Positions 1 to 64,000 of a stretch of DNA of 64,000 nucleotides are shown piece after piece. Both the position numbers and the translations under genes were made by a program. The stretch's first letter is position 1, and every line of letters begins with the position of its first letter. A model generated the notes under the pieces. The model made no database searches and was not told the origin of the DNA. It worked only from the letters and a program-made list of their open reading frames with translations. Source of the DNA: an uncultured Draconibacterium sp. (lineage in GTDB: Bacteria; Bacteroidota; Bacteroidia; Bacteroidales; Prolixibacteraceae); the NCBI GenBank assembly GCA_963677155.1, contig OY781884.1:2060134-2124133 (forward strand), read 5' to 3'.

Positions 1-1
1 A

Positions 2-134
2 TCGCAAGATGCAACAAAGGCAAAAGATGCCGCCTTCGTTAAAATAGATAAGTGAGTTTTATGCCGTTGCAAAGATTACAATGGAAGATAAGCCACAATT
101 ACTAGAATCCTTAAGCAAGTTTGTTAGCAGTTAA
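2..134 (+). pseudogene. 3' tail of an upstream hypothetical helical protein, apparently frameshifted
   Basis: Frame 2 reads SQDATKAKDAAFVKIDK* (stop 53-55). Frame 3 continues (S)EFYAVAKITMEDKPQLLESLSKFVSS* (stop 132-134). The two pieces join as one protein-like sequence if a few bases were lost near position 50. Confidence 0.35.
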
Positions 135-350
135 CACAAGCCTCCCCTATTTGTAAGCACATTGTCAGGCCACACCAGTCAACGCTAAACCAAGCTTGCC
201 AAAGAGCTCATTAAATACTTTTACTAATGTAAAATGGACACCAAAAATGATAAATAAAAAGATATAACCAACTGAGAATAAAACACTATTTTTACATTAG
301 CCAGAACTTAAATTAAAAATCTGGCACGGTTACAATTTAATACGCATAAG

Positions 351-992
351 ATGAAAAAATGGACTATAGGTATACTTCTTATAATTTTTAGCATTAGTTC
401 TGGATACTCTCAAATAATTATTCCAATATTATTCGGAGAAGAAATAATTCCGGAACATGGATTTCTTCCAGGTCGCAAATTTCCTATTTATAAAACAACT
501 AATACATTTGATTTTAAGGAGAAATCTTTCAGAGTTGAACTTGTCGATGACAGAGAAAATTCACAATTAAAAAATATTGAATGTTCTCCATTGGAAATTG
601 AAAATACTTCGGAATTGTCTTCAGCTCAGACAGTATTTAAACTCAAAGATTATATTGACTCTTTGTTCAATCAAGCTCATATCGTTATTGACAGCAGTGC
701 GACAAAGACCATTGAAATCAAATTGCAAGCAATTGATTCACGACTTATCGGATTTGGAAAAATCAAGGTACATGGACTATGCCAGCTAAAAATCGGTATC
801 GATTCAATGGAGACAATTTATTGTTGTGATATTGTTGATGGAGACAAAAATGCCCCTCTTCGCTCCAATGCCATTGTAACAAGAAAGACTGCATCCCGAT
901 TTATGGCTTCTGCCGCAATCAGAGAATGTTTAGAACAGTTCCTATCTGATTTAAAAGAAAATGAAAACAATCAAAGCCCTTCTAGTAATTGA
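351..992 (+). CDS. Hypothetical secreted protein, 213 aa
   Basis: ORF with a MKK + hydrophobic signal peptide; AT-rich; no family recognised. Confidence 0.7.
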   Translation: MKKWTIGILLIIFSISSGYSQIIIPILFGEEIIPEHGFLPGRKFPIYKTTNTFDFKEKSFRVELVDDRENSQLKNIECSPLEIENTSELSSAQTVFKLKDYIDSLFNQAHIVIDSSATKTIEIKLQAIDSRLIGFGKIKVHGLCQLKIGIDSMETIYCCDIVDGDKNAPLRSNAIVTRKTASRFMASAAIRECLEQFLSDLKENENNQSPSSN

Positions 993-1030
993 TATGCAAA
1001 AGGAGTCTTCTACATCAAAGACTCCAAGAT

Positions 1031-1333
1031 TTGCTGCTGTTTTTCTCCGGGGAATAGTGCGTACCTTATAGAATTATGAAGCGTGAAGTTTTTGCGGATA
1101 AGAAAGTCATGAAAGCCATCAATTCGCAGCTTATACCGGTAATGATTAATGTTGATGATCCCAAAGCGGAAGAACTCGTTAAGCAATATAAAATTGGTGG
1201 TACACCAATAACAATCTTTACTGATTATCAGGGAAAAGTGCTTGATTACGCTGTTGAAAAGATTGGGAAATCGAAAATTTATCGAAATGCTTGAGAATTT
1301 GGGCGTAGCAGATTCGCCTCAACCTGAAGGCTG
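1031..1333 (+). pseudogene. Thioredoxin-family (DsbD/SoxW-like thioredoxin fold) pseudogene
   Basis: In frame upstream of the 1076 ATG it reads LLLFFSGE*CVPYRIMKR, i.e. WCVPC with TGG>TAG (1055-1057) and TGT>TAT (1067-1069). The cis-Pro motif GGTP is retained. A +1 frameshift near 1275 hides the tail FIEMLENLGVADSPQPEG* (stop ends 1333). Confidence 0.8.
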
Positions 1334-1421
1334 AAAAAAGTTACAACAACGCTTTTTGTTTTTATAAGCAATTCAGCAGGAGATTTCGAGTCGCCTGCTG
1401 AATCCCAACCCACATCAAATT

Positions 1422-2297
1422 CTATTTTGGTGGCAATTCCTCCGGGCCGTGATACGGCGATTCCAGTTTTCGCCCACGATGCGAAAAACGTTTCGACATG
1501 TAGGCCAGAATTTCGTTGGCCGTGCTCTCAATTGGTTTATTGGAAACATTGATAACCGTAAATCCTCCCCGGTCGAACACAAACATGGCTTTCCGAATTT
1601 CTTCGCGCACTGCGCGCTGATCGACATAAGAATCGACATGGTGATTCTCCCAACTTGCAATCCTTTTTTGGCGATGAGCAATTAACTGGGTGGCACCAAT
1701 ATGTAGTCCAAATACGCGGTTAGGATCAACCTGATATAGCTCGTCGGGCGGCTGTACACCGGGTACCAGCGGTACATTTGCCACTTTCCAGCCGTACATA
1801 GCCAAGTACACGCTAAGAGGCGTTTTTCCGGCCCGTGAAACACCAGTTAAAATAATCTCAGCATTACGTAATCGCTCGGGGCTCATTCCATCGTCTTGCG
1901 ATAAAGTAAATTCAATGGAATCAATTCGATCGAAATACTGGTAATTGATTTCGCGGTATAAGCCCGGATGCACCATTGGCTCTACATCCAGCGTATCGTC
2001 TAAATAGTTGGCCAGTTCGCCCATTAAATCAATTACCCGAACATTAAATTCTTCTCCCAGCTCATTAATTTTGAGTCTCAACTCAGGATTAACCATTGTA
2101 TGAGCAATCAGCCCTTTATCGGCTTTGGCTTTCATAATAATATCGAAAACCTCATCTTCGCTCGTCACTCTTCCTACAATCTCTACGGGTATCTTATTTT
2201 CAGGATACTGAATTAATAAAGCCTGAACCAGGTTATTTCCAGCGATTCCTGTACCGCCGGATACAACATAAATTGGTGCCGGTGATTTTTTACTCAT
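1422..2297 (-). CDS. ppsR: PEP synthase / pyruvate phosphate dikinase regulatory protein (kinase/pyrophosphorylase, DUF299)
   Basis: Motifs IYVVSGGTG, IEFTLSQDDG, GVSRAGKTPLSVYLA, KVANVPLV. Start moved to the MSKK ATG at 2297 (ORF track starts at 2336). Confidence 0.9.
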   Translation of the reverse strand: MSKKSPAPIYVVSGGTGIAGNNLVQALLIQYPENKIPVEIVGRVTSEDEVFDIIMKAKADKGLIAHTMVNPELRLKINELGEEFNVRVIDLMGELANYLDDTLDVEPMVHPGLYREINYQYFDRIDSIEFTLSQDDGMSPERLRNAEIILTGVSRAGKTPLSVYLAMYGWKVANVPLVPGVQPPDELYQVDPNRVFGLHIGATQLIAHRQKRIASWENHHVDSYVDQRAVREEIRKAMFVFDRGGFTVINVSNKPIESTANEILAYMSKRFSHRGRKLESPYHGPEELPPK

Positions 2298-2390
2298 AAC
2301 GCAGTGTTTCTCTTTCAAGGAAAACAAACAGCACAAGAGTTTAGTTTATCACAAAAAGCGAATTATCTTCAATAGCACATGTTACATAAG

Positions 2391-4778
2391 CTACTCGGGA
2401 TTCAATTGCATTTCAAACCGGGCGTTATTTTCCACATCTTGTTTTGTAAACAGATCTGGATGGTAGTCGTTATTGAGATACAGTTCTGTTTGGTCGAGAT
2501 AGAAATCGCTGGCCGGAATTCCACTTGTTCCGGTTGGGATAATGGTTTTTGAATCGTTCCAGTTTTGCGTACTGTAAATGTGCCTGTGCGATGCGCCATG
2601 AGAAGTTTCGTAAAGATTTGTAAACGAATACGAATAAGGACACACCGTATGATAACTTCCCGGAACCTCAAAAGGCCCGCGATTAAGTTTTAGTACTTTA
2701 TCCAAAACCGAAACAACGCCAAGCGGATGTTTTAAAGTGAATGTATGAATACTGCCCCACTTCCACCGTTCTACTTCGGGCCCAAGTTTGTTAGTAAGAT
2801 CAGCAACAGTTTCGTTGAATGATTGTACAATAATATCATCAAAAGTTTCTGTTTTATCAGTCATAACATTGTCAGTCCATTGCGATTGTCCTTCAGCCAA
2901 GAGGTTTATCATCAGGTTTTCCAATAACATTTTCTGCCCTAATATTCCCCCGAATAATTCAGGCGATAGCTCATCTTTAACCAGATTCTCCATCGATTTC
3001 CGGTATAGAATTTCAAATATCGATGCCGCCTGACTTTCGCGTGTAAGATTATAATCCCAGCTTTTCAATTTGTTGAAAGCCGCTTGTTCCGTTTCATTTA
3101 AATCGGGTTGCTTTTGTAACGACTCAACAAAAATCGGTGTCATCTGCTCCGCCTTTTTCGATTTCCAGTCGCTTTGCATGGCCTTAAAATCGTCGATACC
3201 CAGTTTTTCTTTTGCTTCCAACATTTCTCTAATCCGGTCGATCCGGCTTGGCGTTGCAAACCAATGACTGATGTAATAGGGATAATCGTCGGGTACGGTT
3301 TTGTTGTTAGCCGACGATACGTAACCTCTTTCCGGATTAAACTCGTAGGGCAATTCCTCAAAAGGCACCAATCCCTGCCAGTCGTATTTACTGCTGTCGC
3401 CCGGATAGATCTGAATTCCTGAGCCTTCGCGAATGGGCACTCCAGCGCTGCATTGCAACCCAATATTTCCTTTCGCATCGGCGTAAACCACATTCTGGCT
3501 TACCGACTTAAAAGTGCTCATGGCATTACGAAAATCGCTCCAGTTATTGGCACGGTTCAATAAAAAAACAGTGCGGATCTCGTTACTCATTTCATTGCCC
3601 AGCCAACGAATTGACAATGGCGTTTGCTTTTCTTTCTTCATCCGATTCACCATCGGGCCACGGTGCGTAAACTTCAGTTCCTCTTCAAACTTCTCTCCTT
3701 CCTTCGTTTTAATGATTTCCTTTTTAATCCGTAAATCATGCCAGGCACCATCGAACCAATATTTTGTTGAATCTTCGTTTAATTTCTCTGCATAAAAATC
3801 GAGGTCGTCCACCATAACATTGGTCATTCCCCAGGCAATGCTGTCGTTGTGTCCGCAAATTACAAAAGGCTGACCGGGCACCACAAGGCCTGTTACATTA
3901 ATTTCCCCATCAACAACCTGGTGCATCTGGTACCAGATGCCCGGAGCAAACAACCCCAGATGCATGTCGTTGGCCAAAAGCGGCATTCCGGTTTGGCTCT
4001 TTTTGCCTGCAACCGCCCAGTTGTTACTTCCGTTAAAAATCTCTGCACCCAAATCCGTTAAATTTTCGGTAGCAGATAACAGCGTCTCCGATGCCTCAAT
4101 CTTAATCTTCCCAAATTCGGGATAAATAGCGGTTTTATGGTTTTTCAGATCGGGAATCAGCTCAGCAATCTTCTCATCGGAAACTTCTGCACGCAACTGA
4201 TGCAGAAAGTACTCGGTTCCCCAGCCCATCGATAAATCCCACGACATGTAGCCAATCAGGTTAATACAATGCACCGGCTCCCAGATTTCAGGTTTATACT
4301 GCAACACTTTAAACTCGGGTGGCAACGGATATTTTCTGATGTATTGATTTATACCATCAGAATACGCTTCAAGCGCAGCTACGATTTCAGGCGATGAAGT
4401 AGCCAGTATCTTTTCCGATTTCTCCTGAATACGAAGTGCGCGCATCATCAGGTCGGTTTCCAGCTGATCTTTTCCTAATATTTCAGATAATCGTCCTTGC
4501 GTTACACGGCGCAATAAATCCATTTGCCACAGCCGGTCTTGTGCCATAACAAAACCTACAGCACGGTACAAATCAGTTTCGTTTTCGGCGTAAATATGCG
4601 GAATAGCATGCTCATCGCGAAATATGGAAACCGGTTGAGTGAGGCCTTCCAGTTTCAGGTCTTCGTTATAATCGGGCACTGCCGAAGTTTTAATATTCTG
4701 TAGCACTACGAAGCCAACAACTAAAGCAAGAATAAGAAAACCAAGTACTCCTAACAATACACGTTTTAAGATATTCAT
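2391..4778 (-). CDS. Penicillin acylase family (Ntn hydrolase, S45) protein
   Basis: N-terminal TM anchor; RDEHAIPHIYA, AQDRLWQMD, catalytic GSNNWAV, LLANDMHLG. Confidence 0.92.
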   Translation of the reverse strand: MNILKRVLLGVLGFLILALVVGFVVLQNIKTSAVPDYNEDLKLEGLTQPVSIFRDEHAIPHIYAENETDLYRAVGFVMAQDRLWQMDLLRRVTQGRLSEILGKDQLETDLMMRALRIQEKSEKILATSSPEIVAALEAYSDGINQYIRKYPLPPEFKVLQYKPEIWEPVHCINLIGYMSWDLSMGWGTEYFLHQLRAEVSDEKIAELIPDLKNHKTAIYPEFGKIKIEASETLLSATENLTDLGAEIFNGSNNWAVAGKKSQTGMPLLANDMHLGLFAPGIWYQMHQVVDGEINVTGLVVPGQPFVICGHNDSIAWGMTNVMVDDLDFYAEKLNEDSTKYWFDGAWHDLRIKKEIIKTKEGEKFEEELKFTHRGPMVNRMKKEKQTPLSIRWLGNEMSNEIRTVFLLNRANNWSDFRNAMSTFKSVSQNVVYADAKGNIGLQCSAGVPIREGSGIQIYPGDSSKYDWQGLVPFEELPYEFNPERGYVSSANNKTVPDDYPYYISHWFATPSRIDRIREMLEAKEKLGIDDFKAMQSDWKSKKAEQMTPIFVESLQKQPDLNETEQAAFNKLKSWDYNLTRESQAASIFEILYRKSMENLVKDELSPELFGGILGQKMLLENLMINLLAEGQSQWTDNVMTDKTETFDDIIVQSFNETVADLTNKLGPEVERWKWGSIHTFTLKHPLGVVSVLDKVLKLNRGPFEVPGSYHTVCPYSYSFTNLYETSHGASHRHIYSTQNWNDSKTIIPTGTSGIPASDFYLDQTELYLNNDYHPDLFTKQDVENNARFEMQLNPE

Positions 4779-4862
4779 TTTGAAATTGATTTTTTGGAAC
4801 GGATGGATTACTCTCCGAATTTTCTATATTTAATCCTTAAAAATAATTCAAAATCAGACATT

Positions 4863-5306
4863 ATGAAGAAGCTTGTAATTCTTTTTTTCCTTGGAGTTTA
4901 TGCTTTGGCAGGTAAGGCTCAAGAGGCCGATCAAATTGTTGGCGTTTGGTGGAACGATGAAAAAACGACCAAGATTGAGGTTGAAAAACAGGATGGAAAG
5001 TACATTGGAACCATTGTTTATATGATTCCGGATAAATACAAAAACGGACAAGCACCAAAGGATAAGGAAAACCCGGATCCGGCATTGCGCAACAGATCGG
5101 TGGTGGGCATCCAGATATTAAATGGTTTTGAATACGATGCAAAAAAAGAAGAATGGATAAACGGGAAAATTTACGACCCTAAATCGGGGAAAACCTACGA
5201 TTGCTACAGCTGGCTGGAAAGCGACGATATGTTAAAACTTAAAGGTTTTGTTGCTGGAATACGTATGTTGGGACGAAGTTCAGAGTGGTATCGAACTACG
5301 CTTTAA
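4863..5306 (+). CDS. DUF2147 domain secreted protein
   Basis: IVGVWWN, KDKENPDPALRNR, GKIYDPKSGKTYDC motifs. Start moved to the MKKLVIL ATG at 4863. Confidence 0.88.
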   Translation: MKKLVILFFLGVYALAGKAQEADQIVGVWWNDEKTTKIEVEKQDGKYIGTIVYMIPDKYKNGQAPKDKENPDPALRNRSVVGIQILNGFEYDAKKEEWINGKIYDPKSGKTYDCYSWLESDDMLKLKGFVAGIRMLGRSSEWYRTTL

Positions 5307-5321
5307 GTCAGTCAGTCTTGT

Positions 5322-5400
5322 TGTCATTTCGAAGGAGGAACGACTGAGAAATCTCTTGCAGCAATGAACAGATTTCTCCTCATTCTTCGTCGAAATGACA
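5322..5400. repeat. 79-bp REP-like palindromic element, copy 1
   Basis: TGTCATTTCGA...GAGAAATCT / AGATTTCTC...TCGAAATGACA; a similar copy of the same length lies at 44970-45048. Confidence 0.85.
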
Positions 5401-5465
5401 GCAGGATGCATTTTTTGAATAACCATACTGAGCCTGCAAATGGTATCTTTTGCAATCTCTCCTGG

Positions 5466-6245
5466 TTACCCTGAAACCTGCACATCAAAACCGGCTTCGC
5501 GAACTTTTTCGGCTATGGAATTCAAATCATCAAGTGGAACTTTTACCAAAGTATCAATTGGCGTATCGCGGGCAATTGTATAAATCATTACTTGCAAGGG
5601 CTTTATTTTCTTCAGCAAATCAATCCATGCAGAAATCTCTTCCTCTGTAGTGTTATCAATGGTTTTGCCTTTATAGCTTCCGCGCACAAACATGGTCTGA
5701 ATAATCACCTTCCCATTAAAAGCAATCAATTGCTCGATGGTATTCGATAGCTTGAAATTCCCTTTCGGACAATCGAGCAATTTTACCGTTTCTTCAAAGG
5801 CTGAGTCCAGTTTCTGAATATTGTCTTTTATTTTCAATAAAGCATCAAAAACCGATTTACGATGGATCATTGTTGCATTAGAAAGCACAGCAATGCGGGC
5901 ATCTGGTGTAATCTCATCGCGCAAGGCAATGGTGTCGTCAATAATTCCGGCAAACTCGGGATGTAATGTTGGTTCGCCATTTCCGGCAAAGGTAATTACA
6001 TCGGGTAATTCGTTCGCAGAAACCATTTCATGCAGTTTTACTTCCAATCGCATTTTTACATCGGCACGCGACGGAAAAGTGACCTTTTCCTTGTATTCAC
6101 CCGGCGTAAAACCACACTCGCAGTAGATACAGTCGAACGAACAAACTTTGGCTTCGGTGGGCAATAAATTTATTCCCAGCGAAACCCCCAAACGGCGGCT
6201 TTTTACCGGCCCAAATATTATTTTATCGAATAGAAATGTTGCCAT
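5466..6245 (-). CDS. Radical SAM protein
   Basis: GPVKSRRLGVSLGINL, CSFDCIYCEC (CxxxCxxC), TFAGNGEPTLHP. Start moved to the MATFLFD ATG at 6245. Confidence 0.9.
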   Translation of the reverse strand: MATFLFDKIIFGPVKSRRLGVSLGINLLPTEAKVCSFDCIYCECGFTPGEYKEKVTFPSRADVKMRLEVKLHEMVSANELPDVITFAGNGEPTLHPEFAGIIDDTIALRDEITPDARIAVLSNATMIHRKSVFDALLKIKDNIQKLDSAFEETVKLLDCPKGNFKLSNTIEQLIAFNGKVIIQTMFVRGSYKGKTIDNTTEEEISAWIDLLKKIKPLQVMIYTIARDTPIDTLVKVPLDDLNSIAEKVREAGFDVQVSG

Positions 6246-6341
6246 AGAATAGATCTTTACAGGTATTGAATCACTGAAAAGGTTTGATTTTTTAAGAAAA
6301 GTCAGCTCGTGCCTAAACAAAGAAATCTCGTTTCTAACGGA

Positions 6342-7244
6342 TTACTGGATTTCAAATGTTGTTTCGCCAATTTCATTTCCGTCGGCAAACAAATTAATGG
6401 TATAGGTTCCGGGCATCATTTCAGGTTCATTGGTATTGTCCCAGAAAATAGCCACCGGTAAATCCTGACCTTCGTAAACTACCTCGCGCATGGCGGAATA
6501 TTGAATCTTCAAATCTTCAAACTGAAAGACATCGTTTTCCGATTTCACCATCAACAACTGATCGGGACGCATAATTCTTACATAAATCTGCTTTGGGCCA
6601 CGCTTAGCAGTTGCATTTTGCCCTAATACAAAATAGATACGCACTTTAGCTGTACGGCGGGCAAATTTTGTTTCCTTACTTCGGGTATTTAAAGGCTCTG
6701 CCACCAACTGGCGTGTTTCGAGCATGGCAGCCCGTTTCAGGTTTTGCTGCAGCCGTTCTTTTTCTTTACTCAGTTGTTGCTTTTCTTGTTCAGACTGGAC
6801 ATATTGTTCTTTTACCTGTCGATTTTCAGCCCTTAACTGTTCATTTGCTCGGTTTAAAGAATCAACCTGAACGTAGAAATCACGCATTATGCCTTTTAAA
6901 GTAGTTACCTGCTTTTGGTAGTCTGAAATTTTCGAGTAGCTAACCTTTTTGGTCTGCTCTACCTCCAACAACAGATCCTTTACTTTGGCCTGAGCCACAA
7001 ACAATTGCTCATTTATAGTGTCGTTTTCGGTTTTTAACGAATCGTAACTGGCAGCAATTTCAGTTAACTGGAATTGAATGGAATCCTTTTCAGCAGTGAT
7101 TTCGTTCATTATCACCTTATGATCGCGTCGTTGCAAAAAGAACAACACTAACACAACCGCCAATACCACAGCAAGAACAATAACAATTATATTGTTTCTC
7201 ATGTCTTTCGAATCTTTTTGCATCGCATCAATCTGGCTACTCAT
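6342..7244 (-). CDS. Hypothetical membrane-anchored coiled-coil protein with C-terminal beta-sandwich
   Basis: N-terminal TM helix, long heptad region, then a beta-rich C-terminus (PGTYTINLFADG). Confidence 0.8.
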   Translation of the reverse strand: MSSQIDAMQKDSKDMRNNIIVIVLAVVLAVVLVLFFLQRRDHKVIMNEITAEKDSIQFQLTEIAASYDSLKTENDTINEQLFVAQAKVKDLLLEVEQTKKVSYSKISDYQKQVTTLKGIMRDFYVQVDSLNRANEQLRAENRQVKEQYVQSEQEKQQLSKEKERLQQNLKRAAMLETRQLVAEPLNTRSKETKFARRTAKVRIYFVLGQNATAKRGPKQIYVRIMRPDQLLMVKSENDVFQFEDLKIQYSAMREVVYEGQDLPVAIFWDNTNEPEMMPGTYTINLFADGNEIGETTFEIQ

Positions 7245-7577
7245 AAACTTTATATTTTCGGTTTTGCCATTATACCAATGATTAAAAACATGAAGCTACA
7301 GGTTCACTAGTCCCCAATAGTTTTGTTTTCAGATATCGGCATTTCTCAAAATTGAAGATAATTAGAAAACAGCTAAATCATTTTCAATTTTGTTTTAAAA
7401 CGAAACAAAAATAACAATCTTTTATGCGGTGGCAAACCTGCCCAATTTTTATTCAAAACAATTAAGTTATTTACCAAGAAGATTTCGACAAAGAAAAAAA
7501 ACGCAACAGTGGCTATATATACGGCCCGGAAAAACCCAGGTCGGTCTTCTTTTGCATTAAACTATGTAACTAGAAAT

Positions 7578-7613
7578 AAAAAAGCTGCCCAACACATTCG
7601 CCGGACAGCTTTT
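7578..7613 (-). terminator. Rho-independent terminator of the TonB receptor gene
   Basis: AAAGCTGCCC...GGACAGCTTT stem, with a T-run on the minus strand. Confidence 0.75.
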
Positions 7614-7631
7614 AATGTATGTATTTAAAAT

Positions 7632-10013
7632 CTAATACAAGTTTCCTATTTTTATCCCAAAATAAATAGTTCTTGGAGATAAGGGGCCATACACATACGA
7701 TGGGTCACGATCTTCTCCCAAATCAAAATCTTCCTGGTAACTGTTAAAAATGTTTTTCACTCCGCCGTTCAACTCCACTTCCATGTAATCCGACAAGCGG
7801 AAATGGTAACAAAGTTTTATTCCTGTATCAAAAAACGAATTACTTTCCCTGAGTTCTCCTTTCTTAGGTTCTCCTTCCTTAGGTTTTTCAATGGTAGGTC
7901 CAAAATAAGGTACCAACATTTTCCCGGTATAATTTCCGGTAAATGCAATATCGAATACAGGTGTTGGACTAATATTTGCACTAAGATAACCGTAGGTATT
8001 GGGCGTTCTGAAAAAGCGTTTTTCGCTAAATTCCTGTTCGGACTTATACTCACTTTTCTGAACGGTAAACCCCGACTGAAGCTGGAATTTCTGCGATGGC
8101 GACGCATTCAGTTCAATATTCATTCCCTTCACGTCGGCACCGTCTTCGGCATTTACACGGGTATAGACAACGACTCTGTTTTCGTCATCTCCGTATTCAT
8201 TTGCAAACGGATCGATTAACTGGGTGTAAAATCCTTCGACCAACAACTGGTATTGCCAATTGCCAATTTCATTCGAATAATCAAGCGATGCTGTAAAACT
8301 GTTTGACGATTCCTGTTTCAGATTCGGGTCATTCTCATGAAGCACCAGACGTGCACTTGATGCTTCGATATGAAGGTCTTCATCAAAAATCTGCGGAGCA
8401 CGGAAACCACGGCCAAAACTACTTCTGAATTGCAGGTGTTCAAAAATATTGTACAGCAAACTCACACGCGGACTTAAAACATTTCCACTCACATCATCGT
8501 TGTTTTGTATTTTTTCCTCGATGTTGTAATGATCATAGCGCAAACCGGCACTAAAAACCACTTTCTCGGTTTTCCACTCCGATTGTACAAACGCGCCATA
8601 GTTGGTCATTCTCTGATCGGCAATTTGAGTATTTCCGTGTTGCACATCTTTTGCACGATCGTAATACCCCAGTTTTTCGTCTTCTAATGAACTACCATTT
8701 GTCTCAATTCCAGAAGTAATTGTTGCCGGAGAAAACAGCAGATAGTCAATATTTCGAATGTATTGCAAACCAGCAGCATAAGTCAAATCCTCGGTGTGTC
8801 CGTATGCTGATAGATCTCGTTTGGCTCCATAATACGAATCACGGTCAACCCCCTGCATTGATACAAATGCCGAGAATTTATCGTTATCGCGAAGCAGCAA
8901 ATCAAAATTCAGAGCTCCCGAATTTATTTGGTGCTGAACGCTTTCAGAAATATCCGACTCGTGCAGTGGAAGATAGAACTTATTTCCACCACGTCGGTCT
9001 TCGTTTATATTGAAATAATCGATAGTAACTTTTCCACGGTTTGCTACACGCTGGTATAAACGAGCCCCGATTGTGGTATTGTTAATTCTTGACAATTCCG
9101 AGAATCCGTCGCCATTGGCATCAAACGGATCGCGTTTTCGGTGAAACCCAAAAATACTCATCCCTGTTTTATAATCGTCGGTTACAAACGAGCCATTAAT
9201 ATTAATATTATAATCGCTGGCTGCATCGTAGCCCTCTCCTACTCCCACAAAACTATTATTTACCGAGGTTTCGAAACTGTTCATTACCGGATCTTTTGTA
9301 ATTAGATTAATGGTTCCGGCAATGGCATTACTTCCGTACATGGATGATCCGCCACCACGAATTACCTCCACCCGTTCAATCATATTAGCAGGGATCAGCT
9401 CCAGTCCATAAACACCAGCCAATCCGCTAAAAACCGGGCGCGAATTAATAAGAATTTGTGAATAGGGTCCTTCCAGCCCATTCATTCGTACCTGCGAAAA
9501 ACCACAGTTCTGGCAGTTGTTCTCCATTCGCAATCCGGGCGAAAAATTCAGTCCTTCGCCTAGCGTAACACTCTGTACCCGTTCAAATAATTTTGGGTTG
9601 ATGCTGTTCACAATGGTTGGCGTTTCTCTCCGGCTTTTGGCATTTCTGTCGGCCGAAACCACAACCTGTTCAATTCCGATATTATCAGGCTTAAGTTCGG
9701 CCAAAATAGTAACACTTTTTTTAGCTTCCATTTTCACCTCTTTCTCCATTGGCTGATAGCCAATTGCCGATATTACAACCACTTGTTTTCCAAGTGGCAA
9801 ATTTGTCATTTTAAAATGACCGGTGGCATCGGCAGCCGTTCCAATGGTAGTTCCTTTAATGGTTATTGTTGCAAACGGAATATGTTCTTCGCCCGATTTT
9901 ACATCGCCAAAAAGCATGGCATCAGTCTTGTCTTTTTTATCGTCGTTGAGCCCTTCTGCCCAGGCAATCTGACATGAAATGAATAGCAATAAAATTGCAT
10001 ATATGGATTTCAT
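7632..10013 (-). CDS. TonB-dependent receptor (CarboxypepD_reg-like + plug + barrel), probable metal/cofactor uptake
   Basis: Signal peptide; plug ENNCQNCGFSQVRMNGL...IERVEVIRGGGSSMYG; C-terminal PRTIYFGIK. Confidence 0.93.
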   Translation of the reverse strand: MKSIYAILLLFISCQIAWAEGLNDDKKDKTDAMLFGDVKSGEEHIPFATITIKGTTIGTAADATGHFKMTNLPLGKQVVVISAIGYQPMEKEVKMEAKKSVTILAELKPDNIGIEQVVVSADRNAKSRRETPTIVNSINPKLFERVQSVTLGEGLNFSPGLRMENNCQNCGFSQVRMNGLEGPYSQILINSRPVFSGLAGVYGLELIPANMIERVEVIRGGGSSMYGSNAIAGTINLITKDPVMNSFETSVNNSFVGVGEGYDAASDYNININGSFVTDDYKTGMSIFGFHRKRDPFDANGDGFSELSRINNTTIGARLYQRVANRGKVTIDYFNINEDRRGGNKFYLPLHESDISESVQHQINSGALNFDLLLRDNDKFSAFVSMQGVDRDSYYGAKRDLSAYGHTEDLTYAAGLQYIRNIDYLLFSPATITSGIETNGSSLEDEKLGYYDRAKDVQHGNTQIADQRMTNYGAFVQSEWKTEKVVFSAGLRYDHYNIEEKIQNNDDVSGNVLSPRVSLLYNIFEHLQFRSSFGRGFRAPQIFDEDLHIEASSARLVLHENDPNLKQESSNSFTASLDYSNEIGNWQYQLLVEGFYTQLIDPFANEYGDDENRVVVYTRVNAEDGADVKGMNIELNASPSQKFQLQSGFTVQKSEYKSEQEFSEKRFFRTPNTYGYLSANISPTPVFDIAFTGNYTGKMLVPYFGPTIEKPKEGEPKKGELRESNSFFDTGIKLCYHFRLSDYMEVELNGGVKNIFNSYQEDFDLGEDRDPSYVYGPLSPRTIYFGIKIGNLY

Positions 10014-10184
10014 AATTTCTATATAATAATCTTATTTTCAAACTACTAAATATGTCTTTTTTTAAATAGCGGGAATACGCCGCCTTAGCCATCGTTAAAA
10101 CACAGCACAGATGAAAGACAAACCACCTGAACGGTGACGACTAATTTGTTGCAAATAATGCAACACCAAATAAGTATTTGAAAA

Positions 10185-10538
10185 TTATACAGGCGGTGCC
10201 CGCGGAATGATGTGCAACGAAACCGGAATTGCTACTTCCTGTTCATCAAGAATAAGGTAATCAATGTGAGTGGCAGGAATTTCGAAGTCGAATTCAACAA
10301 AATCCGGAGTTTCATACAGACCAAAATGAAGTGAAGCATAAAGATTAATTTCCCGTTGCGAGTGCTTATGATTGTTATTGGGGCCGTCCGAACGGGATAT
10401 TGGATGCGAATGAGTAACAACAATACCATTTGCATAAACATGGGTATGCTCATTTTGTATTGAATTTTGAACGATGTACAGATACACCGGAAGAATCAGT
10501 ACAAAAAGAAAATTGGTATGTTTTCTTATTAAATTCAC
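10185..10538 (-). CDS. His-rich membrane/secreted small protein ending in RAPP; candidate leader/arrest peptide
   Basis: GTG start; hydrophobic N-terminus; HTH, HSH and HKH motifs; C-terminus IPRAPPV; 171 bp upstream of the receptor on the same strand. Confidence 0.8.
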   Translation of the reverse strand: MNLIRKHTNFLFVLILPVYLYIVQNSIQNEHTHVYANGIVVTHSHPISRSDGPNNNHKHSQREINLYASLHFGLYETPDFVEFDFEIPATHIDYLILDEQEVAIPVSLHIIPRAPPV

Positions 10539-10557
10539 TCTATTAATTTAGAGCGAG

Positions 10558-10565
10558 CAAAATTA
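10558..10565 (-). promoter_or_regulatory. Bacteroidota sigma-A -7 element (TAatTTTG)
   Basis: Exact TAnnTTTG match about 20 nt upstream of the GTG at 10538. Confidence 0.55.
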
Positions 10566-10620
10566 AGAACCTTTCTAAATAAAGAACAGAACAATTGCTA
10601 TTTTTGCATTTTATTTAACA

Positions 10621-11004
10621 ATGGCAAGACGCAGACCAACATTTAAAATCTACAGTTACGGCGAGTACTCGAAATGGGATCGGGCAAGCAGGGATATTCC
10701 GAAGATATTGGATTTTACCACAGAAATTAAAGCTGAGATAGGAACGGAGTTTGGCTACGTGTTGCACATTAAAAATGGCAAGGGAGAGAAAGTCGATTTT
10801 CAGATCGATCATCCGCCATTTAAAGATGAAGAGGGGAATGTAAGACCTCCGTTTACAGGCGAACAATTTATCAGAACTAATGATTTTGAGTTTTATTTGG
10901 GCGATTGCATTTGGGAACCACTTGACGACAAGTTGGGAAAATGGGAGCTAACCACCTGGTATAAAGGCAAAGTGGTTGCTCACAAAATTTTCATGTTGAT
11001 CTAA
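10621..11004 (+). CDS. DUF3859 domain protein
   Basis: YSYGEYSKWD, EFGYVLHIK, HPPFKD, FYLGDCIWEP resemble the DUF3859 family. Confidence 0.75.
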   Translation: MARRRPTFKIYSYGEYSKWDRASRDIPKILDFTTEIKAEIGTEFGYVLHIKNGKGEKVDFQIDHPPFKDEEGNVRPPFTGEQFIRTNDFEFYLGDCIWEPLDDKLGKWELTTWYKGKVVAHKIFMLI

Positions 11005-11009
11005 TCTAA

Positions 11010-11306
11010 CTACTTGGCTACTTTTTTCACCTCGGCCGACAATCTTTCCAAAGCGGCATCGGCAGCAGCCAACATATCCTGCACGACCTTCTTGTAATAC
11101 GCTTTAATCAGTTTCGGATTATCTTTTCCATCAGGATGAATAGCACGCAAACGCAATTCGCTATGACTTTTTACAATATCGCCGGCAATTTCGTATACCG
11201 CTTTTTCATCTACTTCGTTGTTATATTCCATTACGTAAAAACAATCGCTTAAAGCCATTGACATAATCAAATCAATATCTTTTTTAAGGTCTCTTACACT
11301 TGCCAT
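11010..11306 (-). CDS. Conserved Bacteroidota hypothetical protein, 98 aa, helical
   Basis: MASVRDLKKDID start typical of a small conserved Bacteroidota family; clean ORF. Confidence 0.75.
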   Translation of the reverse strand: MASVRDLKKDIDLIMSMALSDCFYVMEYNNEVDEKAVYEIAGDIVKSHSELRLRAIHPDGKDNPKLIKAYYKKVVQDMLAAADAALERLSAEVKKVAK

Positions 11307-11365
11307 AATTATATTAATAAAGTTTATTAAAGGTAAAAAATTTAACCGAAATGCAGCTGTTCTGC

Positions 11366-13321
11366 TTATCTCCGTTGAAAACCACCGGTAACGCTGTTTC
11401 CCGGTCGGATCATACTATTATTTCGTTGCTCTTCCTCTTCTTTTTGTTGTTTCTCCAGTGCTTCTTTCCGCTTCCGTTCTTCTTCTTCCTTATCGCGAAC
11501 ATTTTTGCTGAAAAGCGGATCGGGCGTTAAATCCCAGCTGTGACTTTCGCTCCAGTTCGAGCGCAATTTAATCACTTCCTGTACATAGGCCACACGTTCG
11601 GGCTGCACTTTGTCCTGAAAACTTCCGGCATCCCATTTGCCGTTTCCATTGGCATCGTAAATTACTTTTACTTTGTACTTCTTGGGCGCCAGATATTCAA
11701 ACAACACCGCGCCATTTTCGGTAAAGGATTTTTGACGCAACACCTCCTCTTCCTCGTTATTTTTCAGAATCTGTACAACCATCGGCATCTTAACATTCGA
11801 GAAATCAAATTCCAGACTTCCGTAATAATCTTCTTCGCGTGTTTTAAAACTTTTAGAATAGGCCTTGCTGGTAATTCCAAAAATATTTACGCATGCTGCC
11901 GAGTCGATTTCGATGCTGTATTCTGTTTGTGGCTCCCAATCGTAATGAATCGAGTAACTGCGGTATTCCGTAGTGTCCTCTTTTACATTTATAGGCAGGG
12001 CAGTTTTTAATGTATCAGTCGTATGGTACATCTTCACCATCGAAGTATTAAAGCTTTCAACAGGTTCGGGCGAAACAAAGCGAATCACTCCATTCAGCTC
12101 CATGGTCGATGGCAGATCGGTTTGCCAGCTAAACTGTGGTATTGGTTCCGGCTTCGCATCTCCTTCATCATCATCTTCTTTTCCTCGTTTTCGTCTCTTC
12201 TTCTCCGGTTCCACCTTGGGGTCGGCATAATGCATTAAAACCGTGTCGTTTTGTACGTAGGGCATCCCGGCTGAATCCAGCTGCGTATAGCATAACTGCA
12301 TATAAAGCGAGTCGTAGCGCGAAATCATTGTATCAGTTATCCACATCAGTACCGAATCTTTTTTCTGCCCATATTCAAAAAGTTGCCAGTCACTTGTTGC
12401 TTCATGATCAATAAGGTTTACAGAAAACGTATCGGCAATCGATTCGTTGAACTCGAACAAACATTTATTCCGACTCGGGCGTTCGGTCGATTCAACATAC
12501 TGCTCAAAAACATCTTCCATCGCATAGCGCATATAAAACGGCTCGGGAGAAAAATGTGTATGCCCCAATACCAGCATTGAATCAACGCCGCTAACCACTG
12601 TGTCAGCTTCAGCATGAAAATGCGCTTCAGGAATTACCAATGTATCCAGAAAGGCAATTTCCTCTGCTCCTTCGTTATACATCAAATCGTTGTTCATGTC
12701 GTTAATGGCAAACAAATTATAAGTTCCTGCAGCAATATTATCGATCATAAACAAACCGTCCTCATCAGTTTTTGCAATGTAATCGGGGCGCACCCTGAAC
12801 ACGGCTGAATCGTGTAGATTTGAATGTAATACCAACAACGAACCATCTTCATTTGGCTCAAGATTAAAGGCATTTATTACGCGCCCAGCCACCCGCAACG
12901 AATCGTATTCGGGCCCGGTGCTAAACGAAAAACGCAGGTTTTTAAGCGGGTTTTGCTCGTTATTATCTACAATCGAATTTTTAAAATCGAGCGAATAGGT
13001 AACGCTGTCCTTTAAATCCTCGTTGAATTCTACGATCAGGGTCTTCGATTTGGTTTTTATCAACGGACGCTTCTCCAAAGGAGGCGAAATTACCAGTTGC
13101 TCCGATATTTTGTCCGTTTGCAAATATTCGTTGAATGTAAATCTAACATTGTCTTTATCAAAATTCAATGCGCGGTATTCCGGGCTGGTTTCCAGCAAAA
13201 CCGGCGGCACCGAGTCGCGTGGTCCTCCGGCTGGCATCCCCATATTGGCGCACGATGAAATAATGACAACCCAGGCCATCATTGCAACAATAAAAAACGG
13301 TAGTTTTCCCTTTAACTTCAT
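11366..13321 (-). CDS. Ig-like domain lipoprotein
   Basis: Lipobox ISSC; CANMGMPAGGPRDSVPP; FNEYLQ; C-terminal DANGNGKWDAG. Confidence 0.88.
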   Translation of the reverse strand: MKLKGKLPFFIVAMMAWVVIISSCANMGMPAGGPRDSVPPVLLETSPEYRALNFDKDNVRFTFNEYLQTDKISEQLVISPPLEKRPLIKTKSKTLIVEFNEDLKDSVTYSLDFKNSIVDNNEQNPLKNLRFSFSTGPEYDSLRVAGRVINAFNLEPNEDGSLLVLHSNLHDSAVFRVRPDYIAKTDEDGLFMIDNIAAGTYNLFAINDMNNDLMYNEGAEEIAFLDTLVIPEAHFHAEADTVVSGVDSMLVLGHTHFSPEPFYMRYAMEDVFEQYVESTERPSRNKCLFEFNESIADTFSVNLIDHEATSDWQLFEYGQKKDSVLMWITDTMISRYDSLYMQLCYTQLDSAGMPYVQNDTVLMHYADPKVEPEKKRRKRGKEDDDEGDAKPEPIPQFSWQTDLPSTMELNGVIRFVSPEPVESFNTSMVKMYHTTDTLKTALPINVKEDTTEYRSYSIHYDWEPQTEYSIEIDSAACVNIFGITSKAYSKSFKTREEDYYGSLEFDFSNVKMPMVVQILKNNEEEEVLRQKSFTENGAVLFEYLAPKKYKVKVIYDANGNGKWDAGSFQDKVQPERVAYVQEVIKLRSNWSESHSWDLTPDPLFSKNVRDKEEEERKRKEALEKQQKEEEEQRNNSMIRPGNSVTGGFQRR

Positions 13322-13452
13322 AGGCTTAAAATCTCTGCTTTCAAGGCGTTCGGAGGCAAAATACCGAACCCTTAAAAGGGTTTACAAACATACAAATTCC
13401 TGTAAATATAGGAGGTGCCAAGTTGTTAAATATTCAGAAATAAGCATATGGA

Positions 13453-13658
13453 AACCTGAGTTCGATTTTAAAATGTTTTCACCGAAAGTCATAAATGCAA
13501 AAATGGAGCGAGAAGAACTTTCCTGATAGGCTTTGCTCTTTTTGCCATAAACTTCCCCCAATCTCCTCGTATTATCCCCGATAGTAGTTCGAAAACCGGT
13601 GAAAGTTTCTGTCTAAAAATAGCTAAAGCTGTGTATCATTTTAAAGCGAACTCAGGTT
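13453..13658. mobile_element. 206-bp non-coding segment with ~22-bp terminal inverted repeats (MITE-like or invertible)
   Basis: AACCTGAGTTCGATTTTAAAATG (13453-13475) pairs with CATTTTAAAGCGAACTCAGGTT (13637-13658); no ORF and no clear target duplication. Confidence 0.5.
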
Positions 13659-13747
13659 CGAAGTTTTGATATTGTTCGCAACTTCCGCATTTATTATTGA
13701 AACATGAATAATAATTATTTTAACTTGCTTGTAATAATTAAAACAAC

Positions 13748-15910
13748 ATGGGAAGAAAGAAAAAGAATAAGCTGCCCAAAAAGAAACGCGGCGGCACATA
13801 CAACAAGAAAAAACTAAAAAACGCCATACTTTCAACGCTTTACGAAAACCCCGGCAAGACAGTTAATTACCGCCAGATATCAGGCTCGTTGAGTATCAAA
13901 GACCCGGAAACACGCAAATTGATTAACGTTGCTCTTCAGGAATTGGCCGACGATGGTTACGTTGATCAGATATCGCGGGGAAAATTTAAACTGAAAGCAC
14001 GCACCGGAAAAGTTACGGGTATTATTGAAATGCAGCCACAGGGTTTTGCCTACGTCATTAGCGACGAGTTGGAGCAACCGGCTGTTGTCTCATCGCGAAA
14101 CCTAAACCACGCCATGGAAGGCGACAAAGTACGAATCCATGTTTATGCTCGTAGAAAGAAACACGATCTGGAAGGCGAAGTAACCGAGATACTGGAACGG
14201 GCAAAAACAATATTTGTAGGAACAGTACAAACCACCAAAAATTTCGCTTTTTTAATTCCTTCAGGGAAAGTTGGGTTTGATATTTTTATTCCGAAAGAAA
14301 AACTAAACGGGGCAAAAGACGGGCAAAAAGCCATTGCCGAAATTAAAGACTGGCCACAAAATGCGCGTAGCCCCTTTGGCGAAATTATTGAAGTACTGGG
14401 CGATACCGGCGATAACGATGCTGAAATGCACGCTATTCTGGCAGAGTTTGAACTGCCACACAAATTCCCGAAAAATGTAGATAAGGCTGCTGAAAAAATT
14501 CCGCTGGAAATTCCGAAAGAAGAGATTAAAAAGCGGCGTGATATGCGCAAAACCACCACATTTACCATCGACCCGGCTGACGCTAAAGATTTTGATGATG
14601 CATTGTCGTTGAAAAAACTTGACAACGGAAACTGGGAAGTTGGTGTACACATTGCCGATGTTACGCATTACGTGCGGCCAAATACCATTATTGAAAACGA
14701 GGCACAAGACCGCGCTACATCTGTTTACCTGGTCGACAGGGTAGTTCCAATGCTTCCCGAGCGCTTATCGAACGGTGTTTGTTCGCTTCGTCCAAACGAG
14801 GATAAATTGTGTTTTTCTGCCGTTTTTGAAATTACCGATGATGCAAAAGTGAAAAAACAGTGGTTTGGAAAAACAGCCATCCACTCCGACCGGCGATTTA
14901 CCTACGAAGAAGCGCAAAAGATTATAGAAACTGGTGAGGGCGATTTTTCGGAAGAAGTGCTAAAACTCAACGAACTGTCGATAAAATTGCGCGACGAGCG
15001 TTTCAATAGCGGATCGATTGCTTTTGAACGCGTAGAAATGAAATTTGATATTGATGAGAAAGGAAAACCAGTCTCTGTATCGTTTAAAGAATCGAAAGAA
15101 TCGAACCACCTGATTGAGGAATTTATGTTGCTGGCTAACAAAAAAGTAGCTGAATTTATTGGCAAAGTTCCGGAAAAGAAAACACCAAAAACCTTTGTTT
15201 ACCGTATTCACGACAAACCCGATCCAGACAAACTTTCGTCGTTCAACACGTTTATCAAACGCTTTGGTCACGGCATTCAAATGTCTACTCCACGTGCCAT
15301 TTCTACTTCGCTAAATAAATTACTTACCGAAGTAAAAGGCAAAAACGAGCAAAATGTGGTAGAAACGCTGGCCATCCGAACAATGGCAAAAGCAGCGTAT
15401 TCAACCCGAAACATTGGACACTACGGACTGTCGTTTGATTATTATACACACTTTACCTCGCCAATCAGGCGCTACCCTGATATGATGGTGCACCGCCTGC
15501 TGGAAAAATACTTAGACGGAGCACGCTCGGTTAATGAGCAAAAATACGAGGGGCTTTGTAAACACTCGTCCGACATGGAAGCCAAAGCAGCCAATGCCGA
15601 ACGCGCGTCGATAAAGTATAAGCAAGTGGAGTTTATGCAAGATCATATTGGCAAAACATATCCGGGAACGATTTCGGGTGTTACCGATTGGGGAATTTAC
15701 GTGGAGCTGGAAAATAAAATTGAAGGCATGATTCCGATTGCACAAATGGATGATGATTTTTATATTTTCGATGAAAAAAATTATGCGCTCGTGGGTCGTC
15801 ATTCGCATAAAAGTTTTCAGTTAGGCGAAAAAATAAATGTACGTGTCTGGCGCACCAATCTTGAAAGGAAACAGCTTGACTTCAGACTGGCAGAGCAGGA
15901 GAAAGGCTAG
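13748..15910 (+). CDS. rnr: Ribonuclease R
   Basis: Cold-shock/OB domains, RNB motifs FTIDPADAKDFDDALS and HFTSPIRRYPD, C-terminal S1 domain. Confidence 0.97.
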   Translation: MGRKKKNKLPKKKRGGTYNKKKLKNAILSTLYENPGKTVNYRQISGSLSIKDPETRKLINVALQELADDGYVDQISRGKFKLKARTGKVTGIIEMQPQGFAYVISDELEQPAVVSSRNLNHAMEGDKVRIHVYARRKKHDLEGEVTEILERAKTIFVGTVQTTKNFAFLIPSGKVGFDIFIPKEKLNGAKDGQKAIAEIKDWPQNARSPFGEIIEVLGDTGDNDAEMHAILAEFELPHKFPKNVDKAAEKIPLEIPKEEIKKRRDMRKTTTFTIDPADAKDFDDALSLKKLDNGNWEVGVHIADVTHYVRPNTIIENEAQDRATSVYLVDRVVPMLPERLSNGVCSLRPNEDKLCFSAVFEITDDAKVKKQWFGKTAIHSDRRFTYEEAQKIIETGEGDFSEEVLKLNELSIKLRDERFNSGSIAFERVEMKFDIDEKGKPVSVSFKESKESNHLIEEFMLLANKKVAEFIGKVPEKKTPKTFVYRIHDKPDPDKLSSFNTFIKRFGHGIQMSTPRAISTSLNKLLTEVKGKNEQNVVETLAIRTMAKAAYSTRNIGHYGLSFDYYTHFTSPIRRYPDMMVHRLLEKYLDGARSVNEQKYEGLCKHSSDMEAKAANAERASIKYKQVEFMQDHIGKTYPGTISGVTDWGIYVELENKIEGMIPIAQMDDDFYIFDEKNYALVGRHSHKSFQLGEKINVRVWRTNLERKQLDFRLAEQEKG

Positions 15911-16070
15911 GTATTCGAATATTATTAAAACAAATTTCAGTCAATTTAGGGCATTCAATCAACGAAAACGATTATCGTCTGCAAGAGTAAAATGTTCTAA
16001 AAAATAATAATGGCTAAAATAAATAGTTATATTTGGCGAAGTTTTAACACAGACAAAAACATTTCAATTC

Positions 16071-16673
16071 ATGCAAAATTCAACGGAAACTGCGAATAAA
16101 AAGGATGTAAACAGGGAAAATATCCTGAAGATTGCCCGTGAAATTTTCAGCAAATACGGCTACAAAAAAACCACACTCGACGACATTGCCAATGCCGTTC
16201 GCAAAGGGAAAAGCTCGCTTTACTACTACTTTAAAAGTAAAGAAGATCTTTTTCAAGCAGTCATTATGAAAGAGGTTGATATTTTGGCTTACGAACTTGA
16301 GATTGTAATTAACAGAAACACCGATCCGGTGGACAAATTGCGCGATTACATTTTAACTAAAATGGCTACATTCCGCAATCTGGCAAATTTCTATCATGCC
16401 ATTGAAAACGATGTTACCGCTGTTGGATTTATCGACGAGGTAAAAATAAAATACGAGCAAGACGAAATCCGGATGATTAAACGAATACTGATAGAAGGTG
16501 TTCGGAAAAATGAATTTGAAATTTACGACTTTAACCTCGCTGCCATTGGTATTACCACCGCCATTAAAGGATTGGAAATGCCACTTGCCGCAGGAAACTA
16601 CAGCGATGTAAATCTGGAACGAAGCGTTGATATTATTCTTAAAATTATGTGCTACGGAATAATGAAAAGGTAG
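16071..16673 (+). CDS. TetR/AcrR family transcriptional regulator
   Basis: FSKYGYKKTTLDDIANAVRKGKSSLYYYFKSKEDLF HTH. Confidence 0.93.
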   Translation: MQNSTETANKKDVNRENILKIAREIFSKYGYKKTTLDDIANAVRKGKSSLYYYFKSKEDLFQAVIMKEVDILAYELEIVINRNTDPVDKLRDYILTKMATFRNLANFYHAIENDVTAVGFIDEVKIKYEQDEIRMIKRILIEGVRKNEFEIYDFNLAAIGITTAIKGLEMPLAAGNYSDVNLERSVDIILKIMCYGIMKR

Positions 16674-16696
16674 TTCTCAATCAAAAAAAACGATAC

Positions 16697-16730
16697 AAAG
16701 GCTGTTGGAGTAATCCGGCAGCCTTTTTTA
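16697..16730 (+). terminator. Terminator after the TetR gene
   Basis: AAAGGCTGTTGGA-GTAA-TCCGGCAGCCTTT stem followed by a T-run. Confidence 0.75.
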
Positions 16731-16799
16731 TTTCAAAGATTGTCTTGTCCAAAAACAGTGTTACACAAAAAGTAACGCGATGAAAGAAAGAGACGAATA

Positions 16800-16942
16800 A
16801 AAAAAGAAAAGGCTGCCCTTCTGACAGCCTTTTTAACCTAAACCAACTAAACCTAATAAACCACAAACTTGCCAGAACGACAAGCCTGGTGTTTCTCTTA
16901 AATATCGTTTATTTTTTACTTCGTATATCTGGCACAAAGATA
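16800..16942 (-). ncRNA. Candidate small RNA, about 130 nt
   Basis: TAtcTTTG box (16935-16942), GT-rich body, and a terminator AAAAGGCTG...CAGCCTTTT with U-tail; no ORF. Confidence 0.45.
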
Positions 16943-17131
16943 TTATTTTTTTTTAGTTGAAAGACTCACACAGTAAATTCTACCCTTTTCGTTTCCCACA
17001 AGATAACATTCTCTTATTTTTGTGTCCAACAATGTGTTTATTATGAAACGAGCATCTAAATCCAACACGCCAAAATTCAACAATCAGGTTCGGATACCAT
17101 ACGATGCCGTAAAACAATTAATTACAATCGT

Positions 17132-18634
17132 ATGAAAAAGTTACTATTCCTTCTTATTGCGTGCCTTCTCGTTTCATTCGTGGTTCAAGCGCAACCAAAA
17201 TACGAGTTTCGAGCCGTTTGGGTAGCTACGGTTGTTAACATCGACTGGCCTTCGAAACCGGGGCTAAGTACCGACGCCCAAAAACGTGAAATCATCGATA
17301 TTTTAAATTTACATAAAAGTTTGGGCATGAATGCCATCATTTTGCAGGTGCGCCCCGCTGCCGATGCTTTTTATCAATCGGATCTGGAGCCATGGTCGCG
17401 TTACCTTACCGGTGTTCAGGGGCAGGCACCGCTACCTTTTTATGATCCGCTAAAATTCTGGATCGAAGAATGCCACAAACGCGGCATGGAACTGCATGCA
17501 TGGCTTAATCCCTACCGAGTAGCACAAAATCTTAACGATCCACTTTCAATCAATCACATTGCATTTCGTCATCCTGAGTGGATTATAAAATACGGCAACC
17601 GATTGTACTTCGATCCGGGACTGCCACAAGCCAGAGAATTTGTTACTAACGTGGTGCAAGACATTGTTAAACGTTATGATGTTGACGCTATTCATTTCGA
17701 CGACTATTTTTATCCTTATCCGTTAAAAGAAGAATTTCCTGATACAACATCGTTCAAGTTCTACAACCGTGGATTTACTGCTGAAAACAAAGCCGACTGG
17801 CGCCGCGAGAATGTAGATATAACCATTAAAATGCTGAACGACTCGATAAAAGCCACCAAACCCTGGGTTAAATTTGGGATCAGTCCGTTTGGTGTGTGGC
17901 GAAATAAAACCGACGACCCGTTGGGCTCTGATACAAAAGCCGGAACGACAAATTACGACCAATTATATGCCAACATTATAAAGTGGCAAAAAGAAGGCTG
18001 GATAGATTACACACTACCGCAACTGTACTGGCAAATCGGGCACCCCACTGTTGATTTTCAGCTACTGGCAAATTGGTGGAAAAATCATGCTTACGGACGT
18101 ACCATGTACATTGGACAGGCTCCTTATAAAGTTAGCAGTACTTCGCAAACCAAAGAGTGGACAGAGCCTGACCAGCTTACTAAACAAATACGCATACTGC
18201 GCTCAATTCCCGAAATTCAAGGCTCATCATTTTACAGCAGTAAATGGTTTAATGGCGATTTACTGGGTTTACAAGACAGTTTAAAACTGGACTTCTACAA
18301 GTTTCCGGCTATCGTTCCGCCAATGCCCTGGCTCGATAATCAGGCACCACAACCACTTGTTAAAATTAAAAAACGGGGCAGAAAGTTTAAATGGACAGCC
18401 CTTGAAACGCAAAACGAAATGGACAAAGCCTGGAGTTTTGTGCTTTACCTGAATGAAAAAGGAGAAAAATTTGATGCGGATAATTGTAAATATATTTACG
18501 ATATCACAAAAAATCAGGAAATAAAATTAGACCGGATAAATCACAAAAAGAAAAAATACGAACTGCGCATCTCGGTACTCGACCGCTTAAGTAACGAGAG
18601 TCGTTTATCAGCCCCCATAAAAGTCAAGCTCTAA
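17132..18634 (+). CDS. Glycosyl hydrolase-like 10 (YddW/DUF187-type) protein
   Basis: EFRAVWVATVVNIDWPS, AWLNPYR, IHFDDYFYPY, FGISPFG, PQLYW. Confidence 0.92.
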   Translation: MKKLLFLLIACLLVSFVVQAQPKYEFRAVWVATVVNIDWPSKPGLSTDAQKREIIDILNLHKSLGMNAIILQVRPAADAFYQSDLEPWSRYLTGVQGQAPLPFYDPLKFWIEECHKRGMELHAWLNPYRVAQNLNDPLSINHIAFRHPEWIIKYGNRLYFDPGLPQAREFVTNVVQDIVKRYDVDAIHFDDYFYPYPLKEEFPDTTSFKFYNRGFTAENKADWRRENVDITIKMLNDSIKATKPWVKFGISPFGVWRNKTDDPLGSDTKAGTTNYDQLYANIIKWQKEGWIDYTLPQLYWQIGHPTVDFQLLANWWKNHAYGRTMYIGQAPYKVSSTSQTKEWTEPDQLTKQIRILRSIPEIQGSSFYSSKWFNGDLLGLQDSLKLDFYKFPAIVPPMPWLDNQAPQPLVKIKKRGRKFKWTALETQNEMDKAWSFVLYLNEKGEKFDADNCKYIYDITKNQEIKLDRINHKKKKYELRISVLDRLSNESRLSAPIKVKL

Positions 18635-18639
18635 AACAA

Positions 18640-18845
18640 AGTTCGGGATGAATAAATTCTTCGATTGCTTCCGGAGAATCACTAACAGTTTCTCTCCCTG
18701 GCAATCATCTAGCTGTACGCGCTTTTATCAGACTATCGACGGCAGATTGTATCATAGCCTTTTCTACACATACCTATCTCCTCGTTGCCATAATACCGTA
18801 CTTGTTTAAATGCTGCTCTACCTTGGTTTTTATATCGTAACACAT
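18640..18845 (-). pseudogene. Possible remnant of an SOS response-associated peptidase (SRAP/YedK family)
   Basis: Begins ATG TGT TAC GAT (MCYDIKTKVEQ), like the N-terminal-Cys start of SRAP proteins. It stops after 23 codons, then a C-terminus-like SDSPEAIEEFIHPEL follows; most of the gene would be deleted. Confidence 0.35.
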
Positions 18846-19384
18846 AATTTTGAAATAATATTGAGTTCAAAAAAGTTCTTTTTTAACTATAAAAAACTCC
18901 CCCAAACCATCTTATCATTAACCTTTAAATAATCGAAAAAGGAACTACTCAATACTTCATATTAAGTTAAACAAAAAAGGCTTTAAATAACCTTTTGTTA
19001 ATTTCATTCTCTTCGTTTTTGAACCTACCAGACGATATGAACATTTTAGCAATTTAAATATTTTATGATAAATAAAGATTAAAAACATTCTCTTAAACCT
19101 GTTTTTTTCCACTTTTTTGTTGAAATATTTGGAAATTAATAAACAACACCATACATTGGCAGCTACAAACCCTTATTTTTTATCTTTTTGTTTTTATTAT
19201 GGGCAGCTTTTTTTGGACGAAGAGCTGCCCATTCGTGCCCTTTTGCGAGGTAGCAGGACTGAAAATGAATTAAATACTACTTGTTGAAAGTAGATAACTA
19301 TACCATTTTATCACTATAAAAGTTTGGGAAGACTTCTATAGTTACCGGGCATTCATTAGGAATGATAAAAAATTAGAGTTTTTG

Positions 19385-19415
19385 AAAGGCGGGGATTCAC
19401 CTGCCTTTTCTTTTT
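19385..19415. terminator. Terminator hairpin, U-tail on the + strand
   Basis: AAAGGCGGG-GATTC-ACCTGCCTTT followed by TCTTTTT. Confidence 0.65.
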
Positions 19416-19423
19416 CCAGAAAG

Positions 19424-20446
19424 TTATTTCATATCTGCCTGCAGAAAACTGGCCGTTTTTTTGATCGACTCCGCAATTGGTAGATATTCGTGAGTAATCA
19501 TTCGGAAGATTTTTGATCCATCAAAATTATTAACAGCATTGCGACCCGTTGCAGCTTCGCGGGTAATTAACGATGGTTTTCGTGTAAACCAGCTGGCAAA
19601 AGTAGCTGCCCGCCAAACAAAACCCATTAAAAAATCGCTTGCCCAAATCGTTGGTTTTGGCTTTTGCAATGTTTCAGCAATTTGCGCAAATACCTGCTGA
19701 TAGCTCAAATTCTCCGCACTTAAAATATAGCGTTGATTTTTGCAACTTTCAAAATTCTCCGCATCCATTAGTTTTATCATGGGCCGTACAACATCAAAAA
19801 CATCAACAAACCCGGTAACGCCTTTGGTATAAAATTTCATCCCATCCCAAATGGTTTTGAAGATTTTTGCACTTCCATTCTCCCAGTTGGCCGGGCCAAA
19901 AATAATCGACGGATTTACGATAATGGCATCCAAACCTTCTTCTATTCCGCGCCATATTTCAGTTTCAGAATAAAATTTACTTTCCGAATAAGCCGAATTC
20001 TTCTTCGATGGTACCCAGTTGGTTTCTTCTGTAACCGGATCACCATTTTGCATTTTTCCCAGTGCAGCAATGGAGCTTACATGGCAAATCTTTTTTACAC
20101 CATTCTCGATGGCCGCATTAACAAGATTGGCTGTTCCCTCCACATTATTTGAAATCATACGTTGCCGTTCCTTACTTTCAAACGAAACGATAGCCGCACA
20201 ATGGTAAATCTCCGTTACGCCTTTCAGTAACTTTTCAAGTGAAAAATAATCCAGAATATCGCCATCAACCCATTCAATGGTTTCGAACAGTTGCTGAGCG
20301 TCATCGGTGTAGTAAGCAAAAGTTTTTCTAACCTGCTCCAAATTACTAGTCTTACGTTTTAAAGCCTTTACTTTTTTACCCGCTTTACAAAGCTCATACA
20401 ACAAATGAGCTCCAACCAACCCAGTACCTCCTGTTACAAAAATCAT
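19424..20446 (-). CDS. NAD-dependent epimerase/dehydratase (extended SDR)
   Basis: VTGGTGLVG, HCAAIVSF, YSESK (YxxxK), IVNPSIIFG. Confidence 0.92.
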   Translation of the reverse strand: MIFVTGGTGLVGAHLLYELCKAGKKVKALKRKTSNLEQVRKTFAYYTDDAQQLFETIEWVDGDILDYFSLEKLLKGVTEIYHCAAIVSFESKERQRMISNNVEGTANLVNAAIENGVKKICHVSSIAALGKMQNGDPVTEETNWVPSKKNSAYSESKFYSETEIWRGIEEGLDAIIVNPSIIFGPANWENGSAKIFKTIWDGMKFYTKGVTGFVDVFDVVRPMIKLMDAENFESCKNQRYILSAENLSYQQVFAQIAETLQKPKPTIWASDFLMGFVWRAATFASWFTRKPSLITREAATGRNAVNNFDGSKIFRMITHEYLPIAESIKKTASFLQADMK

Positions 20447-20455
20447 TGATCTGGT

Positions 20456-20938
20456 TTATGATTTCCAAGGTGTTGGAGCTTTTGCGCCAAACTCTTTCCC
20501 TGTAATATTTTCAATATGCACTTTAAAAACTCCGACATTTTTTACCGCCGGCGTTCCGAACTTAAATTCCTTGTCACTGTATTGCTTCATTATCAATCCA
20601 AGGCAACGGTATTTTTCATCAAAATCGTCGATAAACTCCACTTTGCCTTCCACATTTACTGTCTTCGATTTTACCCGATAACTACAGCCAACACGCACAT
20701 CCTGCCAGGCCAGTTCTTCGCCCAGAGTCCAGTTTATGCATACCTGCGGATTGGTTTTTATGGTTTCCCACATGCGCCCTTCCATTGCCGAATGAAGAAT
20801 AATAGTGTCGCCCTCCAATGCAAAATTCAGCGGTAAAACATACGGTTTATCATCCACCGACATAGCAAAATAACAGGTCTTGCATGCACGGATTACTTTG
20901 TCGATTTCGTTACGGTCTTCGATAAAATTTGTTCGCAT
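20456..20938 (-). CDS. Pyridoxamine 5'-phosphate oxidase family (NimA-like) flavin-binding protein
   Basis: PYVLPLNF, LHSAMEGR, SYRVKSKTV. Confidence 0.85.
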   Translation of the reverse strand: MRTNFIEDRNEIDKVIRACKTCYFAMSVDDKPYVLPLNFALEGDTIILHSAMEGRMWETIKTNPQVCINWTLGEELAWQDVRVGCSYRVKSKTVNVEGKVEFIDDFDEKYRCLGLIMKQYSDKEFKFGTPAVKNVGVFKVHIENITGKEFGAKAPTPWKS

Positions 20939-20942
20939 ATGG

Positions 20943-22898
20943 TCAATTTATAGTTCGGCTTCCGAGGCTTTTAGCTAACTCTTTTTCAGCCCGTTTCAGG
21001 TTCATATATGTCGACTGTTCTTCAATCACTTTATCAAAATCGTTGTCTGCCGATGCTTTATCAATAGCCTTTTCAATATCGGCCATCATCAGCTTAATTT
21101 TCCGCAGTTTGTATTCATTCACAATCCTGGGAATTAGAACATCAAGAATATCCTCCTCTTTTTCGGTAAAAGCACCGGCTTTGGTCCAACGTTTACTTTC
21201 AGTATATTTTTCGGAAAGCAGATCGGTGGCAAATGTGCTCATCGAAGCATCGGGATGATAAACAAAGTGCTTCCACGGATCGAAGTTTTCTTTATATAAA
21301 TTCTCCCGCACTTCGTAAAACACCTTTTTAAACAGTTCGTTTTCCGACACCAACTCATCGGCCTCCAGTTCATCAATCATAAACTCTCCAACCAACAAAG
21401 TGCGGGTTTCGTGCGTTTCCTCATCCTCCTCTTCAAACAAATCGGTTGAACAATATTTAAGCAAAAAACGCAAAAACTCCAGTTCTTCTACGAAAAGTTT
21501 TACAGGCCGAACAACCGACTCTTCCTGCGCAGGTTGCGGAGGTGCAGCCTGCCGACGACTTTGCTCGCGAAATTCCCTTTTCCTGAATTCTTCGGTTTGT
21601 TGATGTTTTTGTTTCCGTACCTCGGTATACAACACTTCCTCGGCAACACCAAGCAAACGGCTACATTCTTTTATATACACCGAGCGGGTAATGGAATCAG
21701 GAATTACGGATACCGACCGGATAACATCAGAAATCAGGCGCGCTTTGGCAACCGGATCATTCTCGGTACTTTTTAAAAGCAGTCGGGTTTTAAATTGAAT
21801 GAAGTCAGTCTCGTTTTGCTCCATATATTCCTGAAAACCGGAAGCCCCCATTTTTTTAGCAAACGAATCAGGGTCCTCGCCATCAGGCAATGGAAGTACT
21901 TTTACATTCATGCCTTCTTCCAAAACCATATCAATTCCACGCAACGAAGCTTTTATTCCCGCTGCATCGCCATCGTAAATAATGGTGATATTGGGCGTAA
22001 AACGGCGTACCATCCTGATTTGATCAGGTGTTAGCGAAGTTCCCGACGAAGCTACAACGTTCTCGATGCCCACCTGGTGTAACGACATTACATCGGTATA
22101 TCCTTCAACAAGGTAACATTTATCGGTACGGGTCATCTCACGTTTGGCCTGATAAATTCCATACAGCACCCGGCTTTTGTGGTAAATATCAGACTCCGGC
22201 GAATTAAGGTATTTGGCCGTTTTTTTATCGTTTGTTAGAATACGACCACCAAAAGCAATTACGCGCCCGGCCAGATTATGAATTGGAAACATTACACGCC
22301 CGGCAAAACGGTCGCGCAACCACTCATCGCGTTTTATGGTTAATCCGGTTTTCTCCAGAAAATCGAGCTTATAACCTTGTCTTTGTGCCGCTTCGGTGAA
22401 TGGTGTTTTGCCATCAGGAGCAAAACCAACTTCGAATTTTTTCAGAATATCATCGCGAAAACTACGCTCGCGAAAGTAGCCCAGTCCAATAGTTCTGCCT
22501 TCGTTTTCTTCCCACAAATAGCGGGTAAAAAATTTCTGAGCAAAGCCGGAAACTATCATCAAACTTTCGCGCGAATCTTTTAGCTGTTTTTGCTCTTCAG
22601 TCTCCTCTTCCTCCTGAACCTCGATATTGTATTTTTTTGCCAGCCATTTCAGCGCCTCGGGATAAGTAAGATTCTCGTGCTCCATAATAAAGTTCACCGA
22701 GTTTCCTCCCTTTCCGCATCCAAAACATTTAAAAATTCCCTTGGCCGGCGACACGGTAAACGATGGTGTTTTCTCGTTGTGAAACGGGCACAAACCAAGC
22801 ATGTTTACGCCTCGTTTTCGGAGTGTAACAAAATCGCCTACTACGTCTGAAATTTCTGCAGCATCAATAATCCGGTCTATCGTCGCATGATCAATCAT
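20943..22898 (-). CDS. dnaG: DNA primase
   Basis: Zn finger CPFHNEKTPSF...CFGC; KYLNSPES; TOPRIM VEGYTDV and YDGDAAG. Confidence 0.98.
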   Translation of the reverse strand: MIDHATIDRIIDAAEISDVVGDFVTLRKRGVNMLGLCPFHNEKTPSFTVSPAKGIFKCFGCGKGGNSVNFIMEHENLTYPEALKWLAKKYNIEVQEEEETEEQKQLKDSRESLMIVSGFAQKFFTRYLWEENEGRTIGLGYFRERSFRDDILKKFEVGFAPDGKTPFTEAAQRQGYKLDFLEKTGLTIKRDEWLRDRFAGRVMFPIHNLAGRVIAFGGRILTNDKKTAKYLNSPESDIYHKSRVLYGIYQAKREMTRTDKCYLVEGYTDVMSLHQVGIENVVASSGTSLTPDQIRMVRRFTPNITIIYDGDAAGIKASLRGIDMVLEEGMNVKVLPLPDGEDPDSFAKKMGASGFQEYMEQNETDFIQFKTRLLLKSTENDPVAKARLISDVIRSVSVIPDSITRSVYIKECSRLLGVAEEVLYTEVRKQKHQQTEEFRKREFREQSRRQAAPPQPAQEESVVRPVKLFVEELEFLRFLLKYCSTDLFEEEDEETHETRTLLVGEFMIDELEADELVSENELFKKVFYEVRENLYKENFDPWKHFVYHPDASMSTFATDLLSEKYTESKRWTKAGAFTEKEEDILDVLIPRIVNEYKLRKIKLMMADIEKAIDKASADNDFDKVIEEQSTYMNLKRAEKELAKSLGSRTIN

Positions 22899-23052
22899 CA
22901 GTACAAAAATATCAGAAATAGCATGAAACTAACACCTTTTAAGCCGAATAATATCCACAATTAAAAGCCGCTTCAAATAAGCACCAGATTATCAGCCCCG
23001 ATTTGAATGCGATTATTATTAATTGTACATTTATATGCCTTAGCATATTGTA

Positions 23053-23742
23053 ATGATGAAGAAACTAGTAGTTCTTTCGGGAGCCGGTATGAGCCAGGAA
23101 AGTGGCCTAAAAACATTTCGCGACATGGGTGGAATTTGGGAGCAATATGATGTTACCGAAGTTGCCACTCCCGAAGCGTGGGCGCGCAATCCGGAGCTGG
23201 TTTTGCGTTTTTATAACGAACGGCGAAAACAACTTTTTGATGCACAGCCCAACGGCGGACATCGCGGAATTGCCGAGCTGGGAAAATGGTTTGATGTGCA
23301 GGTAGTAAGCCAAAATGTAGACAATTTGCACGAACGAGGCGGAAGCACAAAGGTTACGCATTTACATGGCGAACTAATGAAAGCCCGAAGCACCATTGAT
23401 TCGCATTTGATATATGAACTCGACAACTGGGAGCTTAAACTGGGCGATTGTTGTGAAAAAGAAAGCCAGTTACGCCCTCATATTGTTTGGTTTGGCGAAG
23501 CAGTTCCTGAAATACCGAATGCAATTGACATTGTACAGCAGGCCGATATTCTGGTGATAATTGGCACTTCGTTGGCAGTTTATCCGGCTGCAAGCCTGGT
23601 AAATTATGCGCGAAAAGGAACGCCGATTTTTGTTATCGACCCTAACCGACCGGAAGTTTACCACGAAAATGTTACATATATCGAAAAAAAAGCTGAAATT
23701 GGGGTAGAGCTATTAAAAAAGGAACTGGAAAAACTAAAATAA
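23053..23742 (+). CDS. cobB: Sir2-family NAD-dependent deacylase
   Basis: SGAGMSQESG, SQNVDNLHE, HLHG, RPHIVWFGE, GTSLAVYPA. Confidence 0.93.
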   Translation: MMKKLVVLSGAGMSQESGLKTFRDMGGIWEQYDVTEVATPEAWARNPELVLRFYNERRKQLFDAQPNGGHRGIAELGKWFDVQVVSQNVDNLHERGGSTKVTHLHGELMKARSTIDSHLIYELDNWELKLGDCCEKESQLRPHIVWFGEAVPEIPNAIDIVQQADILVIIGTSLAVYPAASLVNYARKGTPIFVIDPNRPEVYHENVTYIEKKAEIGVELLKKELEKLK

Positions 23743-24354
23743 ATGAAGCCGATAGTAATTGCATTTGGATTTCTTTTAGCTGCAAATTTTGTTGTTGCCC
23801 AGCGTTTTGACGCCGGAATAATTGCAGGCTTTAACGGGACACAGGTTGAAGGCGATGCTTTTAAAGGCTATAACAAGGCAGGTATCTTAGCCGGAATATT
23901 TGTACAAACCGATATCGCACCTACCATTGTTGCCGGCATGGAAATTAAATATTCGCAAAAAGGTTCGCGAAGAAAATACGATCCCAAAAAACCGGAAATA
24001 GAGAAATACGTTATGCGCCTGGGGTATATCGACATTCCGCTGTTTATGGCATTTCGAACCAATGAACGCAGTATGATTATTGGCGGTATTGCCCCTGGAA
24101 TCCTTATCCACTCGAAAGAAATTGGTGCTTACGGCGAATTTCCGCCCGAAGATCAGCACCCGTTTAAAAACTTCGACCTGCAACCGTTTATTGGCTTTCA
24201 GTTCGATTTTTTAGAACATGCTTCGGTAGATTTGCGTTATGCACTTTCAGTAGTTCCGATTCGCGAGAAACCCGGTGGAACCAATTATTACTGGCTCAAC
24301 AATCAATTTAACAACGCAATTTCGCTGGCTTTATATTACCGACTAAGACGCTAA
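23743..24354 (+). CDS. Outer-membrane beta-barrel (porin family) protein
   Basis: Signal peptide, alternating beta-strand pattern, YIDIPL motif, terminal aromatic strand; abuts cobB. Confidence 0.8.
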   Translation: MKPIVIAFGFLLAANFVVAQRFDAGIIAGFNGTQVEGDAFKGYNKAGILAGIFVQTDIAPTIVAGMEIKYSQKGSRRKYDPKKPEIEKYVMRLGYIDIPLFMAFRTNERSMIIGGIAPGILIHSKEIGAYGEFPPEDQHPFKNFDLQPFIGFQFDFLEHASVDLRYALSVVPIREKPGGTNYYWLNNQFNNAISLALYYRLRR

Positions 24355-24541
24355 TAGCCCCTCCTGTAAAGGCACTGAGACGCAAAATTATTATTCTTTG
24401 AAAGTTAGCACTGAGATAGTGAGATTGAATGAGATTTAAAAATGGCTGAATTACCAAAACTATTTTGAGCCACCTACTCATTCACCAATATCCTACTTCC
24501 CAACAATTTTTCCACTGAATACTTAATCGCCTATCCTGTAT

Positions 24542-24967
24542 CTAGCTATTCACCATCCACTTCGAAAAATCATCAAGGTAGGTCCAAAACGATTTTAACA
24601 CTTCGTCGGGCAAATCCAGTTTACCTAAAACCTGCTTGTAACAATTTAACCACTCAATGCGCGCTTCAGCAGTAATTTTAAACGGTAAGTGTCTTCTGTT
24701 TAATTGTGGTTTCCCACGGTTTTGGTTAAAATAATCAGGGCCTCCGCATATCTGAATAAAAAAATCAGCCGAGTGTTCTTTCGCCTTTTCAAGTGCGATC
24801 GGATTTTTAGGAAAAAGATCTTTGATCGGACTCTGCACAACCAGATCGTAGTGATCGCTCACCATTTTTCGCATTCCCTCCTCTTTCAGAATTTCCAACA
24901 TTAAGGGCGAAGGAAGTGTTATGCCCGGCCGAACTCCCTTGAAATATTTACTGATCTCTAATTCCAT
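24542..24967 (-). CDS. Truncated (2/2) hemoglobin, group II-like
   Basis: HYDLV, FFIQICGGPDYF, RRHLPFKIT (proximal His), W at G8. Start moved to the MELEIS ATG at 24967. Confidence 0.85.
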   Translation of the reverse strand: MELEISKYFKGVRPGITLPSPLMLEILKEEGMRKMVSDHYDLVVQSPIKDLFPKNPIALEKAKEHSADFFIQICGGPDYFNQNRGKPQLNRRHLPFKITAEARIEWLNCYKQVLGKLDLPDEVLKSFWTYLDDFSKWMVNS

Positions 24968-25012
24968 CTTTGCTTTTTGTGTTGAAACAACCAAAAGCAA
25001 AAGTTGTTGAGC

Positions 25013-25816
25013 TTACTTTCCAAAAACCCAACCAATTCGCAATCCACTAGTAAGGGCTATCGGAAAATCATCAGGTGCTACGAGAAATCCGTAAGGCAAC
25101 GAATCATAATCGTCGGCGCCAACACCATAACCTATGCCACAAAATACATCTACCAGAAAGGCATCATCAAAAACCCATTGTTTTCCGAATTTGAGCATTA
25201 TGGCTAAGGTTACCTGGCTATCTCTGTCAGTATTTGAAGTTGAGTGATAATAATCGTAACGATAACTATCGTACGACATGTAGCGCAAAGCAATTTCAGG
25301 AGCAATATAACCGCCCTTTAAAATATGTGAGTAGTGCATTTTATGCATATAAGAATCTGGATTTCGCATAAATTTATAAGCAAATTTCCCATAAACACCA
25401 CGCGGATCAATATCATCAATGTCATTTCCAAAGCCAACAATCCCGAGAGCCGTTTCCCACGACCGTCCAGGCCTTATACTCTTTTCGTAAACAAACTCGG
25501 TGGTACCAAATAGTGGTGACAGAAAATTGACTTTTAAAGCATTCTTCGACTGATCGGTGTAATACGCAGGATCATCAAAGGTGTTATTCTGAATTTCAAC
25601 AACTTCTCCGGTTCCAAACTCAACACGGGCTACCAATGCATTATCAATCCCAAAAATAAGTTTGTCGTTTCCTTCGTAATAATATTTTACTTCTTCGGCT
25701 CCCAGTTCCGTAACTTTACAATTAATAACATCACCTGATTTTTTAATAATTTTATCCTGCGCAAAAGCAGAAAAGGACACAATTATGACCAAACATAGTG
25801 TAGCTAAGGTTCTCAT
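25013..25816 (-). CDS. Hypothetical outer-membrane beta-barrel protein with N-terminal periplasmic domain
   Basis: Signal peptide, QDKIIKKSGDVINCKV start, barrel strands, terminal GWVFGK. Start moved to the MRTLATL ATG. Confidence 0.75.
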   Translation of the reverse strand: MRTLATLCLVIIVSFSAFAQDKIIKKSGDVINCKVTELGAEEVKYYYEGNDKLIFGIDNALVARVEFGTGEVVEIQNNTFDDPAYYTDQSKNALKVNFLSPLFGTTEFVYEKSIRPGRSWETALGIVGFGNDIDDIDPRGVYGKFAYKFMRNPDSYMHKMHYSHILKGGYIAPEIALRYMSYDSYRYDYYHSTSNTDRDSQVTLAIMLKFGKQWVFDDAFLVDVFCGIGYGVGADDYDSLPYGFLVAPDDFPIALTSGLRIGWVFGK

Positions 25817-26040
25817 GACTTTTGTTTTTTTATATGCTAAATTATCAAATATGGTGCCGAAATATATAAAACACATAGCTTACAAACTAATTATTTATGT
25901 TAAAATTATGTCGGCCATAATTGGCTAAAACTCTACATTAGAGACTTTACTGCTGATTATTTCCGCATTTCTTAAAACAATCAACTCCTTTGATTTGTCT
26001 TTAGAGTGACTGGTTAGTTTAACCAAAACCTTTTACTACG

Positions 26041-26550
26041 ATGAGAAAAAAATACATGAATCCGTACCTGGCGGGGGTGCTGCTTGGCCTGGTACTTTTA
26101 AGCGCCATGTTTTTTTCGGGGCGCGGACTGGGAGCCAGTGGCGGATTAAAATACGCTGTTGTAGCGGCTGTTGAGACGGTTGACCACCAGCACGCCATGA
26201 AATCGCCGTACTACAGTAAATATTTCGAAGACGGTAAAAATCCCTTAAAAAGTTGGCTGGCATTTGAGGTGCTCGGCATGTTTTTAGGAGGATTGATTTC
26301 TGGAGCTATCTCGGGTCGCTTAAAATTCAAAATTGAGAAGTCTCCAAAAATATCAAATGGGAAACGATTGCTGTTTGCTTTTCTTGGCGGTGTGTTTTTT
26401 GTTTACGGAGCACAACTCGCTCGTGGATGTACCAGCGGCGCAGCACTCTCCGGAATGGCAGTACTTTCGGTAGCCGGATTTATGACCATGATCGGGATTT
26501 TTGGCTCTGCCTTCTTATTTGCATGGTTTTTCAGAAAACTCTGGATTTAA
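26041..26550 (+). CDS. YeeE/YedE family sulfur-transport membrane protein (half 1)
   Basis: MNPYLAGVLLG, GLGASG, GAQLARGCTSG with the conserved Cys. Confidence 0.9.
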   Translation: MRKKYMNPYLAGVLLGLVLLSAMFFSGRGLGASGGLKYAVVAAVETVDHQHAMKSPYYSKYFEDGKNPLKSWLAFEVLGMFLGGLISGAISGRLKFKIEKSPKISNGKRLLFAFLGGVFFVYGAQLARGCTSGAALSGMAVLSVAGFMTMIGIFGSAFLFAWFFRKLWI

Positions 26551-26586
26551 AACTCAATCCTTCAACAACTCAGAAATTCAAAAATT

Positions 26587-27189
26587 ATGGGACCGATTAC
26601 AATACTTAACGACCTTCCGGAATGGCTTAACCTCTGCATCGGTTTCTTTATCGGGATTGGCTTTGGCTTTGCGCTGGAGCAGGCTGGATTTTCATCGAGC
26701 CGTAAACTGGCTGGCATGTTTTACGGTTACGACACTACTGTTTTGAAAGTGTTTTTTACCGCCGCAATAGTAGCGCTGGCAGGCTCGCAATTGCTCAGCT
26801 ATTTTGGCCTGCTCGATTTAAATATGGTGTATGTAAATCCATATTACGTAACCGCAACACTTGTTGGCGGAGTAATTATGGGAGCCGGATTTATTATGGG
26901 CGGTTTTTGTCCGGGAACGGGAATCAGCGCTTTATCGATCGGGAAAATCGATGCACTCTTTTTTCTGGTTGGCGGCTTAAGTGGTGCATTTATTTTTGCA
27001 GAAACCTACCCGATGATACAGACATTGGCCGGTGCGAATTACAAAGGCCCGATTCGCGTTGATGAATGGTTGGGAGTATCTCCCGGAGTTTTTACTTTTC
27101 TGTTGATCGTGGCTGCGGTTGTCCTATTCTGGTTAGCCGAACTGGCCGAAAAGAAATATGCACGAAATGATATCACCTCAGAAATTTAA
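26587..27189 (+). CDS. YeeE/YedE family sulfur-transport membrane protein (half 2)
   Basis: GFGFALEQAGF, GGVIMGAGF, GGFCPGT with the conserved Cys. Confidence 0.9.
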   Translation: MGPITILNDLPEWLNLCIGFFIGIGFGFALEQAGFSSSRKLAGMFYGYDTTVLKVFFTAAIVALAGSQLLSYFGLLDLNMVYVNPYYVTATLVGGVIMGAGFIMGGFCPGTGISALSIGKIDALFFLVGGLSGAFIFAETYPMIQTLAGANYKGPIRVDEWLGVSPGVFTFLLIVAAVVLFWLAELAEKKYARNDITSEI

Positions 27190-27195
27190 TCAACG

Positions 27196-27807
27196 ATGAA
27201 TGCACGACTTAAAATATCTGCTTTACTTGTAGGAGTTGGATTGATTCTGGCCTTTCTGCCTTTTAATGCAGCTAAATCTTTTCAACTAAAGCCCACCGAA
27301 TTACTGGAAATATCGATGAATTCCGACATGTATTTTTCGGTTGATGAAGTGGCTCGTTTGGTAAATAACGAAGATACCACCATCCAACTGATTGATTTGC
27401 GTAACACTTCCGAGTTTATGGAAAGTAACATCCCGGGTTCGATCAATATTCCGTTTAATGATTTGCTCAACCCTAACTGGGAAGGATATCTGAATCAGGA
27501 TAAAGTAAGAAATGTTTATTACGCAAATGGCGATGAAACAGCAAACCTGGCCTGGACCATCGTGAGCGGCCTGGGCTACGCGAATTCATTTGTGATGAGA
27601 GGCGGAATGAATGAATGGTACAGAACAGTTATGTATAGCAAGTTTGAAGGTGAACGAATTACACCACGCGAAAATGCGCTGTTCGAAAACCGCTACAAAG
27701 CACGAAGAACTTTTACACAAATTAATAGTTTACCCGACAGTTTAAAAATGCAATACCTTGAAGCGAAACGATTGGAAGAATCGCAGCTGGATGGAGGTTG
27801 TGAATAA
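27196..27807 (+). CDS. Membrane-anchored rhodanese-like protein with C-terminal GGCE
   Basis: LIDLRN, NIPGSINIPF, MRGGMNEW; no Cys in the active-site loop (YYANG). Confidence 0.85.
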   Translation: MNARLKISALLVGVGLILAFLPFNAAKSFQLKPTELLEISMNSDMYFSVDEVARLVNNEDTTIQLIDLRNTSEFMESNIPGSINIPFNDLLNPNWEGYLNQDKVRNVYYANGDETANLAWTIVSGLGYANSFVMRGGMNEWYRTVMYSKFEGERITPRENALFENRYKARRTFTQINSLPDSLKMQYLEAKRLEESQLDGGCE

Positions 27808-27819
27808 AACAGTTATAAA

Positions 27820-28254
27820 ATGAAGAAAAATATAACATGGATTTTAGGTGTTTTGCTCATACTTCTTGTACTGGTTTTAGTTCGAACATTTAATTCGAAC
27901 CTGTTTAAAAGAAATGTAAGCGAGGCATTAACCACCGAGATGACGGTTTCAGTGCAGGATTTAAGCGCATTAAAAGGCAGCTACTCTGTTGTTGAACTGG
28001 ATGCCGAAAACCAGCGCTTCCCAAATTCATTGGTACTACCTTTTAACCAACTTCTTGAAAAAGAAAATAAGGAGAAACTGGCTTCGCTTGATGGAAAAAT
28101 TCTGCTTTATTCCTCCGATATATCCACAAGTTCAAAGGCCTGGGTTATTCTGAATCAATTGGAATTTGATGGAGTTTATATTCTCTCTGATGAAGAAAAT
28201 CCGGAGGTGTTAAAATATAAATTCCAGCCCGATACTACGATCAGGCTGGAATAA
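27820..28254 (+). CDS. Membrane-anchored degenerate rhodanese-like protein
   Basis: N-terminal TM; FPNSLVLPF, ILLYSSD, KAWVILNQL; Cys-free. Confidence 0.6.
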   Translation: MKKNITWILGVLLILLVLVLVRTFNSNLFKRNVSEALTTEMTVSVQDLSALKGSYSVVELDAENQRFPNSLVLPFNQLLEKENKEKLASLDGKILLYSSDISTSSKAWVILNQLEFDGVYILSDEENPEVLKYKFQPDTTIRLE

Positions 28255-28276
28255 TATCTTTTTGAACTATCTCAAT

Positions 28277-29320
28277 TTAATTTTGAACGTACGGATAATC
28301 ATGAATTTCGGCTTCGGTAAACGGCAGCCACGAAAGAGTACTTTCTTCCTGTTTCATTTTATCGTACATAAAAGCATTGTTACCAAAGGTGAGCGTTTTG
28401 GCATCGTAACCAAACAAACGCAGGTAAGCCGTTGCAAAGCCCGAATTGTGCCCGGTATTGCAGTACAACACCACTTCCTTATCTACCGGAATAGTTTGCA
28501 TCTCTGAAACAATCCCAAGCGTTCCACCAGGTTTGTAACGCACAGCACCCGGAATATGACCCGAATCGTATTTGTCTTTCCGGTCGTAATTAATCGAATA
28601 ATACTGTCCGGGATTTTCAAACACATCACCAGCGTTTACCAAAGCATCGCTATAACCGGCTGCAAAAAGAGCCTCAATGCGTTGTTGCAGCAATTCGTCG
28701 CCATCCGTACTTCCGGTGTTCAGTTTTGGAAGATCCGCTATCGGTGCTTTATCGTGATCTTCCGTCTCAAGCTGATCCTCATAATCAGAAGATACATTAG
28801 CCAGCCACACATCCTCAGCAAAGTGTCTATTCCAGCCACTCATCCCCCAACGCATGCCATAAACATTTCCGTAGCCTGCCAGTCGTAACAACGAAGTGGC
28901 ATAACTTGAAATCTGACCGGAATAACATACTACCACAATTTTGTCGTATTCAAACGGTTTGATATCGTTGGTGAGATACGCAGGCAGATCGCTAAAATCG
29001 ACACGAACAGCACCTTTTATGTGCCCGTCGTTAAAAGCGTCTTCGTTGCGAACATCAATAATTTTAATGTTTCCATCCAGCTCTTCATAAACTGACGATG
29101 GTTTTATAAGCGACGGAAAATTACGACTATTAGCGTAATCACCCATTTCATTCAGCGTTTTTAGCAGTAATTTTGCCTCGGCATTTACCTCAATTTTTGG
29201 GTTGGGGTCTTTTACACTGGTTTGTGTTTGCTCAGTTTTTTTCTGCCCACCCGAGCAGGAAAGCAAAACGACAAAAGCTGCCAATGTAAAAAAACTTAAA
29301 ATCGGTTTTATCTTGATCAT
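28277..29320 (-). CDS. Tandem rhodanese-domain lipoprotein (sulfurtransferase)
   Basis: Lipobox LLSC; two domains with GHIKGA/CYSGQIS and GHIPGA/CNTGHNS. Confidence 0.9.
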   Translation of the reverse strand: MIKIKPILSFFTLAAFVVLLSCSGGQKKTEQTQTSVKDPNPKIEVNAEAKLLLKTLNEMGDYANSRNFPSLIKPSSVYEELDGNIKIIDVRNEDAFNDGHIKGAVRVDFSDLPAYLTNDIKPFEYDKIVVVCYSGQISSYATSLLRLAGYGNVYGMRWGMSGWNRHFAEDVWLANVSSDYEDQLETEDHDKAPIADLPKLNTGSTDGDELLQQRIEALFAAGYSDALVNAGDVFENPGQYYSINYDRKDKYDSGHIPGAVRYKPGGTLGIVSEMQTIPVDKEVVLYCNTGHNSGFATAYLRLFGYDAKTLTFGNNAFMYDKMKQEESTLSWLPFTEAEIHDYPYVQN

Positions 29321-29332
29321 AAATAATAGGTA

Positions 29333-30385
29333 TTAGCTCTGACTTTCAACAATATTCATTTCTTTGTCGTAACGAAGGGTTTCTACTCTAAGGCCCTGAT
29401 CGTCGTATTTGTATTCCACAATAGCCACACCGTTATTCGGGTTGTTCACCACATTTCCATTGGCATCTTTCGAAACACTTTTCACCAACTCCCCATATTC
29501 GTTGTATTCATTCTCGGTTACCGGAATTCCTTTTCCACCAAGCAATTCATCGTCCTGATCATAAACAACCGTTTTTACCGCATTTCCATATTCATCAACA
29601 ACATTTTGACGTTTGGCCCAGCCCCAGTATAAATTCGAAAGCTGCCCGGTTGTACTGTGTACCGAAAAGCTCAGCACATCGCCTTTGTCGTTGTTTTCGA
29701 ATAAGAAATACGAAACGCCAACATCGCCACAATTTTCGGCGGTACAGTTGTACATGGTATCTTCAATGTAGTTAGCCATTCTGGTAACATAACCATTTCC
29801 ATCATACGAAAAACGCAACTCATAAAACGGACAAAACGGATTCATGATGGTTTCTTCCTCGGCCAGGTTATAACGCAATTCACGAATCATTCCATTGTCA
29901 AGTTTCGACCATACGTAATTATGAATGTTATTACGATTCTCAATTGGATTTCCTTCTTTATCGAGGAAACGCATTGCAACGCGCATTCCCGAATCATCAA
30001 GCGTATATTCCTGCGTAAACGCACCTGCACTTTCAATGGGTTCACCTTTTTCGTTAAAGAAATGTTTAATCTGCTTGTTACCATCGTAGGTATAGGTAAT
30101 TTTTGCAGCTCGCAGGTTTGAATATCCCAGCAACAATCCGTTACGGTTGTATTCTACCGATGCCAGTCTTCCGTCGTCATTCCAGGTGAATTTGTAGTTA
30201 TTCACTTTCTCAGCTTCTTCAGCTGAAATTTCATACGATCCACGCTCCAAATCCCAGGGCGTTTCGCTAAATAGCAACTGTCGGTAATACTTTACGTTAG
30301 CATCTTTGGTGGTTGCCGGCTTCTGGTTACAAGCCATAAAGCCCATAACCACGAGGGCGAGCAAAAACAATTTTGTAATTTTCAT
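29333..30385 (-). CDS. Lipoprotein with YD/RHS-like beta-hairpin repeats
   Basis: Lipobox FMAC; repeated YxYDxxG...D..G units of about 24 aa. Confidence 0.7.
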   Translation of the reverse strand: MKITKLFLLALVVMGFMACNQKPATTKDANVKYYRQLLFSETPWDLERGSYEISAEEAEKVNNYKFTWNDDGRLASVEYNRNGLLLGYSNLRAAKITYTYDGNKQIKHFFNEKGEPIESAGAFTQEYTLDDSGMRVAMRFLDKEGNPIENRNNIHNYVWSKLDNGMIRELRYNLAEEETIMNPFCPFYELRFSYDGNGYVTRMANYIEDTMYNCTAENCGDVGVSYFLFENNDKGDVLSFSVHSTTGQLSNLYWGWAKRQNVVDEYGNAVKTVVYDQDDELLGGKGIPVTENEYNEYGELVKSVSKDANGNVVNNPNNGVAIVEYKYDDQGLRVETLRYDKEMNIVESQS

Positions 30386-30509
30386 TTTGTTCTATTTGTT
30401 TTGATGATAAAATGCAGTTATTCTGTTGGTTTAACAGATTGAAGGGAAACATTGTTTAAAAAGGATTCTCACAAGTATTATTAACATTTTCAGGGAATAA
30501 GACCAACGC

Positions 30510-31211
30510 TTAAACATCAGCATAAGCCAGCGTGGCAATGCTGACTTTTGTTCCGGGCTGTTTTAACAAGTGAATAGCACAAGCCTCCAGCGTCGCCCCG
30601 GTGGTAACGACATCATCAATGAGCAAAATGTGTTTGTTTCTAGCCGATTCAGGGTTATTCAACCCAAAAACACTTTCAACATTTTGCCAACGTTCGTAAC
30701 GGTTTCTTTTTGTTTGGGTCGATGTGTATTCCTTTCTGTACAGCGTTTTGGTATCAACCGGCTTTTCTAAAACTTCGGCAATTCCACTAGCTATCCACTC
30801 ACTTTGATTAAAACCGCGCTTCTTTTCTTTTCGAGGATGCAGAGGCACCGGCATTAAAACATCAATTTCGGCAAAGAGTGGAGATTCCAACAATTTCGGG
30901 CCAAATTTCTTTCCGGTTTCATACCCCAGCTCTTTTAATCCTTTGTATTTCACAAAATGAATAAGTTGCTGGTATTTACTACCTTTTTTATAGCTAAAAA
31001 AAGCTGTTGCCCCCGAAATATCAACCCGCCCCCAGAATAGCTGAGCCACTTTATTCTCCTCTTTTAAATGAAAATTGGTTGCCGGAAGATCGTGCCAGCA
31101 ACTAAAACAAACAAGAGTTTCCTGCGTTACCAGCCGTTTCCCACAGGTTACACACAACTCGGGGAAAAACAGGCCCAACACATCTGAAATACTTTGCTTG
31201 AGAAGGTTCAT
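30510..31211 (-). CDS. comF: ComF family phosphoribosyltransferase-like protein
   Basis: CVTC...CFSC Zn ribbon, PVPLH, RGFNQS, ILLIDDVVTTGATL. Confidence 0.92.
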   Translation of the reverse strand: MNLLKQSISDVLGLFFPELCVTCGKRLVTQETLVCFSCWHDLPATNFHLKEENKVAQLFWGRVDISGATAFFSYKKGSKYQQLIHFVKYKGLKELGYETGKKFGPKLLESPLFAEIDVLMPVPLHPRKEKKRGFNQSEWIASGIAEVLEKPVDTKTLYRKEYTSTQTKRNRYERWQNVESVFGLNNPESARNKHILLIDDVVTTGATLEACAIHLLKQPGTKVSIATLAYADV

Positions 31212-31400
31212 AGCTGAAAGTTACAAAATTCTGAATTTAACCACTTAATGTTTAGTTAAAAGTTACTTGTTGCTGATTAATAATTCGTTAACCCACTGAT
31301 AATTTTTGGATAATCAGTGTTGTATAAAACATCCATAACTTGCAGGTGTATAAAAAATATTTCCCTATCTCTCTTGTATTCCTCTCAGGAAATCATCTCC

Positions 31401-31435
31401 AAAGGTTGTCACGTTCGAGACAACCTTTCTTTTTT
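31401..31435 (+). terminator. Terminator of an ORF-less short transcript (candidate sRNA or attenuator)
   Basis: AAAGGTTGTC-ACGTTCGA-GACAACCTTT plus T-run, with no + strand ORF just upstream. Confidence 0.65.
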
Positions 31436-31613
31436 GTAAATAGGTATTTTTCGCAAAGCCTGCGTCTTAACTAAAGATAAGTGGCTGAATTATCTACAAC
31501 TTTTTGAAGATTAAAATCAAGTTGAATATTTATAATCCTTCAAAAGTCAGGATTTTAGCCGTATAAATTATTATTTTTACCTGCATTGTAAATCAATAAA
31601 CCTAAAATAACCA

Positions 31614-33149
31614 ATGTCCAAATTTCAACTTTTTGGTAACTACCTTCGAAAAAAATTGTTACTGATCATTTTTATCGGATTTATAATTGGTATCGCTGTT
31701 ACCATTTCTTCTCTTAAAGTCATTGAAGCTACCTCTACAAACGAATCGTGCGAAGTATGTCACGTTCATCCCCATGTTTTTGATTCTTGGAAACTCTCTG
31801 TTCATCACGAGAACAGAACAGGAATGCATATTGGCTGTGTAGAATGTCACCTTCCGCCAAAAGGACAAGGCTACCTAAAAGAGAAAATAAAGGCCGGAGC
31901 CCGCGATGCTTACGGTTATCTGTTTAAAGACAGTGCCGATTTTAACTGGGAAGCCAAATCTTCGCTTGAGCAGGCACAGCATTTTGTTTTTGAAGAATCG
32001 TGTATAAGTTGTCACAATAATTTATTTCCGCTAACACTTAATTCCGAAGGTCAACAAGCTCACCTTTATTACTCGCAAAACCAAGAGGAACTGCGCTGCA
32101 TCAACTGCCACCTGAATGTTGGGCACTACGATCCGAATGCGCTTCATGCCAAAAATGTTGAGTTTGGAAGCACAGGTGCCGAAGCAAAAGAATATTATAC
32201 TTCTGCAACCGAAGTAAAGGTTCATGAAGACTATACCGAAACAGTTCCGGGTACAACCATTGCATTTAATATGAAAGCCATTCCGGGCGGAAGTTTCAAA
32301 ATTGGGAGTCCGGAATCGGAACAATTGCGCGAAAGCGATGAAGGTCCGCAAAAAACAGTAAATGTAAGTCCATTCTTTATGGCCGAAATAGAAGTGAGCT
32401 GGGATGAATACCTGGCCTTTTATGGTGCCACTGCCGCCGAAGGCCGAACCACCGACACTGAAGGATCTCGTACAGAAGCAGATGTTGATGCGATATCAGG
32501 GCCTACACCACCTTACGGGCAGCCCGACCAAAACTGGGGAATGGGAAGCCGCCCGGCCATTACGATGAGTTACCATTCAGCCGAAACCTACTGCAAATGG
32601 TTATCGAAAGTTACCGGAAAAACCTACCGCTTGCCAACTGAAGCCGAGTGGGAATATGCAGCCCGCGGAGGAACCGAAACTCCATTCTTCTTTGAAGGAC
32701 AGCCAAAAGATTTTAAAGACAAAAACTTTATTGGAAAACTATTCGGAAAAGGAAGCGACATTATTAATAACTACGTTGTTTACGAAAAAAACAGCGGACT
32801 GAAAACGGCCAAACCCGATGTTATTGAGGGCAATCCGTATGGTCTGAAAAACATGCTTGGCAATGCCGCAGAATACTGTGCTGATTGGTACTCCGAAGAT
32901 GCCTATTCGAAACTAAGCGATGGTGTTAGCGACCCCAAAGGACCAGCCTCGGGTGAGGAACACGTTATTCGTGGCGGAACATTTAAAAGTTCGGTTGGCG
33001 AAGTAAGAAGTGCTGCCCGCGATTACACCCGTAGCGAAGAATGGATGAAAACCGATCCGCAAATGCCAAAGAGTATCTGGTGGCTATCAGACTGTAATTA
33101 CATTGGCTTCCGAGTGGTGTGCGAATATGATGAGAATACCGGAAAATAA
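31614..33149 (+). CDS. NapC/NirT-type tetraheme cytochrome c fused to an FGE-sulfatase (SUMF1/GldK-like) domain
   Basis: TM helix; CEVCH, CVECH, CISCH, CINCH; then RLPTEAEWEYAARGG, NPYGLKNMLGNAAE, IGFRVV. Confidence 0.9.
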   Translation: MSKFQLFGNYLRKKLLLIIFIGFIIGIAVTISSLKVIEATSTNESCEVCHVHPHVFDSWKLSVHHENRTGMHIGCVECHLPPKGQGYLKEKIKAGARDAYGYLFKDSADFNWEAKSSLEQAQHFVFEESCISCHNNLFPLTLNSEGQQAHLYYSQNQEELRCINCHLNVGHYDPNALHAKNVEFGSTGAEAKEYYTSATEVKVHEDYTETVPGTTIAFNMKAIPGGSFKIGSPESEQLRESDEGPQKTVNVSPFFMAEIEVSWDEYLAFYGATAAEGRTTDTEGSRTEADVDAISGPTPPYGQPDQNWGMGSRPAITMSYHSAETYCKWLSKVTGKTYRLPTEAEWEYAARGGTETPFFFEGQPKDFKDKNFIGKLFGKGSDIINNYVVYEKNSGLKTAKPDVIEGNPYGLKNMLGNAAEYCADWYSEDAYSKLSDGVSDPKGPASGEEHVIRGGTFKSSVGEVRSAARDYTRSEEWMKTDPQMPKSIWWLSDCNYIGFRVVCEYDENTGK

Positions 33150-33192
33150 CTTATAACAATTGAATCCTAAATTCAACTAAAACATTAATAAC

Positions 33193-34548
33193 ATGAGTAA
33201 CAACAATTTTTCAAGAAGGAAATTTTTAGCCGGAGCCGCAACAGTTGGAGCAGCAGGGGCTATGGGAATCGGAACTTTGTCATCGTGCTCTGGCGGAAGC
33301 TCTTCTGCAAGCGCCGAATACGATTGGATGCCAAGAGAATACAAATATCCGCCTTTATTGGATGAAGTACCTGCAGGAACAGTTTTAAAAGCCGGAGTTA
33401 TTGGTTGTGGCGGACGGGGAACCGGTGCAGCTCTTAATTTTTTGGAAGCCGGTGGTTCAACCGTTCAGGTAACGGCGCTGGCCGATGTTTTTAAGGACAG
33501 GCTGGATAGTTGTGTGGAAAAAATTAAAACCGAAACCGGACAGGAAGTTCCTCCTGAAAACTGTTTTCTTGGGTTTGATGCTTATGAAAAAGTACTCGAT
33601 TCGGGTGTTGATATTGTAATTCTGGCAACACCACCCAAATTCCGTCCTCAGCAGTTTGAAGCGGCTGTAAAAGCACGTAAGCACGTATTTATGGAAAAAC
33701 CTGTTGCTGTTGATCCGGTTGGAATTCGCCAGGTTTTGGCTGCAGCCAAAATGGCCGATGCTGCCGGATTAAAAGTGGTTACGGGTACACAACGCCGCCA
33801 CCAACATAAATATTTAAACATATATAAAGAACTCAGCAATAATGCCATTGGCAAACTCACCACTGCCGAAGTATATTGGAATGGAGGACAATTGTGGTAC
33901 AGAAACAGCAAGCCCGAATGGAGCGAAATGGAATGGATGATTCGCGACTGGGTGAACTGGTGCTGGCTATCGGGCGATCATATTGTTGAACAGCACGTGC
34001 ACAATATCGACGTAGCCAACTGGTTTTTTGGCAAACATCCGATAAAAGCTTTAGGTTTTGGTTCACGTCAGCGTCGCCCAACCGGCGATCAGTATGATAA
34101 TTTTGCCGTTCGATATGAACTAGACGACGGACGCCAGATTTTAAGTACCTGCCGCCAGATTAATGGTTGTACAAATGCGGTAAACGAAGTAATGCATGGT
34201 ACTAAAGGAAAAGCATTTACCTCGCAGGGAGGAACAGCAATAATTACCGACTTGCAGGGAAATACTCTATTCTCGGACGAAGACCATGCAACCAGCCCAT
34301 ACGTTCAGGAACATAAGGACCTGATCACCTGTATTCGCGAGAATATACCATGGAACCAGGCCGAAGAAACTGCCAATTCGGTAATGGTGGCAATTATGGG
34401 ACGTGTTTCGGCATACACCGGAAAAGAAGTTACCTGGGACGAAATGATGAACTCGGACATGAAACTTGGTCCTGACACTTTCATTATGGGCGATATTGGC
34501 TACATGGAAACGGCCAGCGTACCTGTACCGGGAACACTTGAACGTTAG
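33193..34548 (+). CDS. Gfo/Idh/MocA oxidoreductase, Tat-exported lipoprotein
   Basis: SRRKFL...LSSC signal; VIGCGGRG; FMEKPVAVD; EQHVHNID. Confidence 0.93.
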   Translation: MSNNNFSRRKFLAGAATVGAAGAMGIGTLSSCSGGSSSASAEYDWMPREYKYPPLLDEVPAGTVLKAGVIGCGGRGTGAALNFLEAGGSTVQVTALADVFKDRLDSCVEKIKTETGQEVPPENCFLGFDAYEKVLDSGVDIVILATPPKFRPQQFEAAVKARKHVFMEKPVAVDPVGIRQVLAAAKMADAAGLKVVTGTQRRHQHKYLNIYKELSNNAIGKLTTAEVYWNGGQLWYRNSKPEWSEMEWMIRDWVNWCWLSGDHIVEQHVHNIDVANWFFGKHPIKALGFGSRQRRPTGDQYDNFAVRYELDDGRQILSTCRQINGCTNAVNEVMHGTKGKAFTSQGGTAIITDLQGNTLFSDEDHATSPYVQEHKDLITCIRENIPWNQAEETANSVMVAIMGRVSAYTGKEVTWDEMMNSDMKLGPDTFIMGDIGYMETASVPVPGTLER

Positions 34549-34590
34549 CGACATAACAATCATTTTAAGATTGATCAATCAATTCAATAT

Positions 34591-34620
34591 AAACCTTCGG
34601 CTATAGTCGAAGGTTTTTTT
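34591..34620 (+). terminator. Terminator after the oxidoreductase
   Basis: AAACCTTCGG-CTATAG-TCGAAGGTTT plus T-run. Confidence 0.75.
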
Positions 34621-34677
34621 GGCACTATACTTGTTTTAACACTAAAAAATGAAGTTTAATTATAAAAGTCTATAAGT

Positions 34678-35292
34678 ATGAAAACAATTGAAAACAAACA
34701 AACATTTACCGTCAAAAAAATTTCTGCGTTTTTATTAATAGTTGTAGCTGGTATTTTCGCCTCGTGCGAAGGACCGGTTGGACCTCCGGGAATCCCGGGA
34801 GAAGATGGTTACAATTTTGAAGGAACCACTTTTGAATTTATCGGTGATTTTACTCCCGCAAACAGTTACCAAATGGCTCTTAACTTTGAAAATGAAGGAT
34901 TCATTCCTTATTATTCAGACGTAATCCTTGCCTATGTTTTGTGGACTAACGAAGACGGTTTTGAATTCTGGCGTCCACTTCCTCAAACCCAGTATTTTGA
35001 TTCTGGTGCAATTTTGCAGTATAATTTCGATTATACCACAGATTATGCAAACGATAAAATTGTTGACATATCAGTATTTTTAGATGGCGATGTGGATCTG
35101 TCAAGTTTGTCAAACAATTATACCTTGAACCAAACTTTCAGAATTGTAGTAGTTCCGTCTAATTTTATGAGTATGGCAAATGTAGATGCCAACGATATGA
35201 ACTCAATTTTAAATTCCTCTAATATTCAGTTTAAATCGTTAGGTACGATTGACCCGGGAATGGTTATTGATACCAATATTGAGATCAAATAA
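34678..35292 (+). CDS. Lipoprotein with a short collagen-like linker
   Basis: FASC lipobox followed by GPVGPPGIPGEDG. Confidence 0.8.
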   Translation: MKTIENKQTFTVKKISAFLLIVVAGIFASCEGPVGPPGIPGEDGYNFEGTTFEFIGDFTPANSYQMALNFENEGFIPYYSDVILAYVLWTNEDGFEFWRPLPQTQYFDSGAILQYNFDYTTDYANDKIVDISVFLDGDVDLSSLSNNYTLNQTFRIVVVPSNFMSMANVDANDMNSILNSSNIQFKSLGTIDPGMVIDTNIEIK

Positions 35293-35308
35293 TTAAAAAT
35301 TACGATAT

Positions 35309-35348
35309 AAAAAAGACCGATAACCAGTTTGGGTTATCGGTCTTTTTT
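35309..35348. terminator. Bidirectional terminator
   Basis: AAAAAAGACCGATAACC...GGTTATCGGTCTTTTTT between convergent genes. Confidence 0.85.
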
Positions 35349-35373
35349 ATATCGTAAAATTATCGATAGAGAA

Positions 35374-36066
35374 TTAGCCTTTGTTTTTAATTTCCTCAAG
35401 CCGTTCTTCGTTCAAAATAGTAAGTACATTTTTCTTTAAATCAATAATCTCCAGATCTTGAAATTCTTTTAAAATCCTTGAAATACTTTCGCGCGAAGTA
35501 CCTATAAGAGCAGCAATTTCGGTTTGTGTAAGGTTTAATGCAAAGGGATTTTGGCCATAAACTTCATGTGCTAAATAACTTATGGTATTGGCCAGGCGCC
35601 CGGGTAATTGATGCTGCACATTCTTCACCAACCGATCAAAATAATTCATTTCATCTTTAAAAACCGTAGACAAAACTTTAACAGCAAAGTCGCCATTACT
35701 TTTTAGTAAATCAGTAAAATGGTTTCGATCAATAAAACAAACCTCCGATTTGGTAAGTGCAACAGCCGAATAATAATTCGATTTTGTTTCCTTGTCGAGA
35801 TTCTGAAGACCGAGATAAGCCCCTTTTGTAGAAACACTTAAAATAAAATCTTTTCCTCCGGCACCCTTTTTTACCAATTTTACGAATCCTTCGCGTAAAT
35901 AGATAATATGTTGTACCGGTCCTCCTTCTTTAATAATAAGTTCTCCTTTATCGTACTGAATCATTGAACAACCTTTTCCGAGCGTAGTTAACTCATTATC
36001 ATCCAGAACTGAAACGGGCTTTGACTTTAGTGTACAATTAACACAGCTATTGGTCGACAAATTCAT
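35374..36066 (-). CDS. Crp/Fnr family regulator with N-terminal Cys cluster
   Basis: SCVNC...GC N-terminus, cNMP-binding domain, HTH LTQTEIAALIGTSRESISR. Start moved to the MNLSTN ATG at 36066. Confidence 0.9.
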   Translation of the reverse strand: MNLSTNSCVNCTLKSKPVSVLDDNELTTLGKGCSMIQYDKGELIIKEGGPVQHIIYLREGFVKLVKKGAGGKDFILSVSTKGAYLGLQNLDKETKSNYYSAVALTKSEVCFIDRNHFTDLLKSNGDFAVKVLSTVFKDEMNYFDRLVKNVQHQLPGRLANTISYLAHEVYGQNPFALNLTQTEIAALIGTSRESISRILKEFQDLEIIDLKKNVLTILNEERLEEIKNKG

Positions 36067-36173
36067 AAGATAGACTTTGATGTAATAAATATCACAAGTA
36101 TACGAGATTTTTCCCACAAAGTTAAATGAACCAATGATCTTTATTTGCCGTATAATTGTAAAAAGACTATACC

Positions 36174-36380
36174 ATGAATAAAATAGTAACATTAATCAGC
36201 TACAATTTAGGACTTTGGGGAATTTTAGGGTTCTTTGCTACCATAATTCTTGGCTTTATTTCGTGTTATGCGAATTTACCCAGTCAGGTATTCTATATCA
36301 GTCTGATTTCGTTTGCAGCAATAGGATTAGCTGCCACAACATTTTGTGTTGCGCGCGGATGTAAAAAATACGATAAATAA
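36174..36380 (+). CDS. Small two-TM membrane protein, 68 aa
   Basis: Two hydrophobic helices and a C-terminal CVARGC; divergent from the Crp/Fnr gene. Confidence 0.55.
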   Translation: MNKIVTLISYNLGLWGILGFFATIILGFISCYANLPSQVFYISLISFAAIGLAATTFCVARGCKKYDK

Positions 36381-36442
36381 GTTGTCAAGACAATAAGTGC
36401 TATTTACTCCGCCTGTAATCTAGCTGCAGATTTTACTTTTCA

Positions 36443-36922
36443 CTAAAACCTTTCCAGTTTTGGGTAATTTTCGTGCCAGGCGTTCCAGCCACCATTAAGT
36501 GAATAAACATGCTTGTAGCCCAACATCATTAGCGATTTTGTTGCCAGCGCCGAGCGACTGCCACTGTGGCAATACAAAATTATAGTATCTGTTTTTTCAG
36601 GAAGTGCGTGACGAAAATCTTCCCAAACTTTTTCCTTTGCAATATGTGACTCCAAAACACCACGCTGCACTAAATAAGCTCCGGGAATATGTCCGGCCTG
36701 GTATTCGTCTTTTGTGCGCACATCGATTAAAATATAATCGGGCTTACGGCTTTTCAATCCTTCCACATATTTTTCATGAAATCCTTCCGGTTCCACGACA
36801 TCAATTTCCTGCTTTACTGCAGCCACCAATTCTTTATAACCATTGTAAACCCTAGCTTCCTGAGCCGAAAGCACAGTAAACATCCCCATCATCAATGCGA
36901 TGATAATTCCTGTTTTCTTCAT
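36443..36922 (-). CDS. Secreted single-domain rhodanese (sulfurtransferase)
   Basis: Signal peptide; LIDVRT, GHIPGA, LYCHSGSRS, LNGGWNAW. Start moved to MKKTG. Confidence 0.9.
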   Translation of the reverse strand: MKKTGIIIALMMGMFTVLSAQEARVYNGYKELVAAVKQEIDVVEPEGFHEKYVEGLKSRKPDYILIDVRTKDEYQAGHIPGAYLVQRGVLESHIAKEKVWEDFRHALPEKTDTIILYCHSGSRSALATKSLMMLGYKHVYSLNGGWNAWHENYPKLERF

Positions 36923-37048
36923 AATATCAAAGATTTTAAAAACATTACCCGATAAGAACAATCACCATTTGAGCTCCTACATTCAGAAACGCACAATTGT
37001 GTTTGCCCAAAACAATTTCGCACATTGAAGGTATAAAGAATTTCTACC

Positions 37049-37777
37049 TTATTTTAAGTTTCGAATCCTTAATTCAGTTTTGTCTTGATTTTTTAATAAT
37101 TCAACCAGTTCGTCGGTATTTGTCTCTCCGAAATGATACGGATAAAGAACTTTGGGCTGAAACATTTTGGTAGCGTCAGCCACCATTTCAGGAGTCATTG
37201 TATAAGGCAGGTTCATCGGCAGAAAAGCAATATCAATGTCTTTCAACGCTGCCATTTCCGGAATATTTTCGGTATCGCCGGCAACGTATACTTTTTTATC
37301 GCCAAAGTGCAGCACATAACCATTACCTACTCCTTTTGGGTGAAAAGGTTGTCCGGCTTCGCGTTCGTGTTTAATATTGTAAGCGGGCACTGCATCAACT
37401 TCAATTCCGGCAAAAATTCCCGATTCGCCATTGCTAAGTACTTTAGTACCGGCGTATTTCTCGTTGCAAGTTTTTGTGAGTACCACCTGAGTTCCCTCTT
37501 TATTAATCGCATCAATTGCTTTGGCATCCAAATGGTCGCCATGCTCATGTGTTATCAAAACCAAATCGGCTTTTGGCATGATGGCATAATCAGCATACCA
37601 CGACACCGGATCGATATGAATTACTTTCCCGTTAAATTGCATCATTAGTGTTCCGTGCGCAATAAAAGTAATTTCCAAATCGCCTTCTGAGGTGGCGAAC
37701 ACATCCTTCTCAAAATCCTGAGCTTGCGCAAAAACAACAAAAACCATCATTGTTATCAGTGTAACTATATTCTTCAT
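37049..37777 (-). CDS. MBL-fold metallo-hydrolase, secreted
   Basis: ITHEHGDHLD, AGDT, PYHFG. Confidence 0.9.
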   Translation of the reverse strand: MKNIVTLITMMVFVVFAQAQDFEKDVFATSEGDLEITFIAHGTLMMQFNGKVIHIDPVSWYADYAIMPKADLVLITHEHGDHLDAKAIDAINKEGTQVVLTKTCNEKYAGTKVLSNGESGIFAGIEVDAVPAYNIKHEREAGQPFHPKGVGNGYVLHFGDKKVYVAGDTENIPEMAALKDIDIAFLPMNLPYTMTPEMVADATKMFQPKVLYPYHFGETNTDELVELLKNQDKTELRIRNLK

Positions 37778-37916
37778 AACCTAACTTTTAAAGTTACTGA
37801 AAGATAGGTATAATATCATTTTTTTGCATCTTCTTTAATAAAAAACAAAACATATGTGTAAGCTTCGGGCTCTATTAAATTCGTAATTTCGGAGTTAAAT
37901 TCTAAAACCAATTAAT

Positions 37917-39866
37917 ATGAAAAGATTACCGCTATTGATTACCCTTATAGCCCTTGTCTTCTCCCTTTCGGCCAAAGAGTATTTGGTTGAATCGCCTTCG
38001 GGAAAAATACAGGTTAAGGTAAATGTTAACGAAACCGTTACCTATTCGGTATTGCTAAACGGACGTACAATTGTTGCGCCGTCGCAAATTTCGATGGAAC
38101 TATACGACGGCACAGTTTGGGGAGTGGATGCCAAAGTACGCAAAGCAAAAACCAACAGCGTATCGCAGATACTTACGCCGGTTGTGAAACGAAAAAGCGC
38201 TACGATAAAAGATGAATACAAGGAACTCACGTTGAAGTTTAAAGGTTATTCGTTGCAATTCAGGGCATACGACGATGGCGCTGCCTACCGTTGGGTAACA
38301 GATAAAACCGGCAAATACAAGGTAAAAAGCGAGTTGGCGACTTTCGCGTTTCCGACCGACAACAAACTTTGGTTTCCGGAAGAAGAAAGTATGATGACCC
38401 ACCAGGAGCGTGAATATCTGCGCGAAACGCTATCGAATATTGGCAACAATCGTTTTGCTTCGACGGGCTTGCTGGTTGACTGCGGAAACGGCGTAAAAAC
38501 CTACATTTCGGAATCGAACCTGATGGATTACCCGGGAATGTATTTGCGTGGTTGCGACGATAACAAATATGCTTTGGTTGGAAAATACCCCGGTGTTGTG
38601 CTGGAAACCGAACAGCTGCGCGACCGCGATGTAAAACCAACAAAATATGCCGATTATATTGCCGAATGCAGCGGTCCGCGCGAATTCCCGTGGCGTGCCA
38701 TGGTAATAACCGAAAATGATGGACAGTTGATAGAAACAGAAATGATTTACAAACTGGCTCCTGAGTGCAAATTGGAGAATACCGGCTGGATTAAACCCGG
38801 TAAAGTTGCATGGGACTGGTGGAATGCCAATAATATTTACGGTGTTGATTTTGTGGCCGGTGTAAATACCGAAACCTACAAATATTACATCGATTTTGCT
38901 TCGAAATACGGATTGGAATACATCATTCTGGACGAAGGCTGGTATGTGCTTTCTGATATTTTGAAACAGGAAAAAGATGTAGATGTAAAAGAGATAATTG
39001 ATTACGGAAAAGAAAAGAATGTTGACGTAATTCTTTGGGTGGTTTGGAAAGCCATGGATGACAAACTGGAGGAAGCACTCGATCAGTTTCAAGCTTGGGG
39101 AGCAAAAGGGATTAAAATGGACTTTATGCAACGCGACGACCAGTGGATGGTAAACTTTTACGAGAAAATTGCCCGCAAATGTGCCGAGCACAACTTGTTG
39201 GTTGATTTCCATGGAGCTTATAAACCAAGTGGTTTGAGGCGTGCTTACCCTAACGTAATTTCTTACGAGGGAGTTAAAGGAATGGAAAATGCCAAATGGT
39301 CGAACTTACCCGATCCGGAGCACGATGTAACTTTGCCTTTTATTCGTATGGTTGCCGGACCAATGGACTATACTCCGGGGGCAATGATCAACAAAACAAA
39401 AGAGAATTTCGCACAGGTGTTTACCGAGCCAATGAGCCAGGGAACACGCTGCCACCAGTTGGCATTATACCCGGTTTTTGAAAGCCCGCTGCAAATGTTG
39501 GCCGATAATCCATCGAACTATTACCGCGAGCCGGAATGTATGGAATTCCTTGCGGCAGTTCCATCGGTTTGGGACGAAACTAAAGTGCTGGAAGCCAAAG
39601 TGAGTGACTATATTGCCGTAGCTCGACGCTCGGGCGACAAATGGTTTGTAGGTGCTTTAACCGACTGGGATCCGCGTGAAATGGAATTAAAACTCGATTT
39701 CCTTGGCGACGGTACTTACACCATGAAAGTTTGGCAAGACGGCCTAAACGCCAATAAACATGCCGCCGACTTTGCGCAGGAAACTGTAGAAGTTACCGCA
39801 ACCTCAACCGTAAATGTTAAAATGGCTCCCGGTGGTGGCTGGGTTGCTATAATTGAAAAGAAATAG
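37917..39866 (+). CDS. Glycoside hydrolase family 97, likely retaining subgroup (alpha-galactosidase/glucosidase)
   Basis: WIKPGKVAWDWW, ILDEGWY, GIKMDF (Asp nucleophile position), EGVKGME, GPMDYTPG. Confidence 0.93.
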   Translation: MKRLPLLITLIALVFSLSAKEYLVESPSGKIQVKVNVNETVTYSVLLNGRTIVAPSQISMELYDGTVWGVDAKVRKAKTNSVSQILTPVVKRKSATIKDEYKELTLKFKGYSLQFRAYDDGAAYRWVTDKTGKYKVKSELATFAFPTDNKLWFPEEESMMTHQEREYLRETLSNIGNNRFASTGLLVDCGNGVKTYISESNLMDYPGMYLRGCDDNKYALVGKYPGVVLETEQLRDRDVKPTKYADYIAECSGPREFPWRAMVITENDGQLIETEMIYKLAPECKLENTGWIKPGKVAWDWWNANNIYGVDFVAGVNTETYKYYIDFASKYGLEYIILDEGWYVLSDILKQEKDVDVKEIIDYGKEKNVDVILWVVWKAMDDKLEEALDQFQAWGAKGIKMDFMQRDDQWMVNFYEKIARKCAEHNLLVDFHGAYKPSGLRRAYPNVISYEGVKGMENAKWSNLPDPEHDVTLPFIRMVAGPMDYTPGAMINKTKENFAQVFTEPMSQGTRCHQLALYPVFESPLQMLADNPSNYYREPECMEFLAAVPSVWDETKVLEAKVSDYIAVARRSGDKWFVGALTDWDPREMELKLDFLGDGTYTMKVWQDGLNANKHAADFAQETVEVTATSTVNVKMAPGGGWVAIIEKK

Positions 39867-39899
39867 TTACTAGCCTCTGGTAACGAGCTACTAGCTTTT

Positions 39900-39945
39900 A
39901 AAAATGCCATCCTTGTTTGAGGTTTCTCCGCGGATGGCATTTTTT
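39900..39945 (+). terminator. Terminator after GH97
   Basis: AAAAATGCCATCC...GGATGGCATTTTTT. Confidence 0.75.
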
Positions 39946-40062
39946 GTCCCCCTTGCCGAAGGGGGATTAAGGGGATTGGTTATCCGATTTGAAAAAATTC
40001 ACATATCTCAACCAATCCTCCATCCCGATAATACTATCGGGACACCTCTTTTAAACGGTGGT
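39946..40062. repeat. REP-like palindrome cluster
   Basis: TCCCCCTT-GCCG-AAGGGGGA hairpin, TCCCGATA-ATAC-TATCGGGA hairpin, and inverted GGATTGGTT/AACCAATCC arms. Confidence 0.55.
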
Positions 40063-40189
40063 GATATGGTTAGTAAGAGATTGCGGGCTTTTTACTTATC
40101 AAATTATAGTAAATTTGGAGCGGATTACAATGCCCATAAAAACACTGAAACCCTTATTAGCTATACCGCATGCTACTTGCTGGTGTTTA

Positions 40190-41503
40190 TTAATTTATCA
40201 ATCCGAGTACTTTTTCTTCTAATTCTTTTCCTCTCAAATTTTTTCCTATAATTATTCCTTTTGGGTTTAAAAGGAAAGTAGTTGGATATCCTTGAATTCC
40301 ATAAGTCTCTTTTATTTTATTGGAATCCGTTGAAAGCATCTGTGTCCAGGTAATAGAATCATTTATGATTATTTCTTTAAGTGCATCCGAAGGGCTATCT
40401 CCAACAATACCAATTATTTCAAATTTTTCTCTATCGGTTTTCTTATAAAGTTCTTTCATGTTAGGGATTTCTTGTCTACAAGGGCCACACCAAATTGCCC
40501 AAAAATCAAGCAATATATATTTCCCTTTTAATTGTTCTGATGATATTTGGGATCCTGTCATAAAATCGTTCCCTTCAAAAGAAAATGACTTAAATCCTAT
40601 CTGAGTAGAATTCAATTCACTCTTTGGTAATGACATTTTTTCTAAAGTCAACGTATTGCTATTTGTGTTTACACCGATGTTTTTATAAAGTTTTCCTTTA
40701 ATTTCAATGAATTCATTTTTCTCAATTAAATTCTTACTATTGATTTTATCTCCATCTTTTATGCTATCATTAATTAATGCTATACTTGAGTTTTGGTATG
40801 ATAAATTTGAAAAATGGTCAGAACACACTGCAATTTTTTTTCCGTTGAATGTTGTTTCTGAATATTGTGGGAAATTGCACATAAACATATTATATTGACT
40901 CATATGTGCAATGAAAAGAGGAGCAGTTATCAATTGTTTTTTATTATTAACCAGTCGTTCGAATGAAACATTTATAGCATTGCTCAATGCAACAGAATCC
41001 TTGTTTATTTCTTCACTTGGTGAAAAATTATATGGGATGAAGCTTTTATCATCGCTAAAATCCAAATTATTATTTGCATCAACTATCATATTTGTAACAC
41101 CTGCTGAATCTTTCCCAAAGGCAAATGCTATTTTAGTTTTTAATGGTTCTTTTGACAATTCAAGAGTGTCAGGTTTCCAATTCCACGATTTTTGTAACTC
41201 TTCATACCACTCTTTAGTAATGTTTCCTTGTAAATTGTTTTGATAAACTGATTGATAGATATCTGTCTCAATGTCTCCGAATTTAATGTCAGTCCAGTTT
41301 TCTGGAGCTCCTGTTACCGACAAATAGGTTTTTTCCCATGGATTATTTTCATTTTCTGAATAAGGGGAAATACCACCAAGTGCCGAGTTAAAATAGCCAT
41401 ATCCATTCTGTGGACTTAATGGAAGATCAATTATTTTTTGATTTGAACAACTAAACAAAATAGGAATACAAATTACAGCTAAGATCAATGTTTGAAATCT
41501 CAT
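40190..41503 (-). CDS. TlpA/AhpC-TSA family thiol-disulfide lipoprotein, AT-rich
   Basis: Lipobox LFSC; LLDFWAIWCGPCRQEIP; GYPTTFLLNPKG. Confidence 0.88.
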   Translation of the reverse strand: MRFQTLILAVICIPILFSCSNQKIIDLPLSPQNGYGYFNSALGGISPYSENENNPWEKTYLSVTGAPENWTDIKFGDIETDIYQSVYQNNLQGNITKEWYEELQKSWNWKPDTLELSKEPLKTKIAFAFGKDSAGVTNMIVDANNNLDFSDDKSFIPYNFSPSEEINKDSVALSNAINVSFERLVNNKKQLITAPLFIAHMSQYNMFMCNFPQYSETTFNGKKIAVCSDHFSNLSYQNSSIALINDSIKDGDKINSKNLIEKNEFIEIKGKLYKNIGVNTNSNTLTLEKMSLPKSELNSTQIGFKSFSFEGNDFMTGSQISSEQLKGKYILLDFWAIWCGPCRQEIPNMKELYKKTDREKFEIIGIVGDSPSDALKEIIINDSITWTQMLSTDSNKIKETYGIQGYPTTFLLNPKGIIIGKNLRGKELEEKVLGLIN

Positions 41504-41699
41504 TTTATTAGATTTTAATTTAAAAATTCTTTTAATCAGGTTATTATTCGCTATCGTTTTTTACACTTGCAGATAATAAAGGAGAATGAGCTAAAGTGCC
41601 GTTGGGAATAATCGTAAGCAGTGTTACACAAAATCAGCAGGCGACAAATAAATGATAGTCGCCCGCTTAGTTATTTTGTGCGAGTAAGAAGCTTATTAT

Positions 41700-44588
41700 T
41701 TACTTTTCTTGAAGTACGAACTTTACAGTAATTGCTACGGTCGTTCCTTTGAACTCGTCTATGTCAATCTTTGGAAGAAGTTTCATTACCCTTCGGGCTT
41801 CTGAATTAAGAGAATTTTGAATAACAGGAGTTTCATTACTTGCTGTATTTTTAGCACCTTCTGACTTGTACGCTACAACCACGATTTCATCAACATCATA
41901 AGCTTTTGTTTTATGTTTATCGTGCATAGAATGTATGGTCCCGTCAGTTTTATAAGTAACAAAAAGTCGAACTGTTCCTTCGTAATTTAATTCTTGTGCT
42001 TTTAACGGATATTTTATATGCTTTGCAATAAATCTCCGCAAATCCAGTTCAGAAGTAATTTCTTCTGTTTTTGAGGTAATAAGGATCACGCCATCTTTCC
42101 CTTCATCACCATAAGTTTCAATAGCCGATGCATCTTTCAGAACGTCGATTGATTGAATATTTTCAGGCTCAATATCACCCATATCGCCTGTGTATTTTTC
42201 ACCGTCGAGAAAAATCAGCGGCGATTTTCCATTAAAATCAGCCGAACCTTTCAGTTTAATCGATATGGCTCCGTTTTTAGCTGCCACACCGTATATTCTA
42301 GTGGCATTTTCGCCTTTCAGCACTTCCATTGATTCTATAGTTTCCGGGTCGATATCCTTTATATCGCCATCGTAAGGAACACCATCTACTAATACTACAG
42401 CATCGTCCATTCTGGCTTTGGCAGCATCTTTTGTGGTTATAATGATTACCCCATTTTTACCTTTATCGCCATATAAAATTTTAGCTTGTGCATCTTTTAA
42501 AACAGAGATAGATTCAATTTTTTCCGGCTCAATTGATTCAATTTCATCTGCCGGTTTGCCATCCACAATGTACAATGGAGGATTCTCAGGATCGTTTGCA
42601 AAACCATCAACCTGAATACTTTCACGCGGGTCATTCTTTTTATTCAGCGTGCCATAACCAATCACTTTTACATCGCCTGTTTTATCCCCGGCAGTGGCTT
42701 TTGTTGTAATAATAATTACTCCGTTTTTTCCTTTATCGCCATATACAATTTTGCCTTGTGCATCTTTTAAAACGGTGATAGATTCAATTTTTTCCGGCTC
42801 AATTGATTCAATTTCAGCTGCCGGCTTACCATCCACAATGTACAATGGAGGATTCTCAGGATCGTTTGCAAAACCGTAAGCCTGAATACTTTCACGTGGA
42901 TCTTTCTTGGAATTCTGCATTCCATAGCCAATCACTTCGATATCTCCCTTTTTTTCGCTTCCATCAGCTTCCATCTGAACATTCAGCTCTGATTTTCCGT
43001 CAATGGCAACTTGTTTCTCTGCATAACCAATCATTTTAAAAACCAGGGTGCTGTTTTCGCTTGTTTCAATTTTGTAGTTTCCATTAAAATCTGAAACAGT
43101 GCCAACAGTAGTTCCTTTTACCAGCACTGCAGTTCCCGCTAATGCTTTTTCTTTTTCGTCGGTAACTTTTCCTGAAATGGTTAGTTCTTTCTCCGGGTCA
43201 TTCTCAGCAAGAGCTATCCTCAATTCTTTTTTGTTGCCGTAATAAACAACGTCATTTTTATAATAACCGGGTGCCGAGAAACTTAAAACTATCGGCTTTT
43301 CTATCCCGTTAAAGGCAAGTTCGAAATTACCATTTCCATCTGCAACAAATTCTTCCAACGTTTCTTTGTTAACGATTCTGGCATTCACGATCGCCTCTCC
43401 CAATACATTTTCGACTGCCCCTGTTACAGTAAAATTGTTGCTTCGAACACGAACATCCGGCTTGCCCAACATTTTGTCAAACTCGGGAACGGTGCCTACT
43501 TCATAATCCCTGGTTTGGATGCAATAAACTCCATCTTGATTAGGATTCTTATCAAACGACATTGTATTGGCAACCACTTTGTCTTCCAAACCAAGCGCTT
43601 TTATTATTTCGCCTCCATTAAATCCATTGGCAAAATCAAGCTTCATCAGGTCGGGATGATCCGCAGGAAGCTCAACACCATCAACAACTACTTTTAGTTG
43701 TCCGGCATCGTGCAGCACTTCGGTTCGTACTTCTTTGTTCGACAAACCCATAATTAAAATGGCCAGCAGGGGCAGTACAACCAGCTGTTTAAGCAGGCCG
43801 TAACGGTTTTCTGTTTTCTTTTTCATCATGATAATACGGTTTTTTAATTGTGAGCCGTTAAGCGCAGTCAAAAAGGGAGCTACTCCTTTTTTATGCGCTA
43901 ATCCTACCATGGCCAATTGATAAGCTTCGGCATTATGATTTTGGGCTACCTGATGATCTGTCAGGTATTCCAGGTTATTTCGCATCGCATCGCGGATTAA
44001 CCAGGCAAAGGGGTTAAACCACTGGAAGAGAAACAAGAGCTCGGCAAATAGGATATCAAGCGTATGATGTTCTCTTACGTGAATCATTTCGTGATCGACA
44101 ATCATTTTCAGATTGGGATTTTTCAGCATTTTCTCCGACAGCACTATCCGCGAGAAAAAAGAGAATGGATGAACATCTTTTTTAGTCAGGTTTACTTGTG
44201 CTCCAAACAATTCCTTAAGTCGGCTAAAACGGATAATATTTATGGCTTTAAGGTGCCCGATCAACAAATTCAGCAAAAATACAACGATTCCGAACGTATA
44301 AATTGCCAACAGGTAATGATACCACTCAAAGACAAATTGTGGTTCGTTAGCCAAAGCAGCTTCGGGCAGGTAGGCAAAACTTTGTGTTGATGCTACCGGA
44401 AGCGGCCGTATATAATTTACTCTGGTAAAGGTAATCAGCGGAATAAGGAAACTAACAAGAAACGACACCGGCAAATAAATCCGGTTAAAAAGAAAATGCT
44501 TCTGATGCTGGAAAAGCGCCAGGTACGCCAGGTAAAAAGCACCAAGCGCCAGTGCTGCTTTTCCTATATAAAGTAAAAATTCTTCCAT
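41700..44588 (-). CDS. M56 (BlaR1-like) peptidase fused to CarboxypepD_reg-like, TonB-plug-like repeats and a TonB C-terminal-like domain
   Basis: TM domain with HEMIH (HExxH), WFNPFAW, NLEYLTD, LKNRIIMM; repeats YIVDG...IESITVLKD...YGDKGKNGVIIITTK; C-terminal FIAKHIKYPLKAQE...EGTVRL. Confidence 0.9.
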   Translation of the reverse strand: MEEFLLYIGKAALALGAFYLAYLALFQHQKHFLFNRIYLPVSFLVSFLIPLITFTRVNYIRPLPVASTQSFAYLPEAALANEPQFVFEWYHYLLAIYTFGIVVFLLNLLIGHLKAINIIRFSRLKELFGAQVNLTKKDVHPFSFFSRIVLSEKMLKNPNLKMIVDHEMIHVREHHTLDILFAELLFLFQWFNPFAWLIRDAMRNNLEYLTDHQVAQNHNAEAYQLAMVGLAHKKGVAPFLTALNGSQLKNRIIMMKKKTENRYGLLKQLVVLPLLAILIMGLSNKEVRTEVLHDAGQLKVVVDGVELPADHPDLMKLDFANGFNGGEIIKALGLEDKVVANTMSFDKNPNQDGVYCIQTRDYEVGTVPEFDKMLGKPDVRVRSNNFTVTGAVENVLGEAIVNARIVNKETLEEFVADGNGNFELAFNGIEKPIVLSFSAPGYYKNDVVYYGNKKELRIALAENDPEKELTISGKVTDEKEKALAGTAVLVKGTTVGTVSDFNGNYKIETSENSTLVFKMIGYAEKQVAIDGKSELNVQMEADGSEKKGDIEVIGYGMQNSKKDPRESIQAYGFANDPENPPLYIVDGKPAAEIESIEPEKIESITVLKDAQGKIVYGDKGKNGVIIITTKATAGDKTGDVKVIGYGTLNKKNDPRESIQVDGFANDPENPPLYIVDGKPADEIESIEPEKIESISVLKDAQAKILYGDKGKNGVIIITTKDAAKARMDDAVVLVDGVPYDGDIKDIDPETIESMEVLKGENATRIYGVAAKNGAISIKLKGSADFNGKSPLIFLDGEKYTGDMGDIEPENIQSIDVLKDASAIETYGDEGKDGVILITSKTEEITSELDLRRFIAKHIKYPLKAQELNYEGTVRLFVTYKTDGTIHSMHDKHKTKAYDVDEIVVVAYKSEGAKNTASNETPVIQNSLNSEARRVMKLLPKIDIDEFKGTTVAITVKFVLQEK
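42429..42948. repeat. Intragenic tandem duplication, 270-bp period (90 aa)
   Basis: Near-identical DNA at 42429-42678 and 42699-42948. Confidence 0.9.
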
Positions 44589-44947
44589 TACTGTTTGTTT
44601 TTAATGAGCTTAACCAGTTCGTCGATCTCTTCCTCCGACAGGTTTTTCTCTTTTACAAAAAAGGCCACAGCACTTTTGTACGAGTTATCGAAATAGTCGC
44701 TCACCACCTGGTTCATGAACGAACGGCGGTACTCTTCTATCGAAATAAGCGGAAAATATTGGTAGGTGTTCCCGTATTGTTTAAAACCGATTATTCCTTT
44801 ATCCTGTAGCAGGCGCACCAACGACGAAATGGTGTTATAATGCGGCTTCGGATCGGGATACAATTCAACAATGTCTTTTACAAATGCTTTTTCCAGTTTC
44901 CAGAGGATCTTCATTAATTCCTCTTCCTTTTTTGTTAGTTTTTTCAT
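44588..44947 (-). CDS. BlaI/MecI/CopY family repressor
   Basis: LTKKEEELMKILW, PHYNTISSLVRLL, YFDNSY; overlaps the M56 gene start by 1 nt. Confidence 0.95.
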   Translation of the reverse strand: MKKLTKKEEELMKILWKLEKAFVKDIVELYPDPKPHYNTISSLVRLLQDKGIIGFKQYGNTYQYFPLISIEEYRRSFMNQVVSDYFDNSYKSAVAFFVKEKNLSEEEIDELVKLIKNKQ

Positions 44948-44969
44948 TTTTCCTTCTTTTCAAGTTTGC

Positions 44970-45048
44970 TGTCATTTCGAGCGAGGAACGAACGAGAAAT
45001 CTTTTTCATAAGAATTGTGATTTCTCCTCCTCTGTCGTCGAAATGACA
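44970..45048. repeat. 79-bp REP-like palindromic element, copy 2
   Basis: Same ends and internal GAGAAATC/GATTTCTC arms as 5322-5400. Confidence 0.85.
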
Positions 45049-45066
45049 CTCTGCTCAACATGAAGA

Positions 45067-45111
45067 CAAACATACAACTGATTTTTCAGTTAATGAACGA
45101 AATTTTCAGTT
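45067..45111 (-). promoter_or_regulatory. blaI promoter (-7 TAtgTTTG, 45067-45074) with two candidate operators
   Basis: AACTGA-TTTT-TCAGTT (45076-45091) and AACGAA-ATTT-TCAGTT (45096-45111), 20 bp apart. Confidence 0.6.
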
Positions 45112-45167
45112 CTATTAGTACTAAGCACCTTCAAAACCCGCATGGAATAAGTACCTTATCAGCAGAT

Positions 45168-45201
45168 AAAAAAAATGCCATTCTTTCAAAAAGAACGGCA
45201 T
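45168..45201 (-). terminator. Terminator of the second TonB receptor gene
   Basis: ATGCCATTCTT...AAGAACGGCAT stem with U-tail on the minus strand. Confidence 0.7.
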
Positions 45202-45229
45202 CCAATAGAATTGTCTATGCGTATTATTG

Positions 45230-47713
45230 TTAAAATTCTCCGCCTCCCATGTCCATATCGCCACTGCCGCCGCCTCGGTCGCCGCCACGATCTTCTTTAA
45301 AGTTGTTAATCCTGTAGCTTAATGTAAGCATTACTACACGTGGTTCGCGCTCAAAACGAAACCAGCTTTTAAAATCGTCGCCATAGCTTGTACGTTCAAA
45401 ATTAGCGGTTCCCAAAGGATCGCGAACGCTAACTGTTGCCGAAAGCTTTTTATTCATAAATTCCTGGCGGTACGAAATATTGGTAAAAAACATGGCACCG
45501 CTTTCGCCCTGCGCCGATACTGATTTACCACGGAAAAATGCATTTACCTGCAGACGCGAATTTTCAGTAAACTTAAAGGTGGTATTCATTCGCCCGCCCC
45601 AGTTGGTACTTTGCCGGTCGATGGATTCGCCATTCATCTCACCGCTAATTTTATAATCGTAAACATTCACACTGGCATTCACCGTCAGCCATTTCTTGTA
45701 ACTCATATTTCCGGTCACTTCAAAACCGGTGCTGTAGTCTTTATCAAAATTGTCGGTGTACATGTAAAAGATACCGTCTTCGCCCAGTTCCTGTCTACGG
45801 TCGATTTTATTGTTAGTAACCCTACGGAACAAATCGGCCGATACAAACGAACGTGTTTCTCCAAAACGTTTCAGAAACCCCAGTTCATACGAATTTGTGT
45901 ATTCCGGCTCCAAATCGGGATTTCCGTAACGAATAGTATAACGGTTGTAATAATTCGGTGTTGGGTCAAGGTCGCGGCCACTCGGGCGGTTTATCCGTCG
46001 ACTGTAACTTGCGGTAACATCGGCAGTTTGTGCTATTGGATACGAAAAATGTGCAGTCGGGAACAAGTCGAAACGATTTAGCGACGAAACATTCTCGGCA
46101 CTTGTATTTTTTATTTCACGAACGGTCAGCTCTCCGCGCAAACCGGCCATATAGGCCAGCTTGCCCACCTTATTGCTGTAGGTAGAATAAGCAGCGTGTA
46201 TATCGCGCTGAAAATCGGTAGCACTCGAATATTTGTCATTTATAATCCACATGTCGTTTGCCTGATCGTAATCGCGAAATTCAAGCGTTTCCATTTCACT
46301 TTCCAAACGCCCCTGGTAACCGGCCTCCAAACGGCCATCTTCGCTAAACGGATAAGTATAATCGAGCTTTAAACGAATGTCTTGCTCATCCTCGGTTTCA
46401 AATGTCGAAACATTCGACAGATACTCGTCGGTAGGATTAAAATTCCCGTCGGCAAGCAATTCTGCTTCTATTTCGTTGTCGGTTCCCGTCTCATCCGAAT
46501 AATATGCAGTAGCCTCAATACGGTGTCCTTTGTCATCGAATTTATGCTGAAAGTTCATGTTTAGCGTGTAAAAATCGTTGTTGCGCTCCGAGGTTTCTTC
46601 GCTAATTGAAAGGATTTGTTCCGACGCCGGAATCGTAAAGTTTTCTGTTCGGCCACCACCTTCGTTTCCACGTTCCGAAGTTCCGGTTTCGCCAGAAAGA
46701 GTTAAGGTAGTGTTCATACCCAGGTAAAAATCGGCACCGCCCTTAAAACGGTGTCCGCCTCGAATCCACTTGCGGTCGCCATGCATATTCAAAAATTCGG
46801 TCGTATCATTGTAATAAGTTTCGCGCTCCGAACCCGTTTCCCCATTATTTATTTCATCGCGCCAATCGGCTCCAAAAAACAGGTTCAGTTTTTCAAAGCG
46901 ATAGTTAAGCATAAAATCGCTGCGGTATTTTTCGCCCGTTCCAACGCTTGCATTTACAATACCGTTCAATCCGTTCATCGAATTCTTTTTCATTACCAGG
47001 TTAATGATACCTGCCGCCCCGTCGGGTTCGTATTTTGCCGATGGGTTGGTAATAATCTCAATATTTTCGATTGCTGAAGAAGGAATTTGGCGCAGTGCAT
47101 CGCTACCGCTTAAAACACTCGGACGGCCATCGATTAGTACGGTAAAATTTCCCGATCCGCGCAACGATACGTTTCCTTCAATATCAACCTGAACCGAAGG
47201 TGTATTCTCCAAAACATCAACTGCGGTACCTCCAATAGCGCTGATTACCTGGCTTACATTTACTACTTTTTTGTCGAGTTTATATTCTACTGCGGCTTTG
47301 TCGGCGACCACGTTAACTTCGCCAATTGCAACGGTTGAAGGAGCAAGGTTGATCTCGCCCAGATTGTATACACGATTGCTGCGATTGAGCTTAATATCCA
47401 CCACATTCTCCTCATCGAAACCGATAAAATTGGCCACCAGGTAATAGTCGCCATAATCTAAATTTGTTATTTCAAATAGGCCTTTTTCGTTGGTTATACT
47501 TCCGGTTACGAGGGTTGAATCGGTTTCTTTGTAAACGGCTATATTGGCAAACTCCATGGGGGTTTCCGTTCCCTTTTCTACAATCGTACCAACAATCTTA
47601 CCCTTTCCATCATCGCTTGTATCGTTCTCTTTTACCGGGTCTTCAATAAATGCATAAGAATTCACCCCTATAAATAAAAGGGCGATTAAAATTACGTTCT
47701 TCAAGTACTTCAT
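45230..47713 (-). CDS. TonB-dependent receptor / outer-membrane beta-barrel family protein
   Basis: CarboxypepD_reg-like N-terminus; GGTAVDVLENTPSVQVD, IEIITNPSAKYEPDG, YSRRINRP, GNPDLEPE. Confidence 0.92.
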   Translation of the reverse strand: MKYLKNVILIALLFIGVNSYAFIEDPVKENDTSDDGKGKIVGTIVEKGTETPMEFANIAVYKETDSTLVTGSITNEKGLFEITNLDYGDYYLVANFIGFDEENVVDIKLNRSNRVYNLGEINLAPSTVAIGEVNVVADKAAVEYKLDKKVVNVSQVISAIGGTAVDVLENTPSVQVDIEGNVSLRGSGNFTVLIDGRPSVLSGSDALRQIPSSAIENIEIITNPSAKYEPDGAAGIINLVMKKNSMNGLNGIVNASVGTGEKYRSDFMLNYRFEKLNLFFGADWRDEINNGETGSERETYYNDTTEFLNMHGDRKWIRGGHRFKGGADFYLGMNTTLTLSGETGTSERGNEGGGRTENFTIPASEQILSISEETSERNNDFYTLNMNFQHKFDDKGHRIEATAYYSDETGTDNEIEAELLADGNFNPTDEYLSNVSTFETEDEQDIRLKLDYTYPFSEDGRLEAGYQGRLESEMETLEFRDYDQANDMWIINDKYSSATDFQRDIHAAYSTYSNKVGKLAYMAGLRGELTVREIKNTSAENVSSLNRFDLFPTAHFSYPIAQTADVTASYSRRINRPSGRDLDPTPNYYNRYTIRYGNPDLEPEYTNSYELGFLKRFGETRSFVSADLFRRVTNNKIDRRQELGEDGIFYMYTDNFDKDYSTGFEVTGNMSYKKWLTVNASVNVYDYKISGEMNGESIDRQSTNWGGRMNTTFKFTENSRLQVNAFFRGKSVSAQGESGAMFFTNISYRQEFMNKKLSATVSVRDPLGTANFERTSYGDDFKSWFRFEREPRVVMLTLSYRINNFKEDRGGDRGGGSGDMDMGGGEF

Positions 47714-47755
47714 TACTGTTTTAATTGTTTCCTTTTGTCTGTTTCACAATATTAA

Positions 47756-47779
47756 GACCACTTGCTCCTTATTTAGTTT
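47756..47779 (-). promoter_or_regulatory. ECF sigma-type promoter AAAC-N16-GGTC
   Basis: Same 16-nt spacing as the motifs at 55672-55695 and 56811-56834. Confidence 0.45.
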
Positions 47780-47878
47780 AACCCAACCGTGTTAAAGAGT
47801 TGTTAACGTAGTTAAGCGCTGTTGGGTAGTTTTATCGTCCCATTTCGAAGAGACATTACTACTGCAAAACAGATAGCT

Positions 47879-47974
47879 AAAAAAATGCCACCCTCCCGGA
47901 TGGCATTTTACCAAAACTTAAAATCTATGGAAAAAGTGCCTTCTGCTCCTTAATCCATAAGGAAAGCAAAAGTA
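47879..47974 (-). ncRNA. Candidate small RNA, about 80 nt
   Basis: TActTTTG box (47967-47974), CCTTA/TAAGG hairpin, terminator ATGCCA...TGGCAT plus U-tail; no ORF. Confidence 0.35.
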
Positions 47975-48162
47975 ATTTGATTCGATTTTTCTACAAGTTA
48001 TGAAGATCAGTCGACGGTTGATTTAATATATTTTAAGATTTAACTTAACATTAAGGAGATATAGCCCCAACAAATCAAGAGGTATTTCGCAACATATACT
48101 TTGTAATAATTAATTGTTCGCTTAACTTTGCTCGTCACGAAGTTTTAATAAAACTACTTATC

Positions 48163-48450
48163 ATGAACGAACAAGTTAATCAGCCACAAGCACCACCACC
48201 CAACTATTTAGCATTTGCTATCATTACCACTCTATTTTGTGGTAAAATTTTTGGCATAGTAGCTATTGTTTTTGCCGCGCAGGTAAATTCATACTGGAAT
48301 GCCGGAAATTATGAAGCCGCGCAATCGGCAAGTAGAAATGCAAAATTGTGGTCATGGATTTCATTTGCTGCGGGTATGGCTTGGGTACTAATAGGCGTAC
48401 TGCTTACATTATTTGGAGTATTTGCGGGTATTATGGAAGGTGCTTTTTGA
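48163..48450 (+). CDS. CD225/dispanin family protein
   Basis: PPPNYLAFAIITTLFC...FGIVAIVFAAQVNS...A..ASRNAKLWS. Confidence 0.88.
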   Translation: MNEQVNQPQAPPPNYLAFAIITTLFCGKIFGIVAIVFAAQVNSYWNAGNYEAAQSASRNAKLWSWISFAAGMAWVLIGVLLTLFGVFAGIMEGAF

Positions 48451-48460
48451 TTTTTAGTAG

Positions 48461-48862
48461 ATGACGCGAACGATCAATAGTATACTGCTACTCGTAATTA
48501 TTGGGGTAGCAGTCATTTTTTTTATACTCGACCCAGCACAACACGCAATTTTTCCGCAATGCCTGTTTCATTCGTTAACCGGGGGCTATTGCCCGGGATG
48601 CGGTTCACAACGCGCACTGCACAGTTTGTTGCATCTAGATTTTGCCGGAGTTGTGGGTTACAACTTTTTATTTCTTCCGGCAGTGCTTTTTATTTTGTAC
48701 CATTATCTGTATCCTTTACTAAACAAAGCTTTCGGGTGGAAACTTCCGAACCTGTTTTACAAAAAACAAACGCCCTTAATTGTTTTAGCCATAGTTGTTC
48801 TGTTTTGGATTGCACGAAATCTGCCGTGGTATCCTTTTAATGTGCTGGCTCCCGTGGGATAG
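48461..48862 (+). CDS. DUF2752 domain membrane protein
   Basis: CLFHSLTGGYCPGCGSQRALHSLLH...FWIARNLP. Confidence 0.9.
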   Translation: MTRTINSILLLVIIGVAVIFFILDPAQHAIFPQCLFHSLTGGYCPGCGSQRALHSLLHLDFAGVVGYNFLFLPAVLFILYHYLYPLLNKAFGWKLPNLFYKKQTPLIVLAIVVLFWIARNLPWYPFNVLAPVG

Positions 48863-48866
48863 ACAC

Positions 48867-48896
48867 AAAAAAACGGATGCGAAATTGCACCCGTTT
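48867..48896. terminator. Bidirectional terminator
   Basis: AAACGGATGC-GAAATT-GCACCCGTTT between convergent genes. Confidence 0.65.
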
Positions 48897-48917
48897 ATCT
48901 ATTTAATTTGGTTAAGA

Positions 48918-49850
48918 TCACTTCACAAATGAAGCATCATTTAAATAATCGAAACATTTTTCAACACCTTCAAACTGTGTCATACTTCCATCTCTGATTC
49001 CTTCCAGTTCCACATAAAAACCTTCCAGACCATTTTCGTAAGCTTTATTAAAGATGTTTTTAAAGTTCATCATTCCGGACTGGCCAAGAACTGAGCGGTC
49101 TTTTATATGCAGCACCGGGAATCTGCCGGGATACTTTTCGAAGTATTCCAACGGATCGTTAGCACCCATAACCGTCCAGTACACATCCATTTCAAAGAAT
49201 ACCAAATCCGGATCGGTCCCATTCAGGAACAAGTCGTAAATTACATCACCCACAGGCATCCATGGATTGTGAGGTTTGTCCTTATCTTCAGGTTTTACAA
49301 TACGTCCGAATTCCATGCTGTGGTTGTGATAACCAAATTTGATTCCGGCTGATTTTGCAATTTCACCGGCCTGGTTAAACGATTCGCAAACCACTTTTAC
49401 GGCATCATGTGTTGGCACATTTGGCATCATTGGCTGAACCAAAGTTTTCATCCCAAATTTCACATGGTCTTCAACGGTTTGTTTCCAGAAATCAGCAATT
49501 TCACCCAGTTTATCTTTCATAATATCACGAGTAGGAGGGTTTACATGCGAGCTGGTAATTTCCAAACCTGCATCATCAGCCAGTTTTTTGTATTCTTCAA
49601 CTGAATACTCACCCATTTTACGATTGCCGTAACCTGCCAGCTCGATGGTGCTGTAGCCTATATCTTTTATTTTTTTCAAACCATTTGGAACATCGGCAGT
49701 TAATTCTCGTCCCAGAGAATAAATTTGTAAACCAATTTCCTTTTTGCCCCTAGCTACCATAGCGGCAGCACTGGCAGGTTTAATGGAGCCAGCCACCATA
49801 CCTCCGGCGGTAAGAAGCCCCATTTTTTTTAAAAATTCTCTTTTATCCAT
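48918..49850 (-). CDS. Xylose-isomerase-like TIM barrel (sugar phosphate isomerase/epimerase), Tat-type signal
   Basis: MDKREFLKK; IGLQIYS, GYHNHSMEF, FEMDVYW, LHIKD. Confidence 0.9.
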   Translation of the reverse strand: MDKREFLKKMGLLTAGGMVAGSIKPASAAAMVARGKKEIGLQIYSLGRELTADVPNGLKKIKDIGYSTIELAGYGNRKMGEYSVEEYKKLADDAGLEITSSHVNPPTRDIMKDKLGEIADFWKQTVEDHVKFGMKTLVQPMMPNVPTHDAVKVVCESFNQAGEIAKSAGIKFGYHNHSMEFGRIVKPEDKDKPHNPWMPVGDVIYDLFLNGTDPDLVFFEMDVYWTVMGANDPLEYFEKYPGRFPVLHIKDRSVLGQSGMMNFKNIFNKAYENGLEGFYVELEGIRDGSMTQFEGVEKCFDYLNDASFVK

Positions 49851-49870
49851 AAGATTATTAGTTGGTTGAT

Positions 49871-51277
49871 TTATAGCTTATACGAACCACGATAATCGTA
49901 ATCATACAAACGATGGTTCCAGGCTTCCTTATCGGTTCCGAAGCTGTGCGTTGCAGGATTCCATTTTACCGAACGTTGTAATTCTGTAGCCATGTTTCCT
50001 AAACAACAAGTGATAGCTGTACTTGCCCCTACCTCAATTGGAGCAATTGGTTTTTGTCTTGAACGCACACAGCTGATGAAATCTTCCATATGTGGCGAAC
50101 TGATCTCGAAGCTGCCACCGCCTTTTGCCTGTGCTTTCTGCATTTCTTCGTACATTTTTTTGCGCTCTTCTGCAGTAAGATTTTTCGGACGTCGGCCTCT
50201 TAGTTCATCAGGAACTAAATCTGATTTTGAACAAGCCAGGTATCCGCGAGCTACTTCAATCCAACCATCGTCTCCGATGAATTTAATACCCTGTGCATTT
50301 GGCATATCTTCCAGGTACGGTTGTTCTGTCATTACAACACCGTTCAGGTATTTAAATGTCAGATAATCGGCGCCATCAACTCCTTTAGGAATAATTACTG
50401 CAGGCCCCGAACCGTCCATACCAATAGCAGCCTGTGCAATATCAAACATGTGCGCACCCCAGTCGGCAGTAAATCCGTTACCGGTTTCGCGATACCAACG
50501 CCATGCCCCCCACAGTTTTTCTTTTTCCGGCGGATCGAGTGAAATAGGAGGACAAAGATCTGAATGATAATGTATTTTTGGATCATTTAATGGCCCCATC
50601 CAAAGGTTGAAATTCAAGTTACCGGGAACTTTCATTTCAGGTAAATCAAACGGAGATGGTGGATCACCAACCTTTGCATAAACTTTATCGATATGACCGA
50701 TAGCGCCACTTTGAACTAATTCGATAGCTTTTTGGAATTCAGCACTCGAACGCTGCTGACTACCAACCTGAACAACACGTTTTGCATCTTTAGCTACACG
50801 AACCATTTTTTCGGATTCGGCAATGGTAAAAGAAAGTGGTTTCTGAACATAAACGTCTTTACCGGCCTGGCAAGCATGAATTGTCATTAAAGCATGCCAA
50901 TGATCTGGCGTACAAACTTCTACTGCATCAATATCTTTGCGATCAAGCAGTTCTTCATATTGTTCATACTTGTCAACACGAGGTGCCAATCCCAACGACT
51001 GTTGCCATTCTTCAACAGTACGTTTAAAACGTTCTGTTTTCATACTGTCAACATCGCAACCGGCAACAACTTCCACTCCGGGAACTGCCGAAAAACTACG
51101 AAAGTCGTTCATCCCTTGCTGTCCAAGGCCAATGAAACCCATTGTAACTCTGTCGCTTGGTGCAATTTTAATTCCATTGATTGTCCAACTTGGAAGGATG
51201 GTCAAACTGGATAAACCCAGTGCTGAAAGACCCAGGAATTTCCTTCGATCTAATTGATTAGATTTTTTTGAATCCAT
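49871..51277 (-). CDS. Gfo/Idh/MocA oxidoreductase, Tat-exported
   Basis: DRRKFL; FIGLGQQG; CTPDHWH; YVQKPL; VGSQQRS; DWGAHMFD. Confidence 0.93.
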   Translation of the reverse strand: MDSKKSNQLDRRKFLGLSALGLSSLTILPSWTINGIKIAPSDRVTMGFIGLGQQGMNDFRSFSAVPGVEVVAGCDVDSMKTERFKRTVEEWQQSLGLAPRVDKYEQYEELLDRKDIDAVEVCTPDHWHALMTIHACQAGKDVYVQKPLSFTIAESEKMVRVAKDAKRVVQVGSQQRSSAEFQKAIELVQSGAIGHIDKVYAKVGDPPSPFDLPEMKVPGNLNFNLWMGPLNDPKIHYHSDLCPPISLDPPEKEKLWGAWRWYRETGNGFTADWGAHMFDIAQAAIGMDGSGPAVIIPKGVDGADYLTFKYLNGVVMTEQPYLEDMPNAQGIKFIGDDGWIEVARGYLACSKSDLVPDELRGRRPKNLTAEERKKMYEEMQKAQAKGGGSFEISSPHMEDFISCVRSRQKPIAPIEVGASTAITCCLGNMATELQRSVKWNPATHSFGTDKEAWNHRLYDYDYRGSYKL

Positions 51278-51394
51278 TGGTTTAGATTTTTTTAGTGATC
51301 AAATATTTTTCAAAATTCGACACAAGATAATTTAATTTGTCAAAAGGACGCAATGAAAAATTAAAAAATCTATTCCCTTATTGTTAACCTTGAG

Positions 51395-51823
51395 TTATTT
51401 AGAAGGCTTTAAAGATAGCAGGTACTTCTTCAACGTTTTTTTAACATCCCCGATACTTGAATAATAAATTAGCTCAACATCGCTACAGCCGGAAATCATG
51501 GCCGACAACTTGTGTTTCGGCTCCTCGCGAAATAAGCACAACACTGGCTTACGCATTTCCACGGCACGGCCAATTTCGTATCCCACTCCCATTGAAACAG
51601 TGGTTACTTCAGCCACAATTACATCTGAACTTTGAAGCCATTCTAAATCTCGATCATGAATAAACTGATCATTTAGACCATCATCACCGGCACTGGTTAA
51701 TGCCGGATCGCCAACATGCTCAGTCAGCACTTCTCCAAACGATTTCAGGTATTGAATAATTTGTTCGTACAGGGCGGCATCTTGTCTGCCTCCACGTATT
51801 GAACCGGCAAAATAGATCTTCAT
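51395..51823 (-). CDS. Nucleoside 2-deoxyribosyltransferase / DNPH1(Rcl)-like N-glycosidase
   Basis: IYFAGSIRGG, VLTEH, DLEWL, AEVT..SMGVGYEIG. Confidence 0.88.
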   Translation of the reverse strand: MKIYFAGSIRGGRQDAALYEQIIQYLKSFGEVLTEHVGDPALTSAGDDGLNDQFIHDRDLEWLQSSDVIVAEVTTVSMGVGYEIGRAVEMRKPVLCLFREEPKHKLSAMISGCSDVELIYYSSIGDVKKTLKKYLLSLKPSK

Positions 51824-52773
51824 CGGCCTTTTGGTTTGTTTGGTACGGTGGTTGACTTTTGTTCTCCCTGTTCAAAAACAACACGCGTACGCGGTAAACT
51901 TTCGGGGTAATTCTTTTGGATAAATTCAATCATTTTCTCGCGAATAAAAACCCGAAGATCCCAGGCAATTGGCGAATCTTTTGCACTCATTAAGGCTCTA
52001 ATTTCCACTCCGTATTCTTTGGCATCGGTAACTTGCAAAACGTTTACCCTTTTATCCCACAATGGTGTGCTGTTTAGTAAACGAGTCAATTCTTCCCTCA
52101 AGGCATCGAACGGAACGTGATAATCGGTATATAAAAACACAGTCCCCAGAATTTCGGAAGTATTACGTGTCCAGTTCTGAAATGGTTTTTCGAAAAAATA
52201 GGTAGATGGCACCACCAAACGGCGCTGATCCCAGATTTTTACAACCACATAGGTAAGTGTAATTTCTTCAATTCGTCCCCATTCATTTTCAATAATCACT
52301 ACATCGTCGAGCCGAATGGGCTGAGTAATGGCAATTTGCAAACCAGCCAAAACAGTTGCAATGAGCTTTTGTGCCGCAAAACCAATAATAATACCGGCAA
52401 CTCCTGCCGATGCGAAAAGACTTACTCCCAACTGCCTCACGTCTTCAAATAACATTAACGAGGCTCCTATAGATATTAAAATAATCATGAAATAAATGAT
52501 GCTTTCCATGATGTTAAACTGCGTAAGAAACTTTCGCTGGCGTAAGTTATCTTTCTTTGAAGTATCGTATTTTGAAAGGATGACTTTTTTAGATGCGCGC
52601 AGCACTGCAATTGCAGCCCATGCAATACTTATGATCAGTAAAATTGAACCGATTTTATCGAAGGAGTCGAACCATTCGGGATCGACCAAATCGCGCTTCT
52701 CCACAAATATTTTAAAATAAACCGCCAAAAGCAGCAAAAGAAAAGGGATAATAAACTTTATAAATCTCTTCAT
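51820..52773 (-). CDS. MscS family mechanosensitive channel
   Basis: LFASAGVAGIIIGFAAQ, PIRLDDVV, GRIEEITLTY. Confidence 0.92.
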   Translation of the reverse strand: MKRFIKFIIPFLLLLLAVYFKIFVEKRDLVDPEWFDSFDKIGSILLIISIAWAAIAVLRASKKVILSKYDTSKKDNLRQRKFLTQFNIMESIIYFMIILISIGASLMLFEDVRQLGVSLFASAGVAGIIIGFAAQKLIATVLAGLQIAITQPIRLDDVVIIENEWGRIEEITLTYVVVKIWDQRRLVVPSTYFFEKPFQNWTRNTSEILGTVFLYTDYHVPFDALREELTRLLNSTPLWDKRVNVLQVTDAKEYGVEIRALMSAKDSPIAWDLRVFIREKMIEFIQKNYPESLPRTRVVFEQGEQKSTTVPNKPKGR

Positions 52774-52794
52774 ATAAAACTGTTTGTAATAAAA

Positions 52795-53640
52795 TTACTT
52801 AGTTTGTTCAACTGTACTCTTAATGTGTATATCGCGCTGTGGAAAAGGAATTTGAACTCCATTTTTTCGGAATTCATCATCAATGGCATAGCGCATTTCG
52901 CTTTTGGTGTTTTCCACCCAAAACGATTCGCGTACCCAAAAGAAAACCTGGAATTCTAATGCAGAATCGCCAAAATTATTGAACCTGACAAACGGTTTTG
53001 GCGAACGTGAAACATTGTTGTTTTTTGCCGCGCAATCGAGCAAAATCTGAGTTACCAGTTTTGTATCCGATCCGTAAGCCACGCCAACATCAACCGAAAA
53101 ACGGGTGTTGTAGTCCATCTGGCTCCAGTTAATTATTTTGTCATTTACAAAATTTGAGTTGGGTACAACAAGAATAATATCGTCGCGGGTTTTTAATCGC
53201 GATGTACGCAGCCCGATATGAATCACCCGCCCCACTGTTCCATCTTGCAACTGAATTACATCGTTGATCTGCAGGTTTCGTTCCACCAACAATACAATCC
53301 CCGATGCGATATCGCTAAACAACTGCTGAATACCAAATCCAACCCCAACTAATAAAGCTGTAATACTGGCCAGTAAAACAGAAACTTTCAGCCCCGACGA
53401 TTCGAGAAGAAAAACGATAATGATTACCCAAACTACATATTTCAATATCAGGTAAATGGACCAATACGAGCGCCGCTCGGCTTCTTGCTTATTTATGAAA
53501 CGTTTGAAGAACCTGCGAATAATTTTAAGCGCTATTAAAGTGATCAGAACTACAACAAGTATCAGAAATATGTTGTAAACGGTAATTGTAAAATCTCCCT
53601 TATTGTATAATTCAGTATCTAAAATCTCTTTAATTGCCAT
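52795..53640 (-). CDS. MscS family mechanosensitive channel
   Basis: LVGVGFGIQQLFSDIASG, VPNSNFV, VGVAYGSD, QIPFPQRD. Confidence 0.93.
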   Translation of the reverse strand: MAIKEILDTELYNKGDFTITVYNIFLILVVVLITLIALKIIRRFFKRFINKQEAERRSYWSIYLILKYVVWVIIIVFLLESSGLKVSVLLASITALLVGVGFGIQQLFSDIASGIVLLVERNLQINDVIQLQDGTVGRVIHIGLRTSRLKTRDDIILVVPNSNFVNDKIINWSQMDYNTRFSVDVGVAYGSDTKLVTQILLDCAAKNNNVSRSPKPFVRFNNFGDSALEFQVFFWVRESFWVENTKSEMRYAIDDEFRKNGVQIPFPQRDIHIKSTVEQTK

Positions 53641-53757
53641 AACTCTTTATCAATCTATTGGAGTTAGAAAAGTACTAAAAACCGGCAGATTTGAAAAGTT
53701 TTAAGGGCAATAATGATTTAGTTTTATTATAGCAACAATGAATGAAGTGTATGGTTG

Positions 53758-53792
53758 AAAAAAAGGAGACCTTTTTAAAAAGATCTCCTTTC
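53758..53792 (-). terminator. Terminator after the S41 peptidase
   Basis: AAAGGAGA...TCTCCTTT stem with U-tail on the minus strand. Confidence 0.6.
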
Positions 53793-53813
53793 TTCCTGTA
53801 GCAGAAATATTTC

Positions 53814-55481
53814 TTAATTCATTCCAACTACCAGCCCTGGCTTAAAATAAGCTGCATATGCTGTCTCAGAATGTAATGCTTCTATAGTTTTTGTAATTCC
53901 TTTATCGTCGTTAATCGATGCTCTTATCGATCCTTTTTGATAATAAAAGCGCGAAACGATTTCGCTTTCCAGCAAATCGCTGATTTCCGGTCTGAATACC
54001 GATAAATCTTTGTCTAAATCCGGCTCAATCATGGCTTCCAGTGCCTTAAACTCATCTTTCGCCAGCTCGTAATATTTTTCTTGTTTTGCCGTCTCCACCA
54101 ATTCTTTCAAATCGTTTTGCGATGCCGATTCGTAGTTAAAATCGCTTTGCTTAACAAAATCGGCAAACTGCTTATAAATCTCGTCGGTAATAGAAAATTC
54201 TTCCGGCTCCGGGATACTTTCGTTTTCGTTTGAATATTTTGTGGCAAAATCGAAAATCTTAAAACGGGTAACCAGCTCAATACTCAAACTGCTCAGTTTG
54301 TCGCCTTCGATTTTTACATCGGGCACAACACCACCACCATCGTATACTTTGCGGCCTTTTTTCGTTGTAAATTCTGAAATCAGTGAATCAGGAACATGTC
54401 CTACACTGCCGTCTTCGTTACGGTGCGAATAATCCAGTGCCTGAATACAACGGCCACTCGGAATGTAATATTTAGCGGTAGTAACTTTCAGTTTTGTATT
54501 GTAGCTTAAATCGCGTGTAGTTTGTACCAATCCTTTTCCAAACGTGCGTGTACCCACAATAATTCCGCGGTCGAGATCTTGAATAGCCCCTGAAACGATT
54601 TCGGATGCCGAAGCCGATCCGCTGTTAACAAGAACAGCAATTTTCATTGTGGTATCCAATGGTTCAGCCGTTGCTTTATACACTTTGTCCCATTGTTTTA
54701 CTTTACCTCGGGTGCTCACAATTTCTTCGCCTTTAGGCACAAAAAAGTTTACGATTTTTACAGCTTCAGCTAACAAACCTCCGGGATTTCCGCGCAGATC
54801 GAGAATCAATCCGTCAGGGTTATTCTCTTTTAGTTCCAGAAAAGCTTTTTTCACATCTTCACTACAGTTGGCCGTAAAACTCGACAAACGAATGTAAGCT
54901 GTATTCTGATCGATCATACCGTAATAAGGAACAGCATCAATACTGATCTTTTCCCGAACAACATCAACCGTAAAAGGCTTTTTCTGACCAGGGCGCTGCA
55001 ATTTTATAGTAACAGGTTTATTGGCCGGTCCTTTCAAAAGCGAGCTCACATCCTCGGTGTTCATATCTTCGGTGTCTTTCCCCGAAACCTCAAGAACAAT
55101 GTCACCGGCTTTAATCCCAGATTTCTGTGCAGGAAATCCTTCGTAAGGTTCGGCAATAATAATATTATCGTTTTGTTTGCTAATTAACGCTCCGATACCC
55201 GCATATTCGCCGGTAGTCATAAATCGAAAATCTTCCATCTGATCCTCCGAAATGTAATTTGTGTAAGGATCGAGAGAGGATAACATTTTATCAATACTGG
55301 TTTTTACCAGCTCATTCGGATTCACCTCGTCAACATAAAACATGTTCAACTCGCGAAACAAGTCATAGTAAATATCCAGGTTCTTTGCAATCTCAAAATT
55401 CTTCTCGTCGCGGGTAAAGCTAAAAAAGCTAATACCAACTACCGCAATTATCGTTATTCCTATTAATAATCTTTTCTTCAT
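53814..55481 (-). CDS. C-terminal processing peptidase, S41 family
   Basis: LDPYTNY, PDZ domain, LDLRGNPGG, SASASEIV, TFGKGLVQ. Start moved to MKKRLL. Confidence 0.95.
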   Translation of the reverse strand: MKKRLLIGITIIAVVGISFFSFTRDEKNFEIAKNLDIYYDLFRELNMFYVDEVNPNELVKTSIDKMLSSLDPYTNYISEDQMEDFRFMTTGEYAGIGALISKQNDNIIIAEPYEGFPAQKSGIKAGDIVLEVSGKDTEDMNTEDVSSLLKGPANKPVTIKLQRPGQKKPFTVDVVREKISIDAVPYYGMIDQNTAYIRLSSFTANCSEDVKKAFLELKENNPDGLILDLRGNPGGLLAEAVKIVNFFVPKGEEIVSTRGKVKQWDKVYKATAEPLDTTMKIAVLVNSGSASASEIVSGAIQDLDRGIIVGTRTFGKGLVQTTRDLSYNTKLKVTTAKYYIPSGRCIQALDYSHRNEDGSVGHVPDSLISEFTTKKGRKVYDGGGVVPDVKIEGDKLSSLSIELVTRFKIFDFATKYSNENESIPEPEEFSITDEIYKQFADFVKQSDFNYESASQNDLKELVETAKQEKYYELAKDEFKALEAMIEPDLDKDLSVFRPEISDLLESEIVSRFYYQKGSIRASINDDKGITKTIEALHSETAYAAYFKPGLVVGMN

Positions 55482-55671
55482 AATCTCTTCTTTTCTGAAT
55501 TCACAGTCTGCACAATTGCACAGAACTGCCAAAAGTAACAAATCTTGCCTGATATCAGTAACGCAACCCGGCAATCCATTACGTTAATTTATACTAAAAC
55601 CAATCGTTTATGCTTATGATTTAACATTTTCGGCGCCGAAAAGTTAAAGGTCGTAAAAAAAATAATGCGTT

Positions 55672-55819
55672 AAACCATTTCATAACAGCACCGTCTAAAT
55701 CCCCAAATAATGATTGGAATTTCCATACAACCAATAAGCCGTAGTCCGTTCTACTCAAGGTGCTTAACGGTTAATAGATAGATGTTTTGGAGCCGGTAAT
55801 TGAGATTGCCGGCTTTTTT
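55672..55819 (+). ncRNA. ECF-type promoter followed by a short transcript and terminator (candidate sRNA or 23-aa peptide)
   Basis: AAAC-N16-CGTCTAA (55672-55698); terminator AGCCGGTAAT-TGAG-ATTGCCGGCT plus T-run (55791-55819). Confidence 0.45.
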
Positions 55820-56087
55820 ACAATTAAAACTTTTAACGCAATATTTTTTTGAAACATTATAAGACACGTTATATAGTTTCGACACTTAAGGTTATTCGAG
55901 TATTGCTAAATTGTAGAACTGAAAACTTTTCTTCTGATTATGTAATCAAAAATTATTAATCATCATTCTACATTCTTTTAGTTCAATTCCTGCTTACCGA
56001 CAAAACACCCCGGTTTAACGAAAAAACTACCACTTTTCATCTTATTTCTAATAATTTGCATGAGAATTATAAACCAAACAAATTATC

Positions 56088-56801
56088 ATGAAACACATTA
56101 TCTACGTCCTTGCCGGTATTTTTTTGGCTCTTGGAACTTCATCCTGCTTGTTGCAGTCAACCGTTAAAGGAAATGGCAATGTAACCACCGAAGAAAGAAA
56201 TATCGAGGATTTCAGCGAATTAAATGTAAGTCGCGGAATGAACGTTTACGTTACCATGGGAAACGATTATAAAGTTATTGTTGAGGCCGATGAAAATCTC
56301 CATAATAGCATTGTTACCGAATTGCACGGCAAAGAACTTCGCATAAAAGCTATTGACAGAATCAGGAAAGCAACCAGCAAAAAGGTGTTTGTTACGCTCC
56401 CAAAACTTGAGTCTGCAAAATCATCATCGGGCAGCAATGTTTACTCCGAAAACATTTTAAACGTAAAAAGTATCGACCTCGCTGTTTCGTCGGGTGCCAA
56501 TTTAAAATTCTCGCTCAATGCCAACGAGGTAAGTGCAAAGGCCAACTCTGGATCGAATATTTTTCTCGAAGGAACTGCCGTTTCGATAAATGCCAAAGCC
56601 AGTTCAGGATCGAACATTAAAGCCGGAGATTTAAAAGCAAAATCGGCCCAGGCAAATGCTAGCAGCGGCGCAAACATTTGGCTAAACACCGAAAACGAAC
56701 TACAGGCAACCGCCAGCAGCGGCGGAAATGTTTTTTATAATGGCAATTCGCCAAGTGTAGAAATACACAAATCGTCGGGCGGAAATGTGATAAAAAATTA
56801 G
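56088..56801 (+). CDS. Head GIN domain (DUF2807) lipoprotein
   Basis: Lipobox TSSC; ASSG-type beta-helix repeats; VFYNGN. Confidence 0.9.
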   Translation: MKHIIYVLAGIFLALGTSSCLLQSTVKGNGNVTTEERNIEDFSELNVSRGMNVYVTMGNDYKVIVEADENLHNSIVTELHGKELRIKAIDRIRKATSKKVFVTLPKLESAKSSSGSNVYSENILNVKSIDLAVSSGANLKFSLNANEVSAKANSGSNIFLEGTAVSINAKASSGSNIKAGDLKAKSAQANASSGANIWLNTENELQATASSGGNVFYNGNSPSVEIHKSSGGNVIKN

Positions 56802-56810
56802 AAGGTACTG

Positions 56811-56834
56811 TAACTTTCCAGAAATAGCAGCGTC
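56811..56834 (+). promoter_or_regulatory. ECF sigma-type promoter TAAC-N16-CGTC
   Basis: GTAAC-TTTCCAGAAATAGCAG-CGTC, 40 nt before the 56875 ATG. Confidence 0.55.
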
Positions 56835-56874
56835 TTTTTAACAGTCTCAATTCAAAAAACAAAAAATAACGCAC

Positions 56875-57588
56875 ATGAAAACATTCTCAAAAATTCTATT
56901 CATACTTATGATAGCTGTTACCAGCTACGGAACAGTACTTGCCGGAAACCGCAACGAAACCCAAACGCGCCAGATAAGAGGTTTTAATGCCATAGAAGTG
57001 TCAACCGGAATCGACCTGTACCTGACAATGGGCAACACCGAAGAAGTAAAAGTGGTTGCCGACGATGATATTATTGATGATTTAATTACCAAGGTTGAAG
57101 GCGGAACGCTTAAGATTTACATGAAAAAACGAAACTGGTTTAACTGGAACAGCAGCAACCATCCAAGAAAAGTTTATGTAACCGTAAAAGAGTTAAACGA
57201 GCTCTCAGCATCGTCGGGGTCTGATGTGGAGTCGACAAATACGCTTAAAGGAGAATCGCTTGAAGTAAGCAGTAGCAGCGGTTCCGATTTGGAGATAGAG
57301 GTATTGTACAAAAATCTGTCGGTTGATACCAGCAGTGGCAGCGACGCCAAATTAAGTGGCAAAGTAAAAACACTTCGTGTTGATGCCAGTAGTGGCTCGG
57401 ATATTAACGCCGGCGGCCTTGAGTCGGTAATTTGTTATGCCAACGCCAGTAGCGGATCGGATGTTACCGTTAGTGTTAGCAGCGAACTGCATGCCGATGC
57501 CAGTAGCGGGTCGGATATCAATTATCATGGGAATCCACAAATCAGAGACATCGACGAATCGAGCGGTGGCGATGTAAACCAACGATAG
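56875..57588 (+). CDS. Head GIN domain (DUF2807) protein
   Basis: Signal peptide; repeated ASSGSD units; INYHGNP. Confidence 0.9.
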   Translation: MKTFSKILFILMIAVTSYGTVLAGNRNETQTRQIRGFNAIEVSTGIDLYLTMGNTEEVKVVADDDIIDDLITKVEGGTLKIYMKKRNWFNWNSSNHPRKVYVTVKELNELSASSGSDVESTNTLKGESLEVSSSSGSDLEIEVLYKNLSVDTSSGSDAKLSGKVKTLRVDASSGSDINAGGLESVICYANASSGSDVTVSVSSELHADASSGSDINYHGNPQIRDIDESSGGDVNQR

Positions 57589-57607
57589 AAATTAACATAC
57601 AAATAAA

Positions 57608-57634
57608 GAAGGCGGCCTGTTCCGCCTTTTTTTT
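57608..57634 (+). terminator. Terminator after the GIN pair
   Basis: AAGGCGG-CCTGTT-CCGCCTT plus T-run. Confidence 0.75.
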
Positions 57635-57692
57635 CATGCCTATAATTACGCTAATTCAATAGAAACCATATTTTTGCGTTCTATTAATTGGT

Positions 57693-59069
57693 ATGAGGAA
57701 TTTTCCCACAAAAATACGATTTATAGTAATTCTGTTTGCTGTAATTTGCAGAATACCTGCAACAGCACAACACGGAAATCCACTACAGTTTTTGTCGGAG
57801 GTAAGTCAATCGTCGCAGTCAAATCCGGCATTTCATAATAAAACCGAAAAGCTGGTAATTGGTCTTCCTCTTTTATCAGGTGCCACACTTCACTGGAATG
57901 CTAATTTTTCTTTCGATTATTTGTTTACTGAAAACTTTGATTATAGCTTCGATCATTTTTACAAGTCTCTGGGCGAACCCGGCGATGCTGAAGCACTTGC
58001 AACGCTACCACTTGTATATTTAAGCCACACAAACGATAAACGAACCTTAAGCTTTTCCCTATCAGAACGAATTCTGGTTTCGGGAAATTTCGATCACAAG
58101 TTTCTGAAATTCATCGACCAGGGCTTGCTTCCCTATTATGGGCAGGAAGAAGAATTTGGCCCCATCTCTTTTAAAACACAAATTTTCAGAGAACTGGCTT
58201 TTTCGTATGCCAAACAAGTTACCAGAAAATTGAGCGTTGGAATACGTCCTAAAATATTGTTTGGCCGTTTTTTTTACGACATAAACAACCTGAACATTGT
58301 GATACACACCGATGAAGAAAGACAAATTCTGCAAGTTATTCCAAACGGAAACTACCGAATTTCGGGACCAATAAATGTGCAATACGATCCGCTAAACGGA
58401 AAAACAACCATTAATTCCGATTTTACGGCCGGAGATTACTTTTTTAAGTTTAAAAATATGGGAGCCGGCATCGATTTGGGTTTTACATACCAACTAAACA
58501 AACAAACCACCGTTGCATTGGCGGTTACCGATATTGGTTTTACCTCCTTAAACTATAAGGCTTTTAACAATAAATTTATCGGTTCGATCGATTATGCGGA
58601 GTATAATCTCTATCAGTCATCCGATTCAGAAGCGCCTTACTATTTTGCCCCCAAATATGCACTAGATGCGCTAACAGATTCCCTGCCTTATAAAACAATA
58701 GCTGAAGCTTTTACACAACGTCAATTCGAACTGCTGCCGGCAAAACTAAACATGATGGCAACACATCAGTTAAACGATAAAATGAAGCTAAGCTTCTCCG
58801 ACAATCTTACTTACTACGACAGAGTAGCCAGTAATTATTTATCGGCTTATTTTAATCTGCTTTTAGGAACCCGTTTCGAATTAAGCAGTGGGTTAAACCT
58901 GTATAATCTCAAACAGGTATTACCCGGTTTTGCATGCAGTTACACGGGCAGAGGAGTGCAACTTTATCTGGCAACAAATAATATTACCAGACTGATGCAA
59001 CCATCTAAAGCAAAAAATTTAAATTTGCGTTTTGGTGTAAACTTATTATTTCCCACGCAGCCAAATTAG
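57693..59069 (+). CDS. DUF5723-like outer-membrane beta-barrel protein
   Basis: Signal peptide; NPAF; GAGIDLGFTY; C-terminal FGVNLLF. Confidence 0.75.
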   Translation: MRNFPTKIRFIVILFAVICRIPATAQHGNPLQFLSEVSQSSQSNPAFHNKTEKLVIGLPLLSGATLHWNANFSFDYLFTENFDYSFDHFYKSLGEPGDAEALATLPLVYLSHTNDKRTLSFSLSERILVSGNFDHKFLKFIDQGLLPYYGQEEEFGPISFKTQIFRELAFSYAKQVTRKLSVGIRPKILFGRFFYDINNLNIVIHTDEERQILQVIPNGNYRISGPINVQYDPLNGKTTINSDFTAGDYFFKFKNMGAGIDLGFTYQLNKQTTVALAVTDIGFTSLNYKAFNNKFIGSIDYAEYNLYQSSDSEAPYYFAPKYALDALTDSLPYKTIAEAFTQRQFELLPAKLNMMATHQLNDKMKLSFSDNLTYYDRVASNYLSAYFNLLLGTRFELSSGLNLYNLKQVLPGFACSYTGRGVQLYLATNNITRLMQPSKAKNLNLRFGVNLLFPTQPN

Positions 59070-59077
59070 TTTTTGTT

Positions 59078-59350
59078 ATGACTTTATTTATTACACTATA
59101 CTTGGTAGGCTTCCTCCGAACTCTCGTTATAATTGCTGTTATCTACTTCGGATTTCGCTTTATTGTGCGCTATATCTTTCCGAAAATAATTGACAAAGGG
59201 ATGAAGAATATGCAGCAGAAAATGCGCGAACAGCAACAACAGCAGCAACCCAAACGCCCCGAAGGAGAAGTTACCATTGAAGCCCCACGCACAAATAAGA
59301 GAAACACCCCGGACAATGGCGAATATGTTGATTTCGAAGAGGTAGATTAG
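59078..59350 (+). CDS. DUF4834-like small membrane protein
   Basis: TM helix, Q-run, EGEVTI, C-terminal GEYVDFEEVD. Confidence 0.8.
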   Translation: MTLFITLYLVGFLRTLVIIAVIYFGFRFIVRYIFPKIIDKGMKNMQQKMREQQQQQQPKRPEGEVTIEAPRTNKRNTPDNGEYVDFEEVD

Positions 59351-59457
59351 TGAAGCATGGACTGAAGAACTGATTTAATGAAAGATTGAGCTGTCAGAGA
59401 CAATAATTGAATAGGCAACCAACAAATTTCAGTAAGCAAAACACTAGTCAATAAACA

Positions 59458-59672
59458 TCTAAAGTACAGGGGAGAGAGCAGCCTGACAAAGAATACAATT
59501 TCCTTGTTACAGTTTAACAATCGTGTTCAATTTTAAAATCAATCCTCTTTCAATCTAATCCAATCTCTGCAGATTTTCCATTCATCATTCCTCATTAACT
59601 CATTCCCTAAATATCCTATTAATCTTTAATCACTAATCCTTAATCTTCCGGCTCTCTCCCCTGTACTTTAGA
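59458..59672. repeat. Perfect 22-bp inverted repeat enclosing 171 bp
   Basis: TCTAAAGTACAGGGGAGAGAGC (59458-59479) and GCTCTCTCCCCTGTACTTTAGA (59651-59672). Confidence 0.9.
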
Positions 59673-59716
59673 ATTTTATCCTATTTTTGCGTTCACAATT
59701 CAGAAATTATAGTTAG

Positions 59717-61252
59717 ATGGCACAAGAAGATATTTTCAAAAAATTAGTAGCGCACTGCAAAGAATACGGTTATGTATTTCAATCGAGCGAGATTTATGAT
59801 GGATTGGGAGCAGTGTACGATTACGGACAAATGGGTGTTGAACTGAAAAACAACATCAAAAAATACTGGTGGGACAGCATGGTGCTGTTGCACGAAAATG
59901 TGGTTGGTTTAGACTCAGCCATTTTTATGCACCCAACAATTTGGAAAGCATCGGGCCACGTTGATGCTTTTAACGATCCGTTAATCGATAACAAAGATTC
60001 GAAAAAACGCTACCGTGCCGATGTACTTATTGAAGACCAGTTGGCGAAGTACGAGGAAAAAATGAACAAGGAAGTTAAAAAGGCTGCAAAACGTTTTGGC
60101 GATTCCTTCGACGAAAAACAATTCCGCGAAACCAATCCTCGTGTTCTGGCCAACCAGGAAAAATGGAATAATCTGCATAAGCGTTTTTCAGATGCACTGA
60201 ATGATAACGATCTGGCAGAATTAAAACAAATAATTGAAGACGAAGGTATTGTTTGCCCCATATCAGGCTCACGCAACTGGACTGATGTTCGACAGTTTAA
60301 CCTGATGTTTTCTACCGAAATGGGATCGACTGCTGAAGGCGCATCAAAAATCTTCCTTCGCCCCGAAACGGCACAAGGAATTTTTGTAAACTACCTGAAT
60401 GTGCAAAAAACGGGACGTATGAAAATTCCGTTTGGAATTGCCCAAATTGGTAAAGCTTTCCGTAACGAAATTGTAGCACGTCAGTTTATTTTCCGTATGC
60501 GCGAATTCGAACAAATGGAAATGCAATTCTTTGTTCGTCCCGGCACCGAGCTCGACTGGTTCGAGAAATGGAAAACAACACGGATGAAATGGCATCGTGC
60601 CCTTGGTTTTGGCGATGAAAACTACCGTTTCCACGAACACGAGAAACTTGCGCACTATGCCAATGCTGCTGTTGACGTTGAATATAAATTCCCATTCGGA
60701 TTTAAGGAGGTGGAAGGTATCCACTCGCGTACCGATTTCGACTTGTCGCAACACGAAAAATATTCTGGCAAGAAAATTCGCTACTACGATCCTGAACTGG
60801 GAGAATCATACGTTCCTTATGTTGTTGAAACATCAATTGGTGTCGACCGCATGTTCCTGCAGGTAATTTCGGCAAGTTATTGTGAAGAACAAATGGAAAA
60901 AGATACACGTGTTGTACTGAAATTACCTCCGGTACTGGCTCCTGTAAAACTGGCTGTTATGCCGCTGGTAAAAAAAGACGGACTTCCGGAAAAAGCCCGC
61001 GAGATTATCGACGAGCTGAAATTTGATTTTAACTGTCAGTACGACGAAAAAGACTCAATTGGGAAACGTTACCGTCGTCAGGATGCCATTGGTACTCCGT
61101 TCTGCGTAACTGTCGATCACCAAAGCAACGAAGATAATACGGTTACCATCCGCTACCGCGACACTATGGAACAGGAACGTGTTGCCATTGCCGATTTGGG
61201 TAAAATTATTGGCGAGCAGGTTAGCTATAAGAAGTTGTTTGGGAAGTTGTAA
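59717..61252 (+). CDS. glyQS: Glycine--tRNA ligase (homodimeric type)
   Basis: SEIYDGL, LRPETAQG, FRNEI, REFEQME, ETSIGVDR, anticodon domain IGKRYRRQDAIGTP; -7 box TAttTTTG near 59686. Confidence 0.97.
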   Translation: MAQEDIFKKLVAHCKEYGYVFQSSEIYDGLGAVYDYGQMGVELKNNIKKYWWDSMVLLHENVVGLDSAIFMHPTIWKASGHVDAFNDPLIDNKDSKKRYRADVLIEDQLAKYEEKMNKEVKKAAKRFGDSFDEKQFRETNPRVLANQEKWNNLHKRFSDALNDNDLAELKQIIEDEGIVCPISGSRNWTDVRQFNLMFSTEMGSTAEGASKIFLRPETAQGIFVNYLNVQKTGRMKIPFGIAQIGKAFRNEIVARQFIFRMREFEQMEMQFFVRPGTELDWFEKWKTTRMKWHRALGFGDENYRFHEHEKLAHYANAAVDVEYKFPFGFKEVEGIHSRTDFDLSQHEKYSGKKIRYYDPELGESYVPYVVETSIGVDRMFLQVISASYCEEQMEKDTRVVLKLPPVLAPVKLAVMPLVKKDGLPEKAREIIDELKFDFNCQYDEKDSIGKRYRRQDAIGTPFCVTVDHQSNEDNTVTIRYRDTMEQERVAIADLGKIIGEQVSYKKLFGKL

Positions 61253-61358
61253 GAATACAGATTTATTACCTTTCTCCCTAATTATAATATGTGATAAAAT
61301 TTGTGCAATTTTATCACATATTTTTTTTATCATATCGAAACAAAATTCCGAATATACC

Positions 61359-63941
61359 ATGGATTTTAAATCAATTCTGAAGACTACAGTTCCGCATATT
61401 ATTGCGATTGCCGCAATGATTCTTGTTTCATCTGTATATTTTTATCCGGCCTGGGAAGGCGAAACTCTTCGACGCGATGACATTGTAAAAGATTATGGGA
61501 GTCGAAAAGATGTTCTTCACGCAAGAAAATATGAAAATAAATCAATTCTATGGCAACCATCCCTATTTTCGGGAATGCCAGATTATGTTGGAACGTCATA
61601 TCCCAGCTCGTCAAAACTAAAACGCATCTACAATTATCCTGTCAAACTTGGAATACCACAAGAAGTTAATTTTATTATTTGGTATATGCTTGGTTTTTAC
61701 ATCTTACTTATCGCCTTAGGTGCAAATCCCTGGTTATCTTTGGCCGGTGCTCTGGCTTTTGGACTAACTTCATATAATCTCATTATAATAAATGCCGGAC
61801 ACTTTAAAAAAGTGAGAACCCTTGCTTATATAGCACCAGTACTAGCAGGGGTACTATTAACCTATCGAAAAAAATACCTTCTTGGCTTTGTTCTTACAGC
61901 ATTCTTTCTCGCCCTACAAATAGCACACGACCATATTCAGATGAGTTATTACTTTATGCTTGGATTGGTTTGTATAGGAATGGTTGAACTTTATAATCAC
62001 ATTAAAGAAAATCACTTATCAGACTTCATAAAGGCTTCTACCTTGTTAATCATTGCAGCATTGGTAGCCATCGGACCAAACTATTCCAAACTTTCAAACC
62101 TTTATCGTTACAACAAACAAACAATCAGAGGGAAAAGTGAATTAACGGAAGGTAAAAAAGGTGTAAAAACAGAATCCGGTCTGGATCGCGATTATATTAA
62201 TGCCTGGAGTAGTGGAAGATCTGAAAGTATGATGCTATTTGCCCCAAAAGTTAAAGGAGGAGCAAGTGCTTACGTAAAACAAGATCGTGAATTATTAAAA
62301 CATGTCGATCCAAGGATGCGTGAAACAATTGGAAATATGAACCAATATTGGGGAGACCAGGGTGGAAGTGGCGGCCCCAATACAGCTGGGGCAGTTATTG
62401 TATTCCTATTTATTATCGGCCTGTTTATTATAAAAGGACCAATGAAGCAGGGGATTTTAGTTTCAGTAATTCTATTTATCTTACTTTCCTGGGGGAAACA
62501 TTTCTCCATTTTCACTGATATTTTTATCGATTATGTTCCGTTGTACAATAAATTCAGAACCCCTGTCTCCATTCTGGCTATTGCAGTTATTTTCATAACA
62601 TTCTTCGCTTTTTACACGCTTTCCAAGCTTATAAAAAACCCAGAGCTACTCTCCCATAATTCAAAACTCACATTAGGTAAGAAACCCGTACCAATGTATA
62701 TGGCGGCCGGACTTGGGTTTATTCTTCTTTTATTACTGAATCTGGCATTTCCACAACTATTCAACCGCTATTTAAATGATCAGGAAATTGCCCTTTTTGA
62801 TAATTACCGGGCACAGGGCGGAGCAAATCAAATAGATGCAATTGTAAACGCACTTACATCTCTTAGGATTTATGTATTCAGGACGGAATTTTTTAGAACT
62901 TTAGTTTTTGCCGTATTAACACTAGCCAGCATATACTTATTTAAAAACAAAAAGATAAAAGCCAATACATTAATAGCACTCATTGGAATACTTTCAATTA
63001 TTGATGTTTGGACAATAGGTCAACGCTATGTAAACAAAGATGATTTTACCAAACAAAACCTGATTGAAAATGAATACAGATTAACGGATATCGACAAACA
63101 AATTTTTGCAAGAGAGATTCAGAACAATCCGGATCTGGAGCAAAAAATTAATGAGGCATATGGCCAATTCCAACCAAAAAATCAAGCAGAACAAGAAGAT
63201 ATCCAGAAATATATTATTCAAAAGAATACTTTTTACAGAGTATACGATCTCACCACTGCCGCTTTTCAAGATAACGGGATAACCGGGACACACCGTTCTA
63301 TTGGAGGCTACCATGCAGCAAAATTACGACGTTATCAGGACCTGATTGAGCGACAGATTAGCAAGGGCAACATGCAAGTTTTAAACATGCTAAACACCAA
63401 GTACTTTATTACCCAAAATGGTTTGCAAATTAATCCTTCCGCATTAGGAGCTGCCTGGTTTGTCGGTTCTGTAATTTGGGCTGATAGTCCGGATGAAGAA
63501 ATGGAAGCCCTAAATAATTTTAATGCTCCAAGCCAGGTAGTATTGAACACTAAAGACAAATCTAAAATATCACCATATACCCCTCCTATTCAAGGAGATA
63601 CAATTACTGTTGAATCAAGAGAACCAGATCATATTACTTACTCCTCACAAACATCAGGAGACAGAATAGCCGTATTTTCAGAAGTGTATTATCCCGACTG
63701 GACCGTCCTAATTGATGGACATCCAGCTGAATGTGTTGAAGGTAATTACATTTTACGTGTATTGCATGTTCCGGGAGGGCAACATAAAATTGAATTTATA
63801 TTCAATCCTCCACATTATACAAAAGCCAATTCTATTTCTATGATTTTTTATTATTTAATTATGGCGTTGGTACTTATTATTGTCGGGCTTTCAGTTTACA
63901 GAGCGATAAACAAACAAGATCAATCAGATGTAAAAGCCTAA
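61359..63941 (+). CDS. YfhO family membrane protein (GT-C-like glycosyltransferase)
   Basis: W..SLFSGMP, HIQMSYY, YWGDQ, VPLYNKFR, GGYHAAKLRRYQ, FSEVYYPDW. Start moved to the MDFKS ATG at 61359. Confidence 0.88.
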   Translation: MDFKSILKTTVPHIIAIAAMILVSSVYFYPAWEGETLRRDDIVKDYGSRKDVLHARKYENKSILWQPSLFSGMPDYVGTSYPSSSKLKRIYNYPVKLGIPQEVNFIIWYMLGFYILLIALGANPWLSLAGALAFGLTSYNLIIINAGHFKKVRTLAYIAPVLAGVLLTYRKKYLLGFVLTAFFLALQIAHDHIQMSYYFMLGLVCIGMVELYNHIKENHLSDFIKASTLLIIAALVAIGPNYSKLSNLYRYNKQTIRGKSELTEGKKGVKTESGLDRDYINAWSSGRSESMMLFAPKVKGGASAYVKQDRELLKHVDPRMRETIGNMNQYWGDQGGSGGPNTAGAVIVFLFIIGLFIIKGPMKQGILVSVILFILLSWGKHFSIFTDIFIDYVPLYNKFRTPVSILAIAVIFITFFAFYTLSKLIKNPELLSHNSKLTLGKKPVPMYMAAGLGFILLLLLNLAFPQLFNRYLNDQEIALFDNYRAQGGANQIDAIVNALTSLRIYVFRTEFFRTLVFAVLTLASIYLFKNKKIKANTLIALIGILSIIDVWTIGQRYVNKDDFTKQNLIENEYRLTDIDKQIFAREIQNNPDLEQKINEAYGQFQPKNQAEQEDIQKYIIQKNTFYRVYDLTTAAFQDNGITGTHRSIGGYHAAKLRRYQDLIERQISKGNMQVLNMLNTKYFITQNGLQINPSALGAAWFVGSVIWADSPDEEMEALNNFNAPSQVVLNTKDKSKISPYTPPIQGDTITVESREPDHITYSSQTSGDRIAVFSEVYYPDWTVLIDGHPAECVEGNYILRVLHVPGGQHKIEFIFNPPHYTKANSISMIFYYLIMALVLIIVGLSVYRAINKQDQSDVKA

Positions 63942-63950
63942 GGAAATAAA

Positions 63951-64000
63951 ATGCGTTATACAATTATCATAGCAGTATACAACCGTACCGATGAGATTCG
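63951..64000 (+). CDS. Start of a family 2 glycosyltransferase (truncated by the window edge)
   Basis: MRYTIIIAVYNRTDEIR is a GT2-type N-terminus. Confidence 0.75.
   Translation, partial: MRYTIIIAVYNRTDEI

What the first reader, a model, noticed from the sequence alone, without database searches (positions are those of the whole stretch)
10185..10538. Candidate metal-sensing ribosome-arrest leader: His-rich, Cys-free uORF ending in RAPP upstream of a TonB receptor
Seen: 117 aa with an N-terminal hydrophobic segment, three HxH motifs (HTH, HSH, HKH; 10 His, 0 Cys) and RAPP (10191-10202) followed only by V-stop. It has its own -7 promoter box and the receptor lies 171 bp downstream. Knowledge: RAPP-type motifs are ribosome-arrest sequences (ApdA/ApdP), and DUF2946 proteins such as Bordetella CruR use export signal + CxxC + RAPP to control a downstream TonB transporter in response to copper. 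Inference: a Bacteroidota analogue in which His clusters replace CxxC. The exported nascent chain would bind Ni/Co/Zn, the resulting pull would relieve stalling, and receptor expression would shut down. I know of no characterised His-type version.
Basis: partly seen in the sequence, partly recalled or inferred. Interest (0 to 1): 0.85.

Follow-up and report, generated by a model that had tools for sequence, protein, structure and literature searches.

The report
His-rich ribosome-stalling leader before TonB receptor
A small membrane-anchored gene with six invariant histidines and the ribosome-stalling ending Arg-Ala-Pro-Pro sits in front of an outer-membrane importer gene; it belongs to a large unnamed Bacteroidales family and is most likely a metal-sensing (probably zinc) stalling switch, a principle already shown for the copper sensors CruR and CutF.

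Summary
It covers a 117-aa ORF (10538-10185, minus strand), GTG start, hydrophobic N-terminus, HTH/HSH/HKH, 10 His, 0 Cys, RAPP-V-stop, a TAATTTTG -7 box 27 nt upstream and a TonB receptor 171 nt downstream.

The ORF is a real gene of a large, unnamed family, with at least 150 clusters at 50% identity, all about 120 aa. Named members come from Prolixibacteraceae or Bacteroidales.

Across 99 diverse members only nine residues are invariant: the six His of the three HxH motifs, and R, P, P of RxPP. The linker between them is about 10% identical yet 53 +/- 1 residues long.

In 48 of 52 loci with downstream DNA the next gene is a TonB receptor. The other four lead to porin-like or ABC-importer genes. 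Two loci adjoin ZnuABC/AztABC-like importers, which points to zinc.

In many lineages the uORF's last codons and stop codon pair with the region just upstream of the receptor start. In this window's clade that is a 13-bp helix with covariation.

Best reading: a CruR-like arrest leader with a His sensor. It is not a DUF2946 member. Nothing is experimentally shown. RAPP/RGPP uORFs before TonB receptors are already published as an in-silico class (PMC12992588), and this scan noted the same family earlier on other genomes.

The parts
10558..10565 (-). Bacteroidota-type -7 promoter box TAATTTTG, 27 nt upstream of the uORF GTG
   Evidence: TAnnTTTG sits 24-28 nt upstream of the start in 25/49 related loci. 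Close relatives carry TAATTTAG at the same aligned position.
10185..10538 (-). uORF / leader gene, 117 aa, GTG start, TAA stop
   Evidence: 44 close homologues and at least 150 clusters at 50% identity. Single copy in its own 5.27-Mb genome.
10455..10517 (-). N-terminal signal-anchor / transmembrane helix (residues 8-28), predicted N-in, C-out
   Evidence: AF2 helix 8-28. 184/200 members have a strongly hydrophobic 17-aa window. On average 2.2 K/R lie before it and 0.7 after it.
10362..10448 (-). His sensor region: HTH (31-33), HSH (43-45), HKH (57-59); all six His invariant
   Evidence: Invariant columns in 99 diverse members. AF2 places HTH and HSH on the two strands of a beta-hairpin, 30-34 and 40-44.
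10203..10361 (-). Variable linker (residues 60-112) that is conserved in length but not in sequence
   Evidence: Linker identity is 10%, against 44% for the His region and 56% for the tail. Length from the third HxH to R is 53.0 +/- 1.1 residues, range 50-55.
10191..10202 (-). RAPP arrest-type motif (R113 A114 P115 P116), followed by V117 and stop
   Evidence: R, P, P are invariant. Family motifs: RAPP 90, RGPP 65, a few RSPP, HAPP and others, 1-14 aa from the C-terminus. All six Arg codons and all four Pro codons are used, so selection acts on the peptide.
10172..10185 (-). 5' arm of the long-range helix P1; it starts at the last base of the stop codon
   Evidence: RNAalifold on 7 Draconibacterium-clade loci. 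13 pairs, 96.7% of cells paired, 3 pairs with compensatory changes, 4/500 shuffles as good, slid controls 34-54% paired.
10034..10047 (-). 3' arm of P1, 21-34 nt upstream of the receptor ATG
10065..10164 (-). Three hairpins enclosed by P1: 10164-10148, 10142-10087, and 10086-10065 (GC stem followed by a U/A run)
   Evidence: The third stem shows compensatory changes: GCGG/CCGC here against GCGAT/ATCGC in relatives.
7632..10013 (-). TonB-dependent receptor, 793 aa (CarboxypepD_reg + Plug + barrel); plug motif CQNC at 9515-9504
   Evidence: An orthologue (37-89% identity) lies directly downstream in 38/38 genome loci.
6342..7244 (-). DUF8429/DUF8428 protein, 300 aa; frequent downstream neighbour, operon membership uncertain
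   Evidence: Found downstream of the receptor in 21 loci, including distant ones. The gap here is 387 nt.

Best explanation
The 117-aa gene is a cis-acting, metal-sensing translation-arrest leader for the TonB-dependent receptor downstream.

Shown by sequence comparison:
- It is the first gene behind a Bacteroidota-type promoter.
- It has an N-in/C-out membrane anchor, immediately followed by six invariant His (3 x HxH).
- A sequence-free linker of fixed length (53 +/- 1 aa) follows, ending in an invariant R-x-P-P, mostly RAPP or RGPP, a few residues before the stop.
- It almost always precedes an outer-membrane importer gene.

Inferred mechanism:
- The ribosome arrests with Pro115 in the P site and Pro116 in the A site, as RAPP/RGPP peptides do.
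- At that moment the His hairpin lies 71-85 residues from the peptidyl-transferase centre and the third HxH 56 residues from it. The sensor is therefore outside the ribosome tunnel and at or beyond the translocon, tethered by the membrane anchor at one end and by the ribosome at the other.
- Without metal the arrest persists. The arrested ribosome covers the last codons, the stop codon and a few bases beyond, so the helix between that stretch and the region 20-35 nt upstream of the receptor AUG cannot form. The receptor is then translated (ON).
- When metal, most likely Zn(II), is bound by the His cluster, compaction pulls on the chain and the arrest is released. The helix reforms and receptor synthesis falls (OFF).
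For: - Family-wide invariance of exactly H31, H33, H43, H45, H57, H59, R113, P115 and P116 in 99 diverse members.
- 178/187 members have 3 HxH plus [RKH]xPP, with a His-to-R spacing of 51-56 residues.
- Linker identity is 10% and its length 53.0 +/- 1.1 residues. CruR shows the same kind of ruler, CXXC-RAPP 45 +/- 2 residues, which is needed for regulation (PMC9426467).
- Synonymous codon variation at all four motif codons.
- Synteny: 38/38 genome loci and 9 more distant loci have a TonB receptor next, with gaps of 41-329 nt.
- Metal link: one family member heads a porin-like gene plus a ZnuA/AztC-like operon. Another sits between znuA(His-rich loop)-znuC-znuB and its receptor.
- RNA, window clade: a P1 helix starts at the stop codon, with covariation.
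- RNA, other lineages: analogous hairpins overlap the stop codon and end 0-25 nt before the receptor AUG in lineages whose intergenic regions cannot be aligned.
- RNA, statistics: 21/46 loci show at least 5 expected pairs between the stall zone and the initiation zone, against 3-6/46 in shuffles.
- No recognisable promoter in this window's intergenic region.
- Published precedent: RAPP/RGPP arrest is robust and refractory to EF-P. CruR arrest was shown in vitro. RAPP/RGPP uORFs are enriched before TonB receptors (PMC12992588). RAPP-like arrest peptides exist in Bacteroidales and Flavobacteriales (PMC10987492).
Against: - No experiment exists for any family member. RAPP alone is not sufficient for arrest, and the residues upstream of R are variable here.
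- Bacteroidales RAPG peptides stalled ribosome-specifically in published tests.
- For this window, forcing the stall zone unpaired does not change the predicted accessibility of the receptor start region (0.39 to 0.39). The change is small or inconsistent elsewhere.
- RNAalifold finds no consensus helix in the short-intergenic-region group. 25/46 loci lack the stall-zone pairing.
- The loci are phylogenetically related, so the counts are not independent.
- AF2 gives a fairly confident model (pLDDT 81), and 84/200 members have a second hydrophobic stretch. A stable membrane protein with its own function is therefore not excluded.
- Nine loci (Tangfeifania/Mariniphaga) have a possible internal promoter 73-78 nt before the receptor.
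- The zinc assignment rests on two loci. Their binding proteins also hit Mn-type models, all below the curated cut-offs.
Confidence: 0.65

Rival explanations
1. The gene encodes a stable small inner-membrane metal-binding protein, a chaperone or accessory of the receptor, that acts in trans. The C-terminal RxPP would be a structural or interaction motif, and no regulatory arrest would occur.
For: AF2 model with mean pLDDT 81 and a defined His beta-hairpin. A second hydrophobic segment occurs in 84/200 members. A promoter-like box lies between the uORF and the receptor in 9/46 loci. CutF was first read as a chaperone (PMC9426467 discussion).
Against: A 53-residue linker with about 10% identity but a length fixed to +/-1 residue is hard to explain for a folded interaction domain. 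The invariant motif is exactly the proteome-avoided RAPP/RGPP arrest core, near the C-terminus of a small exported protein upstream of a TonB receptor, which is the published signature of arrest uORFs. There are no fold relatives in the PDB. Start codons are mostly GTG or TTG, which suggests low output.
Confidence: 0.15
2. It is an arrest leader, but the stall is read out through transcription termination in the intergenic region rather than through unmasking of translation. The terminator could be Rho-dependent, as for CruR, or intrinsic at the GC hairpin with U run at 10086-10065.
For: CruR works through Rho (PMC9426467). A terminator-like hairpin with compensatory changes is conserved in the window clade. 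Terminator-like sites are enriched in the region, 3 found against 0.6 expected. The accessibility test for unmasking is inconclusive in this window.
Against: The intergenic region here is G>C and highly structured, not rut-like (sequence). Many relatives have intergenic regions of only 41-70 nt consisting of one stop-overlapping hairpin without a U tract. The 3' arm of P1 lies downstream of the terminator-like hairpin, so P1 cannot control it.
Confidence: 0.25
3. It is an arrest leader that senses something other than a transition metal. Candidates are membrane-insertion (Sec/YidC) capacity, as for SecM, MifM and VemP, or periplasmic pH through His protonation.
For: A membrane anchor is present in nearly all members. 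Classical RAPP-type peptides monitor protein localisation. One HAPP-variant member heads an SsuA-type ABC operon rather than a metal system.
Against: Six invariant His in HxH pairs are classic metal ligands. The downstream genes are importers, never sec or yidC. ZnuABC-like genes are adjacent in two loci.
Confidence: 0.1

Closest known systems
CruR (Bp2923) of Bordetella pertussis, Pfam DUF2946/PF11162, leader of cruR-bfrG-bp2921 (Roy et al. 2022, PMC9426467)
   Same: A small first gene of the operon with an N-terminal export signal, conserved metal ligands, and a fixed spacer to a C-terminal RAPP a few residues before the stop. A long untranslated gap separates it from a TonB-dependent transporter. 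The expected logic is the same: stall means ON, metal means release and OFF.
   Different: There is no sequence membership: the window protein has no Pfam hit and only 4/99 members match below threshold. The ligands are six His (3 x HxH) instead of CXXC. The spacer is about 54 aa rather than 45. The phylum is Bacteroidota, which does not use Shine-Dalgarno initiation. The metal is probably Zn, not Cu. The read-out is probably an RNA helix rather than Rho.
In-silico class 'RAPP/RGPP uORFs upstream of TonB-dependent receptors' (Fujiwara et al. 2025, EMBO J, PMC12992588)
   Same: It meets every stated feature: under 300 aa, motif near the C-terminus, a localisation signal, and a TonB receptor downstream in a Gram-negative phylum.
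   Different: That paper treats the class statistically. In the parts I read it does not describe this His family, its ruler or its RNA helix. Its experiments concern Streptomyces peptides and CruR.
CutF of Rhodobacter capsulatus (cutFOG; PMC9973294; bioRxiv 10.1101/2025.02.05.636593)
   Same: An exported nascent chain senses periplasmic metal. A stall at a C-terminal proline motif melts an mRNA stem-loop that masks initiation of the next gene.
   Different: CutF uses Cys ligands and a poly-Pro motif that interacts with EF-P. Metal induces the stall, which turns ON a detoxifying enzyme. Here an uptake system is controlled, so the opposite sign is expected.
ApdA/ApdP and SecM-type monitoring substrates (PMC7897499, PMC10951233, PMC10987492)
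   Same: The RAPP/RGPP core acts at the peptidyl-transferase centre, and the arrest is expected to be released by a pulling force on the exported chain.
   Different: Those peptides precede sec or yidC genes and sense translocation. They have no metal ligands.

Membership tests
DUF2946 / CruR family (PF11162) | Significant match to the Pfam DUF2946 profile | tested here: not met
   The window protein has no DUF2946 hit even at E<=1. Among 99 family members only 4 match, with best E = 0.02, below threshold.
DUF2946 / CruR family (PF11162) | Invariant CXXC copper-binding motif | tested here: not met
   0 Cys in the window protein. No conserved Cys column in the family.
DUF2946 / CruR family (PF11162) | Conserved C-terminal RAPP a few residues before the stop | tested here: met
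   RAPP-V-stop here. R, P, P are invariant, and 155 of 178 members carry RAPP or RGPP.
DUF2946 / CruR family (PF11162) | Fixed spacing between the sensor motif and RAPP | tested here: met
   51-56 residues (mode 54) from the last His to R. The linker measures 53.0 +/- 1.1 residues. The value differs from CruR's 45.
RAPP/RGPP arrest-peptide uORFs before TonB receptors (PMC12992588) | Small (<300 aa) ORF with R[AG]PP near the C-terminus | tested here: met
   117 aa, with the motif 1 residue before the stop.
RAPP/RGPP arrest-peptide uORFs before TonB receptors (PMC12992588) | N-terminal localisation signal | tested here: met
   Hydropathy and positive-inside heuristics in 184/200 members, plus AF2 helix 8-28. 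No dedicated predictor such as DeepTMHMM was available.
RAPP/RGPP arrest-peptide uORFs before TonB receptors (PMC12992588) | TonB-dependent receptor gene directly downstream on the same strand | tested here: met
   171-nt gap here. 48 of 52 loci with downstream DNA show the same arrangement.
RAPP/RGPP arrest-peptide uORFs before TonB receptors (PMC12992588) | Ribosome arrest at the P-P codons (peptidyl-tRNA, toeprint) | not testable with these tools
   This needs in vitro translation or Ribo-seq.
CutF-like proteins | CXXXC motif plus a C-terminal poly-proline (PPP) stall motif | tested here: not met
   There are no Cys, and the motif is RAPP rather than PPP.
Sec/YidC monitoring substrates (SecM, MifM, VemP, ApdA/ApdP) | Encoded upstream of secA, secDF or yidC | tested here: not met
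   The downstream genes are TonB receptors, porin-like proteins or ABC importers in all loci examined.

The most novel reading that the evidence does not exclude
This would be the first zinc-sensing translation-arrest peptide. A periplasm-exposed, membrane-tethered six-His module would convert metal binding into a pulling force that releases an RAPP arrest. It would thereby gate translation of an outer-membrane importer through a stop-codon-overlapping RNA helix, in a phylum that initiates translation without Shine-Dalgarno pairing.
Probability: 0.3. Interest if true: 0.8.

Novelty: new variant of a known kind. Interest (0 to 1): 0.6.

Why it matters
Only copper has so far been shown to control bacterial genes through a nascent-chain arrest peptide (CruR, CutF). 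A widespread His-based family in Bacteroidales would extend that principle to another metal, probably zinc. It would also extend it to a phylum whose translation initiation lacks Shine-Dalgarno pairing, so the read-out must differ.

The family also offers a very clean natural 'ruler': nine invariant residues and a sequence-free linker of 53 +/- 1 aa. That could be used to study force-dependent arrest release across the translocon. It gives a function to a large set of 'hypothetical proteins' and a handle on the substrate of an uncharacterised clade of TonB receptors with a CxxC plug.

Tried and rejected
- Riboswitch or known RNA in the intergenic region: Rfam at E<=1 found nothing relevant.
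- Pfam and NCBIfam family for the uORF: none. There is only a sub-threshold, His-driven hit to a HypB prefix model.
- Fold relatives: no PDB match with E<=0.001.
- Paralogues in the window's own genome: one copy only.
- Close relatives of the ZnuA-linked member P0152: it is a singleton.
- ZnuA or ZnuB genes within +/-5 kb of the other loci: none apart from L043 and L053.
- Consensus structure for the short-intergenic-region group: RNAalifold found none.
- Predicted unmasking of the receptor start by a stalled ribosome: inconclusive, with no effect in this window.
- Pairing of the RAPP codons with the third hairpin, seen in the window's MFE fold: not conserved in relatives, so treated as chance.
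- A 'TAGTTTG' just before the receptor as a promoter: it is one base short of TAnnTTTG, and its conservation is explained by the 3' arm of P1.
- RiPP precursor idea, prompted by the radical SAM gene nearby: rejected. The conserved parts are an N-terminal anchor and a C-terminal RxPP, and the radical SAM neighbour is not consistently linked.
- Profile-based locus search with the diverse alignment failed because it has no conserved 7-10 column stretch. The closer alignment was used instead.
As a result there is no phylum-wide census, no RNA-seq or Ribo-seq check and no whole-genome scan for Zur or ZnuABC.

Full report
**1. The observation**

- The minus-strand ORF 10538-10185 encodes 117 aa from a GTG start.
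- It has 10 His and 0 Cys, with HTH (31-33), HSH (43-45) and HKH (57-59).
- It ends in R113-A-P-P116-V-stop; the RAPP codons are at 10202-10191.
- A Bacteroidota-type -7 box, TAATTTTG, lies at 10565-10558, 27 nt before the GTG.
- The next gene, 171 nt downstream on the same strand (10013-7632), is a 793-aa TonB-dependent receptor. It has CarboxypepD_reg, Plug and barrel domains. Its plug motif C167-Q-N-C170 is conserved in 40 of 41 orthologues.
- In all six frames of the 64-kb window, R[AG]PP occurs only twice in open segments of at least 40 aa. The other occurrence is in a non-coding frame.

**2. It is a real gene of a large, unnamed family**

- A word-indexed search found 44 homologues of 41-79% identity, all called 'hypothetical protein', mostly from Draconibacterium and Prolixibacteraceae.
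- Named members are Prolixibacteraceae, Bacteroidales or 'Bacteroidota bacterium'.
- Neither Pfam nor NCBIfam has a model for it.
- DUF2946, the CruR family, is matched below threshold by only 4 of 99 members.
- The window's own 5.27-Mb genome holds one copy.

**3. Anatomy of the family**

- In an alignment of 99 diverse members with mean column identity 25%, exactly nine columns are invariant: H31, H33, H43, H45, H57, H59, R113, P115 and P116.
- Of 187 full-length members, 178 have three HxH motifs followed by [RKH]xPP. The motifs are RAPP 90, RGPP 65, RSPP 7, HAPP 5 and a few others, located 1-14 residues from the C-terminus.
- Pairwise identity by segment is 23% for the N-terminus, 44% for the His region, 10% for the linker and 56% for the RxPP tail. 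The linker nevertheless measures 53.0 +/- 1.1 residues, range 50-55.
- All six Arg codons and all four Pro codons are used at the motif, so the peptide is selected, not the RNA.
- The N-terminus is a hydrophobic segment in 184 of 200 members, with a positive-inside bias (2.2 K/R before, 0.7 after). This predicts N-in/C-out, with the first HxH 1-8 residues after the anchor.
- AlphaFold2 with the family alignment (pLDDT 81) gives helix 8-28, a beta-hairpin 30-34/40-44 that carries HTH and HSH on its two strands, a short helix 61-70 after HKH, and coil for the rest.
- No solved structure resembles the model.

**4. Genomic context**

- In 40 genome loci (Draconibacterium, Maribellus, Tangfeifania, Mariniphaga, and one MAG labelled Odoribacter), all 38 with downstream DNA carry an orthologous receptor immediately downstream on the same strand. 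Receptor identity is 37-89%, and the gaps are 41-329 nt.
- Nine more distant members, looked up individually, also precede a CarboxypepD_reg-Plug-barrel receptor.
- The exceptions are informative:
  - One member heads a signal-peptide-bearing 418-aa protein, then a ZnuA/AztC-like binding protein and two ABC-3 permeases.
  - A HAPP-variant member, seen on two near-identical contigs, precedes a homologue of that 418-aa protein.
  - Another HAPP variant heads a 275-aa exported protein plus an SsuA-type ABC system.
- In Prolixibacteraceae bacterium JC049 the order is znuA-znuC-znuB, then the uORF, then the receptor. Its ZnuA carries a His-rich loop (HGDHVHLH), and its best models are the zinc-type AdcA, AztC and AztB, although all score below the curated cut-offs and Mn-type models also hit.
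- This is the basis for favouring zinc. It is suggestive, not decisive.

**5. The intergenic RNA**

- In the window's clade (this window plus six Draconibacterium loci), RNAalifold predicts a 13-bp long-range helix, P1.
  - Its 5' arm begins at the last base of the stop codon (10185-10172).
  - Its 3' arm lies 21-34 nt before the receptor ATG (10047-10034).
  - It encloses three hairpins.
- On a pair count, 96.7% of cells pair and three pairs show compensatory changes. One involves the stop codon's third base: TAA pairs with U here, while TAG pairs with C in relatives. Only 4 of 500 shuffles do as well, and slid registers give 34-54% pairing. Seven related sequences make this modest evidence.
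- In other lineages the intergenic regions cannot be aligned with this one. Single-sequence folds there show the same design: a hairpin whose 5' arm overlaps the last codons and stop, and whose 3' arm ends 0-25 nt before the receptor AUG. Examples are L011, L012, L017, L018, L023, L044, L045 and L049.
- Quantitatively, 21 of 46 loci have at least 5 expected base pairs between the zone a ribosome arrested at RxPP would occupy and the receptor's -30..+9 region. Shuffling that zone gives 3-6 of 46.
- Against this:
  - Forcing the stall zone open changes the predicted accessibility of the start region little and inconsistently, and not at all in this window.
  - No consensus helix was found for the short-intergenic-region group.
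  - 25 of 46 loci lack the pairing.
- No promoter box lies in this window's intergenic region. Nine Tangfeifania/Mariniphaga loci have one 73-78 nt before the receptor.
- Start codons of the uORF are mostly GTG or TTG.

**6. Most likely mechanism**

Established knowledge:
- RAPP and RGPP arrest translation with the first Pro in the P site and the second in the A site. The arrest is refractory to EF-P, and the motifs are avoided in proteomes except near the C-terminus of small exported proteins (PMC10951233; PMC12992588).
- CruR uses CXXC plus RAPP with a functionally required 45-residue spacing to control a TonB transporter in response to copper (PMC9426467).
- CutF uses a stall to melt a stem-loop that masks the next gene (bioRxiv 10.1101/2025.02.05.636593).

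Inference for this locus:
- At arrest, H59 is 56 residues and the HTH/HSH hairpin 71-85 residues from the peptidyl-transferase centre.
- With roughly 30-40 residues in the exit tunnel and a further stretch through the translocon, the His module is on or emerging at the periplasmic face. It is tethered by the anchor on one side and by the ribosome on the other.
- Metal-driven compaction of the three HxH motifs would then pull on the chain and release the arrest.
- While arrested, the ribosome covers the stop codon and a few bases beyond it. This prevents the P1-type helix from forming and keeps the A/U-rich leader of the receptor open. Release lets the helix form.
- For an uptake system the sensible sign is stall = ON at low metal.

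I put 0.65 on 'cis-acting arrest leader that controls the receptor'. Within that reading, I put about 0.45 on zinc as the ligand and about 0.6 on the RNA-helix read-out.

**7. Rivals**

- A stable accessory metallochaperone with no regulatory arrest (0.15). It is supported by the confident AF2 model and by the second hydrophobic stretch in 84 of 200 members. It is opposed by the sequence-free, length-fixed linker.
- Read-out by transcription termination rather than by unmasking (0.25; not exclusive of the main reading).
- Sensing of something other than metal (0.1).

**8. Comparison with what is known, and novelty**

- The element works like CruR, but it is not a DUF2946 member: the profile and the CXXC motif were both tested and not met.
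- It fits every stated feature of the published in-silico class 'RAPP/RGPP uORFs upstream of TonB-dependent receptors' (PMC12992588).
- Full-text searches found no paper that describes this His family.
- It is therefore a new variant of a known kind. The new elements are a His-based sensor, a probable non-copper ligand, and a stop-overlapping helix in a phylum that does not use Shine-Dalgarno initiation.
- Earlier notes of this scan (e1-5272666, e1-5116483) describe the same six-His/RxPP family on other genomes. They are AI notes and not independent evidence. I re-derived the family features here and added the ruler statistics, the ZnuABC contexts and the P1 covariation.

**9. Limits**

No phylum-wide census, no transcript or ribosome-profiling check, and no search of the host genome for Zur or ZnuABC could therefore be made.

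Noticed in passing
window 6342-7244 (-): A 300-aa membrane-anchored coiled-coil protein (Pfam DUF8429/DUF8428 in relatives) follows the receptor in 21 loci. These include the most distant ones (L037-L039), where the upstream synteny is lost. It may belong to the same functional unit.
   Followed up: partly
L043:5639-9746 and L047/L048: One family member heads an operon of a 418-aa exported, probably outer-membrane protein without any Pfam or NCBIfam match, followed by ZnuA/AztC-like and two ABC-3 genes. A 54%-identical homologue of the 418-aa protein follows a HAPP-variant leader on other contigs.
   Followed up: partly
L053:2426-7991: In Prolixibacteraceae bacterium JC049, a znuA (His-rich loop)-znuC-znuB cluster lies directly upstream of the leader-receptor pair on the same strand.
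   Followed up: partly
L052:504-4456: A HAPP-ending variant of the leader precedes a 275-aa exported protein and an SsuA/NMT1-type ABC importer, which is not an obvious metal system.
   Followed up: no
L024-L034 intergenic regions: The Tangfeifania/Mariniphaga loci carry a TAnnTTTG box at a constant 73-78 nt upstream of the receptor start. This may be an internal promoter that would bypass the leader.
   Followed up: no
L002-L012, about 7900-10300: In several Draconibacterium relatives a second, paralogous TonB receptor lies convergent to the leader-controlled one. This window lacks it.
   Followed up: no
window 10558-10620: Only 82 bp separate the leader from the divergent DUF3859 gene (10621-11004, +). 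Both apparent -7 boxes are conserved in relatives: TAATTTTG for the leader, and TATTTTTG on the other strand.
   Followed up: partly
window 9504-9515 (-): The receptor plug carries an almost invariant C-Q-(N/T)-C motif, ENNCQNCGFSQVR, which reads ETDCQTCNYTQLR in distant orthologues. Its role, as a disulfide or a metal site, is unknown.
   Followed up: partly

Follow-up and report, generated by a model that had tools for sequence, protein, structure and literature searches.

Organization of the locus

The region analyzed here, referred to as the window, is a 64,000-nucleotide stretch (64 kb) of contig OY781884.1 (GCA_963677155.1, positions 2,060,134 to 2,124,133) from an uncultured Draconibacterium sp. 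of the Prolixibacteraceae. Within it, a two-gene unit on the forward strand encodes a membrane four-haem cytochrome fused to a domain with the fold of the formylglycine-generating enzyme (FGE), followed by a Tat-exported Gfo/Idh/MocA dehydrogenase and a terminator. The features are as follows (window coordinates).

31614..33149 (+), gene for the membrane tetrahaem cytochrome fused to the FGE-like domain (511 aa)
31650..31718 (+), N-terminal transmembrane anchor, about residues 13-35
31749..32111 (+), four CxxCH haem-binding motifs of the NapC/NirT module (residues 46-50, 75-79, 130-134 and 162-166)
31884..31907 (+), Lys91 to Asp98, putative quinone/quinol site
32229..33128 (+), FGE-fold domain without the catalytic Cys pair, about residues 206-505
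32487..32507 (+), ApbE-type flavinylation-like motif DAISGPT (residues 292-298), with Thr298 as the proposed FMN attachment site
33033..33089 (+), second family-specific conserved segment (residues 474-492, W..TDPQ.PKS.WW), modelled as disordered
33193..34548 (+), Tat-exported lipoprotein Gfo/Idh/MocA dehydrogenase (451 aa), with the Tat/lipoprotein signal at residues 1-32, GCGGRG at 71 and EKP at 168
34591..34622 (+), intrinsic terminator hairpin plus U-run ending the two-gene unit

The first gene begins with a hydrophobic helix, which the AF2 model places at residues 3-39, and positive residues precede it, so the rest of the protein faces the periplasm. Pfam profiles identify NapC/NirT (PF03264) at 94.4 bits (cut-off 24.1) over residues 13-175 and FGE-sulfatase (PF03781) at 133.7 bits (cut-off 23.3) over residues 221-474, and this is the only ORF of the window with any CxxCH motif. 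All Cys and His of the motifs are invariant in 68 aligned sequences, and 239 of 240 relatives carry four motifs. Lys91 and Asp98 align with Lys82 and Asp89 of NrfH (2J7A chain C) and are invariant in the same alignment (A1). NrfH Lys82 is equivalent to CymA Lys91, which is needed for quinol interaction (PMC2762525), although quinone binding by the protein described here was not assayed.

Alignments of the C-terminal domain to solved FGEs stop at RGG(T/S)F, just before the copper-binding catalytic Cys pair, and the protein continues without a Cys there; 225 of 240 relatives have no Cys within 14 residues after RGG. The fold itself is well supported, with FGE matches in the PDB at E 2e-23, a domain model with pTM 0.81, and a Foldseek probability of 1.00, the best structural matches being FGE 6XTP and PvdO 5HHA. 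The full-length AF2 model is poor (mean pLDDT 64.9), as expected without haems, such that the haem domain and the interdomain geometry are unusable.

The second gene begins after a gap of 43 nt (33150-33192). Its product carries SRRKFL, a lipobox LSSC (Cys32), the Rossmann GCGGRG and EKP, and matches GFO_IDH_MocA (PF01408) at 52.6 bits (cut-off 24) and the TIGR01409 Tat signal at 18.8 bits (cut-off 16.7). The terminator hairpin that follows was missed by a simple consensus scan but confirmed by folding (-15.4 kcal/mol, z -5.4, with 0 of 200 shuffles folding as well). Co-transcription was not examined with RNA data, and an Rfam search of the 5' intergenic region gave only chance-level hits. No nitrate or nitrite reductase lies nearby, the neighbors being ComF, a YD-repeat protein, rhodaneses, a Crp-type regulator, an MBL hydrolase and GH97. 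The downstream Crp/Fnr-type regulator (35374-36192) is present in only 7 of 52 related loci and was rejected as a dedicated regulator, while a downstream 204-aa ORF, without any Pfam or NCBIfam match and found in only 24 of 52 loci, is not treated as part of the system. Thus, the architecture described in the original prediction, a tetrahaem cytochrome fused to a Cys-less FGE fold and followed by a Tat dehydrogenase and a terminator, is confirmed.

Conservation of the gene pair

The absence of linkage between the fusion and Gfo/Idh/MocA genes in other genomes had been set out in advance as grounds for abandoning the proposed partnership, and we found the opposite. The dehydrogenase gene follows the fusion within 29-220 nt in 75 of 75 Prolixibacteraceae loci that extend far enough downstream. 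In the same genome, a paralogous pair lies 110 kb away, composed of a second fusion (51% identity) next to a second Gfo (52% identity), and these are the only two Gfo genes of this subfamily in the genome, each next to a cytochrome-FGE fusion. Across 401 Bacteroidota genomes, all 46 with this FGE-like subfamily also have this Gfo subfamily, against 9 of the other 355, and the two genes are adjacent in 42 of the 46. Conversely, nine of the 55 genomes with the Gfo subfamily show no FGE-like partner, and two genomes keep FGE-like > YceI > ApbE with the Gfo gene elsewhere. Since the genomes are related to one another, these counts overstate independence, but together they support the FGE-like domain and the Tat-exported enzyme as a conserved functional pair.

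More than 7,800 clusters of relatives at 90% identity were found, all of the listed ones with both domains. A search of representative sequences was dominated by giant multi-FGE-repeat proteins and gave only a handful of full-length fused representatives. The fused form was also seen in an Acidobacteriota MAG. Pedobacter has an unfused homolog, and the ortholog in Pedobacter sp. GW460-11-11-14-LB5 is P0402. Most relatives, however, lack the cytochrome, so the FGE-like/Gfo pair is the core and the haem module is a lineage-specific addition, an optional outlet.

Genomic association of the FGE-like domain with apbE in relatives

In relatives, the gene context points to a flavin. The flavin transferase gene apbE lies in the cluster in 12 of 29 loci from at least 7 families, typically in the order FGE-like > Gfo > ApbE > TIM barrel. 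Additionally, one metagenomic protein, P0266, fuses ApbE to this FGE-like domain and is followed by a Gfo ortholog (36% identity, E 3e-73). In other genera the pair sits with 3-keto-glycoside pathway genes, clustering with xylose-isomerase-like TIM barrels (17 of 29 loci) and the DUF1080 3-keto-disaccharide hydrolase. In the genome studied here, by contrast, no apbE, TIM barrel or other sugar gene lies next to the pair. Its three apbE genes are all outside the window, and no homolog of the operon-linked TIM barrel was found in it at E 1e-10. The genome also has a CcsBA-type cytochrome c maturation gene.

The domain carries a motif resembling the ApbE flavinylation site (D-x-x-[ST]-G-A-[ST]), which reads DAISGPT here and DGVSGAT in the paralog. 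It is D[AG][IL][ST]GPT in 120 of 120 members of the window's clade and canonical (D-x-x-[ST]-G-A-T) in about 112 of 120 members of the paralog clade. Asp292, Gly296 and Thr298 are invariant, and the final Ser/Thr is present in all 30 diverse members compared. Published mutagenesis shows that the motif tolerates changes at the Gly and Ala positions but not at the final Thr (PMC12052999). Neither Gfo nor the TIM barrel has a conserved motif of this kind. Nevertheless, in the window's clade the strongly conserved Ala is Pro, most unfused relatives have Arg-Pro in place of Gly-Ala, one lineage reads ELIARPS, and the D-A-[IV] start also occurs at the homologous place in genuine FGEs, so it is ancestral. 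The motif taken alone therefore leaves it undecided whether the domain is an ApbE substrate, and the presence of an FMN phosphoester on the protein was not measured here. The motif loop and the segment at residues 474-492, which has invariant columns in both alignments inspected (A1 and A2) and a pLDDT below 50 in both models, are the two most conserved family-specific loops and the only parts that AF2 cannot place, as expected for a cofactor or partner site.

A proposed flavin and haem outlet for a periplasmic dehydrogenase

Taken together, we favor a reading, to which we assign a probability of roughly 0.6, in which the two genes encode a periplasmic, respiration-linked dehydrogenase complex. 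In this view, the Tat-exported lipoprotein carries a tightly bound NAD(P) and oxidizes a periplasmic sugar or glycoside whose identity is unknown, the context in relatives pointing to 3-keto-glycoside chemistry. Its conserved partner, the FGE-fold domain, cannot make formylglycine and instead probably carries an FMN that ApbE attaches covalently to Thr298 on a conserved flexible loop. The flavin would take the hydride from the bound NAD(P)H and hand on single electrons to the four c-type haems of the fused NapC/NirT module, which would reduce menaquinone at a site containing Lys91. What our analysis shows is the domain architecture, the conservation and co-occurrence of the pair, the apbE linkage and fusion in relatives, and the conservation of the motif and of the quinol-site residue, whereas physical contact between the two proteins, flavinylation, the direction of electron flow and the substrate are inferred. 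No biochemical evidence exists for any step, and the complex was not modelled, so no distances are known. Literature searches and term look-ups in flavinylation papers found no description of this pair, and a further search found only the BT2158 background papers.

The interpretation offered in the original prediction is partly supported. It held that the FGE fold, like GldK/GldJ, docks the dehydrogenase so that the haems recycle its bound cofactor into the quinone pool, as part of a periplasmic sugar or glycoside oxidation conduit. The pairing is borne out, but a cofactor-less scaffold with direct reoxidation of NAD(P)H by haems is probably incomplete and, as a full account, unlikely. The fold does lack the catalytic cysteines, PorK/GldK show that it can be purely structural, pair conservation fits a docking role equally well, and no apbE lies in the window. 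However, this reading does not explain apbE inside the operon in relatives, the ApbE::FGE-like fusion or the invariant Ser/Thr, and most family members have no haems to dock to. Furthermore, NAD(P)H donates a hydride while haems accept single electrons, so a flavin-type converter is normally needed.

Reverse flow, in which the NapC/NirT module oxidizes menaquinol and feeds electrons through the FGE-like domain to Gfo as a periplasmic terminal reductase of a keto compound, is similarly unlikely. Characterized NapC/NirT proteins such as NrfH, NapC and CymA are quinol dehydrogenases (PMC2762525), ApbE-flavinylated modules often feed extracytosolic reductases (PMC8238504), and the organism belongs to a facultatively anaerobic lineage. 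Yet reducing bound NAD(P)+ (about -320 mV) from menaquinol (about -74 mV) is strongly uphill, relatives cluster the pair with enzymes that consume 3-keto-glycosides, which are oxidation products, and the haem-less form occurs in aerobic genera. Least likely, the FGE-like domain might itself be a catalyst, such as an oxidase of a small molecule as proposed for PvdO, or a modifier or chaperone of the Gfo enzyme, with the haems serving that chemistry instead of relaying Gfo's electrons. The best NCBIfam match is indeed PvdO, named dihydropyoverdine dehydrogenase (E 9e-29), PvdO is among the closest folds (TM 0.72), and FGE-family proteins such as NirV are accessory factors of periplasmic redox enzymes. 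On the other hand, the score is far below the PvdO cut-off (100 against 500 bits), no metal-binding Cys pair is present, and the tight 1:1 co-duplication with one Gfo subfamily and the apbE linkage fit a stoichiometric redox partner better.

Periplasmic Gfo/Idh/MocA dehydrogenases are abundant in Bacteroidota and other polysaccharide degraders, but how their bound NAD(P) is recycled is unresolved, and for BT2158 the authors could only propose an unidentified second sugar (PMC8121099). A dedicated flavin-and-haem outlet would make periplasmic sugar or glycoside oxidation directly energy-conserving, would add a new fold to the set of ApbE-flavinylated proteins, and would correct thousands of database annotations that now read "formylglycine-generating enzyme" or "SUMF1/EgtB/PvdO family nonheme iron enzyme". 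A broader possibility, which we consider about as likely as not, is that the FGE fold is a previously unrecognized class of ApbE substrate, whose loop-tethered FMN would act as the second "substrate" of a Tat-exported, NAD(P)-bound dehydrogenase, converting hydride into single electrons for haems in fused forms or for other acceptors in unfused forms. This would be a general and widespread answer to how periplasmic NAD enzymes are reoxidized and coupled to respiration.

Comparison with known systems

The cytochrome module resembles the NapC/NirT family membrane tetrahaem quinol dehydrogenases NrfH, CymA and NapC in its single N-terminal anchor, its four CxxCH motifs and the conserved quinol-site Lys (NrfH K82, CymA K91) and Asp (NrfH D89). 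Meanwhile, it falls below every equivalog cut-off (NrfH 74.7 against 134, NapC 46 against 349, TorC 72 against 478), the methionine of the NrfH CxxCHxM is His52 here, and there is no NrfA, NapAB or TorA partner. It is instead fused to an FGE-fold domain and paired with a dehydrogenase, so electron flow is probably into the quinone pool and not out of it.

With the ApbE-flavinylated extracytosolic electron-transfer modules (NqrC, RnfG, FMN_bind, DUF2271, DUF3570; Meheust et al. 2021, PMC8238504), the family shares apbE in the gene cluster, an ApbE::substrate fusion, a similar motif with an invariant terminal Ser/Thr, a periplasmic location and a link to membrane electron carriers. The carrier fold differs, being FGE/C-type-lectin-like, a fold not mentioned in the three flavinylation papers searched (PMC8238504 and PMC12052999 among them), the motif is often G-P-T or R-P-[ST] instead of G-A-T, and the electron donor would be an NAD(P)-bound Tat dehydrogenase.

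PvdO of P. aeruginosa (5HHA) and other non-catalytic FGE-fold proteins (PorK/GldK, SUMF2) share the periplasmic FGE fold without the Cys pair, PvdO being among the closest sequence and fold matches. The protein is not a PvdO ortholog, and it also falls below the GldK (98 against 350) and EgtB (52 against 360) cut-offs. It has its own conserved loops (residues 276-316 and 474-492) and is always tied to one Gfo subfamily, neither of which applies to PvdO or PorK.

Finally, the dehydrogenase shares a Tat signal, the Rossmann GxGxxG and EKP motifs, and a periplasmic location with no free NAD pool with Zymomonas glucose-fructose oxidoreductase, Caulobacter aldose-aldose oxidoreductase (5A02) and Bacteroides BT2158 glycoside 3-dehydrogenase, and the 3-keto-glycoside pathway appears in the gene context of its relatives. 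It is far below the BT_2158 family (21 against 750 bits) and iolG (75 against 355 bits) cut-offs. While those enzymes are thought to reoxidize the cofactor with a second sugar (PMC8121099), this subfamily has a dedicated protein partner.

Architecture of the locus

The features referred to here are as follows.

31401-31437 (+), hairpin within the 403-nt divergent intergenic region 31212-31613
31614-33149 (+), ORF of 511 residues, tetrahaem NapC/NirT module fused to an FGE-like domain
33193-34548, ORF of 451 residues, Gfo/Idh/MocA protein with a twin-arginine signal (P0002)
34591-34622, hairpin with a U-run
34678-35292 (+), ORF of 204 aa, lipoprotein-like
35305-35352, strong bidirectional terminator (20-bp stem)

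In the protein encoded at 31614-33149, positive residues precede a hydrophobic helix at about residues 13-35, followed by four CxxCH motifs at residues 46, 75, 130 and 162, and no other ORF in the 64-kb window contains any CxxCH. Pfam assigns NapC/NirT (PF03264, 94.4 bits, cut-off 24.1) to residues 13-175 and FGE-sulfatase (PF03781, 133.7 bits) to residues 221-474. Alignments to solved FGEs end at the RGG(T/S)F motif, just before the two copper-binding cysteines of true FGEs, and in 225 of 240 relatives there is no Cys in the next 14 residues. After a 43-nt gap, P0002 presents a twin-arginine signal (SRRKFL), a lipobox (LSSC, Cys32), a Rossmann GCGGRG motif and an EKP motif, and matches Gfo/Idh/MocA domains and the Tat signal models. 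The hairpin at 34591-34622 folds at -15.4 kcal/mol (z -5.4). Every element described in the original prediction is present.

Upstream, the hairpin at 31401-31437 has a 10-bp GC-containing stem followed by a T-run (-13.1 kcal/mol, z -4.2) and lies about 180 nt before the start of the fusion gene; it could be a leader or attenuator, or the end of a small RNA, and no Rfam family matches it. In this genome the pair is a bare two-gene unit in a housekeeping neighbourhood, with ComF divergent upstream and a collagen-like lipoprotein, or asnS-rpoN in sister genera, downstream. The 204-aa ORF at 34678-35292 carries a short collagen-like GPxGPPGxPG stretch, has no Pfam or NCBIfam match, and is conserved downstream of the pair in 24 of 52 related loci.

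The window lies in a complete 5.27-Mb genome; the closest relatives are Draconibacterium and other Prolixibacteraceae. The fusion protein has more than 7,800 relatives at the 90% clustering level, and all of the listed ones have both domains, being annotated only as “SUMF1/EgtB/PvdO family nonheme iron enzyme” or “formylglycine-generating enzyme”. Fused forms also occur in Labilibaculum and in an Acidobacteriota MAG.

The FGE-like/Gfo pair as a conserved unit

The original prediction was to be abandoned if the fusion proved unlinked to Gfo/Idh/MocA genes elsewhere, and the loci we examined show the opposite. In all 75 related loci with enough downstream DNA, a P0002 ortholog follows within 29-220 nt, while the five loci without it end too early. 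Additionally, the same genome carries a second fusion (51% identity) about 110 kb away, directly followed by a second Gfo (52% identity), and these are the only two genes of this Gfo subfamily in the genome; the pair therefore duplicated as a pair. This paralogous pair (contig C1 of the genome, 2202464-2205306, minus strand; 6450-9325 of its extracted locus, L111) carries the canonical DGVSGAT motif and is followed on the same strand by a GT2 glycosyltransferase and a PMT/TPR (ArnT-like) protein.

Comparison of the two subfamilies across the same 401 Bacteroidota genomes showed that 46 have an FGE-like protein of this subfamily and that all 46 also have the Gfo subfamily, against 9 of the remaining 355. 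The two genes are adjacent in 42 of the 46, are not adjacent in 2, and lie on different contigs in the other 2. These genomes are related to each other, such that the counts are not independent events; even so, the pattern spans many families. The nine genomes (G013, G040, G053, G128, G143, G220, G327, G331 and G400 in our sample) have a close homolog of the Gfo subfamily (42-51% identity) but no detected FGE-like partner of this subfamily, and may use another partner.

The cytochrome is the optional part. Only three genomes of the 401-genome sample carry the fused form, while the others have a 314-353-residue FGE-like protein, 35-46% identical to residues 200-505, which has a signal peptide or lipoprotein signal and no haem motifs and is still followed by the Gfo ortholog. 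The FGE-like/Gfo pair is the core, and the NapC/NirT module was added in Prolixibacteraceae and a few other lineages. Another architecture, of unknown meaning, is found in three metagenomic proteins of about 720 aa (P0216, P0249 and P0253), in which the FGE-like domain of this subfamily is fused to an unannotated N-terminal region of about 410 residues with only a faint FG-GAP hint.

Evidence for a proposed flavin-carrying FGE-like domain

To examine whether the FGE-like domain may carry a covalent flavin, we clustered the neighbouring genes in 28 loci from the phylum sample plus the window. The flavin transferase gene apbE (PF02424) lies in the cluster in 12 of 29 loci from at least seven families, usually in the order FGE-like > Gfo > ApbE > xylose-isomerase-like TIM barrel, and the TIM barrel occurs in 17 of 29 loci. 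As a genome has one to three apbE genes among several thousand genes, this is far above chance. A YceI-like gene lies next to the unfused FGE-like gene in three loci (L112, at 6898-7497; L117 and L119, FGE-like > YceI > ApbE), in two of which the Gfo gene is elsewhere. YceI-like proteins are periplasmic and bind polyisoprenoids or quinones, and YceI may be an alternative route to the quinone pool. Moreover, a 730-residue metagenomic protein (P0266) fuses ApbE to an FGE-like domain of this subfamily, and a Gfo ortholog follows it on its contig (36% identity over 373 residues, E 3e-73). Fusion of ApbE to its substrate domain is the same kind of evidence that led Meheust et al. to propose DUF2271 as a substrate, which they then confirmed by co-expression (PMC8238504).

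Residues 292-298 of the fusion read DAISGPT. The published ApbE motif is D-x-x-[S/T]-G-A-[S/T], with FMN on the last residue, and changes at the Gly or Ala positions lower flavinylation, whereas loss of the Thr abolishes it (PMC12052999). The window's clade has D[AG][IL][ST]GPT in 120 of 120 members, the paralog clade has the canonical G-A-T form in about 112 of 120, with a few G-P-T, and unfused proteins mostly have DA[IV]TRP[ST]. The last Ser/Thr is present in 30 of 30 diverse sequences, while neither the Gfo nor the TIM-barrel proteins have a conserved motif of this kind. However, the Ala-to-Pro and Gly-to-Arg changes fall at positions that are conserved in known substrates, and the D-A-[IV] start also occurs at the homologous place in genuine FGEs, so it is ancestral. 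One lineage that has apbE in the operon reads ELIARPS; in the three loci of this one genus (L115, L118 and L124) an extended cluster comprises a Gluconate_2-dh3 small subunit, TIM barrel, a second Gfo (387 aa), TIM barrel, FGE-like, Gfo (453 aa) and ApbE. Besides, no apbE lies next to either pair in the genome under study, which has three apbE genes elsewhere. We put flavinylation at roughly 55-60%.

In structure predictions, the FGE core models confidently (pTM 0.81), with FGE and PvdO as its nearest folds. The two most conserved family-specific segments, residues 276-316, which hold the motif, and 474-492, are the only segments with pLDDT below 50 in both models, which fits elements that order only around a cofactor or a partner.

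The haem module, direction of electron flow and substrate

The haem module aligns with NrfH (2J7A chain C), with Lys91 aligned to NrfH Lys82 and Asp98 to NrfH Asp89, and both residues are invariant in 68 sequences from the two fused clades. NrfH Lys82 corresponds to CymA Lys91, whose mutation disrupts quinol interaction and respiration (PMC2762525). The methionine of the NrfH CxxCHxM is His52 here, and enough invariant histidines exist (52, 64, 150, 171) for bis-His ligation. The genome encodes a CcsBA-type cytochrome c assembly protein. A separate multihaem cluster (C1, 4522000-4534000; locus L140) contains a 500-aa protein with a partial NapC/NirT match, further multihaem cytochromes, a cytochrome b561-type protein and a fused ResB-CcsA cytochrome c assembly protein.

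In other genera the pair is clustered with TIM-barrel sugar isomerase/epimerase-like genes and, in two loci, with a DUF1080 3-keto-disaccharide hydrolase. Together with a Gfo-type dehydrogenase, these are the components of the periplasmic 3-keto-glycoside route described for BT2156-BT2159, in which the acceptor for the bound cofactor is unknown (PMC8121099). P0002 is not a member of the BT_2158 or IolG equivalogs, its nearest solved relatives being inositol dehydrogenases, aldose-aldose oxidoreductase and DgpA, at E 1e-12 to 1e-7; given the housekeeping neighbourhood of this pair and the glycosyltransferases that follow its paralog, no substrate is assigned here. From established redox potentials, electron flow from a sugar through NAD(P)H and flavin to haems and menaquinone is downhill, whereas the reverse flow is strongly uphill.

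Proposed mechanism and comparison with known systems

We propose that the Tat system exports the Gfo enzyme with NAD(P) bound, and that the lipid-anchored enzyme oxidises a periplasmic sugar or glycoside. FMN on the flexible Thr298 loop of the partner would accept the hydride, and single electrons would pass along the four haems to menaquinone near Lys91, while in unfused forms another acceptor would take the electrons. Our analysis establishes the architecture, the linkage, and the conservation of the motif and of the quinol-site residue, whereas physical contact between the partners, the flavin, the direction of flow and the substrate are inferences. The interpretation in the original prediction, in which the FGE domain docks the dehydrogenase and the haems recycle its bound cofactor into the quinone pool, is partly supported.

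Neither the flavinylation papers examined nor our other literature searches mention an FGE-fold substrate or this pairing. By their defining features or cut-offs, the fusion is not an FGE, PvdO, GldK, NrfH, NapC or TorC; it falls below all NrfH, NapC and TorC equivalog cut-offs, being a member of the NapC/NirT family but not an ortholog of any characterised member. In the proposed mechanism, the system works like a NapC/NirT cytochrome run towards the quinone pool, combined with an ApbE-type flavin relay.
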